Part shown: piece by piece, positions 1-64,000 of the stretch | Position numbering within the stretch: the first letter of the stretch is position 1 | Layout of the letters: every line of letters starts with the position of its first letter | NCBI GenBank assembly: GCA_963815095.1 | Contig: CAWFFH010000003.1 | Location: 992,001-1,056,000 of the forward strand | Direction of reading: 5' to 3' | Length of the DNA: 64,000 nt | Origin: Candidatus Bathyarchaeota archaeon | GTDB taxonomy: Archaea > Thermoproteota > Bathyarchaeia > Bathyarchaeales > Bathycorpusculaceae | The notes under the pieces: generated by a model | What the model was told of the DNA's origin: nothing | Database searches by the model: none | What the model saw: the letters and a program-made list of their open reading frames with translations, nothing else | Made by a program: the position numbers and the translations under genes

Positions 1-93
1 TCAACTTGTTTTTTGATTTCTGGGGCCTCAAAATACTTTATTGGCAATTTTCCCTCTTCCGTTACCTTGTGATATGTTGTTTTAGTTAAAAAG

Positions 94-2697
94 CTAGGTG
101 CTTTTCCGCAGAATTTTGGCAAGTTCCATCCAGAACGTGGCAACGAAAGGTACAACGGTGACCAGTGCCCAGTCTTGCAAGTGTAAGCTTGTTATTTGTA
201 ATGATGTCTGTGTGAATGGCAGGGAAGTGCCCAAAAGTAAAGTTACAAATGCCAGCAGTGCCCATAGGAGCATGACTTTGTTTGAAAGGAGTCCTTCTTT
301 AATTAGTGGTTCTCGTTCCGAGCGGAAGTTAAGCGCCAAGAAGATGTGTCCAAACATCCAAGTTGCAAACGCAACCGTCCGCGCGTAAGGTATGCTTTGG
401 GTTGTGTAATATGCAAATAGGAAAGTAGCTGTTACCGCTAAGAAGAGGCTTAAGGCACCCAAAAAGAGGGTTGTTAGCATTGGTTTATTGAGGAATTTCT
501 CTTTTGGATTAATCGGTGGCTTTTGCATATTCCCTGATTCCTCGGGTTCAGCGACAAAAGTAGCTGAAGCAGCCAGGTCCATGAAGAGCTCAAGTACTAT
601 GATTTGTATTGGGGCAAAGGGTAGCGGAATACCTAAGATAATAGGGATGAGAAAGATGGAGACCAATGCTACTTTACATGCTAAGTAGTAGCGGACCCCT
701 TTGCGCAAATTGTCGAAGAGTTTGCGCCCTTCTTTAACTGCGATTTCTATGGTGGTAAAGTTGTCATCGGTCAAAATCATGCTTGCTGCTTCTTTGGCGA
801 CGTCGGTTCCGCGTGTGCCCATGGCAATTCCGATATGTGCTTCTTTAAGTGCTGGAGCATCGTTTATGCCGTCGCCTGTGACAGCTACGATTTCGCCGTT
901 CTCTTTGAGTAACCTAACCAGACGCAGCTTGTCTTCTGGAGTAACTCGAGCAAAAATATATGTGTTCTTCAATGCTTCTTTTAGATCAGCGTCGGTCATC
1001 TTTGCGATTTCATCCCCTGTTAGCACTTTTGAGCTGTTTATGCCGACTTGATAGGCGATGGTTCTTGCAGTTTCAGGGTGGTCTCCTGTAATCATAATTA
1101 CTTTGATTCCTGCTTCTTTACAAGTTTGGATGGCTCCCCTTACTTCTTTGCGTGGTGGATCAATGAAGCCTATGATTCCGACGAAAACGATGTTTTTCTC
1201 AAGAATTTCCTTCTCCGATGGTGCATCTGTTGGTAATCTGTGGTATCCAAAACCCAAAAGGCGTTCGCCCGAACGCGCCATCTTAACTATTGCCAAGGAA
1301 ACTTCATTTCTAAGGGCATCGGTAAGCGGTGATTCTTCACCCTTCAACAAAATTCTGTCGGCGTTTTCTAGGATTCTCTCAGGTGCACCGCTCGACAAAG
1401 CCACCATTGAGTTGCCATATTGGTAAATGTAAGAAGCAAGTTTGCGTTTAACATCAAAGCTTAATTCGTCTTTGAGAACCCAATCTTTTGACAGAAGTTC
1501 GACTTCCAAGCCATCCTGTTTTAGGTTTTGTAGGATTGCTTGTGTCATCGGATTACCAGACATTGGGGCGTTACGGATTGCGTCGCTCGATAGAAGCGCT
1601 GTTTTTAATGCAGCTTTTTCGTTTTCTTTAAACTCAGTTGCTGAGGTTACTTTGGTATCAAAGTAAAGGTGTTCCACCCGCATATTGTTCTCGGTAATTG
1701 TGCCAGTTTTGTCAGTAGCTATTACTGTTACTGTTCCAAGGGTTTCTGCTGCACGCAAACGCTTCACTATGGCGCCTTTGCGGGACAAAGCGTAGCTGCC
1801 TACTCCTAAAACCATCGTAATTATGATAGGCAATTCCTCGGGGATAACAACGAATGCCAAAGACAAACCATAGAGCACAGCTTCTGCTGGGCTAGGTTGC
1901 AAACCCCTGATGTAACTTAAGACTGGTATGAGTATGGCGAAGAATAATGCAACCCAAACAAGCGTCTTAGAGAGCTGTTTCATAGCCAATTGAAGTGCTG
2001 TTTTAGGTTCTTTGGTGGCTTTGGTTATGCCAGCGACTCTTCCAAGTTCCGTGCTAATTCCAGTTGCGGTTACAATTGCCTTTGCTCGTCCCCTTGAGAC
2101 TACGGATCCCGTGAAAAGCATGTTAGTTTGATCTGTGATTCTGGTTTCAGTCGGCAATGCTAAGGTGGCGTCTTTGGCGGCTGGGAACGATTCGCCGGTT
2201 AACGAAGATTCGTCCATTTCCAACCCGTAAGCCTCTAGTAGTCGAGCGTCCGCTGGAACTCGCTGTCCCACATTCAAAAGTAAGATGTCGCCTGGAACCA
2301 AAAACGCTGTTTGGATCTCAACTGGTTGACCATTTCTGAGCACTAACGCGGTCGACGGAGCTAGTTTCTTGAGCGCAGAAATTGAGCTCTTAGCTCTGTA
2401 TTCATTCCAAACTTCGGCGAGAACAAGAATTATTATAATTATGATGATTGTTAGCGCGTCAGTTAAACTGCCTAAGATGCTGTAGAGAACTCCAACAGCA
2501 ATTAGCAGGAGAATCATAGGCTCAGTGACTTCTTCCCGCAAAATGCCTATGAAACGGATTTGCTTCTCCTCAATGATGCTGTTTTTTCCATATCTGTTTA
2601 AACGTATTGCTGCCTCTTGGTCTGTTAAACCTCTCTCAGGATTAACATCCAATGAACGCGTGAGATCTTGAGTGTCTTTTGAATGCGCTTGGCTCAT
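94..2697 (-). CDS. Cation-translocating P-type ATPase (type IIA-like, Ca2+/Na+)
   Basis: TGES, PEEL, DKTGT phosphorylation motif, MITGD and GDGINDAPALK motifs; about 10 TM segments. Confidence 0.95.
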   Translation of the reverse strand: MSQAHSKDTQDLTRSLDVNPERGLTDQEAAIRLNRYGKNSIIEEKQIRFIGILREEVTEPMILLLIAVGVLYSILGSLTDALTIIIIIIILVLAEVWNEYRAKSSISALKKLAPSTALVLRNGQPVEIQTAFLVPGDILLLNVGQRVPADARLLEAYGLEMDESSLTGESFPAAKDATLALPTETRITDQTNMLFTGSVVSRGRAKAIVTATGISTELGRVAGITKATKEPKTALQLAMKQLSKTLVWVALFFAILIPVLSYIRGLQPSPAEAVLYGLSLAFVVIPEELPIIITMVLGVGSYALSRKGAIVKRLRAAETLGTVTVIATDKTGTITENNMRVEHLYFDTKVTSATEFKENEKAALKTALLSSDAIRNAPMSGNPMTQAILQNLKQDGLEVELLSKDWVLKDELSFDVKRKLASYIYQYGNSMVALSSGAPERILENADRILLKGEESPLTDALRNEVSLAIVKMARSGERLLGFGYHRLPTDAPSEKEILEKNIVFVGIIGFIDPPRKEVRGAIQTCKEAGIKVIMITGDHPETARTIAYQVGINSSKVLTGDEIAKMTDADLKEALKNTYIFARVTPEDKLRLVRLLKENGEIVAVTGDGINDAPALKEAHIGIAMGTRGTDVAKEAASMILTDDNFTTIEIAVKEGRKLFDNLRKGVRYYLACKVALVSIFLIPIILGIPLPFAPIQIIVLELFMDLAASATFVAEPEESGNMQKPPINPKEKFLNKPMLTTLFLGALSLFLAVTATFLFAYYTTQSIPYARTVAFATWMFGHIFLALNFRSEREPLIKEGLLSNKVMLLWALLAFVTLLLGTSLPFTQTSLQITSLHLQDWALVTVVPFVATFWMELAKILRKST

Positions 2698-2969
2698 CGC
2701 AATACCTAAACATCACTGAGTTGGGAAATTACTAAAGGTTGCGAAAACGGCCCTGCCCCACATAAGATTGCTCAGAAGGAAATGACTTAAAAAGCTTACA
2801 TCCTAAACAAATAAATGATATTCTTGGGGTTAATAAGTTGAATAGGCGTTCTTAGGCGGATTGGAACAATCGCTAAATAACGATTTGTTCTTTGAAACCG
2901 TTTTTTAGCTTATTATGCAAAACTTTATAACCGCGCCGAACGTTTTGAGTCTAAAAAGGTAGAAGTAAG

Positions 2970-3890
2970 ATGAAATTCGGCACATACATGTTTGAAGCAA
3001 AGAAAGTTCCAGGCTTCGACTATGACCTTTTCCGAGTAAAACCAGAAGTAGGCAGACGAATGCCACCCAAAGCTGACATGCACAGCAACATCGCAATCTT
3101 CGGAGACAACGTAACCGCCCGCATCCACCCAGACTGGATCAGCCAATCTGACTTAGGACCAGCATGGAGAACAAATGACAACTTTAACGTACGCTGGGAA
3201 GTACTATGCGCAACACAACCAGAGCACAGAGCTGAACAATTAGACTACATCGAAGACGTAGCACGCAAAAGCCAAGGAATCTGGCTAAACAGCATCCACT
3301 TCGCAGAACACGGCCACTGCACATGCCCACGATGCAAAGACCTATGGAAGAAAAGCGGCTTAAGCTGGTACGAATGGAGACGAAAAGAAATCACCGAATA
3401 CATGGCACAAGTAAGCGACCGCGTACGTAATAAAGCAAAGAAAAAGTTTGTCATCGGAGTCCTTCCAGACCCAGTCACAAACTATGAACGTTTCGGCGTA
3501 TGGTTCGACGATCTCGCACCGCTAACCGATGAATTCCTAGTCGTGATGTTCAACAAAAACTATGCTACTCCATGGTACAATGAAATGCTTACACGCAACT
3601 TCAAGAAACTCTTCAAAGACGTAAAACTAAACATTGCACTCTACGTTATCGGGCCCGGAGACGATCCAAAAGAAACACCAACTCCCGCTGAACTCTTAAC
3701 AGTCTCAGTTCGCATGGCACGCGCAGGAGTGGACGGACTACTATACCTCACAGACAAAGCAGCACAAATGCAAGAATTCCAGAAAGCAGCAATCGCCCAA
3801 AAAGATGTTCGCGAACGCCTAGTAAGTTACGGCGGAAAGCAAGGTCAAGAAGTTCTCGACTTAGTTACAAGTTGGGAAAAACTGTTCTAA
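2970..3890 (+). CDS. Conserved hypothetical protein, putative glycoside-hydrolase-like TIM barrel with a Cys-rich metal-binding insert
   Basis: 306-aa ORF with strong codon bias; HCTCPRC motif and alternating beta/alpha pattern; fold assignment is inference. Confidence 0.6.
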   Translation: MKFGTYMFEAKKVPGFDYDLFRVKPEVGRRMPPKADMHSNIAIFGDNVTARIHPDWISQSDLGPAWRTNDNFNVRWEVLCATQPEHRAEQLDYIEDVARKSQGIWLNSIHFAEHGHCTCPRCKDLWKKSGLSWYEWRRKEITEYMAQVSDRVRNKAKKKFVIGVLPDPVTNYERFGVWFDDLAPLTDEFLVVMFNKNYATPWYNEMLTRNFKKLFKDVKLNIALYVIGPGDDPKETPTPAELLTVSVRMARAGVDGLLYLTDKAAQMQEFQKAAIAQKDVRERLVSYGGKQGQEVLDLVTSWEKLF

Positions 3891-3973
3891 AATAGACCAA
3901 ACCGTTGCAGGCAGAAACAACCTATAGTGGTAAAAACCACCAAGGCTGCCCTTTTTATTTAATTAAAAAAATT

Positions 3974-4408
3974 CTATTGTATGTACCCTAAGTTTTTGTT
4001 TTGGGTTTCGTTTATTTCCTTCATCGACTCGTAATGCGCTTCAATTAAGATTTTGAGGGCGTCGATGTTTTTTGTAATATCTTCTACTTCGCCACTTTTC
4101 TGTAAAACCCCAGATTTTACAAGTTGCTCGTTTATTTTGCTGACTGAAACTTCAATGACCTTAACTTTGAACGCAAAAATCTGTAATGTGTAGAGAAGGC
4201 TAAGCTGAGAAGTTAAACGTTCTAAACGATCTAACTCGAGTGTTTTTCCAATGAACGCTCTTAATTTTTGTTCTTGAGATGCAAGCGGTGAAACAAGAAG
4301 ACCCTCGTATATGGCCGTTTGTTTTGTGGTTGCTTCCTTGGTTTCATCCACGACTTTTTGAACGCGTTTTGCGGTTTTATCTAACATCTCTAAGACTTCA
4401 TCCATCAA
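3974..4408 (-). CDS. Hypothetical coiled-coil protein
   Basis: 144-aa ORF, helical heptad composition, TATA-like TATATATAA upstream (~4460). Confidence 0.7.
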   Translation of the reverse strand: MMDEVLEMLDKTAKRVQKVVDETKEATTKQTAIYEGLLVSPLASQEQKLRAFIGKTLELDRLERLTSQLSLLYTLQIFAFKVKVIEVSVSKINEQLVKSGVLQKSGEVEDITKNIDALKILIEAHYESMKEINETQNKNLGYIQ

Positions 4409-4558
4409 GTATTCCCCAAATCAATGTTAATTTTACTTTTAGGAGACTATATGACCCATTATATATAGCTTAAACAAATTTTAGACAGGTTTTTAATAGG
4501 TAAGCTTTTAGGCAAATCAATACATAATAACAGAACCAGAATTAACAAGAGGAATATT

Positions 4559-4627
4559 ATGCCTTCACTAGCAAAAAAGAATGCAGCAAAAAAGAAGAAA
4601 CATGAAGAAAAAACCGGGAAGAAGTAG
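4559..4627 (+). CDS. Putative 22-aa lysine-rich microprotein MPSLAKKNAAKKKKHEEKTGKK
   Basis: Translated by hand; GAGG SD-like motif just before the ATG, T-rich tract downstream; below the ORF-track length cutoff. Confidence 0.5.
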   Translation: MPSLAKKNAAKKKKHEEKTGKK

Positions 4628-4842
4628 CTCTTTTCGTTTCTAAGCGCTACTTAACCGAAAAAACCTCTCATACCTTTTCTCTTTATTAAAGCGTTATCTT
4701 TGCTTTTGTTGAATGTAAGGATTGGCTAATCAGAGGTAGATCTAAATAATTTTCTCCCATTAAAGAGGGTTTTCTCAATGTTTGAAGAGTAAGAAATTAA
4801 AGTGTTACCAGCCTATCTCTCCAATCACAGGATGAACACCGA

Positions 4843-5685
4843 TTGGCAGTTTTCGTAACTAAAGCAGACGGTTCCAAACAGTTATTTGATAAAGAAAAAA
4901 TAGTAAGGACCTGCCAACGAATTGGCGCAAATAGCGAGGTATCTATTCAAGTCGCGCAAGAAGTGGAAAAAAACCTCTACGAAGGCATAACAACCCAGAA
5001 AATCCTTCAAATAATTTTCACCTTAATGGGTGAACACAAACCCGCAGTCAAACACCTATTCGACCTAAAATATGGCATAAGCCTAATGGAACCTAAACCC
5101 GAATTCGAAGCCTTTGTCCGCGTTCTCTTAGCTCATAGCGGTTTTCAAGTTAAACCGAACACGATTCTGAGGGGATTGTGTGGGGAGCATGAGGTGGATG
5201 CAATAGCCACTAAAGATGGCTTAACTTATTTTGTGGAAGCAAAACATCATTTTAACTATCACACCCTGACGGGTCTTGACGAGAGTCGTATAGCTCGAGC
5301 AATCATAGAAGACGTGACAGAAGGCTACGCAAGTGATGCAGCAAAAATCAAAATTGATCGCGCAATGATAGTTACCAACACCCGATACTCCGAGCATGCC
5401 ATAAACTATGGTCGTTGCCGTGGTATTTTTCAGGTGGGGTGGGCTTCTCCTGAAGGTTTTGGTTTAAGAGAGGTAGTGGAGAAACATAAGTTGTATCCTT
5501 TAAGTTGTCTTCGAGGGGTTAGTACGGAAACGAGGCTGCGTCTGGTTGAGGCGGGAATTGTGCTCATAAAGCAGTTGTTGGAACAGGATAGCAGATATAT
5601 TGAAAGGAAAATCGGGTTATCGAACGAAGTTGTTTTGTCTATAATGGAGAAAGCCAGACACACAACAGAAACAATATGGTATTAG
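4843..5685 (+). CDS. ATP-cone domain plus Mrr-like restriction endonuclease domain protein
   Basis: N-terminal V-x-K-x-DG..FDKEKI ATP cone; EVDAIA...VEAK PD-(D/E)xK motif; possible C-terminal HhH. Confidence 0.85.
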   Translation: MAVFVTKADGSKQLFDKEKIVRTCQRIGANSEVSIQVAQEVEKNLYEGITTQKILQIIFTLMGEHKPAVKHLFDLKYGISLMEPKPEFEAFVRVLLAHSGFQVKPNTILRGLCGEHEVDAIATKDGLTYFVEAKHHFNYHTLTGLDESRIARAIIEDVTEGYASDAAKIKIDRAMIVTNTRYSEHAINYGRCRGIFQVGWASPEGFGLREVVEKHKLYPLSCLRGVSTETRLRLVEAGIVLIKQLLEQDSRYIERKIGLSNEVVLSIMEKARHTTETIWY

Positions 5686-6491
5686 GCTTTGAGTGGTTTG
5701 GAGATATCGCCCGAAGAATTCCTTTTGTTTTCTTTGTGTGGGTGTGGGGCGATAATATGGCACATTACCCTTTGGGGTTTGGTTTTTTTTACCTGTTGTG
5801 ATGCAACAGAGGACATGATTGCCATTTTGAGGGTATGGTTGGGTAAATGTGTTTTTTTGGGTTTTTGTGTGTGACAAAAAGTTGTGTTTTGATATGTGAA
5901 GTTTTATGTTTTGTTTGGTGAAATATGGCGGATTGTTCCAATTTAAGATGAATATGTATGTTGCAAATGGGGTTTAGGTTGGGTGATATGGCTGGTTTGT
6001 GGCGGTTTTTGGTAAATCGGTTGTGTTTGGGGTTTTTTCGGTTCCCTATTTTGATGTTTTTTGGCTTATTCTGCCCTGTTTTGGAGCTGTTTTGTCGTAT
6101 CTGGGAGAGTTTCTTACTTAAAAAAGCATAGCGTTGGGCTGAGTATCGGCGAGTAGATAGGTGTGTTAAGAGTTTGGAGCAGACCGCGTGAGAGGGATAG
6201 CGGTTGAGGGCTTGGAGTTCTGGTTTGCGGGGTGGATTGGTTCACACAGTAATGTTGGTTTGTATGTTGGGCTGTGTGGGTGTTGTGTGGAGGGATGTTG
6301 GGTTTTCTATTCCTGTGCCATGTGGAGCAGCCTGATAAACTGCAAAAACGGCAAGCGTGACGGAAAGGTCAGTGCTACTTTTGCCGTGACTGTGGCTATA
6401 TGTTTTCTGAGGGCTCCACAAAAAGCTATTTCTAAGTTGACTAAACAATTACCCACTTAGAAAGAAGAAAATGTATGCTTGAGTTATTAAA

Positions 6492-6716
6492 TCAATATTT
6501 TTCCATTACTTTTCTAGTTGCGATTTCAATATCTTCCACTTTAATGGTTTTTCTTCGGGCATGAATGGAATAATCACGTGCTTCTTTAGCAATTTTAACG
6601 CCAATTTCCTCGAGAACTTTTGCAAGTAACTCCGCTGCTTCTTCACTCACTCTTTCTGCTCCTGCTTTCTTACATAATCTGTGCATTGGAGCCACGGCTA
6701 TTTCTAATTCGTTCAT
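6492..6716 (-). CDS. Archaeal histone (HMfA/HMfB family)
   Basis: [19 protein letters not shown]...[12 protein letters not shown] histone-fold signature. Confidence 0.95.
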
Positions 6717-6840
6717 ATCGACTTTCTCCGCAGTCTCTTTTTATTTTTAAGTCAATATTAAGCTTTGTTATCTATTTCATCATTTTTTAGCAAATTATAA
6801 ATACTAATAGCCACATAAATTGAATCCCGAGGTTATTTTA

Positions 6841-6897
6841 ATGGCAAAGAAACCAGTTAAGAAAGTAGCAAAGAAAGCCCCAGCAAAGAAAAAGTAA
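6841..6897 (+). CDS. Putative 18-aa lysine-rich microprotein MAKKPVKKVAKKAPAKKK
   Basis: Translated by hand; TATA (TTATAAAT ~6795), GAGGT SD and downstream oligo-T terminator; divergent from the histone gene. Confidence 0.6.
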   Translation: MAKKPVKKVAKKAPAKKK

Positions 6898-7093
6898 ACC
6901 CTCGGCAAAGGCATAGTTACCTCTCTATTTTTCTTTTTTTACTCAATAAAATGATCTTTCTTCGGCAAACTTGATGGCACTTCAAAAAATTCACCCTTGA
7001 TAAGTCACCGAATTTGAAGGCGATAAAATCTTTGAAAACGTAAATAACCAACAACCACCCGATGACAGGATTTGTTAAAGGATGTTAAGTGAT

Positions 7094-7113
7094 CTGGGGG
7101 GGATTTGAACCCC
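7094..7113 (-). repeat. att-like direct repeat of the tRNA-Ala 3' part (T-arm/acceptor)
   Basis: CTGGGGGGGATTTGAACCCC is identical to 8077-8096. Confidence 0.85.
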
Positions 7114-7254
7114 TGCCAGAGTGGAGATATCACCCGCAAAACCCCTTTTTTTCAGGTTATGGCTGGAACAAAAATCGCTCCGCATCTCTCATAATGCGTT
7201 TGGCTCGAATTGTGTAATTTGCTGATAAAAATACGGGATTCTACTTTTTGCGGT

Positions 7255-7686
7255 TTAACCTACGATCTGAGTCATGTCTTTGATGATTCCTTTTTCTACT
7301 TCAATGGTCCACAGCATTTCGGGTACGTCAACGATGAGAAATAGGCCGACTGTTAAGATGGATTCGATCGAGGCCACTGCTAGGTTCTGGATGAATTTGC
7401 CTATGCCTATATGAATTGCGAAATTGTTGGGCTGACCCGATATTAGGATGGTGAACGCTCTATTCGCATCGATGATGCCCCGTAAAACTCCAGCTTTCTG
7501 CGCTTGTATGATTATGCCCATAGGATTATTGGTTGACTGTGTTTTATAGCCTTCGGATGATAGTTTCTGAATGATTTGTTGTGATAATTGATTTAAATCC
7601 TTATTTTTTCCTTCAAAATGGATTACTTTCTCAGATACTACATCGTCATGGCCATCAAAATGGAGTGGTATATCGTCATTTGACAA
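7255..7686 (-). CDS. Hypothetical protein (island cargo) with a hydrophobic C-terminal segment
   Basis: 143-aa ORF with GAGG SD upstream of a TTG start. Confidence 0.7.
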   Translation of the reverse strand: MSNDDIPLHFDGHDDVVSEKVIHFEGKNKDLNQLSQQIIQKLSSEGYKTQSTNNPMGIIIQAQKAGVLRGIIDANRAFTILISGQPNNFAIHIGIGKFIQNLAVASIESILTVGLFLIVDVPEMLWTIEVEKGIIKDMTQIVG

Positions 7687-7760
7687 ACTAAAAACCTCAA
7701 GATCATATTAGAACGGCGACTAATTAAGAGTTTTTAAAAAAAAAGTCATTATCGACGAAC

Positions 7761-8032
7761 TTGAATTCTGAAGAATTGGAACGCGCTAAAAGTCTGTGAC
7801 AGGTCCAGAGTGCGGCAGGCAAAGAAACTGCAAAGACGGAAAAAGGCAAACCCGTCTCGGGAAAATTCAGTGCTACCTGTGCAGCGAGTGCGGCTACAGG
7901 CCTCCATTTTCGTCATGTCTAACTTACATCAGACCTGAAGAAATATGAATTACCTAAAACAAACTTGTAGAAGCAGGATTTGCTTTTGTATGTGACTTCG
8001 GTGCTAACAAGATTTTCAAAAAACACAAGTAA
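7761..8032 (+). pseudogene. Internally deleted tyrosine-integrase remnant (Zn-ribbon N-terminus plus extreme C-terminus)
   Basis: PECGRQRNCKDGKRQTRLGKIQCYLCSECGYR, then two stops, then KLVEAGFAFVCDFGANKIFKKHK*. Resembles termini of bathyarchaeal integrases (recalled, not searched). Adjacent to the tRNA 3' end. Confidence 0.65.
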
Positions 8033-8072
8033 CTTTCAAGGGGACCAGGAATCAGTTAAAAAGATGTATCAG

Positions 8073-8146
8073 TGGACTGGGGGGGATTTGAACCCCCGAC
8101 CTCTTGAGTGCAAGTCAAGCGTTCATGCCAGCTGAACTACCAGCCC
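8073..8146 (-). tRNA. tRNA-Ala (UGC)
   Basis: Cloverleaf GGGCTGG/CCAGTCC with G3:U70, anticodon loop CTTGCAC, TTCAAAT T-loop; CCA not encoded. Confidence 0.97.
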
Positions 8147-8258
8147 ACGGCTTGCACTTCCCGAATCAGATACGGTTCCTTGATATTTAGCTTTTGCCAG
8201 AACGGATGAATTGCTTAAAACGTTATATCCCCAAAATCCATAACATTAACCTTGAGGC

Positions 8259-8750
8259 TTGAAGTTGGATTTAAAAACAGTGAAAATTGACCCGCCCAAA
8301 GACTGCAACACCATTCTTGGTATGGCACATTTTATAAAAACTGCCGAAGACCTCTACGAAGCCCTTGTCAATTCTGTGCCAAACATCCAATTTGGTTTGG
8401 GCTTCTGCGAAAGTTCCGGTCCATGCCTTGTACGTCATGAAGGAAATGACGTGGAACTGAGGCGTTTGGCGGCGGAGAAGGCGTTTGAAATCGGCTGCGG
8501 CCACAGTTTTTTGATATTCTTAAGGAACGCTTATCCATTGAATGTTTTAGATAAAATTAAGAAGGTGCCTGAAGTCTGCACTGTTTATGCGGCTACTGCT
8601 AACCCGATAGAAGTTATAGTCGCCGAAACCTCTCAGGGTAGAGGCATCATAGGCGTAGTCGACGGATTGAAAAGTAAGGGCATAGAAACCGACTCAGACA
8701 TCGTTGAAAGAAGGCAGTTTCTGCGGAAAATCGGCTACAAACTCAAGTAA
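8259..8750 (+). CDS. Adenosine-specific kinase family protein (DUF355)
   Basis: [36 protein letters not shown] motifs. Confidence 0.9.
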
Positions 8751-8816
8751 ACGCCACCATAAACTATTTTAGTTCACTTAGGAATCAACCCTTAACAGAC
8801 TTAGCGATGTGTTTTT

Positions 8817-9671
8817 ATGGCTTTAGAGAGAAACATGGCTCAAATTGAAGCTTACCGAAAACAGGAATCTGTGCAACAACAGAACCTAAAAGAAAAGATG
8901 GGCAAGATAAAACATAAAATCGCCATAATAAGTGGCAAAGGCGGAGTTGGAAAAAGCACCGTTACAGTGAATCTTGCAACGGCTTTTGCAATGCAGGGCA
9001 AACGAGTTGGTGTTTTGGATGCGGATATTCATGGACCGAGCGTCCCAAGGCTTCTGGGTTTAGAGGGGCAACATGTTGAGAGTAGCTCGACGGGTGCAAT
9101 TCCTGTTGCTGGTCCTTTAGGTATGAAGGTTATGTCTATTGATTTCTTTATGTCTGAGCAAACCCCAGCAATTTGGCGTGGCCCCCTAAAGATGCGGGCA
9201 ATTCGACAGTTCTTATCAGATGTCGATTGGGGAGAACTTGATTTCCTCTTCATCGATTTGCCACCTGGAACGGGTGACGAACCCTTAAGCATAGCTCAAC
9301 TTCTACCCGACATCGACGGCGTAGTCATCGTAACAATGCCATCTGAACTATCAAGCTCAATTGTAAAGAAAGCAATCACCTTCGCTGAAAGACTAAAAAT
9401 GCCAATTATTGGCGTAGTAGAAAACATGAGCGGTTTTATATGTCCCCATTGCGGAACGAAAACTGAGATTTTCCAATCAGGCGGCGGCAAAAAAATGGCT
9501 CAAGAAATGGCTGTAGAATTTCTTGGCAGCATTCCCATTGACCCAACCGTCGGCGTTGATTCTGATAAGGGTACACCATTTGTGCTTTCGCATAAGGATT
9601 CAGTTGCGGCTAAGACATTCATGGACATAGTGCTGAAAGTTCAAGACAAATTAAATAAAAACCAACACTAA
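8817..9671 (+). CDS. mrp: Mrp/NBP35 Fe-S cluster carrier ATPase
   Basis: SGKGGVGKST, DLPPGTGD, ENMS..CPHC. Confidence 0.95.
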   Translation: MALERNMAQIEAYRKQESVQQQNLKEKMGKIKHKIAIISGKGGVGKSTVTVNLATAFAMQGKRVGVLDADIHGPSVPRLLGLEGQHVESSSTGAIPVAGPLGMKVMSIDFFMSEQTPAIWRGPLKMRAIRQFLSDVDWGELDFLFIDLPPGTGDEPLSIAQLLPDIDGVVIVTMPSELSSSIVKKAITFAERLKMPIIGVVENMSGFICPHCGTKTEIFQSGGGKKMAQEMAVEFLGSIPIDPTVGVDSDKGTPFVLSHKDSVAAKTFMDIVLKVQDKLNKNQH

Positions 9672-9840
9672 ACCCTTTTTTTGTTATGCCAGCTTTTTTC
9701 TTGGTTTATTCTTTCAAACAAGCCAATGAATTATAAGACTTTCAATAAAAACCAAAAGCGGATATTTATTTAAAAGGAATAAAAGTAAAAAGATTGGAGA
9801 GCTTAAAACTCCCAGGTTTAATTTTTTTGTCCGTAGTTCA

Positions 9841-10131
9841 TTACTCTTTTGTAAGAGTAATTTCTATGGTTGAAACCATCCTGGACCTATTTTCGCCTTC
9901 GCGTGGTGGCATTTCTGCAGTGCCGATTGCGATCTTTGTCACTTTGAGGTCTTTTATGAAGCGGCTTCGTGTAATTTCTGCTACGTCAACTGCTGTGGTG
10001 ATTGCTTGTCCTCGGGCTTTTAGGGTAATTTCTTTACCTATGCCTGAAGAGAATGCGGTTATGATGGCGAGTACATAGCTCATTGGTGGTTTATTTCCGA
10101 CGAATATAACGTCACTAGCTTTTTCTGTCAT
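9841..10131 (-). CDS. albA: DNA/RNA-binding protein Alba
   Basis: IFVGNKPPMSYVLA, LKARGQAITTAVDVAE, VSTIEITL. Confidence 0.95.
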   Translation of the reverse strand: MTEKASDVIFVGNKPPMSYVLAIITAFSSGIGKEITLKARGQAITTAVDVAEITRSRFIKDLKVTKIAIGTAEMPPREGENRSRMVSTIEITLTKE

Positions 10132-10172
10132 ATCATATCACTCCTTTTTTTAGTTGTTTTTTCGCGATTAAG

Positions 10173-10206
10173 TAACGTTCTTTGCCTTTTCAGGCTGGGA
10201 ACGTTA
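10173..10206 (-). promoter_or_regulatory. Hairpin with GAAA tetraloop in the putative alba 5' UTR
   Basis: Minus strand UAACGUUC-CCA-GCCU GAAA AGGC-AAA-GAACGUUA, between a TATA-like TTTATTAG (~10230) and the SD. Confidence 0.45.
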
Positions 10207-10425
10207 ACCCAAGATTATGCAAAACTTCCTAATAAACCAAATTCAGCAATCCGATATCCACATAAACGCTAAATCGCGGAGAATTAAACGTGGAATTGCT
10301 TCTCCATAACTTAATCATCTGTTTTTCAGTTAAAACCATGTCTTTCTTTACTTAGCAATAGAAAAAACGCTATAGTTTTATACCTCAACTTTGAAGGGAA
10401 GGTACAGTTAGAGAGGGATTATTTC

Positions 10426-11196
10426 ATGTCCGTGTCGCCTGGTCTAAGAGAAGTTTTAGCAAGAAGAATTGCTGGAGAAATAATTCTTTCAAGCAACCCA
10501 GGCTCAACTATGAAGAAGTGGCGCGAACTCTTCGGTCTTTCCCAAATCAACCTCTCAGACGCCATGGGCCTCTCATCTTCAGTCATAAGTGACTATGAGA
10601 GTGGTAGAAGAAAAAGCCCAGGCTCCAAGTTCATACGACGCTTCGTGCTGTCGCTTTTGCATATTGACGAAGGCAAAGGCAGCCGATTCATCCGGGAATT
10701 CGCTAAACTAACCAGTTCACCCAGCATGGCAGTTGTGGATCTCAGAGAATTTCCTATCCCAGTCAGAGTCGAGTACCTGTGCAAAGCTATCGGCGGGGAA
10801 GTTGTGGCTTGCAAAGAAAAATTCGTTAAAGAAGTCAATGGCTATACAGTAATTGATAGCAGAAAAGCAGTTGAAGCGTATTCTGGAGCAGAGTACGCGC
10901 AGCTTTTTGGCGCCTCAACCGAGAGGGCACTGATTTTCACTAGCATAGAAACGGGTTGTTTGCCCATGATGATCGTTCGCGTTAGCAGCCTCAAACCACG
11001 CGTCATTGTATTCCACAAGATGGTTCCCGATGAAGAAGCTTTACGAATAGCAGAGTACGAGCAAATACCTCTAATCTATTCAACTTCGCCAACTTTGGAG
11101 CAACTGGTGAAGTCTTTACGTAAACTATACCGTATAGCATTGCGGGTGAAACTTGGCAGGCGTCTAGTGCGTCCTCCACCAAAAATAAGCGCTTAA
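10426..11196 (+). CDS. XRE-family HTH transcriptional regulator (conserved archaeal type)
   Basis: IAGEIILS..PG..MKKWRE..VISDYESGRRKSPG signature. Confidence 0.85.
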   Translation: MSVSPGLREVLARRIAGEIILSSNPGSTMKKWRELFGLSQINLSDAMGLSSSVISDYESGRRKSPGSKFIRRFVLSLLHIDEGKGSRFIREFAKLTSSPSMAVVDLREFPIPVRVEYLCKAIGGEVVACKEKFVKEVNGYTVIDSRKAVEAYSGAEYAQLFGASTERALIFTSIETGCLPMMIVRVSSLKPRVIVFHKMVPDEEALRIAEYEQIPLIYSTSPTLEQLVKSLRKLYRIALRVKLGRRLVRPPPKISA

Positions 11197-11350
11197 AAAT
11201 GTTGAGAATTCGTTGCAGATTGGTTTTGGTGCGCTAGCTTATCCTTAAATTGAAAGCTTATAACTAGAAACGGGTTCTCGTGTCATTGAGAACCAAAATT
11301 GCCCACGTACTTCAACACGTAATTTTTGGGACAAAGCGGCGCTATGCGCG

Positions 11351-11746
11351 CTACTTCCATTCCCAAACCTTCAAGTGGAAGTTACCTGTTTCGTCGACGT
11401 CCAGCTCCCAGACTCCCGGCACGTTATTTAGCCTTGCAAATTTAGGCGAGGAAGTCTGCCAGATAACTCCACCCCGCCAACTCGCCTTGAGACCACTTCC
11501 GGTAGGTCGCCCCCTTCCATGAGCGTTCACACCTACAATATCCCCATCCTTGATTGTGCAGATTCCGTTGAACTCTGCAATCAAGGTTCCTCCCTGCGGT
11601 GTTGCGACGCCTGTATAGATAGATGAATAGTCTACACCGAACAATTTGCCCGTGCCCTGATATGTCGCTTCTACTCTTCCGTCGGGGAGTACCCTAATTC
11701 CTGCTAATTTTCCAGTTTCTTCAAAAGCTAAATCTCCTAGAACCAT
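11351..11746 (-). CDS. Hypothetical beta-rich protein
   Basis: 131-aa ORF with AGGAG SD. Confidence 0.75.
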   Translation of the reverse strand: MVLGDLAFEETGKLAGIRVLPDGRVEATYQGTGKLFGVDYSSIYTGVATPQGGTLIAEFNGICTIKDGDIVGVNAHGRGRPTGSGLKASWRGGVIWQTSSPKFARLNNVPGVWELDVDETGNFHLKVWEWK

Positions 11747-12034
11747 GTGATTAATCTCCTAAAAGTATATTATTATTGAGTCTGTGACTGATATTTATAT
11801 TTTATCTGTTCTGGTCGAATCTTTAGCCTCAGTCAAATGGAAGATTGTTGTTAAATTTTAAGCCGTATGCTCTACTGAATTTCGGGATAAACCAGCGCGC
11901 TAATGGATTGAAAAAGTGCCAGCAGACCTCCTCTAATCGTTTATGCTCAGTTTGACTGTAGGATCCAAAATATGTCGATTTTGCTCAAAGACCTTATTAC
12001 CCAGAAACCCATTTTTCCCTATTTGTGATTTGAA

Positions 12035-12220
12035 ATGTGCGAATTTAACATAATCCTAAACGGAATAGTCCAATTCAAAGACGTCATCTACATCAAAGTG
12101 GAAGGCGACAATGTCACAGTCAAGAACATTATGGGTGAAGCTAAAGAGTTCAAAGGCTACAAAATCGTTGAAGTTGACGTTCCCAACACAAGACTTGTCC
12201 TCTCTGCTCTAAAACAGTAG
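12035..12220 (+). CDS. CooT family nickel-binding protein
   Basis: MCE N-terminus; DV....EG..V...NIMGE.K pattern; 61 aa. Confidence 0.8.
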   Translation: MCEFNIILNGIVQFKDVIYIKVEGDNVTVKNIMGEAKEFKGYKIVEVDVPNTRLVLSALKQ

Positions 12221-12504
12221 CTTGATATTAGCTAAAGATTTGCCTGCATTTTTTTGTGTATTTAAGATTACTTATACATAGAGGTTTCAATTTTTCTCCA
12301 GTGGAAATGAGGGGTTAAACATAAATTACTTAAAAAACCATGGAGAAAACATAGGCAACTCACGCAATGGAGCAATTTACGGCAAAAAGCCAAATGGCTC
12401 ATTACCGAACTATGGATTTGTTTTTTTCAGGATTTATATATCCAAAGATGTCTAGTTAATGCAATGACAAGTCGCGTCGCCAACTGTTTTGGCAAGGAAA
12501 CAAA

Positions 12505-13185
12505 ATGAGTAACAGGCTAAAATTTGAACAAGACCTAACTTTTCTTTTGTCTAGGTTAACCATTGATGCCCCGCCAGAAGTTGAAAACAAACTTAACATG
12601 CTAAAAGATTGGTTAATCAAACTTCAAAAAGAAAATGTCGTAAAAATTAACCACACTGTAATGGAACTGGTTTTGGCCAAATACCTCATCCAGAAGGGTT
12701 ACGAAATTCAACTTGAATATCCTTTAAGCGAGCTCTTAACCTGCGACTTGTATGGCATAAAGGGTTTGGGAAATCTGATTGTGGAAATAGAAACAGGCTT
12801 TATCCCTCCTGAAAATGCTTTAGCTCCTTTGACTTACACGACTGCAAGGTTAGCGAGTAAAATTATCCGGTATAGCAGTTTCGCAGGAAAATTTGCGTTA
12901 GGTGTCCCACCACACTACATCCTGCCTTTCCCTTCTACATTAGCTAAACCGCCGCGAAACCGCTCAGAACAAGAAATAGCTCAAATCAAAAAACTCTGCG
13001 ACACATACTACCGAAAACCCCCCGTTACACTTGAGGAAATCCGAAACGCACGCATACAAGACATTTACATTATTGACGTGGACCATGCAGAAGTGCTGGA
13101 AATAGATCCTGAAGCGTACCTCAAAAGAGCAATGCAGAAAGGCATAGTTTACGATTACATTCAGCCGGATCTCAAGGAGCTTTGA
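12505..13185 (+). CDS. Conserved archaeal hypothetical protein, PD-(D/E)xK nuclease-like
   Basis: EYPL..CDLYG...IVEIETG motif. Confidence 0.65.
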   Translation: MSNRLKFEQDLTFLLSRLTIDAPPEVENKLNMLKDWLIKLQKENVVKINHTVMELVLAKYLIQKGYEIQLEYPLSELLTCDLYGIKGLGNLIVEIETGFIPPENALAPLTYTTARLASKIIRYSSFAGKFALGVPPHYILPFPSTLAKPPRNRSEQEIAQIKKLCDTYYRKPPVTLEEIRNARIQDIYIIDVDHAEVLEIDPEAYLKRAMQKGIVYDYIQPDLKEL

Positions 13186-13191
13186 CACTGG

Positions 13192-13446
13192 ATGTCGTTC
13201 TACGTTTACATTCTGCTCTGTATGGATGGAAGCTTCTACACGGGTTACACCAAGGATTTGGATGAGCGGTTAAAGCAGCATGAAAACGGGAAAGGCGCAA
13301 AATACACCAAAGCTCATAAACCACAAAAAATCGCGTATGTGGAGCTTTTCGGTTCCAGAAGCAGCGCAATGAAGCGTGAGAGGGCAATAAAAAAGCTTAC
13401 CCACCAACAAAAGCGCGACTTAATTTGTTCTCAGAGCAAGAAATAA
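13192..13446 (+). CDS. GIY-YIG nuclease (UPF0213/YhbQ-like)
   Basis: YVYIL.C.DGS.YTGYT.DL..R..QH..GKGAKYT. Confidence 0.92.
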   Translation: MSFYVYILLCMDGSFYTGYTKDLDERLKQHENGKGAKYTKAHKPQKIAYVELFGSRSSAMKRERAIKKLTHQQKRDLICSQSKK

Positions 13447-13496
13447 TTTTTGTAGTGTCAGCTGTTTTGTGAAAAAAGAAGGCTCGGTTGCCGTTT

Positions 13497-14732
13497 TTAG
13501 ATGAGTAAAGTTAAGGCTGCACCAGTAATTATTGGAATCAGCACATTATCGTTTACTGGTAAAGGCAAGACTTCGATTGTCATGGCAATCGCTGCCCCAG
13601 CCAAAGCCAACCATGGCGAAACAAAGAATGTTCCAGCCAAAAACGCAAAGAAGAAACCAGCCAACGAACCTTCCCACGTCTTTCCTTTGTTAAATGGCAA
13701 GGAAGTGGAAATTAATCCTCCAAAAATCGAAGCTGCGCTGTCGCCTAAACAGAACATGGCAATCGCTGCTCCGGCTGCGTGAGTTGGAAACAAAAGTAAA
13801 GTCGTGACTATTCCAAAGGCAAAGTAAAGAGGTGATGCAGCAAAACCGTAAAGTTCAGACTGAGAAGCTGCATGACGCGTAATAGCTGAAACTAAAGTTA
13901 ATTCGCGCCCTTCTAAACGCCTAAGTTCGGAGACTGTATAGACGATGGCGATTAGGATGATTAATGCGGCGACAACAGGGACAGTGATTAACCCTGCAAT
14001 GACAGGCATAAAAAATCCTGCAGCATGAATGTCTTCTCTTACAAGATCATTTATCGACGGAAAAGATCGTTTATGCTTATCTCCGTCAATGACGTGTAAA
14101 ATGCTTGAAAGTTTACCATTAATTACTCTGTCAGCCTTGATGCGGAGTACAAAATCAGCGTTAAAACCAATTTTTAACACTTCAGGCGCGAAAATGCAAC
14201 GGTTGTTTCGGTCATCAGCGACAACCACGCAATCCTTTAGCTCCAAGTTTTCGGCGGCTAATATTTTGAGTAGAATTTTCAATTTCCCGGAAGGTTGAAT
14301 GGCGTCACCGTGTATCTGGCCTGTTAACTTTCCATCTTGGGTTTCAACGTCGATGCCGTAAGCGTATTCTGCACTTAAGCAATCGGCTAACTTTTTAACA
14401 ATGACTGTTGGTAACCCTGAACTAATTAAAGCAATCTTGCAGTTCCTCTTTTTTAGTTGATTAAAAATGCTTTTTAGAAAGGGCGTTGCAGGAATCTTGT
14501 CAAAGATGCACTCCAGGGTTTCAAGTTCTATGCCTTTTAGATTGCTGAAAACATGCTTTAATGCTGATTCGAGCTTTAAAATGCCTGCTTCATAAAGAAA
14601 ACCGAAGAAAAGAAGTTTAATTAGCTTAAATAACCCTAAAGTTTTGCCCAATTCAAAAATAAAGCGGTTTTTGGGGATGAGCACTCCTTCGACGTCGAAA
14701 ACTACAAGTCTGGGTTTTTCCGTTTGAGCCAT
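13497..14732 (-). CDS. HAD-IB phosphatase (SerB-like) fused to a SEC59/DGK1/VTE5-family CTP-dependent lipid kinase
   Basis: FDVEGVL, ISSG, ADDRNN at the N-terminus; TM region with GDSAAS, KTWEGS, DN.LIP. Confidence 0.8.
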   Translation of the reverse strand: MAQTEKPRLVVFDVEGVLIPKNRFIFELGKTLGLFKLIKLLFFGFLYEAGILKLESALKHVFSNLKGIELETLECIFDKIPATPFLKSIFNQLKKRNCKIALISSGLPTVIVKKLADCLSAEYAYGIDVETQDGKLTGQIHGDAIQPSGKLKILLKILAAENLELKDCVVVADDRNNRCIFAPEVLKIGFNADFVLRIKADRVINGKLSSILHVIDGDKHKRSFPSINDLVREDIHAAGFFMPVIAGLITVPVVAALIILIAIVYTVSELRRLEGRELTLVSAITRHAASQSELYGFAASPLYFAFGIVTTLLLFPTHAAGAAIAMFCLGDSAASIFGGLISTSLPFNKGKTWEGSLAGFFFAFLAGTFFVSPWLALAGAAIAMTIEVLPLPVNDNVLIPIITGAALTLLI

Positions 14733-14794
14733 TTCTATCTTTACTCACGATTTAGCGCTGTTTGCTTAAAGAGTTAACAGTGCTAAAGATAAAA

Positions 14795-16129
14795 TTATCC
14801 TGTCTGGGTACATTGGTGCTCTTTATTTTGTAGCTCTAAGGGACATCCGCCACCACAAACTTGCAGTTGGTCACAGTCCTTGCATTTTTCCTCTACAAAT
14901 TCTCTTTTTCTAAGTTTTTCTGCTATGGGATTGTGCCAAATCTTTTCCCAGGGTTCGGCTAAGATGTTTCCGAGGCTTTCGAAGTAGCTTTGGCAAGGGT
15001 AAACGTCGCCGTTTGGTCCAACGCAAGCGTTTATCATGGCTGCGGTGCAGCTTTTTACGCCTAAACCCAACTGCACTGGGTCAAATTGGCAGTACTGGGT
15101 TGGCGTGTACCAAAGGAACTTGAGGCCAATCAATTGGGCTTTGTCTCGGATTTGAGGCAAAAGAATCTTCAGATCTTCTACCGATAAAGCGAATTCTTCG
15201 CTTGCTTCTGGTGCTTTGCCTGAGTAGATAAGGCTGTTGCAGCCAAACGCGTCCACGCCAAGCCCTTTGATGTAATCGACGGTTGTTAAGAAGTCGGCTG
15301 CGTTATGTTTGCTCAACGTGGTGTTGGTTGAAACATAAATTTTTGATTGAACTGCATTTCGGATTCCCGCAATGGTTTCTTTCCAACTGCCCTTCGCGTC
15401 TGTCATTTTATCGTGAATCTGGGGCTTGTGGGATTCCAACGTTACCTGAACAAAATCTAAACCTGACTTCTCAAGCACATCCACAAACGCTTTATCCTTG
15501 AGCTTTCGCCCATTACTAATCAAACCCGTAACCATGCCTTTGTTTTGAGCGTACAAGAGCAGTTCAGGCAAATCTTCCCGCAAGGTGGGTTCGCCGCCTG
15601 TGAATGTTAAGATGAAGACGCCGATGTCGCTGAGCTTATCAATCACGCTTTTCCACTGTGCCGTTGTTAGTTCGGGGGTTTCGTGTGGTCCGCCAGCGTA
15701 GCAGTGGACGCAGTCGTTTTGGCACCTAAACGTCAAAGCTAAATCCATGCGAAGCGGCGCAGAATACTGGTAGCTAAAGGGCTCCATTTTTTCGATTTCA
15801 AGAAAGCTCACAGGGTCAATTTTCGCAGTCTGCGCAAGTGTACTTACCGTGTAAACAAGCTTCTCGTAATCGGCTTTGGCAGTTTCAGCACCAACGCGGT
15901 ACATTCCCCGGATTTTTTTAACTACATCTTTTTCGGGCAAGCCCTGCATAAAAAAGTAAGCTAATGCCGTTGCCGTTAGGTTCAGATGCAGGATTCTGTC
16001 GCCGTTAATCACCATAACGCCCTGTCCACTTGCTTCAACACGAAGCTGCAAGGACATCCCTGCGAACTTGTCCTCTCCGCGGTAACTGTATCTTCCAAAT
16101 GGGATGGTTTTTTTCTTAAAGAAACTCAT
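14795..16129 (-). CDS. Radical SAM/SPASM protein with N-terminal PqqD/RRE domain
   Basis: CQNDCVHC, GGEP, SPASM C..GDVYPC..CKDC..CGGGC; N-terminal LNLTA...AKADY RRE-like segment; start reassigned to ATG 16129. Confidence 0.9.
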   Translation of the reverse strand: MSFFKKKTIPFGRYSYRGEDKFAGMSLQLRVEASGQGVMVINGDRILHLNLTATALAYFFMQGLPEKDVVKKIRGMYRVGAETAKADYEKLVYTVSTLAQTAKIDPVSFLEIEKMEPFSYQYSAPLRMDLALTFRCQNDCVHCYAGGPHETPELTTAQWKSVIDKLSDIGVFILTFTGGEPTLREDLPELLLYAQNKGMVTGLISNGRKLKDKAFVDVLEKSGLDFVQVTLESHKPQIHDKMTDAKGSWKETIAGIRNAVQSKIYVSTNTTLSKHNAADFLTTVDYIKGLGVDAFGCNSLIYSGKAPEASEEFALSVEDLKILLPQIRDKAQLIGLKFLWYTPTQYCQFDPVQLGLGVKSCTAAMINACVGPNGDVYPCQSYFESLGNILAEPWEKIWHNPIAEKLRKREFVEEKCKDCDQLQVCGGGCPLELQNKEHQCTQTG

Positions 16130-16131
16130 AT

Positions 16132-17766
16132 TTAATGGCCTCCTCCGCCTGCACAGGCGCAAGCGCATGAAACGCAAGCGCAGGCACAGGCACATGCCGC
16201 ACACGCACAGACACAATCCGCCTTTGGATGAGCTGGATCATGAGACGCTTTTGGCGGCGCTGGAACGATAGCGTTGGCGAATTTTTCCATGCTACCAACT
16301 ATGTTGTTTGAGGTTTTTTCGACTGATGTGGCGATGTTGTTGGCGAAGTCTGCTCCTGGAATTTTTGGAGCCGGACCAGACTGCGTTGGTACGTTAACGT
16401 TTGGCGAATATGTTGGGTTTGGATGATATGTTGTATAACCGTACCACCACCAGAACCACAATGGATTAGGCTGAATATAGCCTGTCCTGAACACGGTTTC
16501 AGTTCGTGTCCGCTGGTTAGGGTCAAGCAAAAGCCAAAGCAGTTGCTCATCGTAAGCATTAGCAGCCAACTCAACTGTGCCAGCTTGTTCCACTTGAGTC
16601 CAAGCTTGAGCAGCGATTTTTCGGTAATAATCCACTGTGTCTTTTCGGCTGTAGCCCTGCAGCTTCTGTTCCACCGTGTCACGTAGGAACATAATTGTGT
16701 GTGCAAGTTTTTCCTCGTCGAGGCTGCCATCGGTTTTAAGTGAGTTCAAGAAATCGATCTCGTAATACCTCAGGGGGTCGTCTTTGGTGCCCGTTTTGTT
16801 TTCGAAAGGCGGCAATAATTTTAGTTTTAAGGAGGGTTTGGTTTCTTGCGCCCAGACCGCTCTTTTCTGTAAGAGGCTATAGAGAATTTCGGTAACTATC
16901 TGGGGCGGCTTCATGTCAAGGAGGTAAGAGGCTTCAACCGCGGTTAAGCCACGTTTAACGCCTAAGCTTTCCATGCCGACTTTCGGTGAAGTATAGCTGC
17001 TTTTGCTGAGTGCTCTAATTATTAAGGCGAAAATGGCAATTGCAAATAAAACCCCAACAACACCTACTATAATTCCATAAGAGCCCAGGCTGAATCCTCC
17101 CCCTCCCGAACTCGGAACGTAGTTGGGCAAAAACTTTGCTGGAAAAGAAACACCTACCAAAAACTGCTCATTTGGTTGGATGACGGGTTTTTCCCAGTAA
17201 ACCGTCAATTGCCCATTAACGGTGGAGGTGCCGTTATAGAAGTTCTGGGTAGTTTTCACATCAGCTACAGTGACATCGGGCGGCAAAACAATTTGGACAC
17301 GCACATCGTTGATGGCTGTGTCGGATATCCACTGGGGAATAAACTGCATCCCAAAGTTTCCAGAGTTCTGGGTGTCATTGCTTATCATGCCTGCAACGTT
17401 AGTTGTAACCGTGAACCAGACTGATTGTCCAGTGGTTAAGGGCTGGTTTAATGTGACATCAATTCGGTAGTCGCCTCCGCTGCTGGCGTCGACAACATTG
17501 AGCGAGTTGCCGTATTGATCTACTGCTTGGCCAGGTGTGAAGTCGCTTTTGGGTTGTCCAACGTAGAATCCGTGTAAGACCCCTGAGGTTACTGTTAGGG
17601 TTATGTTGTAGGTTAAGTCAATGGTGCCATCTTGGTTGATGAAGATTTGAGCCCACTCATGGTCAACTGTGTATGTCAAGCTTTGTGCGTTGACGCTGCT
17701 TGTCGCTGAAACTGTAACCGCCAAAATCAGCAGTAAAGCGAAAAGCAACGGAATTTTTTTTACCAT
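16132..17766 (-). CDS. Single-pass membrane protein (DUF2207-like ectodomain) with C-terminal Cys-Ala repeat tail
   Basis: Signal peptide, beta-rich ectodomain, TM near aa 230-252, cytoplasmic domain ending CVCACAACACACACVSCACACAGGGGH. Confidence 0.85.
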   Translation of the reverse strand: MVKKIPLLFALLLILAVTVSATSSVNAQSLTYTVDHEWAQIFINQDGTIDLTYNITLTVTSGVLHGFYVGQPKSDFTPGQAVDQYGNSLNVVDASSGGDYRIDVTLNQPLTTGQSVWFTVTTNVAGMISNDTQNSGNFGMQFIPQWISDTAINDVRVQIVLPPDVTVADVKTTQNFYNGTSTVNGQLTVYWEKPVIQPNEQFLVGVSFPAKFLPNYVPSSGGGGFSLGSYGIIVGVVGVLFAIAIFALIIRALSKSSYTSPKVGMESLGVKRGLTAVEASYLLDMKPPQIVTEILYSLLQKRAVWAQETKPSLKLKLLPPFENKTGTKDDPLRYYEIDFLNSLKTDGSLDEEKLAHTIMFLRDTVEQKLQGYSRKDTVDYYRKIAAQAWTQVEQAGTVELAANAYDEQLLWLLLDPNQRTRTETVFRTGYIQPNPLWFWWWYGYTTYHPNPTYSPNVNVPTQSGPAPKIPGADFANNIATSVEKTSNNIVGSMEKFANAIVPAPPKASHDPAHPKADCVCACAACACACACVSCACACAGGGGH

Positions 17767-18113
17767 TTTGGTTCCTCAGTAATCTCAAAAGTGGTACCGC
17801 AGTAAGGGCACTTAACGTATGGTACACCTGAAACAATCTTGATTTGGTCAGCGCTAATTGACCCGCCGCAGTTGGGGCATTTGATCTGCGCAGCCTTCAT
17901 TTGTCCTGAAACCTTCAGTTGCTGGATAACCGTTTTGGGTTTGCGGGTTGTGTAGTAGATTCCTACGATTATGGCTAAGCCAATTATGAAGAGTATGCCG
18001 CTTGTTGCAAGACGCGCTGATGTAGCTTGCACTGAAGCTGCGAGTGCAAAGATAATTGCAAGAAAGAACACAACTGCCGCGGCTATGCCGCCAAGGATGG
18101 GTAAGATTCTCAT
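17760..18113 (-). CDS. Membrane protein (2 TM) with C-terminal zinc ribbon
   Basis: CPNC...CPYC; overlaps the start of the next gene; ATG 18113 preferred (TTTAAAT TATA upstream); ORF is open to 18203. Confidence 0.8.
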   Translation of the reverse strand: MRILPILGGIAAAVVFFLAIIFALAASVQATSARLATSGILFIIGLAIIVGIYYTTRKPKTVIQQLKVSGQMKAAQIKCPNCGGSISADQIKIVSGVPYVKCPYCGTTFEITEEPKW

Positions 18114-18295
18114 AACTATTTTCTGTAAGGCTTGAAGATTTAAATCTAGTCCCTTTAGTTCAGCTGAAACGCTTGACTTGCCCTTAAGAGGTTGGGGCTT
18201 CAAATCAAGCCTGGATCAATTTAGGACCATAGGTTAGACAAAAACAAGTTTACCTGAAGGGGTTTGCAGAGGCTCTGCAGCGTGAATGCAAGCTT

Positions 18296-18360
18296 GTCAA
18301 TAAATCTTGACTTGTTTTCAGTGACTTAGTCCAGAGTTGTTGACAAAAAAGCTTTTATTA
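18296..18360 (+). promoter_or_regulatory. Tandem GTCAAG-N4-CTTGAC-like palindromes plus TATA upstream of a surface protein gene
   Basis: gtcaataaatcttgac (18296), gtccagagttgttgac (18329), TATA at 18353. Confidence 0.5.
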
Positions 18361-18389
18361 GAAACATTACCTGAGCTTTTCCTGTAGTC

Positions 18390-21197
18390 GTGTCTAAGAT
18401 GAATGGATCGTTAAAGAAGAGCAGGCTGATTGTGTATATCGCGTTTATTATTCTACCGCTCTTAATTTTCCCTGTCAATGCAAACTGGGTAATGTTCCGC
18501 GGGGACCTCTCCCGCAGCGGCGCCGTAGCAACCGACTGGACTCCCGGACAGGTTACGTGGAATTTCTCAACCGGTGACAAAGTTAGGTCCTCACCCGCCA
18601 TTTCAGACGGAATAGTCTACGTTAGCTCATACGACAACTATGTGTACGCACTTGATGGCGCAACTGGGGCTAAACTTTGGAGTTTTAAAACTGATGGCGA
18701 CGTTTATGCTTCTCCCGTCGTTGCTGATGGTGTAGTCTACATTGGGTCGCAAGACGAAAAATTATATGCCCTCAATAGCTCCACAGGCACCCAGATCTGG
18801 AGCAGAGCTTTCATCAACGGCTACCATACCTCCACCGCAGCGGTGGCGAATGGAGTTGTATACTTTGGCAGCGGCAACGGTACTATCTATGCGCTCAGCG
18901 TCTCGGATGGGTCGACGATTTGGAGTTTTAGAGTCAACTGTAACCCTTTCTCTTGTCCAGTCGTAGTCAATGGGGTTGTCTACATCGGCGCAATCGATGC
19001 CAGCTCGGGGCAAATGTATGCGCTGGACGCAGCCACAGGCGCCAAAATCTGGAATTTTTCAACAGCTACCCCGAACAATATGGTTTTTTCTTCGCCAGCA
19101 GTCGTTAACGGCGTGGTCTATTTCGGAGCCGATGACCGCAACGTTTACGCCCTAAACGCCGCAACGGGGGAGAAAATCTGGAGCTACTATACAGCTGCAC
19201 TGACCGAGTCATCCCCTGCAGTAGTTAACGGAGTCGTCTACATCGGTGCCAATAACGGCAACCTATATGCCCTAGACGCCTCATCAGGAGTCCAAATCTG
19301 GCACTTTTCCTCATTCAATTGCATAACCTCAAGCCCTGCAGTCCTTGATGGAGTAGTATACGTCGGCTCGTGGGACAACAACCTCTACGCAGTCAACGCT
19401 TCCAACGGCATCGAACTTTGGAGATATACAACAGGCGGCTCAATCTCCAGCTCACCAGCCGTGACAAAGGGAGGAGAAGTCTACATCGGATCCGATGACA
19501 CCCGCATATACTGTCTCAACACAAAAAGCGTTTCGCCATATTACCAAATAAATGGAGCCAGTGGATCAATCAACAGCGGAGGCATCAAACAGTTTATCAC
19601 GATTAATATCGATGGCACCATCACCCCCTCCACGACACCAATAGCCAGATATGGAAACCGATACACACTCACAGGCGACATCGGCGGCTCCATAAAAATT
19701 CTAAAAGATAACATAGTATTTGACGGCCAAGGTCACACAGTCTATGGAAATGGCTCAGCTAAAACCGGTGGCGACATAACCCTCAATCGCCGAGATCACG
19801 TTACAGTAATGAACACTGTCTTCACTGGGTGGTTCGGTACAGCCATAAGCGTGGGCTCAATGGATACAGTCGACCCCAACAATCAGACGGGCAGCAGCAA
19901 CTGCATAATCACCAACAACACAATAACAGGCGGAACCCCAAACTACTGTTTCTGCATCTGGGTCGAAGGCACCAACAACTCTATCACAAACAACCACATC
20001 TACGGCAACAACGGTATGGGTATAGCGCTTGAGAGAGGCACTAATCACCTAATTGCAAATAACCTAATTGAAAACAACGGAATGTACGCCATAAGTTTTG
20101 AATACGGTCAAGCCACAGTACGCGGCAACCATCTCAATAACAACACAGGCGGAGCATACTACTTCACCGATAGCCTCATGGGCATAATGACCCCCATACA
20201 GGATATCGACAGCTCCAACCTCGTAGACGGCAAACCAACCTATTACTGGGTAAACCAGCGCCACCAAACCATTCCAACCGACGCGGGAGTCGTGATTTTG
20301 ATTAACTGCAGCTACATCACTATAAGCGGGTTAAACATCGATAAGGGCGGAAAATACAACTCTTACAGCATCTTCCTCTCCGACACAACCAACTCCATAA
20401 TCAGCGACAACACCATCACAGCAGGCAACGGAATCAGAATACAACAAAACAAAATCTATGGCTCGAACGTCTCCGTCCTTAGAAACTACCTCACCACGGG
20501 CATGTGGACGGGCAGTAACACAACCATAGCCTCCAACGTCTTTGTAAGTAAGGGTATAATGCTGGGCGTTGATGTCGTAGTAGCTTACAACAACTTCACA
20601 GGCTGCGACGTCGCAATCAACATGGATAGCTACAACAGCACAATCCGAAACAACAACTTCCAGAACAACCAAGTAGTATTTCACATGTACGGAGGCGGCA
20701 ACAACCAAATCTACCATAACAACTTTATTTCCAACACCAAACAGGCGGAAGAGCAGCACTCTGACTCGTCACGCTGGCCAATAGACGGGTTCTATGCCTC
20801 AGTCAATAACACTTGGTACCAACCTTTACCGGTGGGCGGAAACTACTGGAGTGACTATAAAGGCAATGACTTAAACAACGACGGAATCGGCGACACACCA
20901 TACCACATAATTGAGAACTATACCGATCTTTATCCACTAATACAGCCCACAAATATTATTCAGCCCACCACGGAGAGTCTATTACCAGCAGAAACGGGGC
21001 AAATCCTAAGTCCAAATCCAACGGAAAAACCTGACCCATCCTCAACAAGTAATCTCCAAGTTAGCAGTGAACCGAACAAAACAAACTCACCCACTTCAGC
21101 TCTGCAATTACTTTGGGTGTTAGTGATACTAACAATTGTTGTTTTAACCACATTAGTTGCTTACCGCATATTCAAAAAGCGGCAAATGCCCAGCTAA
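18390..21197 (+). CDS. Cell-surface protein: PQQ-like/BamB beta-propeller repeats, NosD/CASH beta-helix, C-terminal TM anchor
   Basis: Repeated SSPAV.NGVVYIG...LYALDA.TG..IW units; GGNYWSDY..D.NNDGIGDTPY; S/T/P linker and TM. Confidence 0.9.
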   Translation: MSKMNGSLKKSRLIVYIAFIILPLLIFPVNANWVMFRGDLSRSGAVATDWTPGQVTWNFSTGDKVRSSPAISDGIVYVSSYDNYVYALDGATGAKLWSFKTDGDVYASPVVADGVVYIGSQDEKLYALNSSTGTQIWSRAFINGYHTSTAAVANGVVYFGSGNGTIYALSVSDGSTIWSFRVNCNPFSCPVVVNGVVYIGAIDASSGQMYALDAATGAKIWNFSTATPNNMVFSSPAVVNGVVYFGADDRNVYALNAATGEKIWSYYTAALTESSPAVVNGVVYIGANNGNLYALDASSGVQIWHFSSFNCITSSPAVLDGVVYVGSWDNNLYAVNASNGIELWRYTTGGSISSSPAVTKGGEVYIGSDDTRIYCLNTKSVSPYYQINGASGSINSGGIKQFITINIDGTITPSTTPIARYGNRYTLTGDIGGSIKILKDNIVFDGQGHTVYGNGSAKTGGDITLNRRDHVTVMNTVFTGWFGTAISVGSMDTVDPNNQTGSSNCIITNNTITGGTPNYCFCIWVEGTNNSITNNHIYGNNGMGIALERGTNHLIANNLIENNGMYAISFEYGQATVRGNHLNNNTGGAYYFTDSLMGIMTPIQDIDSSNLVDGKPTYYWVNQRHQTIPTDAGVVILINCSYITISGLNIDKGGKYNSYSIFLSDTTNSIISDNTITAGNGIRIQQNKIYGSNVSVLRNYLTTGMWTGSNTTIASNVFVSKGIMLGVDVVVAYNNFTGCDVAINMDSYNSTIRNNNFQNNQVVFHMYGGGNNQIYHNNFISNTKQAEEQHSDSSRWPIDGFYASVNNTWYQPLPVGGNYWSDYKGNDLNNDGIGDTPYHIIENYTDLYPLIQPTNIIQPTTESLLPAETGQILSPNPTEKPDPSSTSNLQVSSEPNKTNSPTSALQLLWVLVILTIVVLTTLVAYRIFKKRQMPS

Positions 21198-21402
21198 GCA
21201 ACCAATGTAGCGCGTATTTTTTTTTAAAAAAGTTTGCAGGTGAGAGGAAAAAAAATTGCAAATAGTCCCTAGCTTGGTGCCTACAATAGAGCCTAAATGG
21301 GGAAGTCTTGCAATATTTATTTAAACTTGGAGCACCAAACATAGCCATTATATCAATTAATATATGCAAGGTGCACAATGAAGATATCGAGGATGGCATT
21401 GC

Positions 21403-22152
21403 TTGGTTTGGTATGATGACCCAGTAATAGTTACAGTGGTGTTGTTAGTGGTAATCATCGCCGTCGGAACAGTAGTTTTTGTCATGAGACGGTATGGGAA
21501 CGGGAAAAAATCCTCACCAGCCAAGAAAACACCGCAGAAATCCGACCCAGACCTCGAATACAACAACATACCGTTTAAAATTTCTAAAAGCGTTCAAACC
21601 ACAATGGCTTCCAGCGCAAAAGACGAATTGCGAATTCTGGATTTAGAACGCGACATTTTGGGTGATGCAATAAGGCGACTCTACGAAGCTCATGCTGAAG
21701 GCAAAATCACGGAGCAAGAACGAGAAAAATTAGCAATCACCTACAAAAACAGAATGAACACCATCAAAGAATCCATTTCTAAAGACGAAGGCATAGTTGC
21801 ACTCCATGAGCTTGAAGGCATGCAAGAAGACCTCATGAAACTCTTCAGCGAACGCTTCGGAGAACTGACCAGCAAAGTAGAAGAACTCAGAACAAGAATC
21901 GACGTAAAACCAATCCGAGAAATCCCAATAAAGATGCCTTCTCAAACCCCAACTCAAATAGAAAACGATGACGACGAAGAAGAAAGCGAAGAAGAACCCG
22001 AAACTACAGCTGAAGAGAAACCCAAAAAGAAACGCAAACCGCCAGAAGAGAAACCAACAGCCAAAACTGAAGCTGAAAAAAGAATAGAATCTATTCGTAG
22101 TGAAGTTGAGAAAGTTTTAGATAAACTGGGCCAAATGGAGATTGAAAGCTAA
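21403..22152 (+). CDS. Membrane-anchored coiled-coil protein with acidic/basic low-complexity linker
   Basis: N-terminal TM, helical core, DDDEEESEEE and KPKKKRK; overlaps rpiA start. Confidence 0.75.
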   Translation: MVWYDDPVIVTVVLLVVIIAVGTVVFVMRRYGNGKKSSPAKKTPQKSDPDLEYNNIPFKISKSVQTTMASSAKDELRILDLERDILGDAIRRLYEAHAEGKITEQEREKLAITYKNRMNTIKESISKDEGIVALHELEGMQEDLMKLFSERFGELTSKVEELRTRIDVKPIREIPIKMPSQTPTQIENDDDEEESEEEPETTAEEKPKKKRKPPEEKPTAKTEAEKRIESIRSEVEKVLDKLGQMEIES

Positions 22153-22855
22153 CTTGGATCCAATTCAGCAAGAAAAGCAGAATGCAGCTTTAGCTGCAGT
22201 TAAACACGTTAAAGATTGTTATATCGTTGGGTTAGGTAGTGGAAGCACAGCAGCCTTTGCCATCGAAGCCCTAGGTGAGCGAATTCAGAAAGAGAACCTG
22301 CACATTATGGGCATTCCAACTTCTTACCAAGCGTTCCTTTTAGCGGTCGAATGCAAAATTCCAATAACTACACTTGACGAGCACCAAGTTATCGACGTAA
22401 CAATAGATGGCGCTGACCAATTAACTCCAGAATTATTCTTAATCAAGGGCGGCGGCGCCGCGATGGCACGAGAAAAAATAGTGGCATCAGCATCCAAACT
22501 AAACATCATAATTGCTGACCAACAAAAAAAAGTCACTTTGCTGGGAGAAAAAAACCAGTTTGTGCCAATCGAAGTTTTGCCGTTTGCTCTACCAATCGTT
22601 AAAGAAACCATCATTGCTATGGGCGGAAAACCTGTAGTGCGGGAAGGCAAAGGAAAACTGGGTCCCACCATCACGGATAACGGCAACGCAGTCATAGACG
22701 CATACTTCGGAGAAATAGTAAATCCCGCAGAACTTGCCGTGAAGGTGAAGATTGTTCCGGGCGTGGTTGAAACTGGCTTCTTCATCGGCTTAACCGACAT
22801 CGCCTATCTTGGGTCAAGCGGTGGCGTGGAGAAAATCGAAAAGTTGCGTAAGTAA
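22142..22855 (+). CDS. rpiA: Ribose-5-phosphate isomerase A
   Basis: GLGSGST, DGADQ, IKGGGAA.AREK, PGVVETG. Confidence 0.97.
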   Translation: MKANLDPIQQEKQNAALAAVKHVKDCYIVGLGSGSTAAFAIEALGERIQKENLHIMGIPTSYQAFLLAVECKIPITTLDEHQVIDVTIDGADQLTPELFLIKGGGAAMAREKIVASASKLNIIIADQQKKVTLLGEKNQFVPIEVLPFALPIVKETIIAMGGKPVVREGKGKLGPTITDNGNAVIDAYFGEIVNPAELAVKVKIVPGVVETGFFIGLTDIAYLGSSGGVEKIEKLRK

Positions 22856-22988
22856 TTGTCGAGAGTGTGGCTCCCAACAATAAGCGTTGATTTTTCAAAT
22901 GATAATGAGCCGACTTCCCGCTAATGATGATCTATGCATCAGTTTTATGAAATAACTATCGGGATTAAATTTTAATAATCCACCACCA

Positions 22989-23044
22989 GTCAAGAAATCC
23001 TGACTCAGATTAGTCAAGGTTCTTTTACAAGAAACCTTATTATG
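22989..23044 (+). promoter_or_regulatory. Tandem GTCAAG-N4-CTTGAC-like palindromes plus TATA
   Basis: gtcaagaaatcctgac (22989), gtcaaggttcttttac (23013), TATA at 23037. Confidence 0.5.
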
Positions 23045-23066
23045 AAAATCAGTTCCAATTGTAAGC

Positions 23067-23804
23067 ATGGATAAAATAAGCAAGATTTTTGCAGTATTCA
23101 TTATTCTAATTATGGCTATCTCAAGCCTAAGCCTAATAATAGTTAAACCGGCAAATGCTCAAACAATCCCTACGCCATCCATACCTGAATTTAGCGTAAC
23201 TCATACTAGTTCATCTATTGAAGTTACAATTCTAAATCAGCCTTTCAGTCCACATCAAACTGCTGGCGGAACAGCTTTAAACTTATTTTATACTGTTAGG
23301 GTAAAGGAGCATTCAAGTGATAATTGGAACTACTATCCTCAATATCAAGGCAATTACCACCCAAATGGCAATTATCCTGCCACAAATTCTGATTATACAG
23401 TTATGCACTTTGAATTCAACGGTTCATCTAGCGGACCTTTAACCTTAAATCCGGTTTTAACTGGGAAGCAATATGATTTTCAAGTTCAAGCTGCCATAGG
23501 ATTCTATGTTACAGAACCCTATTTCCCACCTGGTCAAACATACCCTCCTTCCCCAGAAGGAACAGTTCAAGATTTTTCAGGATATTTCAGCGATTATAGT
23601 CCCACACAAACACTAACCATTGATGAAACCTCGCCATCAGTTTCACCTACTCCAACATCAATGCCCTCTCCAACTCCTACCCCAACACCAACCGTCCCAG
23701 AGTTTTCAGCATGGACAATTCCGTTGCTACTAACTATAGTCGTTGCATTAGCTGGTTTGCTTGTCTACCTAAAAAAACCCAAAGCACAAATCAATTTGAA
23801 ATAA
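23067..23804 (+). CDS. Secreted surface protein with PT linker and PEF-CTERM-like anchor
   Basis: Signal peptide, (PT)n linker, VPEF + TM + basic tail. Confidence 0.85.
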   Translation: MDKISKIFAVFIILIMAISSLSLIIVKPANAQTIPTPSIPEFSVTHTSSSIEVTILNQPFSPHQTAGGTALNLFYTVRVKEHSSDNWNYYPQYQGNYHPNGNYPATNSDYTVMHFEFNGSSSGPLTLNPVLTGKQYDFQVQAAIGFYVTEPYFPPGQTYPPSPEGTVQDFSGYFSDYSPTQTLTIDETSPSVSPTPTSMPSPTPTPTPTVPEFSAWTIPLLLTIVVALAGLLVYLKKPKAQINLK

Positions 23805-23831
23805 AGTTTGACTAAGCAGTTTTCAGAGTTA

Positions 23832-23863
23832 GTCAAGAAACCTTTACGAGAACCCTTAAATTA
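23832..23863 (+). promoter_or_regulatory. GTCAAG-N4-CTTTAC palindrome plus TATA
   Basis: gtcaagaaacctttac (23832), TATA at 23856; same spacing as the other two sites. Confidence 0.5.
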
Positions 23864-23892
23864 TTAACTATCTCAAGTGAGTTTGGATAAGA

Positions 23893-25329
23893 ATGCGTAG
23901 AGGCTTCATTTCAGTAATCGTTCTTCTTTTCATAATTTCTTTAACTATACTGCCGTCTGCCACCGTGAAAGCTCAATCCAAAACCATCATTGTCCCAGAT
24001 AATTATCCAACTATTCAAGCGGCTATTGATAATGCCAGTGCTGGTGATACGGTATTTGTGAGAAGTGGGACATACAACCAAAACATATCAATCGGCAAAT
24101 CCATTAATCTAATCGGGCAAAACTCTCAAACTACAAAATTGATAATGCCGCAATTTTACGTTTTCCATAATGGTCCTGCGGTTGCTCCACCACCTACCTA
24201 TGTTATTAACATTAATGCCAATGAAGTTACCATCAGCAATTTCACCGTTGAAAACCCCAACTATGGTGGAATTGGAATAAACTCTAACGGCGACGGAAAC
24301 CAAATAAACAGAATAAATTTTGATTCAGAAGAAATTGGCTTAATCGTAACCGGTTCTAATCAGTATATATCCAACAACCTAATTGCCAATGCAACACCTG
24401 GAATTCAAAGCAGCGGTTCATACAACCAAATTATCGACAATACAATTTCAAGCATCTCAGGTCAAATGTTCCTAAGTGGTTCAAATAACTTGTTTGCTGG
24501 AAACCAAATTACAGATAAAGCCTGGACTTTAATTTACTTGAAAAACGCATATTCTACCATCATGTATAATAATACTTTAAACAGGGCAGATATCGAACTG
24601 CAAAATTCTAATTCTAACATAATTTATAATAATACCCTAAACGGCGGCTATTTAGGAGTAGGTTATGACAAGTCACCGGCTTCAAGCAACCTTATAGCCA
24701 GAAACATAATAGAGAACACAAGGACTGATGGCGGAATAATCGTGTTTTCTGGGTCAAATAACGAGTTTTACGGGAACTTGGTTACCAGCAACAAAGTCGG
24801 ATTAGCTCTTGGTTTGACTGGAATTGGAGTGAATGAAAACAACGAGTACAACAATGTTTTCTTTTACAACATGTTTGTCAAAAACTCCGAGGGGAATGTG
24901 GTAAATCGGCAATTGGTCGATTCTAATTCTTTTGACAATGGGACGGTAGGCAATTATTGGGATGATTACTTAACTAAGTACCCTAACGCTACTGAGATAG
25001 ATAATTCTGCAATAGGAAATACACCCTACATTGTTCACAATAATGTAACGGATAATTACCCGCTAATGATGCCTTTTGACCTATCGAGTATAACCATTCA
25101 GTTTCCATCGTGGATAAATTCACTACCAAACTTGCGTACAACACCTACTTTTCCAACAATGACCACGCATAACACACAACCAAGCCCAACATCGACACCT
25201 TCTCCAACGCCCACAATTCCAGAGTTTTCTTGGTTAGCAATTTTACCCTTCCTCATTTCTATGCTTTTAGTTGAAGTGATACTCGGACATCGAAAATCGA
25301 CTTCATTGTGTAAGTTATCTATAAACTAA
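23893..25329 (+). CDS. NosD/right-handed beta-helix surface protein with PEF-CTERM-like anchor
   Basis: VPDNYPTIQAAI, Asn-rich repeats, GNYWDDY, IPEF + TM. Confidence 0.88.
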   Translation: MRRGFISVIVLLFIISLTILPSATVKAQSKTIIVPDNYPTIQAAIDNASAGDTVFVRSGTYNQNISIGKSINLIGQNSQTTKLIMPQFYVFHNGPAVAPPPTYVININANEVTISNFTVENPNYGGIGINSNGDGNQINRINFDSEEIGLIVTGSNQYISNNLIANATPGIQSSGSYNQIIDNTISSISGQMFLSGSNNLFAGNQITDKAWTLIYLKNAYSTIMYNNTLNRADIELQNSNSNIIYNNTLNGGYLGVGYDKSPASSNLIARNIIENTRTDGGIIVFSGSNNEFYGNLVTSNKVGLALGLTGIGVNENNEYNNVFFYNMFVKNSEGNVVNRQLVDSNSFDNGTVGNYWDDYLTKYPNATEIDNSAIGNTPYIVHNNVTDNYPLMMPFDLSSITIQFPSWINSLPNLRTTPTFPTMTTHNTQPSPTSTPSPTPTIPEFSWLAILPFLISMLLVEVILGHRKSTSLCKLSIN

Positions 25330-25667
25330 AATCTAAACGAAAAGCTTGATAAACTTAACTTTGTGCATTTTTTACGAATAAGCTCTTTGAAATCCTATTG
25401 AATGGACTTTTATTTTTAAGAAAACTTTTAGCGTAATGGTTAGCCTCTTTTTCTTTCGTTCTCTGGGACATCTCTATACTCCTTACCTCAATGAGGTGAT
25501 GGTAAAGCTCATTCAAAACTATTTGTTTACTCAGACCACCCTTCTTAAAACACGCGGTATTTTTTAGATAGGAACCCAAATAATTCTTGCTAACTTTTTT
25601 GCCGTCCAAAACTATCTTCACAACAAAGCACAACTTAAAGAGTCAATAACATGGTCTGCGCAATGGG

Positions 25668-26078
25668 TTACCAGCTTCGCAGGACTATCATGGTGTTGGT
25701 TTTCATTATGCCTTCGACTCGGCGGATTTTTTCAATACACTCGTTGACTTCGGTGACGTTCATTCCGCTGATGACTGCGACGATGTCGTATTCGCCTGTA
25801 ACTTCATAGATGGTTTCAACGTTTGGGATTGCTTGAATTTTCTTGGAGACTTCTTGGGTTGGGTAAGCTGGGTTTGTTGCGAGTAGCGTGATGGCTTGGG
25901 CGCCTTCTGCTACGCCGATTTTAACAGTGAATTTTCTGATGACGCTTTCGTCTGTTAAGGTTTTGATTCTTTTGCGTACTGCGCCTTCAGATAAGCCTAC
26001 TTTGGTGCCTATGTCGCCGTAGCCTGCCCTTGCGTCGTCTTTTAGGATTTTGATGATTTGCTTGTCTTTTTCATCCAT
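25668..26078 (-). CDS. lysM: Lrp/AsnC family regulator (LysM-like)
   Basis: MDEKD..I..L..DAR..GLSEGAVRKRI HTH, EVTGEYD; divergent from lysW. Confidence 0.85.
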   Translation of the reverse strand: MDEKDKQIIKILKDDARAGYGDIGTKVGLSEGAVRKRIKTLTDESVIRKFTVKIGVAEGAQAITLLATNPAYPTQEVSKKIQAIPNVETIYEVTGEYDIVAVISGMNVTEVNECIEKIRRVEGIMKTNTMIVLRSW

Positions 26079-26212
26079 TTTTTAGCCCAGTGAATAGTGG
26101 AGTGGAAAAATTTAACGTTTTCCATACATTTTCTTACTGGATAGTGCGGATTTCGTTGCAGATTCGCAGTTAAGGTGCGTTTTTATCTATTTAATCTTGA
26201 AAAGTGTTGCAC

Positions 26213-26265
26213 CAAATGGGACATTAAAAGTCCAAGTTGTAACAAATTCGTCAAAATGTTTAAAA
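26213..26265. promoter_or_regulatory. Conserved promoter/operator block upstream of lysW (copy 1)
   Basis: 39/53 ungapped identity to 49613-49665. Confidence 0.7.
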
Positions 26266-26322
26266 GAAACTGGAAATAATCTGAATGACATTTCCAATAA
26301 ATAAAAAAGTGACGAATAAAAA

Positions 26323-26529
26323 ATGATTAAACCCGTAAACTCAAATCAACCAAACGCAAAAGCAAAATGTCCAGACTGCGATGCAGACCTTGATGTTCCA
26401 GCTGACACAGAGAAAGGCGAAATTGTAAGTTGTCCTGGCTGTGGTCTTGAACTTGAGGTTAAACAGATAAAATGCGGTTGCGTTGACCTTCAAGAGTTAA
26501 CTATTGAAGGCGAAGACTGGGGCGAATAA
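26323..26529 (+). CDS. lysW: Amino-group carrier protein LysW
   Basis: CPDC...CPGC Zn ribbon, C-terminal EDWGE. Confidence 0.97.
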   Translation: MIKPVNSNQPNAKAKCPDCDADLDVPADTEKGEIVSCPGCGLELEVKQIKCGCVDLQELTIEGEDWGE

Positions 26530-26594
26530 ACAGTATCTTCCACCAAACCAATCTCTTGCGTTAAATCACCTTTTTAAGGTAAGTTTTTTCATGG

Positions 26595-27791
26595 ATGCTG
26601 AAAGCGATGAGCATTGCACTTTTGTATGAGCGCTCGGAAAACGATGAAAACGGCATAAAGCTCACCGCCAAACAACTCGGTATAGATTTAACTTTTATTC
26701 CATTTCGAAAAATTGCCTTAGCAATCTCCAAAGATGGTTTTAGTGCTAAAACCAAAGGCAAAGACTACACAGGCATTATAGAAAACACCGATGTTGTGCT
26801 TAACCGTGCCCAAAGCAAAAACCGGCGCCTCCAAGCCTCATACTACATGGAGATGCTGGGCAAAAAAACCCTCAACACCTCCCAAGTTGAATTCGTCTGC
26901 TACAGCAAACTCCGCACCTTGTTGAACCTGCATAAAGAGTGCATTCCGATTCCAAAAACCGTTTTTGTCCCCTGCGACGCATCAGACATGTTGAAGAATG
27001 GGAAAGAAATCCATAACGAAAAAGACATCGCCGACCTCTTCGAAGCAGAAATTCCCATAGACAAAGGCATAGTCATCAAGGCTGATGCTGGAACTCATGG
27101 CAAAATGATTATGCTTTCCAACAATCGCGAAGAGCTTGAGGCAAACATCAAGGAAACAAAACCAACTATCATTAATCCCATTGGCGTTGTCGCACAGGAG
27201 CTGGTGCAGAAATGGTTCTACGACTTACGAATAATCGTTTCCAAAGAAAAAGGCAAGCAGCCCGTTTGCTACCACACCGCGATGGCGCGTGCAGGCTTTA
27301 AAGATTTCCGCACAAACACTTTCCTTGGTAATCTAGTATTCCACTCTAAACTGCCTTTGAGTATTCAGGAACTTGCAGTGAAGAGTGGCAAAACCCTGGG
27401 TGAAGGTAGTGACGCTTGGATATTCGCGTTGGATGCGATGGTCAACGTCGGCGAAAATAAACAAGTCGATGATACTTATCTCAAGGGAGAACTTGACAAA
27501 GCTGGGCAAGCGTTTGGTCCTGTCCAGAAAGTTAAGGCAGACGAGACCCGCTTAACTGATTTTGAAACATGGACGGGTAAGCTGGAAAAAGCTTTTAACG
27601 GTTATAAGAACTCGGAATCATACGAAAACATTAAGAATATAATTGAAGAAAGCGTAGAAAAAAATAAGAGTGAACTGGTGTTTCATGAGTGCAATTCTTG
27701 TCCCGAATTCTGGGAGAATACAAGACTTGCTACTGGGCTTAATGTGGCTATTCCACTGTTGAAGGGCGCTCAGAGCCTCATCGATCATTAA
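26595..27791 (+). CDS. lysX: LysX/ArgX-type ATP-grasp amino acid-LysW ligase (divergent, with insertion)
   Basis: Position after lysW; LNR, IPKT, GTHG, QE..YDLR, RTNT, E.N..PEF ATP-grasp motifs. Confidence 0.75.
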   Translation: MLKAMSIALLYERSENDENGIKLTAKQLGIDLTFIPFRKIALAISKDGFSAKTKGKDYTGIIENTDVVLNRAQSKNRRLQASYYMEMLGKKTLNTSQVEFVCYSKLRTLLNLHKECIPIPKTVFVPCDASDMLKNGKEIHNEKDIADLFEAEIPIDKGIVIKADAGTHGKMIMLSNNREELEANIKETKPTIINPIGVVAQELVQKWFYDLRIIVSKEKGKQPVCYHTAMARAGFKDFRTNTFLGNLVFHSKLPLSIQELAVKSGKTLGEGSDAWIFALDAMVNVGENKQVDDTYLKGELDKAGQAFGPVQKVKADETRLTDFETWTGKLEKAFNGYKNSESYENIKNIIEESVEKNKSELVFHECNSCPEFWENTRLATGLNVAIPLLKGAQSLIDH

Positions 27792-27814
27792 TCAAATCAT
27801 TAGAGGAAAACAGA

Positions 27815-28867
27815 ATGCGAATAGGAATAATTGGTGGTTCAGGTTACGTTGGCAGTGAACTGTTAAGACTGCTGCTCATGCACCCAGAGGTAGAAGTAAC
27901 AATGGTTACTTCGCGGCAGAGCGCAGGGGAATACGTTTTCAATGTACATCCCAACCTTAGAGGCTTAACTCAGCTAAAATTTGTACCTCAAGACATGGCT
28001 GAACTCCAGAAGAACTGCGACTTAGTCTTCACAGCGACCCCACACGGAGGTTCCGTAAACCTTGTTCCCAAACTCTTAGAGACCGGTTTGAAAGTAATCG
28101 ATATGAGCGCCGACTTCCGTCTCAAAAACCCCGCTGACTACGACTCCTACTACGGCTGGAAACACGCTCACCCAGAAATGCTCAAAGAAGCCGCCTACGG
28201 CTTGCCAGAACTCCATCGGGAAGAAATCAAAAAAGCCAAGCTAGTGGCTTGCCCCGGCTGTATGGCAACATCAGCAATTCTTGGCTTAGCTCCAATAGTG
28301 AAAGCAGGCTTAATTGACAACAGCAAAATAATTGTTGACCTAAAAGTCGGTTCTTCAGGCGGCGGCAGTAAACCAACCCCCGCATCACACCACCCCGAAC
28401 GCTTCAGCGGCGTCCGCCCCTACCAAGTCACAGGTCACCGCCACACCGCCGAAGTCGAACAAGAGCTAACCGCACTCGCTTCTGAACCAGTCAAAATCGG
28501 ATTCACACCCCACGCCGTTAACATGGTGCGCGGAATTCTTGCTACCATCTACGCCTTCCCCAAGCAGCCCATCACCAGCAAGGACCTCTGGAAAGCACTC
28601 CGAGGCATGTACGGCACCGAACCTTTCGTACGCTTAGTCAAGTATCAGAAGGGACCATACCAGCTTCCTGACCCCAAGATTGTCACAGGTACAAACTATT
28701 GCGATGTTGGCTTCGAAATCGACGAACACGCTAACCGACTCATAATGTTCTCAGCCATCGACAACATGACTAAAGGCGCAGCAGGACAAGGCGTCCAATG
28801 CCTCAATCTACTTATGGGAATAGACGAAACCACAGGCCTTAAGAGCACTGGGTTCCACCCGGCGTGA
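27815..28867 (+). CDS. lysY: [LysW]-aminoadipate/glutamate phosphate reductase (ArgC family)
   Basis: GGSGYVG, ACPGC, IDNMTKGAAGQ. Confidence 0.93.
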   Translation: MRIGIIGGSGYVGSELLRLLLMHPEVEVTMVTSRQSAGEYVFNVHPNLRGLTQLKFVPQDMAELQKNCDLVFTATPHGGSVNLVPKLLETGLKVIDMSADFRLKNPADYDSYYGWKHAHPEMLKEAAYGLPELHREEIKKAKLVACPGCMATSAILGLAPIVKAGLIDNSKIIVDLKVGSSGGGSKPTPASHHPERFSGVRPYQVTGHRHTAEVEQELTALASEPVKIGFTPHAVNMVRGILATIYAFPKQPITSKDLWKALRGMYGTEPFVRLVKYQKGPYQLPDPKIVTGTNYCDVGFEIDEHANRLIMFSAIDNMTKGAAGQGVQCLNLLMGIDETTGLKSTGFHPA

Positions 28868-28873
28868 TTAACC

Positions 28874-29683
28874 ATGCTGTTTGTTATTAAGATGGGCGGA
28901 AGTATCCTAAAAGAAGGAGCCTCAACCGACCTAATCGCCGACCTAAAAGAAGTTGCAAAAACCAACAAAATTATCCTTGTTCACGGCGGAGGTGTCGAAG
29001 TCACCGAAATCGCTTCCAAGTTGGGCAAAGAACAAAAATTCATCATGTCCCCTGAAGGTTTTCGCAGCCGCTATACCGACAAAGAAACCATAGAAATCTA
29101 CACCATGGTTATGGCGGGCAAAATCAACAAGCAAATAGTGTTAGCCCTGCAAAGCCAAGGTATCGCAGCTGTCGGTTTGAGTGGACTTGACGCGGGAATA
29201 TTGAAAGCCGAACGGAAAACCAAGCTGATCGCGGTGGACGAACGCGGAAGAAAGAAAGTCATGGACGGCGGCTATACAGGCAAAATTACTCAAGTCAATA
29301 CCGAATTACTAAACCTGTTGCTTGGGAACGGTTACCTGCCAATAGTGACGCCTATTGCACTCAGCCAAGACTTTGAGCCTCTAAACGTAGATGGCGACCG
29401 AACCGCAGCCATAATCGCAGGTGCCCTAAAAGCAGACAAACTAATCCTCTTAACCGATGTTGAAGGCTTAATGCTGAAAGGTGAACGGGTTCCAAAAATT
29501 GCGGCAACCGAGGTCAAAGAGGTCTTATCCAAAATCGGTGGCGGTATGAGCACCAAAATCCATGCTGGACTAGAAGCCCTAAATCAGGGAGTCAAAGAAG
29601 TCCTAGTTACTTCAGGAACTATTAAGCAGCCGATTACTTCAGCTATCAATCATCAGGTTGGAACTGTGATAACCAGTGAATGA
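28874..29683 (+). CDS. lysZ: [LysW]-aminoadipate/glutamate kinase (ArgB family)
   Basis: KMGGS, VHGGG, SPEG.RSRYTD, NVDGD, GGM. Confidence 0.93.
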   Translation: MLFVIKMGGSILKEGASTDLIADLKEVAKTNKIILVHGGGVEVTEIASKLGKEQKFIMSPEGFRSRYTDKETIEIYTMVMAGKINKQIVLALQSQGIAAVGLSGLDAGILKAERKTKLIAVDERGRKKVMDGGYTGKITQVNTELLNLLLGNGYLPIVTPIALSQDFEPLNVDGDRTAAIIAGALKADKLILLTDVEGLMLKGERVPKIAATEVKEVLSKIGGGMSTKIHAGLEALNQGVKEVLVTSGTIKQPITSAINHQVGTVITSE

Positions 29684-30887
29684 AAAAACTATAATGGAAA
29701 CTGAAAACCGCTACTTGGCAAACGTCTTCGCCAAAAAACCAGTTGTAATTACTCGCGGCAAAGGTGCGCTTCTATGGGACATCAACGGCACAGAATACGT
29801 CGATTGCGCCAGCAGCTACGGTGTTGCAGCTTTGGGTCATTGTCACCCAAAGATTGTGGCGGCAGTAAAAGCTCAGGCTGAAAAACTCATCACCTGTCAC
29901 AGCTGCTATTATAACGATAAACGAGCAGAATTTATAGAGAAATTAGTGAAGATAACGCCTAAAGGTTTGGACAAAGCTTTCCTCTCAAATAGCGGGGCTG
30001 AATCAGTTGAATGCGCTATAAAACTTGCCCGCAAATACACTGGAAAACCCGAAATTATCGCTATGATGGGTGCGTTCCACGGTAAGACTATGGGCGCCTT
30101 GTCGGCGACTTGGGATAAAAAGTACCGCGAACCCTTCATGCCTCTCATACCAGAAGTTAAGCACGTTGCTCCAGATAATGCAGATAAAATCCGCGAAGCC
30201 ATAACCGACAAAACCGCCGCTGTCCTCATGGAGCCGATTCGTGGTGAAGGCGGCGTTCGTGTTCCGCCAGATGGCTATTTGCAGGCAGTGCGGGAGATCT
30301 GCGATGAAAAAGGTGTTCTGTTAATCTTTGACGAAGTTCAAACGAGCTTTGGTCGTACTGGTAAACTGTTCGGTTGCCAAAATTGGAATGTTACTCCCGA
30401 TGTTATGTGTTTAGCAAAACCTTTCGCTGGAGGGTTACCAATTGGCATAACTGTGGCAAAAGAAAATGTCATGTCTGCGCTAAAAATTGGTGAGCACTCG
30501 ACCACTTTCAGCGGAAGCCCCCTGGTTTGCGCAGCAGGATGCGCCGCAATAGATGCACTCTTGGAAGAAAAGTTGGCTGAGAAAGCCGCTGTTAACGGCA
30601 AATATTTCAAATCACAGTTAGAGGGGTTTCAGGCTAAGCATAAAATCATCAAGGAAGTCCGCGGATTAGGCTTAATGTTAGGCATGGAGCTTCGGTTTGA
30701 TGTTCACAACGTTATCTTGAAGGCCCAGGCAAAGGGTGTTTTGATACTGGATGCGGGCAGAACCGTAGTTCGCCTATTGCCCCCACTTGTAATCGAGAAG
30801 CAACAAATTGACAAAGCTATCACAGTTTTAGATACCATTATAGGAGAAGAAGAAAATGAGCGAGCAAGCAATACGGTTCCTAACTAA
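29676..30887 (+). CDS. lysJ: [LysW]-semialdehyde aminotransferase (class III, ArgD family)
   Basis: NSGAES, FHGKT, EPI.GEGG, DEVQT, AK. Confidence 0.92.
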   Translation: MNEKTIMETENRYLANVFAKKPVVITRGKGALLWDINGTEYVDCASSYGVAALGHCHPKIVAAVKAQAEKLITCHSCYYNDKRAEFIEKLVKITPKGLDKAFLSNSGAESVECAIKLARKYTGKPEIIAMMGAFHGKTMGALSATWDKKYREPFMPLIPEVKHVAPDNADKIREAITDKTAAVLMEPIRGEGGVRVPPDGYLQAVREICDEKGVLLIFDEVQTSFGRTGKLFGCQNWNVTPDVMCLAKPFAGGLPIGITVAKENVMSALKIGEHSTTFSGSPLVCAAGCAAIDALLEEKLAEKAAVNGKYFKSQLEGFQAKHKIIKEVRGLGLMLGMELRFDVHNVILKAQAKGVLILDAGRTVVRLLPPLVIEKQQIDKAITVLDTIIGEEENERASNTVPN

Positions 30888-31992
30888 CCTCTTAGGTATC
30901 TATAGCCCATCAGGCAAGGAAGAGGATGCAGCTAACTTCTTAGATTCCGAAATGAAGAAGATGGGATTTGAAGTTGGCAAAGACACCATGGGAAATGTAA
31001 TCGGTGTAGTCGGGGAGGGCGAACCCGTTATCCTTTTGTGTGGTCACATGGATACAGTGGCTGGGCATATGCCGCTTCGCATTGAAGAAGGCAAAATCTA
31101 CGCTCGAGGCGCCGTCGATGCGAAGGGTCCACTTGCAGCTATGATTATGGCTGCCCTCGCCGCAGACAAAGAGCCTGGATTTAAAGGCAAAATCTTGGTC
31201 GCTGCAGTCGTTGAAGAGGAAGCTACCAGCCGAGGCGTCAAGCATCTCATCACACAAGGAATTACAGCCGATTATGCAGTTTTTGGTGAACCCAGCGGCG
31301 TCGAAAACGTAACCATTGGCTACAAAGGACAAATCCAACTAAAAATAGTCCTCAAAACCGAGACCGGACATGCCTCCACACCCTGGCTCTATGATAATTC
31401 TCTGGAAAAATCCTATGAGCTTTGGCAACAAATCAAAAATGCCTCTTCATATCCATCGCTCGATCCTTCAGCAAGCCCATACAACGCTGTCACAGCATGT
31501 TTAGTTAAAATGATTGGTGGCAGAGCCACCTCAGTGGTTCCTTTTGAGGCAGAAATGAACCTCGACGTTCGAGTTCCCATTCAGTTCTCGACAGCTCAGG
31601 TGTTTGAGCAGATAACCAAAATAATCACAAAGTACCAAGCTGCCAATCCAAAAGTTAACGTTAAAGCAACCGTTCTTGACACAGTTGAGCCTTTTGAAGT
31701 TAACAAAGCTTCACCTCTAGTCCACGTTTTGGCCTCGTCTGTACGAAAAGTGCTAAACAAACCCGCAACGCTTCTACACAAAACAGGAACCGGCGACATG
31801 AACATTTTGGGAAAAGCCATGAACCTCCCCATAGTCACTTATGGACCTGGCGACTCTCACCTTGACCACACCTTAGACGAAAACATCGAAGTAAGCGAAT
31901 ACTTAGATTCAATTGCTGTCTACAAAGAAATGCTCTTTAAACTATCAGAGTTGCATAACAACAAAAACGTCGGCAACCAAGCAGTCCAGTAG
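30856..31992 (+). CDS. lysK: [LysW]-lysine/ornithine hydrolase (M20 family)
   Basis: GHMDTV, GAVDAKG, EEE, GEPSG, YGPGDS.LDHT. Confidence 0.92.
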   Translation: MSEQAIRFLTNLLGIYSPSGKEEDAANFLDSEMKKMGFEVGKDTMGNVIGVVGEGEPVILLCGHMDTVAGHMPLRIEEGKIYARGAVDAKGPLAAMIMAALAADKEPGFKGKILVAAVVEEEATSRGVKHLITQGITADYAVFGEPSGVENVTIGYKGQIQLKIVLKTETGHASTPWLYDNSLEKSYELWQQIKNASSYPSLDPSASPYNAVTACLVKMIGGRATSVVPFEAEMNLDVRVPIQFSTAQVFEQITKIITKYQAANPKVNVKATVLDTVEPFEVNKASPLVHVLASSVRKVLNKPATLLHKTGTGDMNILGKAMNLPIVTYGPGDSHLDHTLDENIEVSEYLDSIAVYKEMLFKLSELHNNKNVGNQAVQ

Positions 31993-32036
31993 GTTTTAGA
32001 GTTTAAACCCCAATAGACCTGTGCTGAGGCACAAAG

Positions 32037-32360
32037 GTGAAGAAAGATAATTTTGTATCGTCCATAAAGGAAAGGGAACTTGAGGAAGGCCACATGAAGG
32101 CTGTGAGGGTTAAAGGCAAACCTCTTTTGCTTGTGCGACAAGGTGGCGAAGTATTCGGGCTATCAAACCTTTGTCCCCACATGGGTTGCACCTTGCAAGG
32201 CGGCATACTGCATGAGTACATTGTTATGTGCCCCTGTCATGGATGGAAATTCGATATAAGAAACGGACAATACGTCGAAAACAAGCAAACCACTCTGCAA
32301 ACGTATCGTTGCAAAATCGAAGAAGGAAAAATATTCGTAGAAATTGAAAAACCCAAATAA
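32037..32360 (+). CDS. Rieske [2Fe-2S] ferredoxin
   Basis: CPHMG...CPCHGW. Confidence 0.9.
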   Translation: MKKDNFVSSIKERELEEGHMKAVRVKGKPLLLVRQGGEVFGLSNLCPHMGCTLQGGILHEYIVMCPCHGWKFDIRNGQYVENKQTTLQTYRCKIEEGKIFVEIEKPK

Positions 32361-32848
32361 TTAAACCCTTGAGCTTAGACTAATACATAATTCTTATCAT
32401 GCTGTTTTTAGGGTAAACCTTGGAATTTAATTACTGAAAAATATTTTTTTGTACATTTTCGTGTTCAATGTAATCAAAAAAATAAGAAACCAACCTTGCA
32501 GAAAATGCCGCGACGCAGTTGACATTGCCTATAAGCAGCTTTTGTTCTTAGTGTGGATTCCCGAGGTTGAGAAATTATGTATGCCCCAATTGTGATTGAT
32601 TGCCAAACACAAAAAGAAACAGTAAGTTGTGGATATTGTATTGTAAAAGAAAACTGTCATCTCCGACTGCAATTAGAATATAAAATAAAGTCAGTGGAAA
32701 TGGTAGAGTTGTCACCAAGTTTGATGGTTCCTCTTCTGCTGATGCGAGTGTAATTATAAGAAATCGGGTTTTGGTAATGCCTTTAAACGTAAGCAACGTA
32801 AATACAATAATTCAGGTTAGTTTAGGCTAAGAGCGTTAACTAAGAGAG

Positions 32849-35800
32849 GTGGGCAATTGGTTGAGTGAGGATGACTTAAATTTAGAGCATTTACACAAAA
32901 AAAAGCGAAGCAAAGACTCCTTAACTGCTTCTGGAATCGCAGAGTACATCCGATTCAACTGTTGCCCCAGATTTTTTAAACTAAAGCTCCAAGACAACGA
33001 CGAAACAGACGATCGCAAATGGCCCATTTTCAAGCATATCAGCCCCCTACTCTCCGATGTTGGAAAGGGACTCGAAGAGAAAAAAGTGGAAGAACTCGCA
33101 GCCAAGGCATTGGAATACCACGATTTTAACAAGTACACGGAGAACGAAAAGGCATCTTTCGACAACCTGCGTGAAATCATTGAAAAACATGTTTCCTCAA
33201 AAGAAAACGTCGACGGTAAACCTGTTCTGCTCTATCAGGTTCCAATGATAGGCAAGATTGGAGTTTGGAAAGTTAAGGGCATAGCTGATTTAATAGCTAT
33301 TTGGCAAAGCAAAGAGGGAAAATTGAAGGTAAGAATTTTTGAGCTCAAGTCTTCTTGGCTGGAGCAGACTGCCCACCGAATACAAGTAGCCATCTACGTA
33401 CTGCTCCTATCAAAAGAGTTAGCGAACATACTGCCTAAAATCGAAATCGAAGGCGGAGTAATCAATAGAGAGACTAATTTGGAAAATCTGACTCCAGAAA
33501 TCTTGCCCAAATTCAAGCTCAGCCCCTTAATTCAAGATGTTGAGCGACTGCTTGCAGAAAATGGCGAGTTAAATCGGGTTCATAACACTCCTCTGCCTGA
33601 AGTTGAATATCAGTTATGTTCAAGATGCGACAACTGCGGCTTCAACGAATACTGCATAGTCTACTCGGTTGAAAATGAAAGTATTGCGCTTCTTAATTTG
33701 AGCAGGGGCGAACAGCGAGCGCTTGGGCATTATGGAGTTAAACGGCTTGAGGATTTGGCAAAATTGAAGGTTGTGATGGACTCCAGCGATTTGCGCCCCA
33801 ATGACTTCAAAGGCATCCCAGCCAAGGAGGCAGAGAAATCACGTGAAATCGCCACTGACCGAGTGGTAGGCGCCAAACTGGATTGGCTGGTTCAGCGGGC
33901 CCAGTATATGCTTGGTGGAATCCGACCCAATAGCCCAAACGCTGCCAAAGGCAAGTATATGCCGTGGTTGACGGGAACAGGCTACGGAGGGCTACCAGAG
34001 GATGGTCCATCCAACGGCGTGGATTCTGCGCTACTGTTCCGCCCAGATAGCATGATACGTGTCTACCTTTTCGTTGAACGCGATTACATGCTCGATGTCA
34101 TATCGATGATTAGTGCCAGAGTTGACTGCACCCGCAATAAAGGCGACCCAATTGGTGTATCGCATGTCATTGCCAACCTTCCCGACGACCGACAAGAATG
34201 TTTAGATGAGGAGAAAACGCTGCTGGAATCCTTCTTCAAAGACCTTACTGTCGCCATCACCAAAGTCGCCAACGAAGTCGGCAGCCCCGACGAAGTCCCC
34301 ATCCACTTGTACTTCTTTAGCCGAGGCGAACGAGACGTGCTCATGGAAGCCGTCCGCCGCCAACCATCTTTGAGCAGTCACATGGCGATAAGGGACCTTT
34401 TGGGGTTACGTCAAGCTATAGACCAACCCATGTTCTCAATAATCAAAGACGAAGTAATGCATAGAAAAGCCCTCAAGTTCCACAGCACTGGATTGCTGCC
34501 AATCCTTGAGCAAGCATGTTTCTTCGAGAGGAACCTCGCTTGGAAAGTCACACGCAAAGACGGCTCAACAGTGGATTTAAGCCAGGTTTTCCGCGACGGA
34601 CTCTTCAACTATACCCTTCCTTTCTGCAGAAACCCTGATGGAACAATCCATTTTCTGGAAGGCGGCAAGGGGCGCAGCGAAGGATACTATCCAGCTCGGG
34701 CAAGGTTTGGCAACCAAATCCCCATCGAGTACCTCTGGGCAGCTAAAAACCGCCTAGACGATCCCAAGAAAAGGTTCTGCTTGAAAAACACAAATGGTGC
34801 GACTATCCGCAAAGAACAAGACGCATCACCGATGAAGAATTAAACCTAATGGGTTTAAAGCTTTGCATGGCAATGGAGCTCATAGAGCGGTCATTGTCCA
34901 TCCGAAACAGGCGCCTTGGAAAAAAGCCCATACCTGTTCCCACAATAGCGAATTTCTCTTTGGGCGCAGCGACGTTGAAGCGTGGCTGCTTAGAGATTTT
35001 TGGATTTAGAGTACTTCTCTAAGCGCCAAGAAATGTATCAGCACTACGCTTTGCTTCCCTACCAGAGAGTAGCTTCGGGGCAGGTCGCTGATTTTTGAGT
35101 GCACAGCAATCGCAGAGTACGAGAAAGATTTTGTTGTCAGCGGAAAACTAATCTACGAAGGTATAGGGTTGCCAAAATCAGACTGCATCGCCAACGCCTG
35201 CAGAGTTAAAGGCTGCTGATGGCTCAAGTTCAGGCGACTGGATGGTTGTAACTGAACTTAAACGCAGGGAGACGGGGCAGTTTGAGGAAGCCCAGAAGCG
35301 GTCGCCTGCTGAAGTGGAAAAATCCGCCCGAGCAATAGTTGACAAAGTGGACGTGCGAAAATTCGAAGTAGTCATCAAAGTGGTTACTTGGCCGAGTGGC
35401 AAAGGCAGAAAATACAGCGCCTGGCACAACCTCCCAACCACCGACCCAGAGAAAGCAAAAAGCAACTTTCATGCAACTCTTCGAAGCTGGTCGAATCTAC
35501 ATTCTGGATGAGTTGGCTGATGACATCATTTCGGATAGAGCAGCTAAATGCCTTGACTACGCAGGCAACAACGTGCTATACTGGTTGCTTTCAGATTATC
35601 TTAGCGGGAAATCCGAGTCTTCAGTTCACAAGTGCATTGCCAAGGGATGCCGCTTTGCCTTTTCTTGGTTGGGTTGAAAAAAGGCGTTTTCCGCCTAAAG
35701 CTGAGCAGCAAGGTTTCATCGAGCGGGTTTTCGGTAAGGAGCAGGTTGTTATGCTTGCAGGGTCCACCTGGAACGGGAAAGACTGAGACTTTGCAGTTGG

Positions 35801-37183
35801 CAGTTTTAGCACATGTTGCCGCCCACAGAGCAAATGGCAGGTGCAGGGTGCTTATGGTTGCTCCAACCCACAAGGCAATTCAAGAGTTTGTTAGCAAACT
35901 CGCAAGGTGCTGGCAAGAATACTGCCAAGCAGGCGGCAACGACTTAAAAGACCTGAAAATTTACCGAGTGCTGAGCAGTTCCACTTCATCATGCTAAACC
36001 TATTGACGGAGTGACATACGTCAACTATAATGAAGACGAAGAAACAGTTCAGGAACTCACAGATTGCTTGATGAACCAGGCAACATTAACCTCTAACTCT
36101 TCAGGTTCAGACCCATTGATTTTATGCCTTACTCCTCCAGGCTTATACGGGTTAATGAAGAAAATCGGTGACTCTGAACCTCCTTGGGGTGAGAGCTTCT
36201 TTGACTTGCTCGTAGTAGACGAAGCAAGCATGATGCGTTTGCCCGAACTGATTCTTTCAGGCTCATTCCTGTCAAAGAGTAGCCAGATTCTCGTTGCAGG
36301 AGACCATCGTCAGTTGCCTCCAATTCAAGCGCACAACTGGGAAAAAGAAGACCGCCGAACACTCGAAGAAATGGCCTCTTTCCTCTCAGCCATGGATTTC
36401 CTACGTTTGCTCCGCCAAGAAGACCTCGGCATTGAACGGATTAGTTGTAAACATCCCGCTGACATTCCTGCTGAACGATTGTGTGAAAGCCACCGATGTC
36501 ACTCGGTCGTGGCGGAGTTTTTGCGAGAATGGGTGTACGAAAAGGATAAGATTGATTTTCGCTCCGACCAAAAACAAACTTTGGCAACTTCGAAGCCTAA
36601 GACGGATGGTTTAGGGGTGGTTTTGGAACCAGAAAACGTTTTCGTGTTGATTGTGCATGATGAGGCTGAGAGTTTCCAGTCAAATCTTGTTGAGGCTTTG
36701 ATTGTCGAGGCATTGGTTCGAAACGTGCAAGCTGAGGGTGTAGGAGTGATTACGCCCCATAATGCCCAGAAGGGATTGCTAAAGAATATGCTTTCTGAGG
36801 GTTGCGAAAACGTCCGAATCGACACAGTTGAGCGGTATCAGGGCGGCGAAGCAGACTGCATAATCATCTCATCCACCGTCAGCGACCCCGACTACGTTCG
36901 CAGCGAAAGCGATTTCCTGCTTAATCTAAACAGGATTAACGTTGCTATTTCACGAATGAAGAAAAAACTGATTATTATTGCGAGCAGGTCAATCTTTGAG
37001 TTTATGCCTCAAGACGCCAAGGACTACGACAAGGCTTTGCTGTGGCGAGGGATTTCGCAGACCGTTGGATTTACGGCTGACTCAAAAGCGCAATGGACTG
37101 GGGCTCTCTCAGAGTTTCTGGGGCAAGCAGCTTCTCCAGTAAAAGTTGAAGTCTATGTTAAATCAGAAAAGAAGCCAAAATAA
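32849..37183 (+). pseudogene. Frameshifted PD-(D/E)xK nuclease / SF1B (Dna2/Upf1-like) helicase fusion, about 1440 aa if repaired
   Basis: IADL..FELK nuclease motif with CC..CDNC..C cysteines; GPPGTGKT (35761), DEAS, GDHRQLPP, TVERYQG, NVAISR; about 8 frameshifts in 34770-35995. Confidence 0.8.
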
Positions 37184-37257
37184 TTCTTAAAACGCTTCAT
37201 TTTCTTCTCCAAAAGCCGTACAAAAGCAATTAAACTAGAAAAAATAATTTACCCATC

Positions 37258-37425
37258 ATGGCTCAAGAGGTTCCAAACGATTTAAATGACCTAATCGTCC
37301 GGTTTGTTCAAACTTACGGCAACATCATTGACTTAGAGCTGGACGAAAACCCTGAACCTAAACTCTGGTTCATGCCACTAAAAACCTATGAGGCCAAAAG
37401 AAAATTCCAATTGTTGTTGTATTGA
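37258..37425 (+). CDS. Small ORF or possible truncated gene (55 aa, MAQEVPNDLNDLIVRFVQTYGNIIDLELDENPEPKLWF...)
   Basis: Translated by hand; protein-like N-terminus, abrupt end. Confidence 0.35.
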   Translation: MAQEVPNDLNDLIVRFVQTYGNIIDLELDENPEPKLWFMPLKTYEAKRKFQLLLY

Positions 37426-37521
37426 CCCATCCACATACCTTTAAACGTTAACTTGAGATCTTTATTGCTAATTATCACCAGATTTTCTTTATAACTAATA
37501 ATCTTTGATAGGTGGAGTTGG

Positions 37522-37905
37522 ATGGACGACGAAAAAAAGCGTATCCTTGTAGTTGATGATGATGTAAATATTTTGAGGGTTTTCAAAAGTATTCTGCAAA
37601 AAGAAGGTTACATAGTTGAGACAGCTGAGACGGGCTTCGCTGCTCTTGAAAAAATTAAGAACGAAAAGTTTAGTGTCTGCATATTTGATGTTAGGCTTCC
37701 TGATATGGATGGAACTGAGCTTCTCTCAAAGATGGCGAATGATTTGGAAACTATCAAAATTATAGTCACTGGCTTCTCCTCCGACGAAGTTGGAAAAAGA
37801 GCTGCTGATTTTGGTGCCGACGACTTTCTAGTTAAACCAGTGAAAGCTGAGGAACTCATAGCTACTGTACGAGACAGGTTAAGCACAAAAGAAAAAGAAA
37901 ACTAA
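37522..37905 (+). CDS. Stand-alone response regulator receiver
   Basis: ILVVDDD, D.RLPDMDG, TG, KP. Confidence 0.92.
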   Translation: MDDEKKRILVVDDDVNILRVFKSILQKEGYIVETAETGFAALEKIKNEKFSVCIFDVRLPDMDGTELLSKMANDLETIKIIVTGFSSDEVGKRAADFGADDFLVKPVKAEELIATVRDRLSTKEKEN

Positions 37906-38154
37906 ATTTCCTAGGCAACCCGACAATTTTAAGAGTTTGCTCCAATCGTGTTACAAAAAGAACTAAGCTGGTAAAGCGCAACTAGACTTTTTTCGTTCTT
38001 CTTTTAGAAAGCCCTTGACTGCATGAGCTTATTTGGGTAAGACAACTTTTGATTTGTGGTTATTTTATTGGACTGTCTGAATTAGAGTTTTTTCCAAAAA
38101 CATTAAATTACCTTTTCTATTGTGTTATTATGTTCCTGAGTACTCATTAGGAGA

Positions 38155-40074
38155 ATGTTTATGAAAATCATTTCTAAACCTGATTTTCAAGCGTTTGTTA
38201 ATAATTTAATAAAAGATGATTCTTTGGATGTTATTGGCGTGAAAGAGAGAGGCAACAAATTCGCCTTTGCGCCTCTTGAAACAGCCGAGGAACTGCGGCT
38301 AGACTACGATGTCACTTTGCTTCCGCCAAAAAAATATTTCTTTCCCCAACGAGAAACATTGTTCACTTATGCTTTATCGGGCGGATTTTCAGCCAAAAAA
38401 CCCGACGAAGAAAAACCTATGGTGCTAATTGGTGTTCACCCCTATGATATTGTCGCTATGCTTCACATGGACGAAATATTTAGGGAAACAAAATCGGACC
38501 CTTATTACTTCAAGAAACGTGAATCAACCATAATTATAGGTGTTAACATTCAAAAACTGTCAAAATGGAATTTCTCTTCATACATGGGGTCTTCTTCCGT
38601 TGACTATGGCTTCGATCTTATGTTAACCGACTTGGGTAACCGATACGTCGTAAACGTTGGATCTCAAAAAGGTGAAGATCTACTATCCAAATATGCAAAC
38701 AACGTGACCACAGCTTTGGCTCGCGATATACAAGTTGCTGGACAGAAAAAAAATGAAATAATGAACCTCTCACAGCAAAAATTCGACTTTTCCCCAGAAC
38801 TAATTCCAGAACTGCTCAAAGATAGCTATGGGAAAAGCGGATTTTGGGAAAAGCACTCCGAAAAATGTCTCGCTTGCGGCTCATGTGTCCTAGTATGCCC
38901 CACCTGCTACTGCTTTGACGTTAAAGATAACCCTGACCTAACTTTAGAGGCAGGAGAAAGAATCCGAACATGGGATGGTTGTTTACTTGAAGATTTCGCC
39001 AAGATTGCTTCAGGAGAAAACTTCCGTGCGACCAGACCAACAAGGTATCGTCATCGTTACTTCAAAAAAGGAAAATACCTCTTTGACCGCTTCGGATTTG
39101 TCTCCTGCGTCGGATGTGGAAGATGCTCATCTAACTGCCTTCCAAACATAGCCAACCCAGTTGACTTATTCAACGACATGTATCATGAAAGCCAAAACGG
39201 TAGTCAGCTAACACTTTCAGCAGCTCCAGACATCAACATTCAAACTGAAGGAAACATTAACTTCGTACCAAAACTGGCAACCATAGTCAAAAAGACCCCA
39301 ATGACTGCCCTCGAAACACTCTTTGAAATAAAATTAGACGACGAATCAGGGCTTAACCATAAACCAGGCCAGTTCGTTGAAGTTTCAGTGTTCGGCATAG
39401 GCGAAGCACCAATATCCTTGTCCTCTTCACCAACCAAAAAAGACACCTTCGAAATCTGCGTACGAAAACTGGGAAATGTTACCTCAAAATTGCATACACT
39501 CAATGCGGGCGATAAAGTCGGAATCAGAGGACCTTTCGGCAACGGTTTTGATGTTAATTCTCTTAAAAACAAGGACCTAATGTTCATTGCAGGTGGTCTT
39601 GGCATAGCTCCTCTTAGATCACTATTCAACTATGTGTTAGACAATCGGAAAGATTATGGGCGTGTCTTTCTGCTTTACGGTTGCAAAGAACCAAAGGAAT
39701 TGCTTTTCGGTGAAGAAATAGCTGCGTTGGCTTCCAGAAGTGATGTGGAGTTAAAAGCCACTGTTAACTGGTGCCCTGAAAACGAAGCTTGGAGCGGCAG
39801 TATTGGAGTAATCACAACTCTTATTCCCCAGATTTCCTTTGACCCAGAGCACACTCTCGCCATACTTTGCGGTCCCCCAGTTATGTACAAATTCGTAATT
39901 GCAGATCTTAAAGCCAAAAAAGTTCCAGATGACCACATAATAATGTCGCTTGAACGCAGAATGAAATGCGGAGTAGGAAAATGCGGGCACTGCCAAATCA
40001 ACCAAATCTATGTCTGCAAGGATGGTCCTGTGTTTAATTATGCAAAAATAAAAGGTGTTCCGGAGGCGCTATAA
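38155..40074 (+). CDS. hydB/hydG: Group 3b [NiFe] hydrogenase fused beta (4Fe-4S) and gamma (FAD/NAD(P), 2Fe-2S) subunits
   Basis: CLACGSC..CPTCYC and CVGCGRC..C, then PGQF, GPFGNGF, GGLG.AP, CGP, MKCGVGKCGHC. Confidence 0.9.
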   Translation: MFMKIISKPDFQAFVNNLIKDDSLDVIGVKERGNKFAFAPLETAEELRLDYDVTLLPPKKYFFPQRETLFTYALSGGFSAKKPDEEKPMVLIGVHPYDIVAMLHMDEIFRETKSDPYYFKKRESTIIIGVNIQKLSKWNFSSYMGSSSVDYGFDLMLTDLGNRYVVNVGSQKGEDLLSKYANNVTTALARDIQVAGQKKNEIMNLSQQKFDFSPELIPELLKDSYGKSGFWEKHSEKCLACGSCVLVCPTCYCFDVKDNPDLTLEAGERIRTWDGCLLEDFAKIASGENFRATRPTRYRHRYFKKGKYLFDRFGFVSCVGCGRCSSNCLPNIANPVDLFNDMYHESQNGSQLTLSAAPDINIQTEGNINFVPKLATIVKKTPMTALETLFEIKLDDESGLNHKPGQFVEVSVFGIGEAPISLSSSPTKKDTFEICVRKLGNVTSKLHTLNAGDKVGIRGPFGNGFDVNSLKNKDLMFIAGGLGIAPLRSLFNYVLDNRKDYGRVFLLYGCKEPKELLFGEEIAALASRSDVELKATVNWCPENEAWSGSIGVITTLIPQISFDPEHTLAILCGPPVMYKFVIADLKAKKVPDDHIIMSLERRMKCGVGKCGHCQINQIYVCKDGPVFNYAKIKGVPEAL

Positions 40075-40812
40075 ATGAAACCCAAAGTTGCATTCTTTGA
40101 CTTTGCTGGCTGCGAAGGTGACCAGCTGCAAGTCGCAAACCTCGAAGAGGACCTGTTAGCTCTTCTTGGTCAAGTGGAAGTTGTAACTTTCCGAGAAGTT
40201 ATGAAAGAGCAAAGCAACGACTACGCTATTGCGTTCATAGAAGGCTCATGCACCAGACTGCAAGATGAAGATAGACTCAAGCAAATACGGAAAAATGCCA
40301 AAATAGTCGTGGCAATAGGTTCATGTGCTGCTATTGGCGGCATCAACTCTCTTAGAAACTATAAGGATTTAGATGAAGTTAAAAAATTGGTGTACGGCGA
40401 AAACGCGAGGCTATTTGACTCCTATGCAGCAAGACCTATAGACGCCGTAATCCCAGTGGATGCCTATGTTTATGGATGCCCAATCGATAGAGAAGATTTC
40501 TTGCAAGTAGTCAAATCTCTCTTGTTAGGAAAGAAACCTGACACACCAACGTATCCTGTTTGTGTTGAATGCAAGAAAAACGAGAACGTCTGCGCTTTTG
40601 AACGTGGTCAAAACTGCGTTGGAACCGTTACTAGGGCTGGCTGTAATTCATGCTGTGTTAATGAGGGAACGATCTGTTGGGGATGTCGCGGTTTGGTGGA
40701 TAATCCAAATGAGAATTCTCAAAAAGAAGTTTTGATAAAATATGGTCAAACTGTTGATGATGCAATTGCAAAGTTTAGGTTGTATTTTGGTTGGCAGGAG
40801 GCAAAAAGATGA
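40075..40812 (+). CDS. hydD: Group 3b [NiFe] hydrogenase small (delta) subunit
   Basis: CEGD, GSCA, GCP, VC.EC..C..C.G..TRAGC...C.GCRG. Confidence 0.9.
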   Translation: MKPKVAFFDFAGCEGDQLQVANLEEDLLALLGQVEVVTFREVMKEQSNDYAIAFIEGSCTRLQDEDRLKQIRKNAKIVVAIGSCAAIGGINSLRNYKDLDEVKKLVYGENARLFDSYAARPIDAVIPVDAYVYGCPIDREDFLQVVKSLLLGKKPDTPTYPVCVECKKNENVCAFERGQNCVGTVTRAGCNSCCVNEGTICWGCRGLVDNPNENSQKEVLIKYGQTVDDAIAKFRLYFGWQEAKR

Positions 40813-42122
40813 GTGAATCTAAAAATGTCGATGTAAATGTCCATCATATTACAAGAGTTGAAGGACATGGAAACATCAATGTATCCGTCAGGAATGGCGC
40901 CGTGGAAAAATGCGAATGGAGTATACCTGAAGCGCCAAGATTCTTCGAAGCCATGGTTGTGGGAAGATACTGGAATGAACTGCATCATATTACTTCGCGC
41001 ATATGCGGGATCTGCTCTATTGGTCATTCGCTTGCATCCTTGAAAGCCACTGAAGCCGCATTAGGTATCCCGATCAGTGAACAGGACCTTAAACTAAGAA
41101 AGTTAGCTCTGCACGCTGAAAACATGCAAAGCCACATTCTGCATCTGGGTTTTCTGGTTCTTCCAGACTTGATGGGTGTCGGCTCTGTCATCCCTATAGT
41201 CTCGACTAATTTAGCTGAAGTCAAAATTGTCCTTCAACTTCACCGAACTGCAAACGAAATGTCAAAGTTGCTTTGCGGTAGAACGACGCATCCTCAACGA
41301 CTAATCCCAGGTGGCTTCTCCAAAATTCCCTCAATGAAAGAATTGGCAATTATGCGGCAAAAGCTGCAAGATTCCGTTGCGAACCTTCAGGCTGTGGCTG
41401 GACTGTTTAAGAGTTTAGCAGGCAATTTCCCCAATTTTGAGCGCGAAACAGAATTCATAGCCCTAACAAACCCCAACGAATACGCACTCTACGATGGCGA
41501 AATAGCCTCAACTGACACTGGCGTAGCCCCAGCAAAAGAATACCTAACATACACAAACGAATACATTGTTCCCCAATCAACCGCTAAATGGGCCAAACAT
41601 AACCGAGACTCCTACATGGTAGGCGCATTAGCCAGATTAAACATCAACTACAAAAAACTCTCACCCTTAGCTCAAACAGTCGCAGAAATGTTTGACCTCA
41701 AACCAATATGCTACAATCCATTCATGAACAGTATTGCCCAGCTGGTTGAAACGGTACACAGCGTCGAAGACTCAATACGCCTAATCAACGAGCTTGAAGC
41801 CGCGGGACTTAAGACTCAGCCAGACTACAACAATCCGACCATAAAAGTGAAGGCAGGAAGCGGCGTTGGGGCAGTCGAAGTACCAAGAGGAATACTTTTC
41901 CATGATTATACTTACAACGACAAAGGAGTTTGCACCAAAGGCAATTGTGTAATTCCAACAAACCAAAACCACGGCAACATTTCACTTGACATGAAAGCAC
42001 TGCTACCTCAGGTTATCAACAAAACGCAAAAAGAAATCGAACTCACATTAGAAATGTTAGTGCGAGCATACGATCCCTGCATATCTTGCTCAACACACTT
42101 TGTGAAAGTCGATTTAACTTAA
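40809..42122 (+). CDS. hydA: Group 3b [NiFe] hydrogenase large (alpha) subunit
   Basis: RVEGHG, RICGIC, EVPRG, DPCISCSTH plus cleavable tail; ATGA overlap with hydD. Confidence 0.95.
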   Translation: MSESKNVDVNVHHITRVEGHGNINVSVRNGAVEKCEWSIPEAPRFFEAMVVGRYWNELHHITSRICGICSIGHSLASLKATEAALGIPISEQDLKLRKLALHAENMQSHILHLGFLVLPDLMGVGSVIPIVSTNLAEVKIVLQLHRTANEMSKLLCGRTTHPQRLIPGGFSKIPSMKELAIMRQKLQDSVANLQAVAGLFKSLAGNFPNFERETEFIALTNPNEYALYDGEIASTDTGVAPAKEYLTYTNEYIVPQSTAKWAKHNRDSYMVGALARLNINYKKLSPLAQTVAEMFDLKPICYNPFMNSIAQLVETVHSVEDSIRLINELEAAGLKTQPDYNNPTIKVKAGSGVGAVEVPRGILFHDYTYNDKGVCTKGNCVIPTNQNHGNISLDMKALLPQVINKTQKEIELTLEMLVRAYDPCISCSTHFVKVDLT

Positions 42123-42170
42123 ACCTTTTTTTCTTAATCGAACTCACTAATTATTGGGAAGCGTTGGGTT

Positions 42171-44819
42171 ATGGGAAATCTTAAAGGGTTTTTCAGTCCC
42201 CAAGCAATTGCTGTTATTGGGGCAAGTGAGCGGGCTGATTCCTTAGGAACCCGAATACTTCGCAACTTAATCGGGACATATCAGGGAAAGATTTTTCCAG
42301 TCAATCCTTTTAGGCAAACCGTCCAAGGACTGGGTGCTTATCCCAGTATAGACCGTGTACCATCAAAAGTAGACCTTGCAATCATTGCAACTCCAGCCCA
42401 CACCGTTCCCCAACTTATTGAGGAATGCGCCAAAACAGGCGTATTAAATGCGGTTATTGTTTCCGCTGGTTTTGATGAATGCAGCGCAAACGGTCGGGAA
42501 CTTACACGCAGAATTTTAGATTGTAAACGCACCTATGGCATGAGGATTATAGGACCAAACAGCTTTGGCATTATACGGCCAAATTCAAATCTTTACGCCA
42601 CCTTTGCAGAAAAGAAAGCATGTCCCGGAAAAATTGCTTTCATATCCCAGAGCGGAGCTTTTTGTGGTTCAGCGTTAGATTGGTCTTTGGAGACTCAAGT
42701 TGGACTCAGCGCCGTTGTCTCAACTGGCTCAACGATTGATATTGACTCGAGTGACTTAATCGAATATTTTGGAAATGACCCTCAAACACGAATAATAATG
42801 CTTTATGTTGAGTCGATAAAGAATGCAAGAAACTTCATGAGTGCTGCAAGGGGCTATGCAAAAACAAAACCCATAATCATTGTAAAACCCAACGGAACAA
42901 ATGAAAATCGGCAACCTGCACTCTCGGACACGAGTCAACTAAACGAAGCCCTCCACGATGCAGCATTTCGAAGATGCGGCATAGTTAGGGTTGAAACGAT
43001 TAACGGTCTTTTTGACTGCGCCAAAACTCTATCAATGCAGTCAAGCCCAACTATACCCCACTTAACCATAATAACAAATGCAAGTGGCCCAGCTTTGATG
43101 GCTTTAGACCAGATAAACAGGCGCGGCGGCAAACTCGCAGAAATAAACGATTCAACTTCCCAAGCTCTGAGGAGCATTTTACCCTACTACTGCGTTTTAA
43201 CAAATCCAATCGATCTTTTAGAGGAGGCTCCACCTGAAAGATACCAAAAAGTAATACAGACCTGCATAGGCGATAATTCAAACAGTAGTCTGCTTGTAAT
43301 TTATGCCCCAACAGGCATAACCGACCCACTCAGCTTAGCCAATATTGTCATAAATTCTGCCAAACAAACACGAAAGAATGTCTTTGTTTGCCTCATGGGT
43401 GAAGACCCCAAATGCCAAGAAGCAAGAAGGACTCTGCATAAAAACGGTGTTCCAGCCTTCCGAACCCCTCAAGAAGCCGTCAGAACATTCATGAACATTT
43501 ACGCCCGCACACAAAACTTAGAATTGCTCTATCAAACTCCTGAAGAAATTCTCGTAGACCCGACCTCACCGACCCATCTTAAAGGGATTTTGAGGCATGC
43601 ATTCAGAGAGGGCAGAGAGACTCTGAACTTAACTGAATCTTTCCAGTTCTTGGAAGCCTACAAGATACCTGCCATAAAAACGTTAATCGCTAAAACCGCT
43701 GAAGAATCAGCAGCTTTCGCATCTCAACTTGGTTACCCAGTAGTTGTGAAAAATCTAAATTCACAGTATAGGGTTAAAAGCGAAACTCAAAGTCTTGTCT
43801 ACGATGTTTTTTCTCCTGCGCAACTCAATTTTCACTTTAAACAGTTATTCGATGAGACTGAGAAATCTATGGAGATTCAAGGAGTTGCAATCCAACCAAA
43901 AATTCTGCAAGCTCCATGCAGGTTGTTTTTAGGATCAAGAAAAGACCCTCAGTTTGGTTCAATCATATGTTTGGGAACGGGAGGCGCTTTAATCGAAAAA
44001 GACAGGGAGCTAAGCGTTGGTTTCCCGCCGCTAAATCAGATTCTTGCTCGCCAAATTATGGAAAACACCAAAGCCCTGAAGTACTGCAAAGACGCATGCG
44101 CCACTCAGCTTGAAACCGGACCAATTGAAGAAATCATGATTAAGTTTTCTCAGCTTGTCGTTGATTTTCCTGAGATACGAAAAATTGACATAAACCCCAT
44201 AATCATTAAGGAAGGCAAAGCAGTCGTAGTTGATGCGCAAATCGCCTTAGATTTACAAAGTTTTTTACGCCCAGGAGCCGAACACCCAGAGAACCTTGTT
44301 ATTGCACCCTACCCCAAAAAATACATTACAAAGCGCACCCTAAAAAACGACGTGAAAGTGACTCTTCGACCAATAAAGCCTGAAGACGAAAACCGCTTCA
44401 ATGCACTCTTCAAATCCTTATCCTTGCAAAGTGTACGATTCAGATTCTTTGAGACCATAAAAGAGATGTCGCATGATACTTTATCTAGGTACTGCAATCT
44501 TGATTATGACCGAGAAATCGCAATAGTCGCCGAGCTCGATGATCGAAGTCTCATTGGAGTTGTGAGGTTGATTTTTGATGCGGAAAGAAAAAATGGTGAA
44601 TTCGCTGTTATGGTTAGCGATTCTTGGCATGGGTTAGGGTTGGGTTCAAAACTTGTGGACTATGTCTTAGATATTGGGAAGGACCTGAAATTAGAATCGA
44701 TTTATAGTGATGTTAGTCCTGAAAATACAAAGATGCTTAATTTATGTGGTAACAAAGGCTTCACGGCTAAATCGGAAGATGAATATTCGATTTTTATGTC
44801 TTTGAATTTGGAGCCTTAG
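42171..44819 (+). CDS. Acyl-CoA synthetase-like / GNAT fusion (PatZ/YfiQ-type protein lysine acetyltransferase)
   Basis: CoA-binding, SQSG, TNPID and ATP-grasp domains; C-terminal GNAT (RPIKPED, W.GLGLG); catalytic SHTG motif replaced by SDTS. Confidence 0.88.
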   Translation: MGNLKGFFSPQAIAVIGASERADSLGTRILRNLIGTYQGKIFPVNPFRQTVQGLGAYPSIDRVPSKVDLAIIATPAHTVPQLIEECAKTGVLNAVIVSAGFDECSANGRELTRRILDCKRTYGMRIIGPNSFGIIRPNSNLYATFAEKKACPGKIAFISQSGAFCGSALDWSLETQVGLSAVVSTGSTIDIDSSDLIEYFGNDPQTRIIMLYVESIKNARNFMSAARGYAKTKPIIIVKPNGTNENRQPALSDTSQLNEALHDAAFRRCGIVRVETINGLFDCAKTLSMQSSPTIPHLTIITNASGPALMALDQINRRGGKLAEINDSTSQALRSILPYYCVLTNPIDLLEEAPPERYQKVIQTCIGDNSNSSLLVIYAPTGITDPLSLANIVINSAKQTRKNVFVCLMGEDPKCQEARRTLHKNGVPAFRTPQEAVRTFMNIYARTQNLELLYQTPEEILVDPTSPTHLKGILRHAFREGRETLNLTESFQFLEAYKIPAIKTLIAKTAEESAAFASQLGYPVVVKNLNSQYRVKSETQSLVYDVFSPAQLNFHFKQLFDETEKSMEIQGVAIQPKILQAPCRLFLGSRKDPQFGSIICLGTGGALIEKDRELSVGFPPLNQILARQIMENTKALKYCKDACATQLETGPIEEIMIKFSQLVVDFPEIRKIDINPIIIKEGKAVVVDAQIALDLQSFLRPGAEHPENLVIAPYPKKYITKRTLKNDVKVTLRPIKPEDENRFNALFKSLSLQSVRFRFFETIKEMSHDTLSRYCNLDYDREIAIVAELDDRSLIGVVRLIFDAERKNGEFAVMVSDSWHGLGLGSKLVDYVLDIGKDLKLESIYSDVSPENTKMLNLCGNKGFTAKSEDEYSIFMSLNLEP

Positions 44820-45133
44820 ATGTTCAGGTCGTTTAGGAACTTCCAAAAATCCTCGATGCAGCTGATAATTCTTAATTCTAGGAAGCGAGCTTCAAAATTG
44901 CCTTTTTCGTCGATGGGGTCTTTAAAGAAACCAACAGTGTGGGGATATCCATTCTCAAACATTGGGCTATCCACTACATCGGCCAAAACTGCGTTGGGGT
45001 TGCTCCGCTTAGTTCTTTTATCGATAAAGTGCACGGCATAGAATAGGTATTTTCTTCCTTCATTTCTCGCGGCTGGAAAACTAATTAACCAATCCATTTC
45101 TTGGAAATAAAATTTTTTAGATCTTGTTTCCAT
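44816..45133 (-). CDS. Hypothetical protein
   Basis: 105-aa ORF with normal composition. Confidence 0.65.
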   Translation of the reverse strand: METRSKKFYFQEMDWLISFPAARNEGRKYLFYAVHFIDKRTKRSNPNAVLADVVDSPMFENGYPHTVGFFKDPIDEKGNFEARFLELRIISCIEDFWKFLNDLNI

Positions 45134-45212
45134 AGAACCTTATCTCTGATTACTTTGTTAGCACGCAATAATTAATTAATCTTAACAAAAATGGAAAAGG
45201 TTGGGTGGAGGT

Positions 45213-46622
45213 TTAGTTTTTGTCTAACTTGAATTCTTCATGTATTGCTCGGACGACTGCTACCCCGTCTTTCTCTTTGACGACAAAGGAAATGTTGAGT
45301 TCTGAGCTGCCTTGTGCAATCATGCGGATGTTGATGCCTTTCTGGGCGACGATGGAGAATATCTTTGATGCTACACCAAGAGTGCCTTTCATGTTGGCGC
45401 CCATAACCGCGATGACGGCAACATCGTCTTCCGCTGTTACTTCACTTACTACTCCTCCTCTTTCGAGTAACGCTATTTCGAGGTTGCTGATTGCCCTGCC
45501 TAAGAGTCCACGTTTGATTATCATGGAGATGTTGGCTTCTGAAACTGCGGTAGAAATCATCATGACGTTGATGTTGTTTTTTCCGAGGACATCGAAAACT
45601 TTTGCGTAGCTGCCTGGAGCACCTACCATGCCTGCGCCGTTAACGTTTAGCATAGCGACATCTTTTATCATGGCTACGGCTTTGACTGGTTTTGTTTCGT
45701 TGGCTGTGGGGTCCTTAGTGATCAATGTTCCTGGGTTCTCGGGTTGAGCGGTATTTCGGATTCTAACTGGAATATTCTCTTTTATTACTGGTCCCAATGC
45801 GCGTGGATGCATTGCTTTTGCTCCGAAAATCGCCATTTCCGCCGCTTCCTGATAGCTGAGTTGCGGCAACATTCGGGCGGTTGGCACGATTTTGGGGTCG
45901 GTGGTCATTATCCCGTCAACGTCTGTCCATATCCAGACTTCGTCGACTTGTAGTGCCACACCGAGGATAGTTGCGGTGTAGTCTGAGCCTCCGCGGCCAA
46001 CAGTCGTTATTACCCCGTCTTGGTTGGCAGCGATGAAGCCAGTAACAACTGGAATTGTTCCTTTTTCGAACAAAGGTCCGAGTCTTTCGCGGATAAGGTG
46101 AGTAGTGTAGTTCATCAGGGGGTTGGCTTCGCCAAAATTTGAGTCCGTTACTATGCCTGCTTCTTTGCCAGTGAAGCTTTGGCTTTCAAACTTGTGGTCT
46201 CTTATAGCTCCTGAGACAATGGGTGCAGACAAACGTTCTCCAAAAGATGCAACATAATCTTTGGATTTTGGCGTTAGTTCGCCCACGTAGCATATGCCTG
46301 TTAGGACTTTTTCTAATTCAGAGATTGTTCGCTCGGTTGTTTGGGTTACTTCCTTTTGGATTTGCTTACTTGTGATGGCGGTTGAAATTGCCTCTACATG
46401 TTTTTTGAGGAGTTCTTTTGTGAAGGTTTCAATTTGTTTTTCGTCGCTTTTCTTGGCTTGGCAAGCAACTTCAAGCAAATTGTTGGTGACGCCTGCTAAT
46501 GCAGAAACGACAACGGCAACTTTGTAGTCTTTTTTAGCGTATTGTGTAACTGTTTCGGCTACGTGACGTATGTTTTTGCCCGTGCCTACGCTTGTTCCGC
46601 CGAACTTCATCACTATTTTCAT
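45213..46622 (-). CDS. lysC: Aspartate kinase
   Basis: MKFGGTSV, GRGGSD, TDVDG, two ACT domains. Confidence 0.95.
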   Translation of the reverse strand: MKIVMKFGGTSVGTGKNIRHVAETVTQYAKKDYKVAVVVSALAGVTNNLLEVACQAKKSDEKQIETFTKELLKKHVEAISTAITSKQIQKEVTQTTERTISELEKVLTGICYVGELTPKSKDYVASFGERLSAPIVSGAIRDHKFESQSFTGKEAGIVTDSNFGEANPLMNYTTHLIRERLGPLFEKGTIPVVTGFIAANQDGVITTVGRGGSDYTATILGVALQVDEVWIWTDVDGIMTTDPKIVPTARMLPQLSYQEAAEMAIFGAKAMHPRALGPVIKENIPVRIRNTAQPENPGTLITKDPTANETKPVKAVAMIKDVAMLNVNGAGMVGAPGSYAKVFDVLGKNNINVMMISTAVSEANISMIIKRGLLGRAISNLEIALLERGGVVSEVTAEDDVAVIAVMGANMKGTLGVASKIFSIVAQKGINIRMIAQGSSELNISFVVKEKDGVAVVRAIHEEFKLDKN

Positions 46623-46637
46623 TTTTATCAGCTCTTT

Positions 46638-47666
46638 TTAGTTTAGTAGTTTGGTTGCTAACTTACGTCTTATATCTAAAAGGTCCCTTAAAACTGCACT
46701 GGCAGTTTCGATGCCGCCTGCTCCCCTACCGATGAGGGTTTGTTCTGCTGCGTATTCAGTTGAGAAGGTTATTGCGTTTAGGACGCCGCTGACGCATAAG
46801 GGGTTGGTTAATGGAATTTCTGTAGGCTTAACTGTTGCTTTGTCGCCCTCTATTGAACCGATTAGCTTGATGGTGCTGTTTCTTTTGGCGGCTTCCTGAA
46901 GCTGCTCTAGTGTTACTTCTCGGATGCCTGTTCTGTCAATGTTTTTTAAGGTTATTTTTTTGCCCATAATCCAGTTTGACAGAATAACCACTTTGCAAGC
47001 AGTGTCAAACCCATCAATATCCATGGATGGCTCTCGTTCTGCGTAACCAAGTTTCTGCGCATTTGCTAATGCATCTTGGAAGGTTACGTGGTTTTGGGAC
47101 ATTTCGGTTAGTATGTAGTTGGTTGTGCCGTTTAGTATGCCTCGTATGGCAAGGATTCTGTCTCCTGCGAGGCATCGTTTGGCGAATTCAAGCATGGGGG
47201 TGCCGCCGCCGACTGTGCCGCTGAATCGGAGGTAAACGTTGTTGTATTCGGCAAGTTCTGTAAGTGCAGGCATGGCTAAAGCTAATGGTCCTTTGTTAGT
47301 TGTTACAACATGTTTGCCAGTTTTGAAGGCTTTAGTAATGTGGGAAAGGGCTGGTTCACCATTTTTAATGTTAACAGGAGTAACTTCAACAACCACTTCT
47401 GCTTCAACCGATTCAATAACATCCAAAGCAGATATTCCTGGACGACCGAAATCGGGGTCTTTAGAAATTGGGTAACCACGTTGCTTAATTGCTTCCAGTT
47501 TTTCGGGGCTTAAGCCTCTTGGGTTTATTACGGCGCCGTCTATGTCGGCTATGGCGACGATTTTTGGGTTAAACCCTGTGTCCTTTACGTTTTCTGCGTA
47601 TCTGCGAGCCAGAATTGTGGTTACGCCTTTTCCGACTATGCCGTATCCAACTAAAATAATCCTCAT
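46638..47666 (-). CDS. hom: Homoserine dehydrogenase
   Basis: GYGIVG, TNKGP, LNGTTNYIL, GAGG.ETA. Confidence 0.95.
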   Translation of the reverse strand: MRIILVGYGIVGKGVTTILARRYAENVKDTGFNPKIVAIADIDGAVINPRGLSPEKLEAIKQRGYPISKDPDFGRPGISALDVIESVEAEVVVEVTPVNIKNGEPALSHITKAFKTGKHVVTTNKGPLALAMPALTELAEYNNVYLRFSGTVGGGTPMLEFAKRCLAGDRILAIRGILNGTTNYILTEMSQNHVTFQDALANAQKLGYAEREPSMDIDGFDTACKVVILSNWIMGKKITLKNIDRTGIREVTLEQLQEAAKRNSTIKLIGSIEGDKATVKPTEIPLTNPLCVSGVLNAITFSTEYAAEQTLIGRGAGGIETASAVLRDLLDIRRKLATKLLN

Positions 47667-47672
47667 GTCAAA

Positions 47673-48923
47673 TCACCGTGCAAGAATCACTTTTTGTTTT
47701 TTTAGGCCCAATGCCTCTTCGATGGCTGTTATGTCGGCATCAACTTCGATTGGTTTCTCACTCATCTTAACTGCTGTGTCGGGGTCTTTGAGTCCATGAC
47801 CTGTAGTAACGCAGACAACGCGTTCATCCTTGCTAATTAAGCCGCTTTGAACCAGTTTCTTTAATCCTGCGATGGATGAAGCGCTTGCCGGCTCCACAAA
47901 AATGCCCTCAATTCTTGCGAGGATTTTTTGTGCATCCAAGATTTCCTCGTCGGTGACGGTTTCAGCGGTTCCGTGGGATTCGTGGATGGCGTTGACAGCT
48001 TTCTTCCAGCTTACAGGTGCACCAATTCGAATAGCTGTTGCAACTGTTTCTGGGTGCTCAACTGGGATGATTTTGTTGCTGTTAGTTTTAATCATCTGAG
48101 CAATTGGTGCAGAACCTGAGGCTTGTATGCCCGTCATTTTGGGCAGCTTTTTTATGTAGCCAAGTTGGTGGAATTCACTTAGGCCTTTCCAGATAGCGCT
48201 GATGTTTCCAGCGTTGCCAACTGGCACGATTATGCGATCGGGAGCATCATTGTTGAGTTGCTCACAAATTTCGTAGCCCAACGATTTTTGGCCTTCAATA
48301 CGGAACGGGTTAATTGAATTTAACAGGTAGATGTTTTTGTGTTTCTCGGCAAGTTTTAGCACGAATTCTAAGGCTTCATCAAAGTTTCCCTTGACTTGGA
48401 GAACTTTGGCGCCGTGAATCATAGCTTGTGAAAGTTTGCCGTACGCGATTTTGCCTGAGGGAATCAGAACGGTGCATCTTATTCCTGCTCTGGCGGCGTA
48501 AGCGGCGAGGCTTGCGGAGGTGTTGCCTGTGGAAGCGCAGATAACGTGTCGTGCACCTAATTCCACGGCTTTGGTTACGCCAACAGTCATGCCTCTGTCT
48601 TTGAAGCTGCCTGTGGGGTTTTCGCCCTCGTTTTTGACGTAGAGGTTTTTGAGTCCCAATTCTGCGCCTAAACGTTCCGAGCGATGCAGACCTGTCCCGC
48701 CTTCGCTTAGGGTTACTACTTTTGTGGCTTCGTGGATGGGCATGAAGTCGCGGTATCGCCAAACCCAGAGTGGTTTGCTCTTCCAGTCGCTTTCTTTGAG
48801 CTTTTCAGCTAACTCTTTGAAATCAAACTTTATCTCCAAAATGTCTCCGCATTTTTTGCAGAAGTAAACAATCTCATCGATACCATAGGTTGTTTTGCAG
48901 TTTATGCATTCTTGGTGTGACAT
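47673..48923 (-). CDS. thrC: Threonine synthase
   Basis: NPTGSFKDRG, ASTGNT, PVGNAGN, TGHGLKD. Confidence 0.96.
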   Translation of the reverse strand: MSHQECINCKTTYGIDEIVYFCKKCGDILEIKFDFKELAEKLKESDWKSKPLWVWRYRDFMPIHEATKVVTLSEGGTGLHRSERLGAELGLKNLYVKNEGENPTGSFKDRGMTVGVTKAVELGARHVICASTGNTSASLAAYAARAGIRCTVLIPSGKIAYGKLSQAMIHGAKVLQVKGNFDEALEFVLKLAEKHKNIYLLNSINPFRIEGQKSLGYEICEQLNNDAPDRIIVPVGNAGNISAIWKGLSEFHQLGYIKKLPKMTGIQASGSAPIAQMIKTNSNKIIPVEHPETVATAIRIGAPVSWKKAVNAIHESHGTAETVTDEEILDAQKILARIEGIFVEPASASSIAGLKKLVQSGLISKDERVVCVTTGHGLKDPDTAVKMSEKPIEVDADITAIEEALGLKKQKVILAR

Positions 48924-49015
48924 GACTTTGCGTCTCCACGTGGTAAGTGCCTTTTCAGATTAACACAAAATACTGACTGTTACATTATTAATTTATCTGC
49001 TTTCGGACTCTGTTC

Positions 49016-49594
49016 TTAACCCACCAAGTTTGACAAAACCTCGTAGGTTTTGAGGCTGTCTTTCTTCTCGACTACCATGATGGTTTCTGTCCAGCAGGAA
49101 ATGAACTCGATGATGTTCACGTTTTGTTCGGCTAGCAGGGTTGCTAGGAACGCGACAACTCCCGGCGTGGCTTCTAATTCCTCGGGCGAGTGAACAACAA
49201 TCATGGTGCAATTGTCATGCTTTACAAGAGTTGTGATTCGCTCAGGTAAATCACTTCGGTCAAGCAAGTAAACAAATTTACCTAGCAAATCCACTTTCAT
49301 TCCTGTTTGAGCAGGGAGTTCTTTGGCGGTTATCATGACGGATTTTCTGTCATAGACTGCTATGTTGCTGCGTTTTAGGAGTTGGAGAACTTTTTCTTCT
49401 CTTTTCTGCTTGTGTTTTTGTAGTTCCTCTGAATAGCGGCGTAAAGCTGCTTTTATGGCGCTGGTGTCTTCGGTTTTTAGTTCTATTTGGATTTGTCTTG
49501 AGAGTTCGCTGAGGTTGACTATGCCTTTTTCTAGGGCTTCGAGTAGGTAGGGTTTGTTTCGCAGGTGGCTTCGAACGTTTTGGGCTACGGTCAT
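49016..49594 (-). CDS. ACT-domain protein with N-terminal HTH-like region (putative amino-acid-sensing regulator)
   Basis: GIVNLSELSR..AIKAALRR; TPGVVA..NVNIIEFISC ACT; start at 49594 (ORF open to 49624). Confidence 0.8.
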   Translation of the reverse strand: MTVAQNVRSHLRNKPYLLEALEKGIVNLSELSRQIQIELKTEDTSAIKAALRRYSEELQKHKQKREEKVLQLLKRSNIAVYDRKSVMITAKELPAQTGMKVDLLGKFVYLLDRSDLPERITTLVKHDNCTMIVVHSPEELEATPGVVAFLATLLAEQNVNIIEFISCWTETIMVVEKKDSLKTYEVLSNLVG

Positions 49595-49612
49595 GATGTT
49601 CTCTTTGTGTAT

Positions 49613-49665
49613 CAAATGGGACATTTAAAGCTTGTTAAGTAACAAAAAAGTCACAAGGTTTAAAA
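49613..49665. promoter_or_regulatory. Conserved promoter/operator block between the ACT gene and argG (copy 2)
   Basis: 39/53 ungapped identity to 26213-26265. Confidence 0.7.
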
Positions 49666-49722
49666 ATACAGCCCTCAAGGTAAGGGAAACAATTTAAAAC
49701 AAAAAAATGGGGGAGCAAGCAA

Positions 49723-50940
49723 ATAACCGATAAATTTGTACTAGCATACTCAGGCGGATTAGACACATCCGTGTTAATCAAGTACCTCCAAGAAAAATGT
49801 AAAGCACAAGTAATCACAGTAACAGTAGACGTTGGCCAAGGCGAAGACCTCAAGGCAGCTGAAGAAAAAGCAAACAAACTTGGCGTAATCAAACACTTCT
49901 CAATTGACGCCAAAGAAGAATTCGTAAAAGAATATATTTTTCCCGCTATCAAAGCCAACGCTCTCTATGAAGGCAAATATCCAATCAGCACAAGCCTCTC
50001 ACGCCCACTCATAGCTAAGAAAATGGTTGAAATCGCCGAGAAAGAAGGCGCAACAGGTTTAGCTCACGGTTGCACAGGCAGAGGAAATGACCAAGTACGC
50101 TTCGATGTAACCTTGGGCGCACTGGCACCAGAAAAACAGATACTTGCTCCAGTACGTGAATGGGGCTTAACGCGCGAAGAAGAAATCGCTTATGCTAAAA
50201 CCAAAGGCATCCCCGTCTCTGACTCCGCAAAGAAATACAGCATCGACTCAAGCGTTTGGGGACGAGCCATCGAATGCGGCTTGCTCGAAGATGCAAGTCA
50301 GGCACCGCCAGATGACGCTTACGAATGGACCATTGCCCCGGAAAAAGCTCCCGACAAGCCAGAAATTGTCACAATAACATTTGAGGCAGGCGTTCCAGTT
50401 GCAGTTAACGGCAAGAAAATGTCGCCCCTTGCACTCATAGAAGAAGTAAACAGAATCGCAGGGAGAAACGGTGTAGGCCGAATTGACCACATCGAAGACC
50501 GTATAGTTGGTTTAAAATCCAGAGAAGTCTACGAATGTCCAGCCGCAACAGTGATTTTGGAAGCCCACAAAGACCTCGAAAAAATGGTCATGACCCGCCA
50601 CCAGGTCCTCTTCAAACAGCAAATCGATGCAGAGTGGGTATTTTTAGCATATGCTGGATTGTGGGTTGACCCCTTAAAAGACGACTTAGACGCGTTCATC
50701 AATAAATCCCAAGAAAATGTCTCTGGCGAAGTCAAACTTAAACTATACAAAGGCAGCCTTTTAGTTATCGGACGCAGCTCACCAAATTCACTCTACGATA
50801 AGAACCTAGCCAACTACAACATCAAAACAAGCTTCAACCAATCCTACAGCAAAGGCTTCATCGAGCTCTGGGGAATGCAGACAAGAATGTACAACTCGCT
50901 CAAGAAGGCCAGCCAAAAGCCAAAGGCAAAGAAAGCCTAA
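49723..50940 (+). CDS. argG: Argininosuccinate synthase
   Basis: VLAYSGGLDTS (upstream of the track start), HGCTGRGNDQVRF, GLKSREVYE; start codon uncertain (ATA 49723). Confidence 0.95.
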   Translation: MTDKFVLAYSGGLDTSVLIKYLQEKCKAQVITVTVDVGQGEDLKAAEEKANKLGVIKHFSIDAKEEFVKEYIFPAIKANALYEGKYPISTSLSRPLIAKKMVEIAEKEGATGLAHGCTGRGNDQVRFDVTLGALAPEKQILAPVREWGLTREEEIAYAKTKGIPVSDSAKKYSIDSSVWGRAIECGLLEDASQAPPDDAYEWTIAPEKAPDKPEIVTITFEAGVPVAVNGKKMSPLALIEEVNRIAGRNGVGRIDHIEDRIVGLKSREVYECPAATVILEAHKDLEKMVMTRHQVLFKQQIDAEWVFLAYAGLWVDPLKDDLDAFINKSQENVSGEVKLKLYKGSLLVIGRSSPNSLYDKNLANYNIKTSFNQSYSKGFIELWGMQTRMYNSLKKASQKPKAKKA

Positions 50941-50988
50941 TTTTTCTTTAATTCAATATTGGACGGAGGGCAAGGAGAAACGTCAAAG

Positions 50989-52491
50989 ATGCTGCATGGA
51001 GGACGACTGGGTAATGTCAGAGAAGACGTTGCAAAGTTTACGTCCTCACGCAAAGATGATGCGCGCTTAGCCGATGCTGTTTTAGCCATCAACAAAGCCC
51101 ACGTAGTCATGCTTATGGAACAAAAAATTATCCAATGGCAAGACGGCGCAAAAATCCTCTCAGCCCTCCAAAAACAAGACAGCCAAAAACTCGACCCCAA
51201 CGCCGAAGACGTCCACATGGCCGTGGAAGAAGCGGTTTTAGCTGAGACGGGTCCTGAGGTTGGCGGAAACCTGCATATTGCCAAAAGCAGAAACGACCAA
51301 GTTACAACAGCAATCCGCATGGCGCTACGCAAAGAGTTGCTCAGCATTATGCAACAAGTGCTCGAAATGCAGGAAAGCCTCCTGGCAACAGCCAGCAAAC
51401 ACGCTGAAACCGTCATTTTAGCCTACACTCACCTACAACCAGCCCAACCAGTCACCTTCGCCCATTACTTACTCTCTCACGTTGATGGGTTGGGACGTGA
51501 CCTGCAAAGATTACAAAGTGTTTACGAACGAGTTAACCTGTGTCCTCTTGGCGCTGGAGCACTTGCAACCACAAGTTTCCCAATAGACCGAAAAACAACC
51601 GCGGAACTTTTAGGCTTCGATGCAGTGTTGGAGAATTCAATTGACGCGGTCGGCAGCCGAGACTTTATACTCGAAACACAATCGGCACTGACCCTGCTTG
51701 CGGTTAACTTGAGTCGTTTAGCTGAGGACCTGATAATCTGGAGTTCGTCAGAATTCGGCACAGTCGAGTTGCCTGACGAGTTCACATCAACCAGCAGTAT
51801 AATGCCGCAAAAGAAGAACCCTGAAGTTCTCGAAGTTATCCGTGCAAGAGCCAGCTACGCCTTGGGCGATTTTGTGACTTCTGCCGCTGCGCTTAAGAGT
51901 TTGCCTTCAACCTACAATCTTGATTTCCAAGAGATAACGCCGAAGCTTTGGGCATCAACCGACAACCTCTCCGCGTCTTTGAGCATATTTGCAAAACTTA
52001 TCCCCAACTTGAAAGTTACCTCAAACGTTGAAGTCAAAGCTGCCGCGGGCTTTGTGGGCGCAACTGAACTTGCCAACATGCTTGTGCGGAAATATAGTGT
52101 TGCTTTCCGAACATCCCACAAGATAGTCGGCGCCTTAGTCAAGGCGTTGATCGATTCTAAACAGACTTTACTTGATGCAACTCCTGAAATGGTACAGAAA
52201 GTAGCTCAGGAAACTGCAGAAGTCAAATTAACGGTCAAAAAATCAGACATACTTGAATGCACAAATCCCCGCAAACTAATCGAAACCTATAAAGTTCAAG
52301 GCGGTCCCTCACCCGCAGAGGTCGAAAGATCAATCACATCAACAACGAAAACTCTATCACAGACAAAGGCAAACATAACTAAACTCCAAGAAAACCTTAC
52401 AAACGCAGAAAATACCCTCAAATCGACCGTGAAATCCCACTCTCAAACGGATTCTTCCAAAAACGGAAGACTTAAAAATTCAAAGTTATAG
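50989..52491 (+). CDS. argH: Argininosuccinate lyase
   Basis: SRNDQV, YTHLQPAQP, SSIMPQKKNP; start 50989 or TTG 50959. Confidence 0.95.
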   Translation: MLHGGRLGNVREDVAKFTSSRKDDARLADAVLAINKAHVVMLMEQKIIQWQDGAKILSALQKQDSQKLDPNAEDVHMAVEEAVLAETGPEVGGNLHIAKSRNDQVTTAIRMALRKELLSIMQQVLEMQESLLATASKHAETVILAYTHLQPAQPVTFAHYLLSHVDGLGRDLQRLQSVYERVNLCPLGAGALATTSFPIDRKTTAELLGFDAVLENSIDAVGSRDFILETQSALTLLAVNLSRLAEDLIIWSSSEFGTVELPDEFTSTSSIMPQKKNPEVLEVIRARASYALGDFVTSAAALKSLPSTYNLDFQEITPKLWASTDNLSASLSIFAKLIPNLKVTSNVEVKAAAGFVGATELANMLVRKYSVAFRTSHKIVGALVKALIDSKQTLLDATPEMVQKVAQETAEVKLTVKKSDILECTNPRKLIETYKVQGGPSPAEVERSITSTTKTLSQTKANITKLQENLTNAENTLKSTVKSHSQTDSSKNGRLKNSKL

Positions 52492-52492
52492 G

Positions 52493-53653
52493 TTGAATAG
52501 GGCTTTGGTCCCACAAAATAGCACGTCCAACAATAATAAAAAAGCGATACTGCTTCTTGAAGACGGAACGTCCTTTATCGGTAAAGGTTTTGGTGCAACA
52601 GGAAAAATCTCTGGCGAAGTTGTTTTCTCGACTCAAATGGTTGGTTATCCCGAAGCGTTGACAGATCCGTCGTATAAGGGGCAGATTTTAACTTTCACTT
52701 ATCCGCTTGTAGGTAACTACGGCGTTCCATGCAACGAACAAAACCTCGGATTGCCGCTTTATTTTGAGAGCGACCACATCCAAGTTCAAGGACTCGTTAT
52801 TCATGAGCTTTGTCTTGAACCGTTCCATTGGGCATCCACAAGAACCCTCGACAAATGGTTAGCTGACGAAGGCGTCCCAGGAATCTACGGTATAGACACA
52901 AGACGCTTAACTAAGAAACTTCGCACCCACGGAGTTATGCTGGGTATAATTCAGGTTTTTGAAGCAGGCGAAGAACCCAACTTAGACGCGCTCTTAAAGA
53001 ACGGCAAAAACATCGCTGACCCCAACCTAACTGACCTTGTAAAGGAAGTTTCGGTGAAGAAGCCATGCAAATACACTGTTGAAGGCGCTAAGAAAAGTGT
53101 GGTCTTAATCGACTGTGGCGTTAAATTCAGCATCATTCGCAACCTGCTCAAAAGAGGCATCAACGTAAATCGGGTACCATATGACACATCAGCCAGCGAA
53201 ATCATGGCTTACAACCCTGACGGTGTCTTCTTAAGTAACGGTCCAGGCGACCCAAAGAAATGCACAAAAACAATCGAGGCTATCCGCGAGTTGTCTGAGA
53301 AAGTTCCACTTATGGGCATATGCCTTGGAGCGCAAATACTTGCGTTATCATTAGGCGGAGATACTTACAAACTCAAATTCGGTCATCGCGCCCAAAACCA
53401 ACCTGCCCTTGACCTAAACAGCAGTCGATGCTACATCACCACCCAAAACCACGGCTACGCCATAAACTTGGATTCACTAACAAATACGCCCTTGGAACCA
53501 TGGTTCATCAATCCCAACGACAAAACCACTGAAGGCGTAAAACACAAGTGCAAACCCGTCTTTGCGGTTCAATGGCACCCCGAAGCCTCACCAGGACCAT
53601 ACGACACCGAGTTATTGTTTGATAAATTCGCTAAAACCTTGGAGGTCAAGTAA
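52493..53653 (+). CDS. carA: Carbamoyl-phosphate synthase small subunit
   Basis: LEDG, TDPSY.GQ, SNGPGDP, GICLG, QWHPEASPGP. Confidence 0.96.
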   Translation: MNRALVPQNSTSNNNKKAILLLEDGTSFIGKGFGATGKISGEVVFSTQMVGYPEALTDPSYKGQILTFTYPLVGNYGVPCNEQNLGLPLYFESDHIQVQGLVIHELCLEPFHWASTRTLDKWLADEGVPGIYGIDTRRLTKKLRTHGVMLGIIQVFEAGEEPNLDALLKNGKNIADPNLTDLVKEVSVKKPCKYTVEGAKKSVVLIDCGVKFSIIRNLLKRGINVNRVPYDTSASEIMAYNPDGVFLSNGPGDPKKCTKTIEAIRELSEKVPLMGICLGAQILALSLGGDTYKLKFGHRAQNQPALDLNSSRCYITTQNHGYAINLDSLTNTPLEPWFINPNDKTTEGVKHKCKPVFAVQWHPEASPGPYDTELLFDKFAKTLEVK

Positions 53654-53654
53654 G

Positions 53655-56600
53655 ATGCCCAAGTTCGATTGGATAAAGAAAGTTCTGGTTCTTGGCAGCG
53701 GCGCCATTAAAATCGGTGAAGCAGCTGAATTCGATTATTCAGGAAGCCAATGTTTAAAGGCTCTGCGAGAAGAGGGCATCGAAACCGTTCTCATTAACCC
53801 CAACATAGCCACCATCCAAACCGACCCCCGACTCTCAGGCAAAGTATACCTTCTCCCAGTCACTCCCGAATTTGTTGAGAAGGTCATAGTTAAAGAACGT
53901 CCAAACGGAATCCTCTTGGGCTTCGGTGGACAAACCGCGCTTAACTGCGGGTTGGAACTTGAAAAGACTGGTATCCTTCAAAAATATAATGTCAAAGTTT
54001 TAGGTACCCCCGTCCAAGCTATAGAGGACACGGGTGACCGTGAAAGATTCCGTCAAGCCATGGAAAAAGCAGGCGTGCCTTTCCTAAAAAGCCGAGCCGC
54101 TACCAGCGTAAAACAGGCGAGCGAGATTGCCGATGAAATCGGTTACCCCGTAATGGTTCGTGTAGCTTACACGTTGGGCGGTAAAGGTGCCGGTGTTGCT
54201 CACGATATCAAAGAACTTAAAGAAATTGTAACAATCGGCATTGCACAGAGCCGTATCAACCAGGTCCTCGTTGAAGAGTATGTGGGGCACTGGAAAGAAG
54301 TTGAATACGAAGTTATGCGTGACTACGCAGATAACTGCTTAACTGTCTGTAACATGGAAAATTTTGATCCCATGGGTATCCACACAGGCGACAGCATCGT
54401 TGTCGCGCCTTCACAGACCATGACTAACCGCGAATACCACCAGATCCGCTCAATATCCATAAACGCTATCCGTAGTCTCGGCATCGTTGGCGAATGCAAC
54501 ATCCAATGGGCGCTACACGCTAAATCCGAGGAATGCCGCGTCATCGAAGTCAACTCACGAATGTCCCGTAGCTCCGCTCTTGCAAGCAAAGTCACAGGAT
54601 ACCCACTTGCTTACATCGCCACAAAACTCACATTAGGCTACACCCTACCCGAACTAATCAACAAAGTCACTGAAGTCACAACCGCGTGCTTCGAACCAGC
54701 ACTCGACTACATAACCGTAAAAATCCCCCGTTGGGACTTACAGAAATTCAAGAACGCTGATCGCCATGTTGGTCCACAGATGCGTTCCGTGGGCGAAGTC
54801 ATGGCTATTGGTAGATGCTTCGAGGAAGCCCTCCAGAAAGCCGTTCGCATGCTTGATACCGGAAAAATAGGTCTCGTTTGTAACCCAGAAGACGCAGAAC
54901 CAGAAACTGAAGAGCGCCTAAGAGACGAAATGGCACATCCCACCGACGAACGTCTCTATAAGATTGCCAAAGCACTCAAAATCGGCATCTCTATAATGGA
55001 GATTTACCGCTTAAGCGGCGTAGACCCCTTCTTCCTACATAAAATTCAAAACATCATAGATATGGAAGCTCAACTTCGCACCCTAAACCTCGCCGAAGCC
55101 TCAGCGCCAGAAATAATCCGGGAAGCGAAACGCCTCGGTTTCTCAGACCAGCAAATAGCTGAATGCCAAACCACAGACGAATTCACGATTAGAGCATTTA
55201 GAAAAAACGCTAACATTATTCCTGCAATCAAACAGATTGACACGTTGGCAGCAGAGTGGCCAGCAAAAACCAATTATCTCTACATGACTTACGGTGGAGA
55301 CGAAGATGACATAGAATTAACAACCACGCAAAGCAAAGTAATTGTCCTCGGTGCAGGCGTTTTCCGTATTGGTTCTAGCGTAGAGTTCGACTGGTGCGGC
55401 GTCAACACAATCTGGGCCCTAAAGAAAAACGGCATAAAAGAAGCTATCATGGTCAACTACAACCCCGAAACCGTCTCCACAGACTATGACATCTCAGACA
55501 AACTTTACTTCGAAGAACTCACCATTGAACGGATTTTGGACATTTATGAAAAAGAAAACCCGTTGGGCGTTATAACAAGCGTGGGTGGGCAAATTCCAAA
55601 TAACCTTGCTATGACCCTCTCGAAAGCAGGCGTAAAACTGCTGGGTACATCGGCGGAGAACGTGGATTTGGCGGAAGATCGCTCGAAATTCAGCGCCCTC
55701 CTCGACCAGCTGGAAATATGCCAGCCGAGCTGGAGCAAGCTCCAATCCATCGAGGAGGCAAAACGGTTTGCACATAAAATCGGTTACCCTGTCCTTGTGC
55801 GCCCAAGCTACGTGCTATCTGGTTCAGCGATGCGAGTTGCCTACAACGAGTCCTCTCTTGAAAACTTCCTCAACTTAGCCGCTAAAGTAGGCCGCGACCA
55901 TCCCGTAGTCATCAGCAAATTCATCACACAAGCAAAAGAAGTCGAAGTAGACGGCGTTTCCGACGGAGAAAACGTGTTTATCGGTGCCATAATGGAGCAC
56001 GTTGAAAATGCGGGAGTTCACAGCGGCGACGCAACTATGACTATTCCGCCTCAAGCCCTAAAAATTGAGGTTCAAAAGAAAATCGAAGAATGCACCCAGA
56101 GCATCGTTAAGGCGCTTCAAATTCACGGGCCCTTCAATATTCAATACCTCGTCAAAGATGATGTAGTCAACGTTATCGAATGTAACCTACGGGCTTCCCG
56201 TTCTATGCCGTTTGTCAGCAAGACTCGGGGCATAAACATGATTGAGCTGGCCACTTTGGCGATGTTGGGCAAAAAAATCGATGGCGTCAAACTCTCACCA
56301 ATGTGTGTTGCACCTCATGTTGGCGTGAAGGTTCCGCAGTTCAGCTTTATGCGCTTAAGCGGTGCCGACCCAGTTTTGGGAGTAGAGATGCTCAGCACGG
56401 GCGAAGTTGCGTGTTTAGGTGAAAACTTTTCAGATGCTTTCAGCAAGGCGTTGCAGGCTGCTGAGTTTACGATTCCGCCCAAAGATGGTAATGTGTTCAT
56501 CAGTGTCGGCGGCGACGGCGCTCGAAAGGCGCGAGTTGTTCCGATTGCAAAAGCGCTGGCTGAAATGGGATTCAAAATTTACGCAACCCAACACACTGCT

Positions 56601-56930
56601 GATGTGCTCATCGCTAACGGCGTAGTTGCCACTGTGCTCTACAAGGTCAAAGATGCCCAGGTTAGCCCCAACATAATGGATTACTTGCAGGAACGCAAAA
56701 TCGACTTAGTAATCAATGTGCCCATGGCGAATAGATCCTCAAGCTTCTCAGACATCTTAACCGACGGCTACATTATCCGACGCCAAGCAGTAGAATTCAA
56801 TATACCCGTCATTACAAACCTACAACTTGCAGCCGCACTCGTCGAAGTCCTAAAAACCAAAGGCAAAAACGGCGACAGCATACGCAGCCTAAACGAATAC
56901 ATGGACGACTTACCCTGGAAACAATGGTAG
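53655..56930 (+). CDS. carB: Carbamoyl-phosphate synthase large subunit
   Basis: GSGAIKIGEAAEFDYSG, duplicated ATP-grasp, MGS domain; start at ATG 53655. Confidence 0.97.
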   Translation: MPKFDWIKKVLVLGSGAIKIGEAAEFDYSGSQCLKALREEGIETVLINPNIATIQTDPRLSGKVYLLPVTPEFVEKVIVKERPNGILLGFGGQTALNCGLELEKTGILQKYNVKVLGTPVQAIEDTGDRERFRQAMEKAGVPFLKSRAATSVKQASEIADEIGYPVMVRVAYTLGGKGAGVAHDIKELKEIVTIGIAQSRINQVLVEEYVGHWKEVEYEVMRDYADNCLTVCNMENFDPMGIHTGDSIVVAPSQTMTNREYHQIRSISINAIRSLGIVGECNIQWALHAKSEECRVIEVNSRMSRSSALASKVTGYPLAYIATKLTLGYTLPELINKVTEVTTACFEPALDYITVKIPRWDLQKFKNADRHVGPQMRSVGEVMAIGRCFEEALQKAVRMLDTGKIGLVCNPEDAEPETEERLRDEMAHPTDERLYKIAKALKIGISIMEIYRLSGVDPFFLHKIQNIIDMEAQLRTLNLAEASAPEIIREAKRLGFSDQQIAECQTTDEFTIRAFRKNANIIPAIKQIDTLAAEWPAKTNYLYMTYGGDEDDIELTTTQSKVIVLGAGVFRIGSSVEFDWCGVNTIWALKKNGIKEAIMVNYNPETVSTDYDISDKLYFEELTIERILDIYEKENPLGVITSVGGQIPNNLAMTLSKAGVKLLGTSAENVDLAEDRSKFSALLDQLEICQPSWSKLQSIEEAKRFAHKIGYPVLVRPSYVLSGSAMRVAYNESSLENFLNLAAKVGRDHPVVISKFITQAKEVEVDGVSDGENVFIGAIMEHVENAGVHSGDATMTIPPQALKIEVQKKIEECTQSIVKALQIHGPFNIQYLVKDDVVNVIECNLRASRSMPFVSKTRGINMIELATLAMLGKKIDGVKLSPMCVAPHVGVKVPQFSFMRLSGADPVLGVEMLSTGEVACLGENFSDAFSKALQAAEFTIPPKDGNVFISVGGDGARKARVVPIAKALAEMGFKIYATQHTADVLIANGVVATVLYKVKDAQVSPNIMDYLQERKIDLVINVPMANRSSSFSDILTDGYIIRRQAVEFNIPVITNLQLAAALVEVLKTKGKNGDSIRSLNEYMDDLPWKQW

Positions 56931-57089
56931 CCTTCGCTTCCTCTCTATCTTTCTTCAATGAACTTTATTCGGTTCTAATATTATTTCGCTGGTCATCTTA
57001 GCCCATTAAATTAAGTACAATGTTCTCAGTTTTACGCAAAAAATATATTCGTGCGCCACCTTCTCGATTGAGCATCAAGGTAACCTACT

Positions 57090-58592
57090 TTGTCTAACCA
57101 AGCTAAAACTCGGACAGTAGAAGAAATTAACCAGAAAATCCGCAAAGGCGACGCCCAAGTTTTAACCGCTGAAGAAATGAAAAAGCTGGTTGAAAGCAGC
57201 GGCGTCGAAGTTGCCTTCAAAGAAGTAGACGTTGTTACCACCGGCACTTTCGGAGCCATGTGCTCATCAGGTGCTGTGGTGAACCTTGGGCATTCTGACC
57301 CACCCATAAAGATTGAAAAGGCATGGATGAATGATGTGGAAGTTTGTCACCCCGGAGCCGCTGTGGACTTGTTTATTGGGGCTACTTGCATGTCGGACAA
57401 GTTGCCTTTCGAATACGGCGGAGGACATGTAATACAAGATCTGGTCGCGGGAAATGAGGTTGAACTCAGAGCCACCGCGTATGGGACTGACTGTTACCCG
57501 AGAACTTCAGTAAAAACAACCATAACCAAACACGATTTGAACCAGTTTTACCTGCTTAACTTCCGCAACTGCTACCAGCGCTACAACTGCGCCGTGAACA
57601 GCAGCGACGAAATCATCTACACTTACATGAGTAAACTTTTGCCCAGATTCCGAAACGCCACCTTCTCAGGCGCAGGCGAACTCAACCCACTCATGAATGA
57701 CCCTGACTATGAAACGATGGGTATGGGAACCCGAATATTCCTCGGAGGCGCTCAAGGCTACATCATAGGCGAGGGAACGCAGCATAGCCCCAAAAACCTC
57801 AACGGAACCCTGATGGTTAAAGGCGATGCAAAAAAGATGTCACCTGAATTTCTGCAAGGTGCCGCCTTCACAGGGTACGGAACGTCAATGTATGTAGGTT
57901 TAGGTATCCCAATTCCGATTCTAAACGAAGGTTTAGCAAAAAAAACTGCAATTCAGGACAAAGACATCCTAACCGACATCGTCGACTACAGTGTACCCCG
58001 ACGTGACCGCCCCAAGTTTGGGCAAGTCAGCTACAAAGAATTAAAATCAGGTTCCATCACCGTTAACGGCAAAAAAGTCCGTGTAAGCTCACTATCCAGC
58101 CTAAAAATGGCGAAAAAGGTATCTCAAACTCTAAAGTCCTGGATTGATGAAGGCAGTTTCTTGTTAACCTCGCCTGTTGAGCGGTTGCCAACAAACACAG
58201 TTTTTAAGCCCATGCGACAAACAGAGGAAATCCCGTTCGTTGTTAGCGTTATGCACCCGGCAGTTACATGCACAGAGGACGAAGAGATACAAGCCATCGC
58301 AAAACGCATCGTCACCAGATCAGTCAACCACATAGTCGTGGTGGATAGCCTGGGTAAATTGCTTGGAATCGTCACTTCATGGGACGTCACGCGGGCTATG
58401 GCGGAAGGCAAAACAGCATTAGCCGACATAGAATCCCACAACGTCGTCACCGCAAAACCTGACGAGCCATTGGAGATTGCTTCTAAACGCATGGCACAAA
58501 ACAACATCTCAGCACTGCCCGTGATTGACATAGAAAAGAAGGTGCTGGGAATAATTACTGCAGAAGATGTTTCAAAACTGTTAGGACGGTAA
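57090..58592 (+). CDS. Homocysteine biosynthesis protein (DUF39 + CBS; aspartate-semialdehyde sulfurtransferase, MA1821-like)
   Basis: VDVVTTGTFGAMCSSG, GTDCYPR, GEGTQH, tandem CBS domains. Confidence 0.9.
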   Translation: MSNQAKTRTVEEINQKIRKGDAQVLTAEEMKKLVESSGVEVAFKEVDVVTTGTFGAMCSSGAVVNLGHSDPPIKIEKAWMNDVEVCHPGAAVDLFIGATCMSDKLPFEYGGGHVIQDLVAGNEVELRATAYGTDCYPRTSVKTTITKHDLNQFYLLNFRNCYQRYNCAVNSSDEIIYTYMSKLLPRFRNATFSGAGELNPLMNDPDYETMGMGTRIFLGGAQGYIIGEGTQHSPKNLNGTLMVKGDAKKMSPEFLQGAAFTGYGTSMYVGLGIPIPILNEGLAKKTAIQDKDILTDIVDYSVPRRDRPKFGQVSYKELKSGSITVNGKKVRVSSLSSLKMAKKVSQTLKSWIDEGSFLLTSPVERLPTNTVFKPMRQTEEIPFVVSVMHPAVTCTEDEEIQAIAKRIVTRSVNHIVVVDSLGKLLGIVTSWDVTRAMAEGKTALADIESHNVVTAKPDEPLEIASKRMAQNNISALPVIDIEKKVLGIITAEDVSKLLGR

Positions 58593-58597
58593 ATAGA

Positions 58598-59032
58598 TTG
58601 GCAAGAATTCTCATAAGGTTCGACGAAAATCAAGTTTCAGAGCCCATAGCATCCCAAATTATCATCGAACACAAGGTTCCTATGGCTATTTTGTCGGCTC
58701 ACATTAACTCGAAGGGCGGCGAAATTCTAGCCGAGGTTCCCGATGCGATGGCAGAAAAAGTTGTCAATGCTTTCCGTCAAAGAGGAGTCTCAGTAACTGT
58801 GCCAAAACTAATCGAAGTTGACAGCGACAAATGCTTCAGCTGCGGCAGCTGCATCTCGCTTTGCCCCGTAGAAGCAATCAGCTTAAACAAAGAATCCACA
58901 GTGCAGTTCGATAAGGAGAAGTGTGTGGGTAGCACCTGCAGTATCTGCGTTGATGCCTGTCCTCCCCGAGCCATAAAATCAATAAAACAAAGCAGCCTTG
59001 AAAACTCAGCTAACAGGAAAAAGAAAAGTTGA
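58598..59032 (+). CDS. NIL-domain ferredoxin (MA1822-like)
   Basis: NIL domain plus CFSCGSC..CP and C...C..C..CP. Confidence 0.88.
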   Translation: MARILIRFDENQVSEPIASQIIIEHKVPMAILSAHINSKGGEILAEVPDAMAEKVVNAFRQRGVSVTVPKLIEVDSDKCFSCGSCISLCPVEAISLNKESTVQFDKEKCVGSTCSICVDACPPRAIKSIKQSSLENSANRKKKS

Positions 59033-59736
59033 CAAGGCAGCAGCTTTTCAAAGTACCCTTTTCCCATAAAGAGTCGCAGTGCACAATTATTTCTGATAAG
59101 CCAAAAGCCATTGAAGCCGCCAAAGAATCCATAAGACGCAACTATTTGGAACTTGAACTCTATGTGCGAGCCAACCCCAAATTTTTACATACATTAACTC
59201 CTATTCCGGCACCAGAAAAACCAATTGTTGCCAAGTTGATGGCATTAGCTGCCGAAAAGGCGGATGTTGGTCCAATGGCGGCAGTTGCAGGCGTCATAGC
59301 AGATCTTGCCGTAGAAGACATGCTCCGCGAGGGTTGCAAGGTGGCTGTTGTGGAGGATGGCGGCGAAATCTCCGCGGTCTCAAACCAACCCGTTGACGTG
59401 GCTGTTGCCGCAGGCGAAGAACCTCTCTCAAACCGCTTCGGCTTCAGGCTTACAGAATTCCCAATCGGCGTCGCCACAAGCTCCGGGCGCTTTAGTCATG
59501 CACTCAGTTTTGGGGATGCAGAAGCAGCGGTTGTTTTCTGCAAGAACGCCTCCTTAGCAGATGCGGCAGCTACTGCGGTTGGTAATGTTGTAAAAGGTGA
59601 GGACTCGAAAGCCGGAATTCAAGCGGGCATCATCAAGGGTTTATCGATTGAAGGTGTTGAAGGAGTACTCATAATTTATCAGGGGCAGGTTGGAACGGCT
59701 GGGAAAATTCCGCAGATGATCAAGATAGCGCCATAA
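59029..59736 (+). CDS. UPF0280 / ApbE-like protein (COG2122)
   Basis: VGPMAAVAG, DGGEI, TSSG..HALSFG.A. Confidence 0.9.
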   Translation: MTRQQLFKVPFSHKESQCTIISDKPKAIEAAKESIRRNYLELELYVRANPKFLHTLTPIPAPEKPIVAKLMALAAEKADVGPMAAVAGVIADLAVEDMLREGCKVAVVEDGGEISAVSNQPVDVAVAAGEEPLSNRFGFRLTEFPIGVATSSGRFSHALSFGDAEAAVVFCKNASLADAAATAVGNVVKGEDSKAGIQAGIIKGLSIEGVEGVLIIYQGQVGTAGKIPQMIKIAP

Positions 59737-59801
59737 AGAATTCGATCTTTATACACTTGTGAATTGAGAAAGTAACTTTTTAGAACCCCAAATCACGTTT
59801 G

Positions 59802-59845
59802 AAAGAAGAAGAAAAGGCGCAAATTTTCCAACTTTCTTCTTCTTT
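59802..59845. terminator. 13-bp inverted repeat between convergent genes
   Basis: AAAGAAGAAGAAA ... TTTCTTCTTCTTT. Confidence 0.4.
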
Positions 59846-59918
59846 TAAGCTGAGTCCATGGACGATGTAGGTATATTTTAAACAAATGTCAGCTTAACCG
59901 TTAAAATTATTGTTTGTT

Positions 59919-60308
59919 TTAAGATAGACATAAGCCATCTTTATTACATAAGCTGGGGGGAAATACTTCTTGCTTTGATGCTTTAAGTTCACTTATTCTT
60001 GTTTGCACCATCTTTAGCAGTTCTTGCCTAAGCTGCTCTCCCGAAATTTCTCGCTGAATAAAACACATTCTGCCGGCTAACACATTGTCTTTTAAAGTAT
60101 CTCTTATCCAAGCCTGGAAATCACCCCTGTGATAATGAAACAAAATAGAGCTATCAACTATGCCATTCAATTTGGCTGCAAAATCCTCCAGACTAATTGC
60201 AGAAACTTTCGTGTAAACTCCCTCTGCAGTGCAAAAAAAGAAAGCCTTCTCCTCGGGCACATTTGACAAAATATTTGAAGCTTCTTGATTTGTAAGATTT
60301 TTACTCAT
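59919..60308 (-). CDS. DUF5752-like protein
   Basis: VP.EKAF.F..G..A.SL..F..FH..RGDF..WI..L.D..LA pattern. Confidence 0.7.
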   Translation of the reverse strand: MSKNLTNQEASNILSNVPEEKAFFFCTAEGVYTKVSAISLEDFAAKLNGIVDSSILFHYHRGDFQAWIRDTLKDNVLAGRMCFIQREISGEQLRQELLKMVQTRISELKASKQEVFPPSLCNKDGLCLS

Positions 60309-60613
60309 TTCTATTCGCCTTGGCACCCTAAACCTTCGCGAGGCTACCGTATATCCGTTTGTTGTTGGGTTTAGACAGTTACAACGGTGTTAACGGTTCT
60401 TGGCAAAAACAAGTTGTTTCAATTAATACCCTAAATATGGTCCTTAAAGCAAAAGCTTGTTTGTTGGCGCCTAATAGCAGTCACAATCTTAAAATAGATA
60501 CTGAGCTGAACTAAATATGTGAATCTTGAAACATTTTTACTCAACTAGCTTGGGTGAATAACACGATTTTAGGGTTCGGTAGATCTGTTTTTTTGGAGAG
60601 GCGTAATTGTTAG

Positions 60614-60973
60614 ATGTCGGAAAAGATTTCATTAAGGGAAATAATTGGTGCAATTCTAGGTGAGATAAAAGTCATCCTCAAAGAATATATGAATGAAGCG
60701 GAAGCTTCTATTAAGAAACGCCTCAAAAGACTCGTAATCATAAGCGTAATTGGCAGTGTTTTGATGGCTCTGGGAATTTCATTTATCGGTTCAGCTTCCC
60801 TTTTCATACTTATTGGATCGTTCAAGTACCTAAGCACCACCATGCTTGCGTGGGAAGCATTGTACATCATGGGCATCACTTCAGGTATTATAGCCGGTGT
60901 TTTCTTTTTTGGACTTTTCATCATTATACGAAATCAATTGAGATCTCCCAAAAAACCTGATAATCAAAATTAG
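60614..60973 (+). CDS. Small membrane protein (YqjE/holin-X-like, 2 TM)
   Basis: Amphipathic N-terminus plus two TM helices and basic tail. Confidence 0.6.
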   Translation: MSEKISLREIIGAILGEIKVILKEYMNEAEASIKKRLKRLVIISVIGSVLMALGISFIGSASLFILIGSFKYLSTTMLAWEALYIMGITSGIIAGVFFFGLFIIIRNQLRSPKKPDNQN

Positions 60974-61019
60974 TCACCGTGTCTTCATTTTCAGAAACTC
61001 CATTTTGCGGATTTTGCGT

Positions 61020-61955
61020 TCAAACGCAGACTTTTGACGCTTCATCTTCACTCAAATATAGTGCTGTTCTAGCAGGAATAACAAAGAGATTTTGCCCAAC
61101 CAAATTCGCTATCAATGCTGGCAAAGCAACAGGCCCCAATACAAGTTCACCAATCACAATTGCTAACGTGGAATTCTTATGACTACTTACCACACTCAAT
61201 GCAATTGCAGCTGGACGGCCAAACCTTCTACCAGAAAAATAGGCAACAACAAAAGTTGCACTTAGAATTAATAAAACAAAAAACAGAAGCAACAAAAATT
61301 CAGTCGGTCTTTGCTCAACAAAAACCGACCCAGGCGCAACAGCCCCCCAAATAAGAAATAACACAAGAGTCTGCTGAATAAGTGGACCGCGAACAACGAT
61401 TTTTTGAGTTTTTTGCGAAAGTAGTTTTCTTAAAGCCTGAGCGGCAACTAGAGGCACCACCAAAATGAAAAATAAATTTGTAAAAATTGCAGTCGAGTCT
61501 ATTTGGGCTACAGTATGCGTCACGAGCAAAATTGTAATTGGAATAGTTACAAGAGCCAAAATATTTGTCATCATACTTATGATGAGAGCTAATGGCGTAT
61601 GACCGTGGAAAACATCACACCAAAAGACAGAGGAAATCGCGGCAGGTGAACTGAATGCAATCACTAACGCGGCAAACTCTACTGGTTTAAAAAGAGATAT
61701 CCCAACAATTGAAAATAGAGGCGGCACTAAAAAGACCAAACATAAAGCAAGAAGAATAATCTTAAAATTTTTTAGTGAGTTTAAAAATTCTCTTGGCTTA
61801 AGATTGAGTGTAACAAAAAACATTATCAATGCGAGAAATATCGAAGTATAGGGGTGCCAAAGTAATCCGATTTTCGGAAGCAGCAACCCTAAAGTTACAG
61901 CAATTAAAGCTACAATTATGGAAGACAATTTTTTAATGAATTCTTTGTAATCCAC
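61020..61955 (-). CDS. Bile acid:sodium symporter (BASS) family transporter
   Basis: 9-10 TM, SSPAAISS, KNSTLAI motifs. Confidence 0.85.
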   Translation of the reverse strand: MDYKEFIKKLSSIIVALIAVTLGLLLPKIGLLWHPYTSIFLALIMFFVTLNLKPREFLNSLKNFKIILLALCLVFLVPPLFSIVGISLFKPVEFAALVIAFSSPAAISSVFWCDVFHGHTPLALIISMMTNILALVTIPITILLVTHTVAQIDSTAIFTNLFFILVVPLVAAQALRKLLSQKTQKIVVRGPLIQQTLVLFLIWGAVAPGSVFVEQRPTEFLLLLFFVLLILSATFVVAYFSGRRFGRPAAIALSVVSSHKNSTLAIVIGELVLGPVALPALIANLVGQNLFVIPARTALYLSEDEASKVCV

Positions 61956-62003
61956 TTTTGTAGCCTACTAATTAAGATGTATTAAGACTTAAAAAAGGTA
62001 AGT

Positions 62004-62603
62004 CTATACTGAATCCCATAAATCGGCAGCTTGTTTTTCTATCTTTGAATTCTGAAGACGTTTAATATTTGAGTTCGCTTCAATTGATAGTTTGCAAAGT
62101 ATATCGTATTTTTTCATTAGCACCTTCATATCCGTCGACCAATCCAGGCTATCTGGATAATAAGGAATTGGATAAGTTAGGTATGGACTAACATTTTTAT
62201 TATTCCAGATTGAAACTTTGTCATCATAACTTCCTGCTTTAGTTGCAACCTTATAACCATATTCTTCTAAAAGAACGCCTAATTTTCCCAGTCCTTTTCG
62301 AATTGGCTGAGCGATTATCTCAGGGGAGTTAATTCCATTTTGTGAATAAGCGGAAAGGTAATTGTGTCTATTATCTTGTGATAAATGATACCATAAAGAA
62401 TCGGGGAGGAGAAAATCAGCAACATTTTTCTGTGCATTGTCGGTAAGATCTTTTAACCTTGCCTTGAATTGCGCTAACTGGTTTTTGCCCAAACTTATAG
62501 TATTTTGAGAATCGCTAACAATATAATGCCTTGTGGTTGAATTGAACCAAATAGCAGAAAAAGCAACAGTGGCCTTTATGAATAACTGACGAGTAGCTTC
62601 CAT
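62004..62603 (-). CDS. Hypothetical protein (AT-rich; true start probably TTG 62676 across a frameshift)
   Basis: 199-aa ORF, frame open about 23 codons further upstream; AGGAGG SD before TTG 62676. Confidence 0.6.
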   Translation of the reverse strand: MEATRQLFIKATVAFSAIWFNSTTRHYIVSDSQNTISLGKNQLAQFKARLKDLTDNAQKNVADFLLPDSLWYHLSQDNRHNYLSAYSQNGINSPEIIAQPIRKGLGKLGVLLEEYGYKVATKAGSYDDKVSIWNNKNVSPYLTYPIPYYPDSLDWSTDMKVLMKKYDILCKLSIEANSNIKRLQNSKIEKQAADLWDSV

Positions 62604-62712
62604 TTCTATTTTGTATTTCTCTAATTTTTCTTGTTCATTAGATATTGCTAAGTCAATGTTATCAATCGTTTTTCAAAGCCTCCTTAAGATTCGGTTAAAA
62701 AAAAAGAAAAAA

Positions 62713-63999
62713 TTAGAAGTCTAAGATTTTGACTACTGCATCATTTTCAACTTCGTGTGCTAATGGAATGCCTGTAACTTTGGTGGCTATCTCGCTGAGA
62801 CTCATCAGGTCGCCTCGCGTGAGCAAATCAAGCTTCCATTTTCTATTGCCCGCCATTAGTTGTTTCAATCCAACGCCAACTCTGTCGGTTAAGTATGTAT
62901 AAACGCCTACGCTTTCCAACGGAATTTCATCAAAGCCTTTACCATATTTTGCTTTCAGTTCTGGAGTTGCAATGAAGAATTTTTCTGGAGTTCCACCGAA
63001 TTTGTCTACGAAGCTCTTGGGCAATTTACCTTCTTGCGCTAATTGTTTGAAGTAGTTTGCTTTCATAGCTGCTGTTATAGGCGAGCGCCCCATCAAGACT
63101 GCTTTAACAAGTGGTCCTTGACCGAAGTTACTTAATGCGATGGTTTTGAATATTGATGTTTCTTCGATGAATCCGCCTGCCATCACAAGGTCTGGAACAT
63201 GTTTGCCTTTTTTCTTGAGAATTTGGGCACACTGTAAAACTAGCGCTTGTAGATACAGTGTTGGGATGCTCATTTCATCCATCATTGGCACTGGACTCAT
63301 GCCTGTTCCTCCGCCTGCACCGTCAAAGCTCAAGGCATCAATCTTGGCTTCAGAGGCAAACTTCATTGTATACGCCACTGCTGAAGGTCGGTATGCACCT
63401 GTTTTTAGGAAGACTCTCTTTGCACCTTGTTCACGTAGCCATTCAATGTCTTCGATAAAGGATTTTTCTTTTGGTATACCGACTCTGCTGTGCCGCTCAA
63501 AGGTTTGGAACACTCCAGCTTTGAACGCTTGTTGAACGACCAAGTCTTCAGGATCAGGAATAACGATGTAACCACGTTTCTTAAGCAGAATTGCTTTCTC
63601 TATACTTTTGAGGCGAACTTCGCCGCCAATAGCCTTTGCTCCCTGCCCCCATTTACGCTCAATAATGTTAACTTCTAGTTTAGAGAGAGCGTATGCGTCT
63701 ATGCCTAATCTTTGATCTTCAACGTTTGTTTGGATGATGACATCGCCATTTTTTTTGTCCCAGAACTTTCTAAAAGAATCCACTCTTCGTTTTAGTTCAG
63801 GCGAATGGGTAACTTTTCCATTTGATAATTCAGCTTGAATATCCATGCCTGCAATGTTTTCACCGATAGTTACAGATACACCCGACAGAGCTGCACCGAT
63901 AGCAAGAGCATCCCAATTAACACGTGCAACTTCTGTGGATCCAAAAGCACCTGTTAATATTGGAAGTTTAAGAGGCATCCCGCCTACAACTGTTTCCAA
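62713..63999 (-). CDS. FMN-binding glutamate synthase family protein (5'-truncated by window edge)
   Basis: KWGQGAKAIGGE, LKTGAY, DGAGGGTGMSP, AGG. Confidence 0.88.
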   Translation of the reverse strand: METVVGGMPLKLPILTGAFGSTEVARVNWDALAIGAALSGVSVTIGENIAGMDIQAELSNGKVTHSPELKRRVDSFRKFWDKKNGDVIIQTNVEDQRLGIDAYALSKLEVNIIERKWGQGAKAIGGEVRLKSIEKAILLKKRGYIVIPDPEDLVVQQAFKAGVFQTFERHSRVGIPKEKSFIEDIEWLREQGAKRVFLKTGAYRPSAVAYTMKFASEAKIDALSFDGAGGGTGMSPVPMMDEMSIPTLYLQALVLQCAQILKKKGKHVPDLVMAGGFIEETSIFKTIALSNFGQGPLVKAVLMGRSPITAAMKANYFKQLAQEGKLPKSFVDKFGGTPEKFFIATPELKAKYGKGFDEIPLESVGVYTYLTDRVGVGLKQLMAGNRKWKLDLLTRGDLMSLSEIATKVTGIPLAHEVENDAVVKILDF

Positions 64000-64000
64000 G

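Follow-up and report, generated by a model that had tools for sequence, protein, structure and literature searches.

A lysine-rich open reading frame (ORF) of 18 codons, found beside a histone gene in a 64,000-nucleotide stretch of Candidatus Bathyarchaeota DNA (hereafter, the window), is very probably a real gene under protein-level selection, as judged from its pattern of change among relatives. The explanation that we regard as the best overall, and hold with slightly more belief than doubt, is that it encodes a translated 18-residue polycation binding nucleic acid, whose histone-linked copy possibly acts on chromatin. The micro-gene stands out for its extreme shortness, for comparative coding evidence that is strong at 16 to 19 codons, and for the histone next door. 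It belongs to a pair of paralogs in different gene contexts, which makes for a clean test case; the names type 1 (the window form) and type 2 were coined in this analysis.

The micro-ORF and its signals in the window

The features of the locus are as follows, in window coordinates.

6492..6716, minus strand: tail-less HMf-type histone gene, 74 aa, divergently transcribed (PF00808/PF00125)
6789..6804, plus strand: promoter AGCAAATTATAAATAC, consisting of a BRE-like AGCAAAT and then the TATA box TTATAAATAC (from sequence and conservation)
6804..6914, minus strand: Phe-rich antisense ORF, 36 aa, MPLPRVYFFFAGAFF..., rejected as a real gene
6823..6826, plus strand: predicted transcription start (from the position of the TATA box)
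6827..6833, plus strand: CCGAGG 5′ stem arm (6827-6832), overlapping the Shine-Dalgarno sequence GAGGT (6829-6833) (from sequence and conservation)
6841..6897, plus strand: lysine-rich 18-codon ORF MAKKPVKKVAKKAPAKKK, with ATG at 6841-6843 and TAA at 6895-6897 (read from the sequence)
6900..6905, plus strand: CCTCGG 3′ stem arm, complement of 6827-6832, 2 nt past the stop
6928..6940, plus strand: oligo-T TTTTTCTTTTTTT, predicted archaeal-type terminator signal (T-run in all aligned copies and in type 2)

The encoded peptide contains 10 Lys and 2 Pro among its 18 residues and is devoid of Arg, Ser, Thr, aromatic residues, and a strong hydrophobic core. Its net charge is about +8 to +10, and KK pairs at a four-residue spacing, together with PVKK/PAKK units, can be read directly. 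The first-pass annotation had credited the ORF with its own TATA box, a GAGGT Shine-Dalgarno (SD) sequence, and an oligo-T stretch; all three were read in the sequence and are kept in relatives. The SD sequence stands 7 nt from the ATG. The distance from an archaeal TATA box to the transcription start is usually ~26 nt, a spacing that would place the 5′ end of the micro-ORF transcript 1 to 4 nt before the CCGAGG arm.

The start codons of the histone gene and the micro-ORF are separated by 124 bp (6717-6840), in agreement with the intergenic region that the ORF had been said to share with a divergent, tail-less HMf-type histone. HMf-type histones comprise a histone fold of ~65-75 aa and no tail, and this is what the neighboring gene encodes. 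A search with the window histone yielded 1583 relatives at E ≤ 1e-5; of the 120 listed, almost every one has 73-74 aa. None of the five longer close relatives (78-99 aa) that were inspected carries a Lys-rich tail; thus, nothing points to a split or a fusion. The only tRNA found near the micro-ORF is tRNA-Ala at 8072-8146.

Changes among relatives point to selection on the peptide

A 171-nt query (6775-6945) was compared by DNA similarity with 120 genomes of the genus. Matches at E ≤ 0.01 were found in 67 genomes, and those in 45 reached E ≤ 1e-30. The first-pass annotation had proposed looking for the ORF in relatives, and the frame proved to be intact in 30/30 of the loci returned by this comparison, 28 of them with the common start sequence and 2 with a variant second codon. 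Thirty-six distinct type-1 copies were gathered by a regular expression demanding the promoter, both hexamers, and an open frame; this requirement biases the 36-copy set toward intact copies, a bias from which the set of 30 is free. Since the genomes are all closely related, the counts do not represent independent events.

Among the 36 copies, the start codon is ATG in 19 and GTG in 17, and the stop codon is TAA throughout (36/36). The ten lysines are all invariant, and codon 2 draws on all four GCN codons. Summed entropy at codon positions 1, 2, and 3 amounts to 1.86, 3.66, and 8.04 bits, respectively. Pooled pairwise counts over the 31 copies of exactly 18 codons gave a pS of 0.33 and a pN of 0.045, that is, a pN/pS of 0.14, which fell to 0.06 once two variable central codons were left out. 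Non-coding columns adjoining the ORF differ by 0.34 upstream and by 0.31 downstream. Because pS is close to this flank divergence, silent sites drift at about the rate of the flanks, with replacement sites being held. Type-1 codons of the GCN, CCN, and GTN kinds are free at the third position, and their residues remain unchanged. The synonymous-substitution pattern, which had been suggested as a check on the gene, thus came out as expected of a coding sequence.

Insertions and deletions (indels) within the type-1 ORF are 3 nt long, one codon being lost in five copies and gained in one, and one further codon is lost (−3 nt) at locus L222. Distant relatives, described below, show in-ORF indels of +3 nt (L072), +6 nt (L169), and +15 nt (L192). 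Just outside the ORF, there are indels of 1 nt in the spacer between the SD sequence and the start (six copies) and of 1, 3, or 4 nt between the stop and CCTCGG. The GAGG core is invariant in 39/39 aligned type-1 copies, 7 to 8 nt ahead of the start. Taken together, the start and stop codons are kept, the ORF indels are of 3 nt, and synonymous changes are in excess, as is typical of protein-coding DNA, with the caveat that an antisense frame has the same wobble positions. The intact frame and the coding signature support the earlier claim of an 18-aa microprotein gene at 6841..6897 and argue against a chance ORF.

Certain Lys codons never switch between AAA and AAG, though their neighbors do so freely: in type 1, these are codons 4, 9, 13, 17, and 18, and in type 2, they are codons 13, 14, and 16. 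This points to an extra constraint at the nucleotide level. Avoidance of long A-runs would explain some of these sites, not all.

The antisense ORF

The caveat above concerns the Phe-rich ORF on the minus strand (6804-6914, 36 aa). Were it the real gene, its product would be a small hydrophobic protein and the Lys frame would be no more than its mirror image. The antisense frame is open in 39/39 type-1 copies, an ORF of at least 25 aa with a similar core is present in 36, and in the window GAGAGGT stands 5 nt ahead of the antisense ATG. Since the wobble positions are common to both frames, third-position drift cannot separate the two. We nevertheless rejected the antisense ORF and give it hardly any credence as a gene. 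Its start is unstable, lying 11, 14, 17, 20, 23, and more nt from the core, and its ends are frame-shifting: the 1- to 4-nt indels outside the sense ORF put both its N-terminal and its C-terminal part out of frame, the antisense reading of CCGAGG is Pro-Arg or Arg-Gly depending on the copy, and some copies stop right after ...FFAI. Nothing is conserved upstream of it, the sense-strand sequence past the T-run being variable. Its occurrence in type 2 is patchy, with an antisense ORF of at least 25 aa in 20, 31, and 0 of 67 copies in the three frames.

Rarity in the genome and extent of the family

The 2.69-Mb genome as a whole contains just 4 ORFs of 14-25 aa that start with ATG or GTG and have at least 45% Lys. 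An SD sequence precedes only 2 of these 4, the window ORF and a paralog on another contig (contig C5, minus strand, ~62,449) that encodes MAKAPKKEDKKAKKKK. The 16-nt promoter motif A[AG]CAA[AG]T[TC][AT]TAAATAC has 2 occurrences in the 2.69-Mb genome, each preceding a lysine micro-ORF, and it is the best conserved non-coding block among the relatives. When promoter, SD, and start were combined into the pattern TAAATAY-N18-30-GAGG-N5-13-RTGGCNAAR, matches were obtained in 82/120 genus genomes (51/73 of the high-quality ones), a few of the forward matches being other genes, and the reversed control pattern gave 0 matches in the same 120 genomes. The 30 loci returned for this pattern comprised 21 of type 2, 7 of type 1, and 2 unrelated genes, and every one of these type-1 and type-2 copies has an unbroken frame.

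Type-1 peptides are 17-19 aa long and conform to MAKKP(V/A)KKxxKK(A)P(A/V)KKK; type-2 peptides, which are the more widespread kind and occur also in the window genome, are 16 aa long and conform to MAKA(P/A)KKxxKKxKKKK. The signals of type 2 are the same promoter core, a (T)GAGGT SD sequence, a GC-rich segment straight after the stop, and a T-run. Further forms were found. A single genome carries a 19-aa form, MAKDKSPKKEEKKQPAKKK (L177 and L178), and another genus of the family has a 23-aa form in which the KKAPA unit is duplicated (L192); two Candidatus Bathyarchaeota contigs bear similar forms (L072, 19 aa; L169, 20 aa).

A 51-nt type-2 pattern was scanned over 185,579 species, with one genome each, and hit 71 loci, 8 of them bacterial. 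Among the 63 archaeal loci, 58 have titles naming Bathyarchaeota, Bathyarchaeia, or Bathycorpusculum and 5 have other titles; the promoter is present at 62 loci of the scan. Type-2 entropy by codon position is 3.11/4.05/11.54, and Lys invariance in the type-2 set carries no weight, because the search pattern itself required it. When 301 genomes of the order were searched with a profile, matches were obtained in the window genome, in 16/147 genomes of its own family, and in 0/153 genomes of 11 other families; this search recovered only 14/56 own-genus genomes and is therefore too insensitive to show absence. Looser pattern scans did not delimit the family; the matches listed were mostly bacterial Lys-rich proteins; an example among them is the N terminus of a longer protein recurring in Lachnospiraceae, which we take to be ribosomal protein uS11.

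The micro-ORFs thus form a family of peptides of 16-23 residues, whose members were found here in two genera belonging to a single Bathyarchaeia family, as well as on contigs titled Candidatus Bathycorpusculum. Each copy is a predicted small transcription unit of its own, with a family-specific BRE/TATA element, a short GAGG leader, the ORF, and oligo-T.

Type 1 is linked to histone genes and type 2 to pyrD

A histone gene lies upstream in 34/36 distinct type-1 copies. The two genes are divergent at 123-129 bp in 27 copies and at 322-764 bp in 5, and they are co-directional at 95-116 bp in 2. As for the remaining two copies, one locus ends at a contig edge and the other (L106) is without a histone gene within 1.5 kb. 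The genes on the outer side of the histone/micro-ORF pair vary between loci; the pair is thus a stable unit.

Type 2 has another companion. In 15/15 loci, it is located 160-250 nt upstream of pyrD (dihydroorotate dehydrogenase, PF01180) on the same strand, in a scan that covered 15 of the 24 type-2 loci listed, and the short flanks available in nine further species also hold the start of pyrD beyond type 2 in the same orientation. Its other neighbor changes, being a GCHY-1, pterin-binding, CBS, or ECF gene. No histone gene was seen in the 2- to 8-kb stretches around type-2 loci, and none is nearby at L072 (the 19-aa relative) or at L177/L178 (the 19-aa form). The synteny with histone genes foreseen by the first-pass annotation therefore holds for type 1 and does not extend to type 2 or to these other loci. 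Since type 2 is pyrD-linked and the histone-linked genomes are of one genus, the histone link is a property of one paralog in one genus. It may have been selected, it may reflect a tight linkage seldom broken by rearrangement, or it may be inherited synteny.

Pairing around the ORF and the case for regulation

It had been pointed out earlier that the SD region is complementary to CCTCGG just after the stop, which could close the ORF into a loop. CCGAGG and CCTCGG are able to pair in 39/39 aligned type-1 copies, a set selected by a pattern permitting C or T at one place per arm. Compensatory changes numbered 0 in the stem of these 39 copies, and none was found in the 10 pairs of the alignment fold; two one-sided C-to-U changes, affecting either arm, leave a G-U pair in place, as does a third at L205. 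The stem is absent from L072, L169, and L192 (the 19-, 20-, and 23-aa relatives) and from type 2. Thus, the pairing stood as a general feature of type 1, without covariation, and did not stand as a feature of the family. Across type 1, CCTCGG is found 2-8 nt past the stop, the spacing varying by 0-4 extra bases in the aligned set and the hexamer staying constant. Because the 3′ hexamer is constant despite its shifting distance and the shifting antisense reading frames, its conservation is most simply explained by pairing with the SD arm.

With transcription starting ~26 nt past the TATA box, as the position of that box suggests, the stem would close the whole ORF into a loop. The SD-bearing 5′ arm of the type-1 transcript would pair with the CCUCGG that follows the stop codon; upon termination there, a ribosome would cover the 3′ arm, so that the stem would melt and the SD sequence would be freed. 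The predicted transcript (6823-6945) is no stabler than shuffled sequence (z +0.59), and Rfam gave no match at 6780-6950 with E ≤ 1. None of the marks of a structured non-coding RNA that we looked for (an Rfam match, stability above that of shuffled sequences, and covariation) was found here.

These features bear on the idea that the unit is mainly regulatory, so that what matters would be the act of translating a mini-ORF of Lys codons, or a small RNA, with the unit serving as a leader, as an attenuator, or to sense the supply of Lys-tRNA or nucleotides. In type 1, the SD sequence is paired with a post-stop element, and some synonymous Lys sites are frozen, as described above. In type 2, the constant position ahead of pyrD, with a varying gene on the opposite side, would suit a leader, and the GC-rich segment between the stop and the T-run looks self-complementary by eye at several loci. 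Bacterial pyr attenuators have a geometry resembling this GC-rich segment followed by a T-run. Downstream of the window copy, however, the next features are on the opposite strand, so that no gene follows it on its own strand, and the downstream gene differs between loci; a conserved same-strand downstream gene, which a leader or attenuator would have, is thus lacking for type 1 and present for type 2 (pyrD, 15/15). Moreover, the amino acids themselves are under selection, as indicated by the pN/pS of 0.14 and the freely varying third positions of GCN/CCN/GTN, pyrD of the window genome has what looks by eye to be a TATA-like box of its own ~30 nt before its start, and Rfam has no match at the micro-ORF. 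We therefore consider a mainly regulatory role quite unlikely. A purely regulatory one fits the pyrD-linked type 2 better than the window copy.

What the peptide may do

A nucleic-acid-binding polycation is what the peptide probably is, given its composition. Too short and too charged to fold, it would be disordered and would bind polyanions; DNA or RNA would be bound and neutralized by charge, as with the C-terminal domain of histone H1 or with SPKK-type repeats. The window copy stands back to back with a tail-less histone gene and is thus probably co-produced with the histone, in which case it could act on histone-DNA fibers. That it acts specifically on chromatin with the neighboring histone is a tentative proposal, to which we give less than even weight. 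The sequences show conservation, a coding signature, the signals, and synteny; translation in vivo, binding, the role in chromatin, and the function of the stem are points that we infer.

Regarding expression, two RNA runs each contained 4-5% of the sampled words of the region. Within 6300-7300, contigs from RNA libraries of relatives, 85-95% alike, cover 6496-6940 and 7094-7151, and positions 6682-6940 are covered by such contigs in two studies. These contigs are assemblies that reveal neither strand nor transcript ends; one extends across the divergent promoter region, others continue beyond the T-stretch, and DNA carry-over is possible. They are thus no evidence either way.

So basic a mini-protein might alternatively be bound to the ribosome or to rRNA, in a niche like that of eL41/bS22/mS38 between h44 and h45 of the small subunit. 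These very small proteins resemble the peptide in being tiny and very basic; according to excerpts of two papers (PMC7005279, PMC12123416), they are often missed by annotation and have been convergently replaced between lineages; the 30-aa bS22, for instance, had been annotated as hypothetical (excerpt of PMC12123416). In the window genome, the eL41 family PF05162 was unmatched at E ≤ 10, which leaves the eL41 site without an identified occupant, in a search of low power whose control passed the cut-off in 0/14 genomes, two archaea included. The promoter of the micro-ORF family looks strong, and type 2 occurs widely in the genus, as a core component should. On the other hand, eL41, bS22, and mS38 are depicted in the same excerpts (PMC7005279, PMC12123416) as Arg-rich or Arg/Lys-rich helices of 25-37 aa, whereas the peptide has 16-19 residues, two prolines, and neither Arg nor aromatic residues. 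None of the copies examined is inside a ribosomal gene cluster, the neighbors being histone, pyrD, GCHY-1, pterin-binding, CBS, and ECF genes. By eye, no clear eL41-like ORF was seen among 96 Arg/Lys-rich short ORF candidates of the genome. Considering both sides, we regard a ribosomal role as unlikely.

The most elaborate form of a chromatin function would be a histone tail supplied in trans: expressed from a shared bidirectional promoter region, the peptide would dock on histone-DNA fibers, neutralize the DNA that runs along or between them, and offer its lysines for acetylation and for recognition by the reader proteins reported in the phylum, and the looped mini-mRNA would tune the amount of peptide per histone. 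If true, this would amount to tail-based chromatin control in a split, primitive form. We judge it very unlikely as a whole. What keeps the idea alive is that tailed histones and a YEATS-type reader are reported in Bathyarchaeota in an excerpt of Henneman et al. (2018, PMC6136690).

Relation to known systems

The preferred reading, a free polycation binding nucleic acid, has several known counterparts. With the H1 C-terminal domain and the SPKK minor-groove repeats, the peptide shares a Lys/Ala/Pro-rich composition, KK pairs, P-x-K-K units, presumed disorder, and binding by charge, and its gene adjoins one of core-histone type. Unlike H1, it has no Ser or Thr before Pro and is the product of a separate gene, and 18 residues leave no room for the winged-helix globular domain of a linker histone. 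Lys/Ala/Pro-rich tails are also known from bacterial nucleoid proteins, namely, the PAKKA repeats of mycobacterial HupB/Hlp, chlamydial Hc1/Hc2, and Pseudomonas AlgP. These are similar to the peptide in repeat composition and in presumed electrostatic DNA binding, but they are joined to folded domains or are far longer, whereas the archaeal peptide is free and of 16-23 residues. For the H1 C-terminal domain and the bacterial PAKKA tails alike, the resemblance is one of composition, and at this length it does not amount to demonstrable homology.

Some archaeal histones have tails. The excerpt of PMC6136690 describes Lys-containing N-terminal tails, proposed to bind DNA and to be modified, on histones of Heimdallarchaeota LC_3, Huberarchaea, and Bathyarchaeota B23; the same phylum is reported to have tailed histones and a YEATS-type reader. 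The window differs from this arrangement in that its histone is tail-less and the Lys-rich piece is a separate, divergent gene.

Searches of protein collections were in line with the earlier supposition that gene callers miss the gene. The 23-aa and 20-aa relatives and the 25-aa TTG-extended form of the window are missing from ~15 billion predicted proteins. At E ≤ 10, 0 Pfam families were matched by the 20-, 23-, and 25-aa forms, and NCBIfam gave nothing significant for the same three; the best NCBIfam match, that of the 23-aa relative, was NF050153 (Rv3852 family), which scored 9.7 bits (cut-off, 100) at an E value of 1.2. In the full texts searched, supplements aside, the family is undescribed. 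Accounts of archaeal chromatin usually center on histones, Alba, and a handful of other folded proteins. A 2-kDa polylysine peptide, even if abundant, would escape gene callers, Pfam-based surveys, and tryptic proteomics, and it could alter the packing of DNA or RNA in widespread soil and peat archaea.

Polylysine micro-ORFs were also encountered in unrelated groups, and no histone neighbor was seen beside those examined. They include a 21-aa form that is identical across many Cytophagales, forms of 15-18 aa in Dactylosporangium and other actinomycetes, and others in Woesearchaeota and Patescibacteria. They share no demonstrable common descent with the family studied here and are probably independent inventions. 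The presence of unannotated polylysine micro-genes in such unrelated lineages suggests a general, overlooked class of small polycations.

Type 2 paralogue and codon usage

The genome containing the window carries a second paralogue of the lysine-rich micro-ORF, which lies on another contig and is located as follows.

Contig C5, about 62,399-62,449 (3900-3950 of the retrieved locus L182), outside the window, minus strand: 16-aa ORF MAKAPKKEDKKAKKKK, of type 2 (the 16-aa form)

The 16-nt promoter motif of the window's micro-ORF is common to this paralogue. When 15 type 2 loci were scanned, pyrD (PF01180) was found downstream of the ORF and on the same strand in all 15, and the gene on the side away from pyrD differed between loci.

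Codon usage was compared among copies of type 1, the window's 17- to 19-aa form. At codons 4, 9, 13, and 18 of the ORF (6841-6897), AAA is used without exception, and codon 17 is invariably AAG, so that its synonymous site is frozen as well. Lys codons neighboring the frozen ones switch freely at the synonymous site. Frozen synonymous sites are also present at some Lys codons of the type 2 loci.

Neighborhood of the type 1 modules

Some type 1 modules are adjoined by a basic four-cysteine (zinc-ribbon-like) protein of 53 to 54 aa, MAKCPKCGKEV..., which was located in three retrieved loci. In L210, its TAAATA promoter is similar to that of the module.

L010, 2137-2298: four-cysteine protein
L106, 1245-1406: four-cysteine protein
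L210, about 1542: four-cysteine protein

Downstream of the window's module lies a tRNA-like piece.

7089-7190, minus strand: GGGGG-TTCAAAT-CCCCC T-arm and acceptor-like stem

No canonical tRNA was called here by ARAGORN or Rfam. Sequence resembling the piece is also found 3' of the module in two relatives (L004 and L007), and positions 7094-7151 within it are covered by RNA-library contigs, which were assembled from relatives 85 to 95% alike and in which DNA carry-over is possible. The piece could be a split tRNA, an intron-bearing tRNA, or a remnant.

Elsewhere in the window, about 750 bases (~5700-6460) are strongly skewed toward G over C and T over A, with a GC skew of up to 0.56, and contain no ORF longer than 90 aa. 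A protein gene was also recorded.

4843-5685, plus strand: 280-aa protein; domains: ATP-cone, Mrr-type restriction-endonuclease core, AF1548-like C-terminal domain

Polylysine micro-ORFs in bacteria

An identical 21-aa ORF, MAKKPAKKAAKKAKKAAKKKK, occurs in many species of Cytophagales and other Bacteroidota (loci L052, L057, L061, L063, L077, L085, and others) and is probably another, unannotated polylysine microprotein. Dactylosporangium species carry ORFs of 15 to 18 aa, e.g., MAKKSKKDKKKNKKKK (L234, L242, L265, L266, L302, L327, L355, L356, and L364). GGAGGTG stands before each of these ORFs, and the GC-rich sequence after each resembles, by eye, a terminator hairpin.

What the first reader, a model, noticed from the sequence alone, without database searches (positions are those of the whole stretch)
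14795..18113. Candidate new system: RRE-radical SAM/SPASM enzyme coupled to a membrane protein with a (Cys-Ala)n tail
Seen: three tightly packed genes (7-nt overlap, then a 2-nt gap) encoding a 2-TM Zn-ribbon protein, a 544-aa secreted single-pass membrane protein, and a radical SAM enzyme with a PqqD/RRE-like N-terminus and full SPASM motif. No small precursor peptide gene is visible. Established: RRE-rSAM-SPASM enzymes install Cys-to-carbon thioethers (sactipeptides, ranthipeptides) on short Cys-rich precursors. Inference: the substrate here is the cytoplasmic C-terminal tail of a large membrane protein. That would be RiPP-type chemistry on a receptor-like archaeal protein, or a membrane-tethered precursor released by proteolysis.
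Basis: partly seen in the sequence, partly recalled or inferred. Interest (0 to 1): 0.9.

Follow-up and report, generated by a model that had tools for sequence, protein, structure and literature searches.

The report
Radical SAM enzyme paired with Cys-Ala-tailed membrane protein
A three-gene set found in many bacteria and archaea pairs a peptide-modifying radical SAM enzyme with a membrane protein whose short cysteine-alanine tail almost never changes, which points to an undescribed chemical modification of a whole membrane protein.

Summary
Three minus-strand genes (7-nt overlap, then a 2-nt gap) encode a 2-TM zinc-ribbon protein, a 544-aa signal-peptide/single-TM protein ending in a (Cys-X)n tail, and an RRE-radical SAM-SPASM enzyme. 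No curated family claims any of them.

The module is not a local oddity. The tail stays invariant while the protein body falls to 23-35% identity. Its codons are saturated with synonymous changes.

Membrane protein and enzyme are gained and lost together:
- Window's phylum, 401 genomes: 20 with both, 3 with the membrane protein only (two contig-end fragments, one weak hit), 1 with the enzyme only, 377 with neither.
- Chloroflexota, 251 genomes: 21 with both, always adjacent; none with only one.

Tail-bearing loci also occur in Planctomycetota, Myxococcota, Methanomassiliicoccales, Heimdallarchaeota and the cultured Ornatilinea apprima.

Most likely the enzyme modifies the tail in place, probably with Cys thioether cross-links to the invariant Ala/Val. 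The chemistry is inferred, not shown.

The idea of thioethers on whole proteins was published in 2026 (CrpC/CrpA, PMC13692751). That is a different enzyme family (32.7 bits against a cut-off of 525) and a soluble substrate. I rate this a new variant of a known kind, of high interest.

The parts
17760..18113 (-). Gene 1: 117-aa membrane protein with two N-terminal TM helices, a cytoplasmic C4 zinc ribbon (CPNC...CPYC) and a conserved C-terminal ...TEEPKW.
   Evidence: ORF. Zinc-ribbon families: MJ0042_CXXC at 24 bits against a cut-off of 20.9. Hydropathy and the alignment of relatives, all ending in EEP(K/L/T)W, are. It sits next to the membrane protein in 60 of 75 loci and in most loci of the window's phylum.
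16132..17766 (-). Gene 2: 544-aa type I membrane protein, the proposed substrate. It has a signal peptide, an outside beta-sandwich, one TM helix, a cytoplasmic domain and a Cys-X tail.
   Evidence: The only Pfam hit is a weak DUF2207 N-terminal match (E 0.006, 17.3 bits against a cut-off of 24.4). No NCBIfam hit.
17134..17685 (-). Extracytoplasmic beta-sandwich domain (aa 28-211).
   Evidence: AF2 pLDDT about 95. It matches the second lumenal domain of ribophorin I (6s7o_E: Z 16.2, rmsd 2.6, 177 aligned), Ost1 (Z 15.4) and the N-terminal domains of M1 aminopeptidases (Z about 13).
17008..17076 (-). Single TM helix (aa 231-253). The basic residues that follow it place the C-terminal half in the cytoplasm.
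   Evidence: The topology is inferred from the signal peptide and the positive-inside pattern.
16444..16950 (-). Conserved cytoplasmic domain (aa 273-441), mostly helical with a small beta hairpin.
   Evidence: pLDDT 90+. Invariant or near-invariant positions are listed. The only fold matches are weak (GOLPH3/Vps74, Z 6.8 and 5.7) and not significant.
16267..16356 (-). Two conserved amphipathic helices (aa 471-500) about 20 residues before the tail. They are the candidate leader-like recognition segment.
   Evidence: pLDDT 86-89, flanked by disorder. The segment is conserved across both tail types (consensus). Its role is inferred.
16135..16215 (-). The tail (aa 518-544): (CX)3-A-(CX)4-S-(CX)3-GGGGH, with ten cysteines.
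   Evidence: All 120 close homologues examined keep it, 78 of them letter for letter. It is invariant in 12 proteins that fall to 34% identity. Its codons are saturated with synonymous changes in 17 loci. It is predicted disordered.
14795..16129 (-). Gene 3: 444-aa RRE-radical SAM-SPASM enzyme, the proposed maturase.
   Evidence: It falls below every NCBIfam cut-off (best is NirJ2, 143 bits against 500).
15836..16096 (-). N-terminal RRE (PqqD-like) domain (aa 12-98): four short strands, then three helices.
   Evidence: One search gives the secondary structure. In one search SuiB aligns over model 14-438 to chain 4-428 (Z 23.9-24.4) and SkfB over model 25-431 to chain 12-390 (Z 27.1).
15701..15724 (-). 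CX3CX2C motif of the radical SAM [4Fe-4S] cluster (C136, C140, C143).
   Evidence: Invariant in the 12-sequence alignment. Present in 63 of 63 intact neighbouring enzymes.
14810..15091 (-). SPASM domain with the cysteines for two auxiliary clusters (C347...C429, plus C440 in most relatives).
   Evidence: Pfam SPASM, E 2e-10. Invariant cysteines are listed.

Best explanation
This is a self-contained protein-modification module found widely in bacteria and archaea.

Proposed mechanism:
1. The 544-aa protein enters the membrane with its ribophorin-I-like beta-sandwich outside. Its C-terminal half, ending in the disordered (Cys-X)n tail, stays in the cytoplasm.
2. The cytoplasmic RRE-radical SAM-SPASM enzyme docks through its RRE. 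The likely docking site is the conserved pair of helices about 20 residues before the tail. The conserved ...TEEPKW end of the Zn-ribbon membrane partner is an alternative site.
3. The enzyme then modifies the tail by radical chemistry. The most likely product is a set of thioether cross-links from Cys sulfur to a carbon of the invariant Ala/Val residues (sactionine or ranthionine type).
4. The product stays on the membrane protein as a fixed structural, redox or metal-handling element. It is not cleaved off as a peptide.

Shown here: the gene architecture, the domain folds, the extreme conservation of the tail, and the joint presence and absence of the genes.
Inferred: that the tail is the substrate, the docking site, the chemistry, and the function of the product.
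For: 1. Joint gain and loss in the window's phylum. Of 401 genomes, 20 hold both genes, 377 hold neither, 3 hold only the membrane protein and 1 holds only the enzyme. G276 and G264 are fragments at contig ends; G306 is a weak hit at E 9e-7. Within the window's own genus, 4 of 11 genomes have both and 7 have neither.

2. Joint gain and loss in Chloroflexota. Of 251 genomes, the same 21 hold the membrane protein and an enzyme of at least 414 bits, always next to each other on one contig. No genome has only one of the two.

3. Linkage in tail-bearing loci from many phyla. Of 75 loci, 63 have an intact family enzyme in the flank and 3 a split one. Four of the rest are cut by contig ends. In the other 5 genomes the enzyme lies elsewhere (474-607 bits), twice beside a second tailed copy.

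4. Linkage survives rearrangement. L018, L024 and the Planctomycetota-type loci have the order zn, enzyme, paralogue, membrane protein.

5. The tail is invariant, Ala and Val positions included, while the body drops to 23-47% identity. All synonymous codons are in use, and one Ser position uses both TCN and AGY codons. So selection acts on the peptide itself.

6. The enzyme has a peptide-binding RRE. Its nearest solved relatives are peptide maturases: SkfB at E 1.6e-29 by sequence, and SkfB, SuiB and CteB by fold.

7. In one genome (G013) both genes are decayed together.

8. No protease or exporter recurs near the module.

9. Precedent: CrpC, an RRE-rSAM-SPASM enzyme, installs thioethers on the 28.8-kDa protein CrpA (PMC13692751, sections 12 and 14).
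Against: - There is no direct evidence that the enzyme touches the tail.
- One enzyme of this clade (G400, 618 bits) stands alone. No membrane protein was found in that 95%-complete genome with the 70-sequence profile.
- C-X-C runs are also typical of metal-thiolate proteins (recalled), so the tail could simply bind metal.
- RiPP cores usually vary, whereas this one is frozen. That fits a cofactor-like product, but it also fits a metal site.
- In L019, L020, P0251 and P0266 the Cys block is internal and about 90 residues follow it. A free C-terminus is therefore not needed.
- In many bacteria a second paralogue without CX3CX2C and a SAM methyltransferase travel with the module. The window lacks them, so the chemistry may differ between tail types.
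- The window's own RRE scores below Pfam's PqqD cut-off.
Confidence: 0.55

Rival explanations
1. The tail is a metal-thiolate or iron-sulfur binding site, a metallothionein-like C-X-C array held at the membrane. The radical SAM enzyme does not cross-link it. It would either act on another substrate (the Zn-ribbon protein, a lipid or a small molecule) or use the tail as a cluster or sulfur carrier.
For: - The tail has ten cysteines in C-X-C spacing and is predicted disordered without a ligand.
- Neighbouring genes include NosD-like (periplasmic copper-binding family) surface proteins at 18390..21197 and 23893..25329.
- The Crp paper also suspects a metal role for its product (PMC13692751, section 14).
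- The frozen sequence fits a fixed coordination geometry.
Against: - A pure metal site does not explain why the residues between the cysteines are invariant Ala or Val rather than any small residue.
- It does not explain why an enzyme with a peptide-binding RRE is strictly co-inherited.
- The NosD-like neighbour is not conserved beside the module in relatives. Only the window's own locus L001 matched it, among the 26 loci (1.5-kb flanks) and the 75 loci.
Confidence: 0.2
2. The enzyme does modify the tail, but by different chemistry. Options are Cys to formylglycine or dehydroalanine (as in anSME), Ala or Val epimerisation, C-C cross-links, or modification followed by methylation in the lineages that carry the methyltransferase.
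For: - SPASM enzymes catalyse all of these. anSME is among the fold matches (Z about 23).
- A class I SAM methyltransferase sits beside the module in many bacterial and some archaeal loci.
- Sequence alone does not place the enzyme with sactisynthases. Its best NCBIfam hits are NirJ2, AhbC/D and PqqE, all far below their cut-offs.
Against: - Known RRE-bearing SPASM enzymes that act on Cys-rich substrates make thioethers. This rests on established knowledge and on the CrpC result in PMC13692751.
- anSME-type enzymes lack an RRE (recalled).
- The window's genome has no close homologue of the methyltransferase (best E 2.6e-7).
Confidence: 0.15
3. The membrane protein is a tethered precursor. After modification the tail is cut off and released as a small Cys-rich RiPP.
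For: The layout (a conserved segment, then a Gly/Ser-rich or Pro-rich linker, then a short core at the very C-terminus) resembles a leader-core precursor.
Against: - No protease or exporter recurs in 75 loci.
- The 500-residue body, including the outside domain, is conserved together with the tail. That is not expected of a mere carrier.
- The tail lies on the cytoplasmic side (inferred topology).
- In four proteins the Cys block is internal.
Confidence: 0.07
4. The tail is only a hydrophobic C-terminal membrane segment or lipidation site, and the gene linkage with the enzyme has no substrate meaning.
For: Kyte-Doolittle hydropathy flags residues 516-542 as hydrophobic.
Against: - AF2 does not model the tail as a helix (pLDDT 35-41).
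- A membrane anchor would tolerate Leu, Ile or Phe substitutions, and none is seen.
- The joint presence and absence in two phyla is too strict for chance linkage.
Confidence: 0.03

Closest known systems
CrpC/CrpA of Methanococcus voltae (enzyme family TIGR04463, rSAM_vs_C_rich); PMC13692751, 2026
   Same: An RRE-radical SAM-SPASM enzyme encoded beside a Cys-rich protein, not a short peptide, in a three-gene cluster. The product stays a protein. A metal-related role is suspected.
   Different: - The window's enzyme scores 32.7 bits against that family's cut-off of 525.
- CrpA is a soluble 28.8-kDa protein with ten 17-residue repeats carrying C-X-X-Q/D motifs and an N-terminal leader-like region.
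- Here the substrate candidate is an integral membrane protein with one short C-terminal (Cys-Ala)n block.
- The third gene here is a Zn-ribbon membrane protein, not a CrpA paralogue.
- The paper's main text has no occurrence of 'membrane' or 'DUF2207'. Its supplements could not be read.
Sactisynthases and ranthisynthases (SkfB, AlbA, CteB, PapB) and SuiB
   Same: Same three-domain layout: N-terminal RRE, radical SAM core and SPASM with two auxiliary clusters. These are the best sequence and fold matches: SkfB at E 1.6e-29 and Z 27.1, SuiB at Z 24.4, CteB at Z 21.5. Ala is a known sactionine acceptor (recalled).
   Different: - It falls below the curated cut-offs of all these families: SkfB 91.8 against 300, AlbA 75.4 against 850, StsB 83.5 against 625.
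- Their substrates are short, variable, exported peptides.
- Here the core is frozen, belongs to a 544-aa membrane protein, and no export or cleavage genes accompany it.
QhpD/QhpC of quinohemoprotein amine dehydrogenase (recalled, and cited as QHNDH in PMC13692751 section 14)
   Same: A SPASM radical SAM enzyme makes several Cys thioethers inside a protein subunit that stays part of a functional complex.
   Different: QhpC is a small soluble subunit with Cys-to-Asp/Glu links. No sequence relation was tested here.
DUF2207 (PF09972) membrane proteins and the ribophorin I / Ost1 lumenal domain
   Same: The outside beta-sandwich matches ribophorin I and Ost1 (Z 16.2 and 15.4). It weakly matches the DUF2207 N-terminal model. 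The overall plan (sandwich, TM helix, cytoplasmic part) is shared.
   Different: - The window's protein is below Pfam's cut-off (17.3 against 24.4), and 7 of 8 tested relatives from the other tail types have no Pfam hit at all.
- No paper links DUF2207 with radical SAM.
- Two distant DUF2207-like paralogues without a tail (L023, L026) have no such enzyme within the 1.5-kb flanks held.
PqqE/PqqD and mycofactocin MftC/MftB/MftA (cofactor-forming SPASM systems)
   Same: These are SPASM enzymes guided by a PqqD-type RRE that act on a precursor whose core is highly conserved, because the product is a cofactor and not an antibiotic. PqqE is among the top hits (114 bits; 6c8v at E 2.4e-23).
   Different: It falls below the cut-offs (PqqE 114 against 381, MftC 111 against 265). 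Those precursors are short free peptides, and their chemistry is not on cysteine.

Membership tests
RRE-dependent radical SAM/SPASM peptide maturases (architecture class) | CX3CX2C radical SAM cluster motif | tested here: met
   C136, C140 and C143 are invariant in 12 sequences. Pfam Radical_SAM, E 3e-23.
RRE-dependent radical SAM/SPASM peptide maturases (architecture class) | C-terminal SPASM domain with cysteines for two auxiliary [4Fe-4S] clusters | tested here: met
   Pfam SPASM at 41.2 bits against a cut-off of 21.5. The pattern CX13C...GX4C...CX2CX5CX3C is invariant.
RRE-dependent radical SAM/SPASM peptide maturases (architecture class) | N-terminal PqqD-like RRE (beta-sheet followed by three helices) | tested here: met
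   The domain aligns with the N-terminal domains of SuiB and SkfB. PqqD is the top Pfam hit in 7 of 7 N-terminal domains, above the cut-off in 2. The window's own scores 15.8 bits against 23.4.
RRE-dependent radical SAM/SPASM peptide maturases (architecture class) | Modifies a co-encoded ribosomal peptide or protein | not testable with these tools
   Only co-occurrence and linkage could be tested. Enzyme assay and mass spectrometry are needed.
CrpC family (TIGR04463, rSAM_vs_C_rich) | Score at or above the curated cut-off of 525 bits | tested here: not met
   The window's enzyme (G000:C3:1007254-1007763) scores 32.7 bits.
Named sactisynthase families (SkfB TIGR04403, AlbA NF012164, StsB NF045574) | Score at or above each curated cut-off | tested here: not met
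   91.8 against 300, 75.4 against 850 and 83.5 against 625.
Heme / heme d1 SPASM enzymes (NirJ2, AhbC, AhbD) | Score at or above the curated cut-off; no RRE; tetrapyrrole gene context | tested here: not met
   143.2 against 500, 132.5 against 650 and 130.4 against 500. An RRE is present, and no tetrapyrrole genes lie beside it.
ACGX-repeat system (TIGR04340 enzyme) | Score at or above the curated cut-off of 400 bits | tested here: not met
   74.7 bits. The 544-aa protein matches no NCBIfam model.
DUF2207 (PF09972) | Pfam gathering score for the N-terminal domain | tested here: not met
   17.3 bits against 24.4. Some close homologues carry a precomputed PF09972 label. The fold likeness to ribophorin I suggests a distant relation.
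Metallothionein-like metal-thiolate domain | Cys-rich C-X-C arrays that bind metal | not testable with these tools
   C-X-C spacing is present. Metal binding cannot be computed here. The invariant Ala/Val between the cysteines would be unusual for such a domain (recalled).

The most novel reading that the evidence does not exclude
This would be a new, ancient class of protein-borne modification shared by Bacteria and Archaea, Asgard lineages included. A radical SAM enzyme would zip an invariant (Cys-Ala)n tail of a ribophorin-I-like membrane protein into a ladder of thioethers. If the sulfur joins the Ala beta-carbon, the product is lanthionine made by a radical route. The result would be a fixed cofactor-like or metal- or electron-handling element on the cytoplasmic face of the membrane. 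A dedicated Zn-ribbon membrane partner would assist, and in bacteria also a catalytically dead paralogue and a methyltransferase.
Probability: 0.3. Interest if true: 0.9.

Novelty: new variant of a known kind. Interest (0 to 1): 0.78.

Why it matters
Radical SAM/SPASM maturases are known almost only from short secreted peptides. The first worked example on a whole archaeal protein appeared in 2026.

This module would extend that chemistry to an integral membrane protein. It is also far more widespread than the published case. The family has 1157 clusters at 50% identity. It occurs in about 5% of sampled genomes of the window's phylum and about 8% of sampled Chloroflexota. It is also present in Planctomycetota, Myxococcota, Methanomassiliicoccales and Heimdallarchaeota.

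A 19-27-residue sequence that stays letter-perfect across two domains of life is rare. It implies a strict structural or chemical role that nobody has described.

A cultured carrier exists (Ornatilinea apprima P3M-1, locus L054), so the idea is directly testable. It would also give a first functional handle on part of the DUF2207-like proteins.

Tried and rejected
**Complex prediction.** The enzyme (alignment A2) was folded with residues 455-544 of the membrane protein (alignment A1). Score 0.00 in two runs, controls not run, verdict 'no answer'. It counts neither for nor against binding.

**Expression.** No RNA holder was listed. Four DNA runs of one soil study hold 17-29% of the sampled words. 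No reads were laid. This says nothing about expression.

**Tail as a DNA repeat.** Rejected. Tandem Repeats Finder reports nothing there and codon use is mixed.

**Tail as a TM helix.** Hydropathy flags it, but AF2 leaves it disordered and no bulky hydrophobic substitutions occur. Kept only as a 3% rival.

**Longer TTG start of the enzyme at 16216.** Rejected. It runs through the tail-coding DNA in another frame, and relatives start at the ATG.

**Hidden small precursor gene.** None was found in the spacers. The promoter and terminator scans were at chance level.

**Cytoplasmic domain fold.** Only weak GOLPH3/Vps74 matches (Z 6.8 and 5.7), which is not significant for a helical domain.

**NosD-like / PQQ-propeller neighbour as a fourth component.** Rejected. 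Only the window's own locus L001 matched it, among the 26 loci (flanks of only 1.5 kb) and the 75 loci.

**Methyltransferase as a core part.** It is frequent in the other tail types. The cluster that counted it (56 loci) is contaminated by overlapping reading frames, so that number is an upper bound. The window's genome has no close homologue.

**Literature.**
- 'DUF2207' with 'radical SAM': 0 papers.
- 'DUF2207' alone: 9 papers, none on this, judged from the listing only.
- The tail's last ten letters as a text term: 0 papers.
- Two broader searches: nothing relevant in the listings.
- PMC12710340 (RRE survey): 0 occurrences of DUF2207, 'membrane protein', cysteine-rich, Chloroflex, Bathyarchae or SPASM.
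- Subscription journals and supplements were not searchable. Supplemental Data set 1 and Figure S3 of PMC13692751 could hold related proteins that I could not see.

**Bias to keep in mind.**
- The 75 loci were seeded on the tail peptide itself, so they cannot show tail-less relatives.
- The 2x2 tables use related genomes, so no statistical test is claimed.
- In one search the threshold of E 1e-60 was my choice. No hit fell between 275 and 590 bits, so the count does not depend on it.
- In one search I separated the active enzyme (at least 414 bits) from the paralogue (302 bits or less) by score and, by motif.

**Organism.** The name is not given by the tools. The Atlas's nearest clusters are mostly 'Candidatus Bathyarchaeota', which is a lead only.

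Full report
**1. What is there**

On the minus strand of the window lie three tightly packed genes.

- Zn-ribbon protein, 17760..18113 (117 aa). It has two hydrophobic helices and then a C4 zinc ribbon.
- A 544-aa protein, 16132..17766.
- A 444-aa radical SAM/SPASM enzyme, 14795..16129.

The first two genes overlap by 7 nt. The last two are 2 nt apart.

The 544-aa protein ends in CVCACAACACACACVSCACACAGGGGH. Tandem Repeats Finder sees no DNA repeat there, and the Cys and Ala codons are mixed.

No small precursor ORF is visible in the 276-nt upstream spacer.

The surrounding genes are ordinary archaeal housekeeping genes: aspartate kinase, carbamoyl-phosphate synthase, ADP-forming acetyl-CoA synthetase and a P-type ATPase. 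The Atlas's nearest clusters are mostly Candidatus Bathyarchaeota, which is a lead only.

**2. The enzyme**

Pfam finds Radical_SAM and SPASM. No NCBIfam model reaches its cut-off. The best is NirJ2 at 143 bits against 500, and 72 other families score lower.

CX3CX2C and the SPASM cysteines are invariant in an alignment of 12 relatives that fall to 42% identity.

An AlphaFold2 model (pLDDT 76.6, pTM 0.83) gives residues 12-98 as four short strands followed by three helices, which is the RRE topology.

The best fold matches are RRE-bearing peptide maturases:

| Match | Z | Model range | Chain range |
|---|---|---|---|
| SkfB | 27.1 | 25-431 | 12-390 |
| SuiB | 23.9-24.4 | 14-438 | 4-428 |
| CteB | 21.5 | 121-432 | 90-422 |

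By sequence the nearest solved protein is SkfB (E 1.6e-29).

PqqD (PF05402) is the top Pfam hit for the first 120-130 residues in 7 of 7 enzymes tested. It passes the cut-off in 2 of them. In the window's own enzyme it scores 15.8 bits.

The enzyme does not belong to the recently characterised CrpC family (TIGR04463): 32.7 bits against 525.

**3. The membrane protein**

An AlphaFold2 model built from 70 sequences (pLDDT 82.5) shows these parts:

| Residues | Feature |
|---|---|
| 8-22 | signal-peptide helix |
| 31-209 | beta-sandwich |
| 231-253 | one TM helix |
| 276-441 | well-ordered cytoplasmic domain |
| 443-462 | disordered linker |
| 471-500 | two conserved helices |
| 507-542 | disordered tail |

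The sandwich matches the second lumenal domain of ribophorin I (Z 16.2) and Ost1 (Z 15.4), and the N-terminal domains of M1 aminopeptidases.

The Pfam DUF2207 hit is below its threshold.

The signal peptide and the basic residues after the TM helix place the tail in the cytoplasm, where a radical SAM enzyme works. This topology is inferred.

**4. The tail is frozen**

- All 120 closest homologues (75-99% identity) end in the same tail. 78 are identical to the window's, and the rest differ at one or two positions.
- In 12 proteins from the window's phylum that fall to 34% identity, the cysteines, the alanines, one valine and a glycine of the tail are invariant. Mean column identity over the whole protein is 45%.
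- Over 17 loci every tail position uses both Cys codons or three to four Ala codons. One Ser position uses both TCN and AGY codons. Selection therefore acts on the peptide.

A profile search of 1.84 billion representatives found 1157 clusters at E <= 0.001. Of the best 150:
- 123 end in a Cys block.
- 2 carry it internally.
- 25 lack it. Of these, 19 are shorter than 450 aa and look like fragments, and 3 of the longer ones match only the outside domain.

The tail follows one grammar: blocks of (Cys-X)n split by a single small residue and closed by GGG plus one or two residues. The forms seen:
- The window's form is (CX)3-x-(CX)4-S-(CX)3.
- The commonest form is (CA)4-G-(CA)3-GGGR, invariant in 13 proteins of 35-47% identity.
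- Others are (CA)3-G-(CA)4-GGGR, (CA)6-GGGR and forms ending in GGGGCT.

**5. The genes travel together**

*Window's phylum (401 genomes).* The membrane protein was found in 23 and the enzyme clade (E <= 1e-60) in 21.
- 20 genomes have both and 377 have neither.
- The three with only the membrane protein are two fragments at contig ends (G276, G264) and one weak match (G306, E 9e-7).
- The one with only the enzyme is G400. Its enzyme (618 bits) sits among unrelated genes, and the 70-sequence profile found no partner in that 95%-complete genome.
- In the window's genus, 4 of 11 genomes have both and 7 have neither.
- In every locus with enough flank the order Zn-ribbon, membrane protein, enzyme is kept, or rearranged but still linked as in L018 and L024.
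- In G013 both genes are broken.

*Tail-seeded scan of one genome per species.* This gave 75 loci. Most are in Chloroflexota, including the cultured Ornatilinea apprima. Others lie in Acidobacteriota, Aminicenantes, Planctomycetota, Myxococcota, Hydrogenedentes, Sabulitectum, Pseudomonadota, a Clostridia bin, Methanomassiliicoccales, Thermoplasmatota, Heimdall- and Hodarchaeota, and Nanoarchaeia.
- 63 have an intact enzyme of this clade in the flank (at least 365 bits with the profile, with both Cys motifs).
- 3 have it split.
- 9 have none. Of these, 4 are cut by contig ends. In the other 5 the enzyme lies elsewhere in the genome (474-607 bits), twice beside a second tailed copy.

*Chloroflexota (251 genomes around Ornatilinea).* The same 21 genomes hold the membrane protein and an enzyme of at least 414 bits, always adjacent. 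One further genome holds only a paralogue-level hit (261 bits). 229 hold neither.

Related genomes are not independent, so I claim no P-value. Still, the pattern of joint presence, joint absence and joint decay in two distant phyla is what a substrate-enzyme pair predicts.

**6. Other parts**

- The Zn-ribbon protein accompanies the pair in 60 of 75 loci and always ends in ...EEP(K/L/T)W.
- 43 loci carry a second paralogue that keeps the RRE-like N-terminus but lacks CX3CX2C. In Chloroflexota it also lacks the SPASM cysteines.
- A class I SAM methyltransferase often follows. The window's genome has neither of these two.
- No protease or exporter recurs.
- In L019, L020, P0251 and P0266 the Cys block is followed by about 90 more residues. 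In L019 and L020 no Zn-ribbon gene was found in the 1.5-kb flanks held.

**7. Reading**

The simplest account is that the enzyme's RRE recruits it to the C-terminal region of the membrane protein, and that the enzyme modifies the tail in place. The conserved helices at 471-500 sit where a leader's recognition sequence would sit.

The invariance of the Ala and Val positions, not only of the cysteines, argues that they take part in the chemistry. They could be acceptors of Cys thioethers. A bare metal site would tolerate other small residues there.

This is inference. The rivals (a metal or Fe-S site, other radical chemistry, a released peptide) are listed with their tests.

**8. Known or new**

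Searches for DUF2207 with radical SAM, for the tail motif, and two broader queries found nothing on this system. An RRE survey paper does not mention it.

The closest published case is CrpC/CrpA (PMC13692751; abstract and sections 6, 12 and 14 read). There an RRE-rSAM-SPASM enzyme of Methanococcus voltae installs ranthionine-type thioethers on a soluble 28.8-kDa Cys-rich protein. That removes the conceptual first and raises the plausibility here. The enzyme family, the substrate architecture, the partner protein and the taxonomic breadth all differ.

That study screened for proteins with at least 5-10% cysteine in high-cysteine archaea. Such a screen would miss a 544-aa protein with ten cysteines.

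**9. Verdict**

- It is a new variant of a known kind.
- Interest is 0.78.
- Confidence that the three genes form one functional module is about 0.95.
- Confidence that the tail is the enzyme's substrate is about 0.65.
- The stated mechanism, with thioethers as the leading chemistry, stands at 0.55 as a package and about 0.4 for thioethers specifically.

Noticed in passing
L019:1489-3465 and L020:1225-3117 (also P0251, P0266): A variant of the membrane protein in which the Cys block is internal and is followed by a conserved extension of about 90 residues. In L019 and L020 no Zn-ribbon gene was found in the 1.5-kb flanks held. The extension might replace the Zn-ribbon partner.
   Followed up: partly
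L054:9141-10301 and the second hits in 43 of the 75 loci L035-L109: A paralogue of the enzyme that keeps a PqqD-like N-terminus but has lost CX3CX2C. In Chloroflexota it has also lost the SPASM cysteines; in Planctomycetota-type loci it keeps them. It looks like a catalytically dead partner.
   Followed up: partly
L054:10288-11058 and many other loci: A class I SAM methyltransferase lies directly after the module in many bacterial and some archaeal loci (Methanomassiliicoccales, Heimdallarchaeota). Its best NCBIfam hit, the DVU_1556 family, is far below the cut-off. The window's genome has no close homologue.
   Followed up: partly
L016 (G013:C55): In one genome of the window's family both the membrane protein (1 TAG, fragments) and the enzyme (several pieces) are decayed at the same locus.
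   Followed up: partly
L007 (G133:C6:28086-29426): The enzyme gene carries one in-frame TAG near codon 41 but is otherwise full length at 67% identity. It could be a sequencing error, a young pseudogene or a read-through.
   Followed up: no
L121 (G400:C123:4279-5631 and 5628-6749): This is the only orphan enzyme of the clade. It lies tail to tail with another radical SAM/SPASM-like gene (373 aa) and among glycerol kinase, PRPP synthetase and an aldehyde:ferredoxin oxidoreductase-like gene. No tailed protein was found in that genome.
   Followed up: partly
window 18390..21197 (+) and 23893..25329 (+): Two secreted proteins with NosD-like right-handed beta-helix domains. The first is fused to a PQQ-type beta-propeller and has a C-terminal TM anchor. 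Apart from the window's own locus, it matched none of the related loci held.
   Followed up: partly
window 13192..13446 (+) and 13497..14732 (-): A lone 84-aa GIY-YIG domain gene. Next to it is a 411-aa fusion of a HAD/SerB-like phosphatase with a C-terminal polytopic membrane domain, directly downstream of the enzyme gene.
   Followed up: no
L059:9040-9420 and 13 other Chloroflexota loci: A small ORF of about 127 aa recurs in 14 loci. In L059 it lies between the enzyme and its paralogue. Its function was not examined.
   Followed up: no
window 57090..58592 (+): A 500-aa protein with a sub-threshold match to methanogenesis marker 16 metalloprotein (167.6 bits against 364), in an organism that otherwise shows no methanogenesis genes in this window.
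   Followed up: no

What the first reader, a model, noticed from the sequence alone, without database searches (positions are those of the whole stretch)
16132..16330. Cys-Ala tail with leader/core-like organisation: all 10 cysteines of a 544-aa protein lie in 21 residues
The tail is CVCACAACACACACVSCACAC-AGGGGH (Cys block 16153-16215) and I find no other Cys in the protein. It follows a Pro-rich spacer and an amphipathic segment (DFANNIATSVEKTSNNIVGSMEKFANAI) that could act as an internal RRE-binding leader. Alternatives to crosslinking are a metallothionein-like metal or Fe-S cluster site, or a polysulfur/lipidation site.
Basis: partly seen in the sequence, partly recalled or inferred. Interest (0 to 1): 0.75.

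Follow-up and report, generated by a model that had tools for sequence, protein, structure and literature searches.

The report
Cys-Ala protein tail with radical-SAM partner
A large archaeal membrane protein ends in an almost unchanging run of alternating cysteines and alanines and is encoded right before a peptide-modifying radical-SAM enzyme, so the tail is probably chemically modified in a way nobody has yet tested.

Summary
The 544-aa protein (16132..17766, minus strand) has 10 Cys, all in residues 518-538. This is the densest Cys window in the genome.

It is not a DNA-repeat artefact. In 76 of 80 related Bathyarchaeia loci the tail is readable and nearly identical, while its codons vary synonymously.

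The tail is the hallmark of a large, unnamed family found in archaea and bacteria. The motif is (Cys-Ala)n blocks joined by two-residue junctions, ending in GGG.

A radical-SAM/SPASM gene with a fused RRE-like domain starts 2 nt after the stop codon, and the tail's Gly codons form its ribosome-binding site. A zinc-ribbon membrane protein gene lies upstream.

Tail gene and enzyme co-occur in 20 of 401 sampled genomes, always adjacent, and in 51 of 58 bacterial loci with enough flanking DNA.

My best reading is that the cytoplasmic tail is the enzyme's substrate (about 0.6), most likely for thioether crosslinks (about 0.4). A metal or Fe-S site is not excluded. I found no paper or family model that describes this system. 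Earlier notes of this scan report the same cassette on other genomes.

The parts
17760..18203 (-). Gene 1 of the cassette: a small membrane protein (two predicted TM helices) with a C-terminal CxxC...CxxC zinc ribbon. It overlaps the start of the tail gene by 7 nt. The true start may be the internal ATG (Met31, about 18113), because homologs mostly align from residue 23-31 onward.
   Evidence: Zinc-ribbon hits: MJ0042_CXXC scores 23.5 bits against a cut-off of 20.9, and Pfam zinc-ribbon hits are below threshold. A homolog lies directly upstream in 79 of 80 Bathyarchaeia loci and in 61 of 80 bacterial-type loci.
16132..17766 (-). Gene 2: a 544-aa type-I membrane protein. It has a signal peptide (residues 1-27), a DUF2207/OST1-like beta-sandwich ectodomain (31-209), one TM helix (230-253), a cytoplasmic winged-helix plus helical domain (276-445), two conserved helices, a Pro-rich linker and the Cys-Ala tail.
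   Evidence: AlphaFold2 model with mean pLDDT 81.6. Foldseek hits to ribophorin I/OST1 and to the N-terminal domains of M1 aminopeptidases. Pfam DUF2207 scores 17.3 bits, below the 24.4 cut-off. There is one copy in the genome.
17008..17079 (-). Transmembrane helix (residues 230-253). Basic residues follow it, so the C-terminal half, including the tail, is placed in the cytoplasm.
   Evidence: Helix 230-253 in the model. The sequence after it is RALSKSS...KVG...KRG. The topology is inferred from the positive-inside rule and the N-terminal signal peptide.
16267..16356 (-). Two conserved helices (residues 471-488 and 493-500).
   Evidence: pLDDT is about 75-82. PG..FA (470-475) and F496 are conserved across the superfamily. 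Binding to the RRE is not shown.
16216..16266 (-). Pro-rich, variable linker (residues 501-517).
   Evidence: variable columns. pLDDT is below 50 from residue 506.
16150..16215 (-). Cys-Ala core (residues 518-539). It has three blocks, CVCAC, CACACAC and CACAC(A), separated by the two-residue junctions AA and VS. It holds 10 Cys.
   Evidence: Of 80 related loci, 71 have the 10-Cys form and 5 have 9 Cys because the first Cys is replaced. Synonymous codon variation occurs at every position. These are the most conserved columns of the superfamily.
16132..16149 (-). GGGGH followed by the TAA stop. On the minus strand, GGAGGAGG (16146..16139) lies 9 nt before the ATG of the radical-SAM gene and looks like a Shine-Dalgarno site inside the Gly codons.
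   Evidence: The second Gly codon is GGA in 68 of 72 loci, against 26% GGA among 1959 other Gly codons of the same genes.
14795..16129 (-). Gene 3: a 444-aa radical-SAM/SPASM enzyme that starts 2 nt after the stop codon of the tail gene. The longer TTG-started ORF listed to 16216 is an ORF-calling artefact that overlaps the tail in another frame.
   Evidence: Pfam Radical_SAM 83.2 bits and SPASM 41.2 bits. No NCBIfam model reaches its cut-off. AlphaFold2 mean pLDDT 87.9. Homologs start at query residue 1, right after the tail gene's stop.
15830..16096 (-). N-terminal RRE-like (PqqD-like) domain of the enzyme (residues 12-100): four short strands followed by three helices.
   Evidence: Model. 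Full-length structural matches are RRE-bearing maturases: SkfB, SuiB and CteB. A family profile hits the lasso-peptide RRE protein TfuB1 (6jx3_B) at E = 7.2e-4. Pfam PqqD reaches only E = 0.02 and 15.6 bits against a cut-off of 23.4.
15701..15724 (-). CxxxCxxC motif (C136, C140, C143) for the SAM-binding [4Fe-4S] cluster.
   Evidence: These residues are invariant in 78 aligned family members.
14840..15049 (-). SPASM domain (residues 361-430) with C-x12-G-x4-C and C-x2-C-x5-C-x3-C. It is expected to hold two auxiliary [4Fe-4S] clusters.
   Evidence: Pfam SPASM. C347, C361, C379, C416, C419, C425 and C429 are invariant. The cluster count is inferred from the motif and was not measured.

Best explanation
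The tail is the cytoplasmic, disordered C-terminal 'core' of a full-length membrane protein, and the radical-SAM/SPASM enzyme encoded 2 nt downstream modifies it after translation.

Proposed steps:
1. All three genes are translated as one coupled unit (shown: overlaps, and a ribosome-binding site inside the tail's Gly codons).
2. The enzyme docks on the membrane protein's cytoplasmic part through its N-terminal RRE-like domain, perhaps on the conserved helices 471-500 (inferred).
3. The flexible tail enters the active site. The SAM cluster generates a 5'-deoxyadenosyl radical, which abstracts a hydrogen from a neighbouring Ala, Val, Ser or Gly. A Cys sulfur, held by an auxiliary cluster, then closes a thioether. 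This repeats along the Cys-Ala blocks (inferred by analogy with SkfB, CteB and CrpC).
4. The result would be a rigid, sulfur-rich, possibly metal-binding structure at the inner face of the membrane (speculative).

My odds are about 0.6 that the tail is this enzyme's substrate and about 0.4 that the chemistry is thioether crosslinking. The confidence figure refers to the enzyme-substrate relation.
For: Gene linkage. The stop-to-start gap is 2 nt, and a GGAGG sits inside the tail's Gly codons. The zinc-ribbon / tail / radical-SAM trio is present in 79 of 80 Bathyarchaeia loci; the one miss runs off its contig. It is also present in 8 of 8 more distant loci.

Phylogenetic profile over 401 sampled genomes of the phylum. 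22 genomes have the tail gene and 21 have the enzyme at E <= 1e-50. 20 have both, always adjacent. The two tail-only cases are fragments, and no enzyme ortholog was found at that threshold in the other genomes lacking the tail gene. In one genome (G013) both genes are broken by stops.

Bacterial-type relatives (7-Cys tail ending GGGR). Of 58 loci with at least 1300 nt downstream, 46 have the enzyme homolog within 1 kb and 5 have it elsewhere in the locus.

Enzyme type. It has Radical_SAM plus SPASM domains. The best full-length structural matches are the RRE-bearing peptide maturases SkfB, SuiB and CteB. The best sequence-profile match among solved structures is SkfB at 2.2e-28, and the N-terminal domain hits the RRE protein TfuB1.

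Substrate-like features. The tail is predicted to be disordered (pLDDT < 45). It is the only Cys-bearing part of the protein and the only such run in the genome. It is the most conserved part of the family. The residue between cysteines is Ala in 581 of 613 cases and Val in 30, as expected if these residues also take part in the reaction.

Precedent. CrpC, an RRE/radical-SAM/SPASM enzyme, installs thioethers on the 28.8-kDa Cys-rich protein CrpA (PMC13692751; I read sections 8, 12 and 14).
Against: No modification has been observed. All the evidence is genomic or modelled.

Seven of 58 bacterial-type loci with room keep an intact tail but have no radical-SAM gene in the fetched DNA.

The enzyme's best NCBIfam scores are to the tetrapyrrole-modifying NirJ2, AhbC and AhbD models (143-130 bits), ahead of the peptide maturases, although all are far below their cut-offs.

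Pfam PqqD is below threshold on this protein.

A period-2 Cys-x-Cys spacing is not among the thioether peptides I could read about. Ala offers only a primary C-beta hydrogen or a C-alpha hydrogen as acceptor site.

The cassette has no protease or exporter, so this is not a conventional RiPP.
Confidence: 0.6

Rival explanations
1. The same enzyme modifies the tail, but the chemistry is not thioether formation. Examples are epimerisation of alternate residues (giving a D/L-alternating strand), oxidation of Cys to formylglycine or dehydro forms, or C-C or C-S chemistry of a new kind.
For: The same linkage evidence applies as for the best explanation. The SPASM family is chemically diverse: SuiB (C-C link), PqqE, anSME and EpeE all appear among the structural matches. 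The strict alternation with Ala is unlike the thioether precursors I read about (PMC13692751, PMC10288494).
Against: The top sequence and structure match is the thioether-forming SkfB. Cys-rich targets of RRE/SPASM enzymes described so far carry thioethers (PMC13692751, sections read).
Confidence: 0.2
2. The tail is used unmodified as a metal-thiolate or Fe-S binding site (metallothionein-like), or as a sulfur or electron relay. The neighbouring radical-SAM enzyme would then act on something else, or would use the tail as a cluster, sulfur or electron partner.
For: Ten thiols lie in 21 residues, with C-x-C spacing. Some relatives have a His at the first junction. Seven of 58 bacterial-type loci keep the tail without a nearby enzyme gene. 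Related ideas appear in the literature: TIGR04222 membrane proteins with Cys-bearing tails and copper-binding bufferins (PMC12452194, passages read), and CrpA induced on pyrite (PMC13692751).
Against: The residues between cysteines are as conserved as the cysteines themselves: Ala in 581 of 613 cases. A site that only needs thiols would not require this. An enzyme with a peptide-docking domain co-occurs with the tail gene in 20 of 22 genomes that carry it. The enzyme already has its own three cluster motifs.
Confidence: 0.2
3. The tail is a site of lipidation (S-acylation) or persulfide/polysulfide carriage that tethers or loads the C-terminus at the membrane.
For: It is a Cys cluster on the cytoplasmic side of a membrane protein.
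Against: No acyltransferase or sulfurtransferase is in the conserved cassette. This idea explains neither the invariant Ala residues nor the block-and-junction layout.
Confidence: 0.04
4. The tail is a meaningless low-complexity or nucleotide-repeat expansion.
For: None beyond its repetitive look.
Against: Every tail codon varies synonymously among 72 loci while the residues stay the same. The tail is conserved down to 24% overall identity and across archaea and bacteria.
Confidence: 0.01

Closest known systems
CrpA/CrpC of Methanococcus voltae (radical-SAM family TIGR04463; PMC13692751, 2026; abstract and sections 8, 12, 14 read)
   Same: An archaeal RRE/radical-SAM/SPASM enzyme is encoded next to a full-size Cys-rich protein and modifies its C-terminal Cys motifs, rather than a short peptide. 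No protease or exporter is evident. A link to metals is suspected.
   Different: CrpA is a soluble 28.8-kDa protein with a 17-residue motif repeated ten times and C-x-x-Q/D acceptors. Here the target is a 544-aa membrane protein with a single 27-residue tail of period-2 Cys-Ala. The protein is 1.8% Cys, so it would not pass that paper's cysteine-content filter. TIGR04463 is not among the 25 best NCBIfam hits shown for the enzyme. That paper's main text and the two supplement files held do not mention DUF2207 or Bathyarchaeia.
Sactipeptide and ranthipeptide maturases with a fused RRE: SkfB (PDB 6efn), CteB (5why/5wgg), and StsB-type (PMC10288494; abstract and section 7 read)
   Same: The domain order is the same: RRE, radical-SAM core, then SPASM or twitch. 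These are the best structure and profile matches. The substrates are Cys-rich.
   Different: Their substrates are short leader-core peptides that are cleaved and exported. Identity to the solved enzymes is only 15-23%. No model reaches its cut-off: StsB scores 83.5 against 625, and SkfB 91.8 against 300.
TIGR04222 membrane proteins with Ser/Gly/Cys C-terminal tails, proposed substrates of MNIO enzymes (PMC12452194; passages read)
   Same: A membrane protein carries a low-complexity, Cys-bearing C-terminal tail and is encoded next to a Cys-modifying enzyme. Bacterial-type and Methanocella-type relatives of this protein give weak TIGR04222 hits in the domain after the TM helix (21.6 and 31.4 bits against a cut-off of 43).
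   Different: The partner enzyme there is a non-haem iron oxidase, not a radical-SAM enzyme. Those tails are predicted to be periplasmic, whereas this one is predicted to be cytoplasmic. The window's protein itself gives no TIGR04222 hit.
DUF2207 (PF09972) membrane proteins and the ribophorin I/OST1 fold
   Same: The layout matches: N-terminal beta-sandwich ectodomain, one TM helix, then a cytoplasmic part. Some close homologs carry a precomputed PF09972 hit. RefSeq names one Methanocella relative an OST subunit 1.
   Different: This protein scores below the Pfam cut-off (17.3 against 24.4). In my searches, nothing in print connects DUF2207 with a Cys-Ala tail or a radical-SAM enzyme (9 papers listed, none on this from their titles and abstracts).
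CXXX-repeat radical-SAM target system (NCBIfam TIGR04117 with its maturase). Known to me only from earlier notes of this scan and from memory.
   Same: It is said to pair a Cys-repeat tail with a radical-SAM/SPASM maturase.
   Different: The repeat period is four rather than two. I did not test it here, and neither model appeared among the hits shown.

Membership tests
RRE-dependent radical-SAM/SPASM peptide or protein maturase (enzyme, 14795..16129) | CxxxCxxC motif and a radical-SAM core | tested here: met
   Pfam Radical_SAM 83.2 bits. C136, C140 and C143 are invariant in 78 sequences.
RRE-dependent radical-SAM/SPASM peptide or protein maturase (enzyme, 14795..16129) | SPASM domain with the Cys motif for auxiliary clusters | tested here: met
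   Pfam SPASM 41.2 bits against a cut-off of 21.5. Seven invariant Cys lie in the C-terminal part. Cluster content was not measured.
RRE-dependent radical-SAM/SPASM peptide or protein maturase (enzyme, 14795..16129) | PqqD-like RiPP recognition element | tested here: inconclusive
   Pfam PqqD is below threshold (15.6 against 23.4 bits). Three results support the domain: the modelled fold of residues 12-100, full-length matches to RRE-bearing SkfB, SuiB and CteB, and a profile hit to the RRE protein TfuB1 at E = 7.2e-4. A bacterial paralog of the enzyme passes Pfam PqqD (29.8 bits).
RRE-dependent radical-SAM/SPASM peptide or protein maturase (enzyme, 14795..16129) | Demonstrated modification of the neighbouring Cys-rich substrate | not testable with these tools
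   This needs co-expression and mass spectrometry.
Sactipeptide/ranthipeptide RiPP (tail protein as precursor) | Short precursor with a cleavable leader, usually with a protease or exporter in the cluster | tested here: not met
   The substrate is a 544-aa membrane protein. The conserved cassette has three genes and no protease or transporter. The 385 shorter hits to residues 455-544 are, among the 120 listed, mostly on contigs of a few kb or less, or labelled partial, so they look like fragments.
NCBIfam equivalogs for radical-SAM/SPASM enzymes (NirJ2, AhbC/D, PqqE, MftC, SkfB, StsB, ACGX and others) | Score at or above the curated cut-off | tested here: not met
   The best hit is NirJ2 at 143.2 bits against 500. 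None of the 25 hits shown reaches its cut-off. The same holds for a bacterial ortholog.
DUF2207 (PF09972) | Score at or above the Pfam gathering threshold | tested here: not met
   17.3 bits against 24.4. The fold and layout are consistent, so the protein is DUF2207-like and not a scored member.
TIGR04222 domain membrane protein | Score at or above the cut-off of 43 bits | tested here: not met
   The window's protein gives no hit. Two of six relatives tested score 21.6 and 31.4 bits.
Metallothionein-like metal site | Dense C-x-C/C-x-x-C thiols that bind metal clusters | tested here: inconclusive
   The thiol density is met. Metal binding cannot be tested here. The invariant Ala between cysteines is not explained by metal binding alone.
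Anti-phage defence systems (PADLOC) | Match to a defence protein model | tested here: not met
   The only hits are generic radical-SAM similarity of the enzyme to viperin models (68.5 bits). The two membrane proteins give no hit.

The most novel reading that the evidence does not exclude
The enzyme turns the (Cys-Ala)n tail into a ladder of small thioether rings, or another sulfur-rich structure, built directly on a full-length membrane protein. This would be a new protein-derived cofactor or metal site at the inner face of the membrane, kept in anaerobes from Bathyarchaeia and Methanocella to Chloroflexota. It would also be a new substrate logic (period-2 Cys-Ala blocks with two-residue junctions) for radical-SAM/SPASM enzymes.
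Probability: 0.3. Interest if true: 0.85.

Novelty: new variant of a known kind. Interest (0 to 1): 0.7.

Why it matters
RiPP-type radical-SAM chemistry on whole proteins has very few tested examples: QhpC, and now CrpA. Here a widespread and tightly conserved cassette points to the same kind of chemistry on the cytoplasmic tail of a membrane protein, with a motif unlike any characterised substrate.

The target is sharply defined and easy to test: 27 residues, one enzyme, and a clear mass-spectrometric read-out.

Solving it would assign a function to a large unnamed radical-SAM subfamily and to a branch of the DUF2207-like proteins. It could also reveal a new crosslink or metal-binding structure used by anaerobic archaea and bacteria.

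Tried and rejected
Complex prediction. I submitted enzyme + residues 455-544 of the tail protein + three 4Fe-4S + SAM. The verdict was 'no answer' (score 0.02 against a mark of 0.32). This is neither for nor against binding.

Expression. No RNA holder was listed for 14795-18203, so I laid no reads.

Free-standing short precursors. The 'shorter' search on residues 455-544 gave 385 hits. The 120 listed are mostly on short contigs or labelled partial, so I see no evidence for a peptide form.

Methanocella-type relatives. I tried to reach cultured Methanocella relatives through a locus titled Methanocella sp. MAG113. Its genome's class sample returned only Bathyarchaeia-type tails, so that tail type could not be examined in its genomic context.

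Defence-system reading. PADLOC gave only generic viperin similarity.

Heme-pathway reading of the enzyme (NirJ/Ahb). I rejected it because the scores are far below the cut-offs and the enzyme carries an RRE-like domain.

Longer ORF. The ORF 14795..16216 that overlaps the tail in another frame is an ORF-calling artefact, because homologs start at the ATG at 16129.

Catalytic-site proximity profiling (PMC10288494). I could not do it because the reference residue tables are in figures and supplements that I could not read.

Literature. Five searches found no description of this cassette. Haft and Basu 2011 (recalled from memory) is not held, so I did not check it.
Full report
THE OBSERVATION

The ORF at 16132..17766 (minus strand) encodes a 544-aa protein. 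It ends in a 21-residue block holding all 10 cysteines, mostly alternating with Ala, followed by AGGGGH. A script confirmed 10 Cys, at residues 518, 520, 522, 525, 527, 529, 531, 534, 536 and 538, and none elsewhere. It also confirmed mixed TGT/TGC and GCN codons.

In 1383 ORFs of 200 aa or more from the same genome, Cys makes up 1.13% of residues. The expected number of 21-residue windows with 10 or more Cys is 5.6e-9. The next densest window in the genome holds 6 Cys. A six-frame scan of all 2.69 Mb found no other coding-looking run of this kind. The genome has one copy of the gene.

NOT A REPEAT ARTEFACT: THE TAIL IS THE BEST-CONSERVED PART

The 120 best of 1654 database relatives (75-99% identity) all end in essentially the same tail. 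Twelve of the 120 have 9 rather than 10 tail Cys.

A scan of species-representative genomes returned 80 loci, almost all titled Bathyarchaeota or Bathyarchaeia, with 53-98% identity. Their tails break down as follows:
- 71 loci carry the 10-Cys tail.
- 5 loci have the first Cys replaced by Ser or Gly.
- 4 loci were not read by my pattern: one is a Cys-Ala unit shorter, two are frameshifted, and one runs off its contig.

In 72 of these loci every tail codon shows two to four synonymous forms while the residue stays the same. I picked those loci with a pattern that fixes most Cys and Ala positions, so the fair count is the 76 of 80.

An exhaustive profile-free search found 549 cluster representatives. 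Of the 150 listed, 109 end in such a run, and the rest are mostly fragments. The motif is built from (Cys-x)n-Cys blocks:
- x is Ala in 581 of 613 cases and Val in 30.
- Blocks are joined by exactly two non-Cys residues: AG 63 times, VS 55, AS 12, AA 5, HA 3.
- The run closes with ...CACACA-GGG.

Three tail types stand out. The first is the three-block, 10-Cys form seen here. The second is a two-block, 7-Cys form ending GGGR, found in bacteria: one named example is Candidatus Zymogenus saltonus, and Atlas clusters are mostly Chloroflexota. The third ends GGGGCT and occurs in Methanocella sp. CWC-04.

In a 97-sequence alignment spanning 24-88% identity, the invariant columns are one Pro plus tail positions.

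THE PROTEIN

The AlphaFold2 model (mean pLDDT 81.6) shows these parts:
- an N-terminal signal-type helix;
- a beta-sandwich (residues 31-209);
- one TM helix (230-253);
- a winged-helix plus helical domain (276-445);
- a disordered end from residue 506 (pLDDT < 45).

The ectodomain resembles ribophorin I/OST1 and the N-terminal domains of M1 aminopeptidases. Pfam DUF2207 is below its threshold. Given the signal peptide and the basic residues after the TM helix, the tail should be cytoplasmic. This topology is inferred.

THE NEIGHBOURS

The next gene (14795..16129) starts 2 nt after the stop codon. It encodes a 444-aa protein with Radical_SAM and SPASM domains. No NCBIfam model reaches its cut-off, and the best hit is NirJ2 at 143 bits against 500.

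Its model (mean pLDDT 87.9) has an N-terminal unit of four strands and three helices. The best full-length structural matches are the RRE-bearing maturases SkfB, SuiB and CteB. A family profile hits SkfB at 2.2e-28 and, with its N-terminal part, the lasso-peptide RRE protein TfuB1 at 7.2e-4. Pfam PqqD on this protein is sub-threshold (E = 0.02).

Upstream, overlapping the tail gene by 7 nt, lies a small two-TM protein with a zinc ribbon.

The tail's Gly codons read GGC GGA GGA GGC. This places GGAGGAGG 9 nt before the enzyme's ATG. The second Gly codon is GGA in 68 of 72 loci, against 26% of 1959 other Gly codons in the same genes. The end of the substrate gene therefore looks like the ribosome-binding site of the enzyme gene.

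LINKAGE

The zinc-ribbon / tail / radical-SAM trio is present in 79 of 80 Bathyarchaeia loci. One misses the enzyme because the contig ends, and another misses the zinc-ribbon gene for the same reason. It is present in 8 of 8 further loci at 38-74% identity.

Among 401 sampled genomes of the phylum:
- 22 have the tail gene.
- 21 have an enzyme ortholog at E <= 1e-50.
- 20 have both, at adjacent coordinates.
- The two tail-only matches are partial.
- One genome has the enzyme only.
- The other genomes lacking the tail gene showed no ortholog at that threshold, although they have other radical-SAM candidates.

In G013 both genes carry stops. The genes are accessory: in the window's own genus, 3 of 10 other genomes have them.

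For the bacterial-type tail, a metagenome scan gave 80 loci. Of the 58 with at least 1300 nt downstream, 46 have the enzyme homolog (41-49% identity over its full length) within 1 kb, 5 have one elsewhere in the locus, and 7 have none. Thirty-six of the 80 carry a second, more divergent paralog. In locus L151 this paralog passes Pfam PqqD, gives only a partial Radical_SAM hit and no SPASM hit, and is followed by a methyltransferase gene. The window has no such second copy.

WHAT IT MOST LIKELY IS

I read this as a protein-borne core modified by the adjacent enzyme. The relation is supported by linkage, translational coupling, the enzyme's architecture, the disorder and uniqueness of the tail, and the conservation of the inter-Cys residues.

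The chemistry is inferred. Thioether crosslinks are the best guess, for two reasons. The nearest characterised enzymes by sequence and structure include the thioether formers SkfB and CteB. The only tested case of such an enzyme acting on a large Cys-rich archaeal protein, CrpC on CrpA, gave thioethers (PMC13692751).

Because junctions always hold two residues, each junction shifts the Cys/Ala phase. Whether this places Cys opposite Ala or opposite Cys in a folded hairpin depends on the turn type and cannot be settled here.

A metal or Fe-S role, with or without prior modification, remains possible. It is the theme of the closest analogies: bufferins and TIGR04222 tails (PMC12452194), and CrpA on pyrite.

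KNOWN OR NEW

No Pfam, NCBIfam or PADLOC model names any of the three proteins as a system. Five literature searches found no description. The CrpA paper's main text and the two supplement files held do not mention it. Its larger data set was not available to me and could list relatives.

Earlier notes of this scan describe the same cassette on other genomes (Bathyarchaeia, Asgard archaea, Chloroflexi-type bacteria), and sister cassettes with other Cys repeats. They agree with my reading but are not independent evidence.

I class the finding as a new variant of a known kind: RiPP-type radical-SAM modification applied to a whole protein.

WHAT IS NOT SHOWN

These points remain open: any modification, the binding site of the RRE-like domain, expression, and the biological role.

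Noticed in passing
window 16127..16149 (minus strand): The Gly codons that end the tail contain GGAGGAGG 9 nt before the ATG of the radical-SAM gene. The second Gly codon is GGA in 68 of 72 related loci, against 26% GGA elsewhere in the same genes. These codons seem to serve both as protein sequence and as a ribosome-binding site.
   Followed up: yes
window 18390..21197 (+): A divergently transcribed 935-aa secreted protein with a PQQ-type beta-propeller, right-handed beta-helix/NosD domains and a C-terminal TM helix. It is found next to the cassette in only 1 of 80 related loci, so it is probably unrelated. The CrpA paper also mentions a NosD-annotated neighbour.
   Followed up: partly
window 23067..23804 and 23893..25329 (+): Two secreted proteins end in Thr/Pro-rich linkers followed by PEFS, a hydrophobic helix and basic residues. 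By eye this looks like a PEF-CTERM-type archaeal sorting signal. The second protein has NosD/beta-helix domains.
   Followed up: no
window 13497..14732 (-): A 411-aa fusion of a HAD hydrolase domain with a multi-TM C-terminal half lies 62 nt downstream of the radical-SAM gene. It is kept there in 59 of 80 Bathyarchaeia loci. I did not look for it in the bacterial cassettes. It may simply reflect conserved synteny.
   Followed up: partly
G013:C55:49923-51881 (a genome of the same family): Both the tail gene and the radical-SAM gene are interrupted by stop codons there. This could be joint decay of the pair or assembly errors.
   Followed up: no
L142 3950..7551; L118 3818..7827; L106 1..2319: Some bacterial-type loci carry two tail-bearing paralogs in tandem. 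L097, L106 and L118 share a downstream ORF with a conserved C-terminal end.
   Followed up: no
L151 9051..11050: In bacterial cassettes a second radical-SAM paralog follows the main enzyme. It passes Pfam PqqD, gives only a partial Radical_SAM hit and has no SPASM hit. A class-I methyltransferase gene comes after it. Neither gene is present in the window.
   Followed up: partly
window 13192..13446 (+) and 9841..10131 (-): A stand-alone 84-aa GIY-YIG domain protein, and by eye an Alba-like chromatin protein.
   Followed up: no
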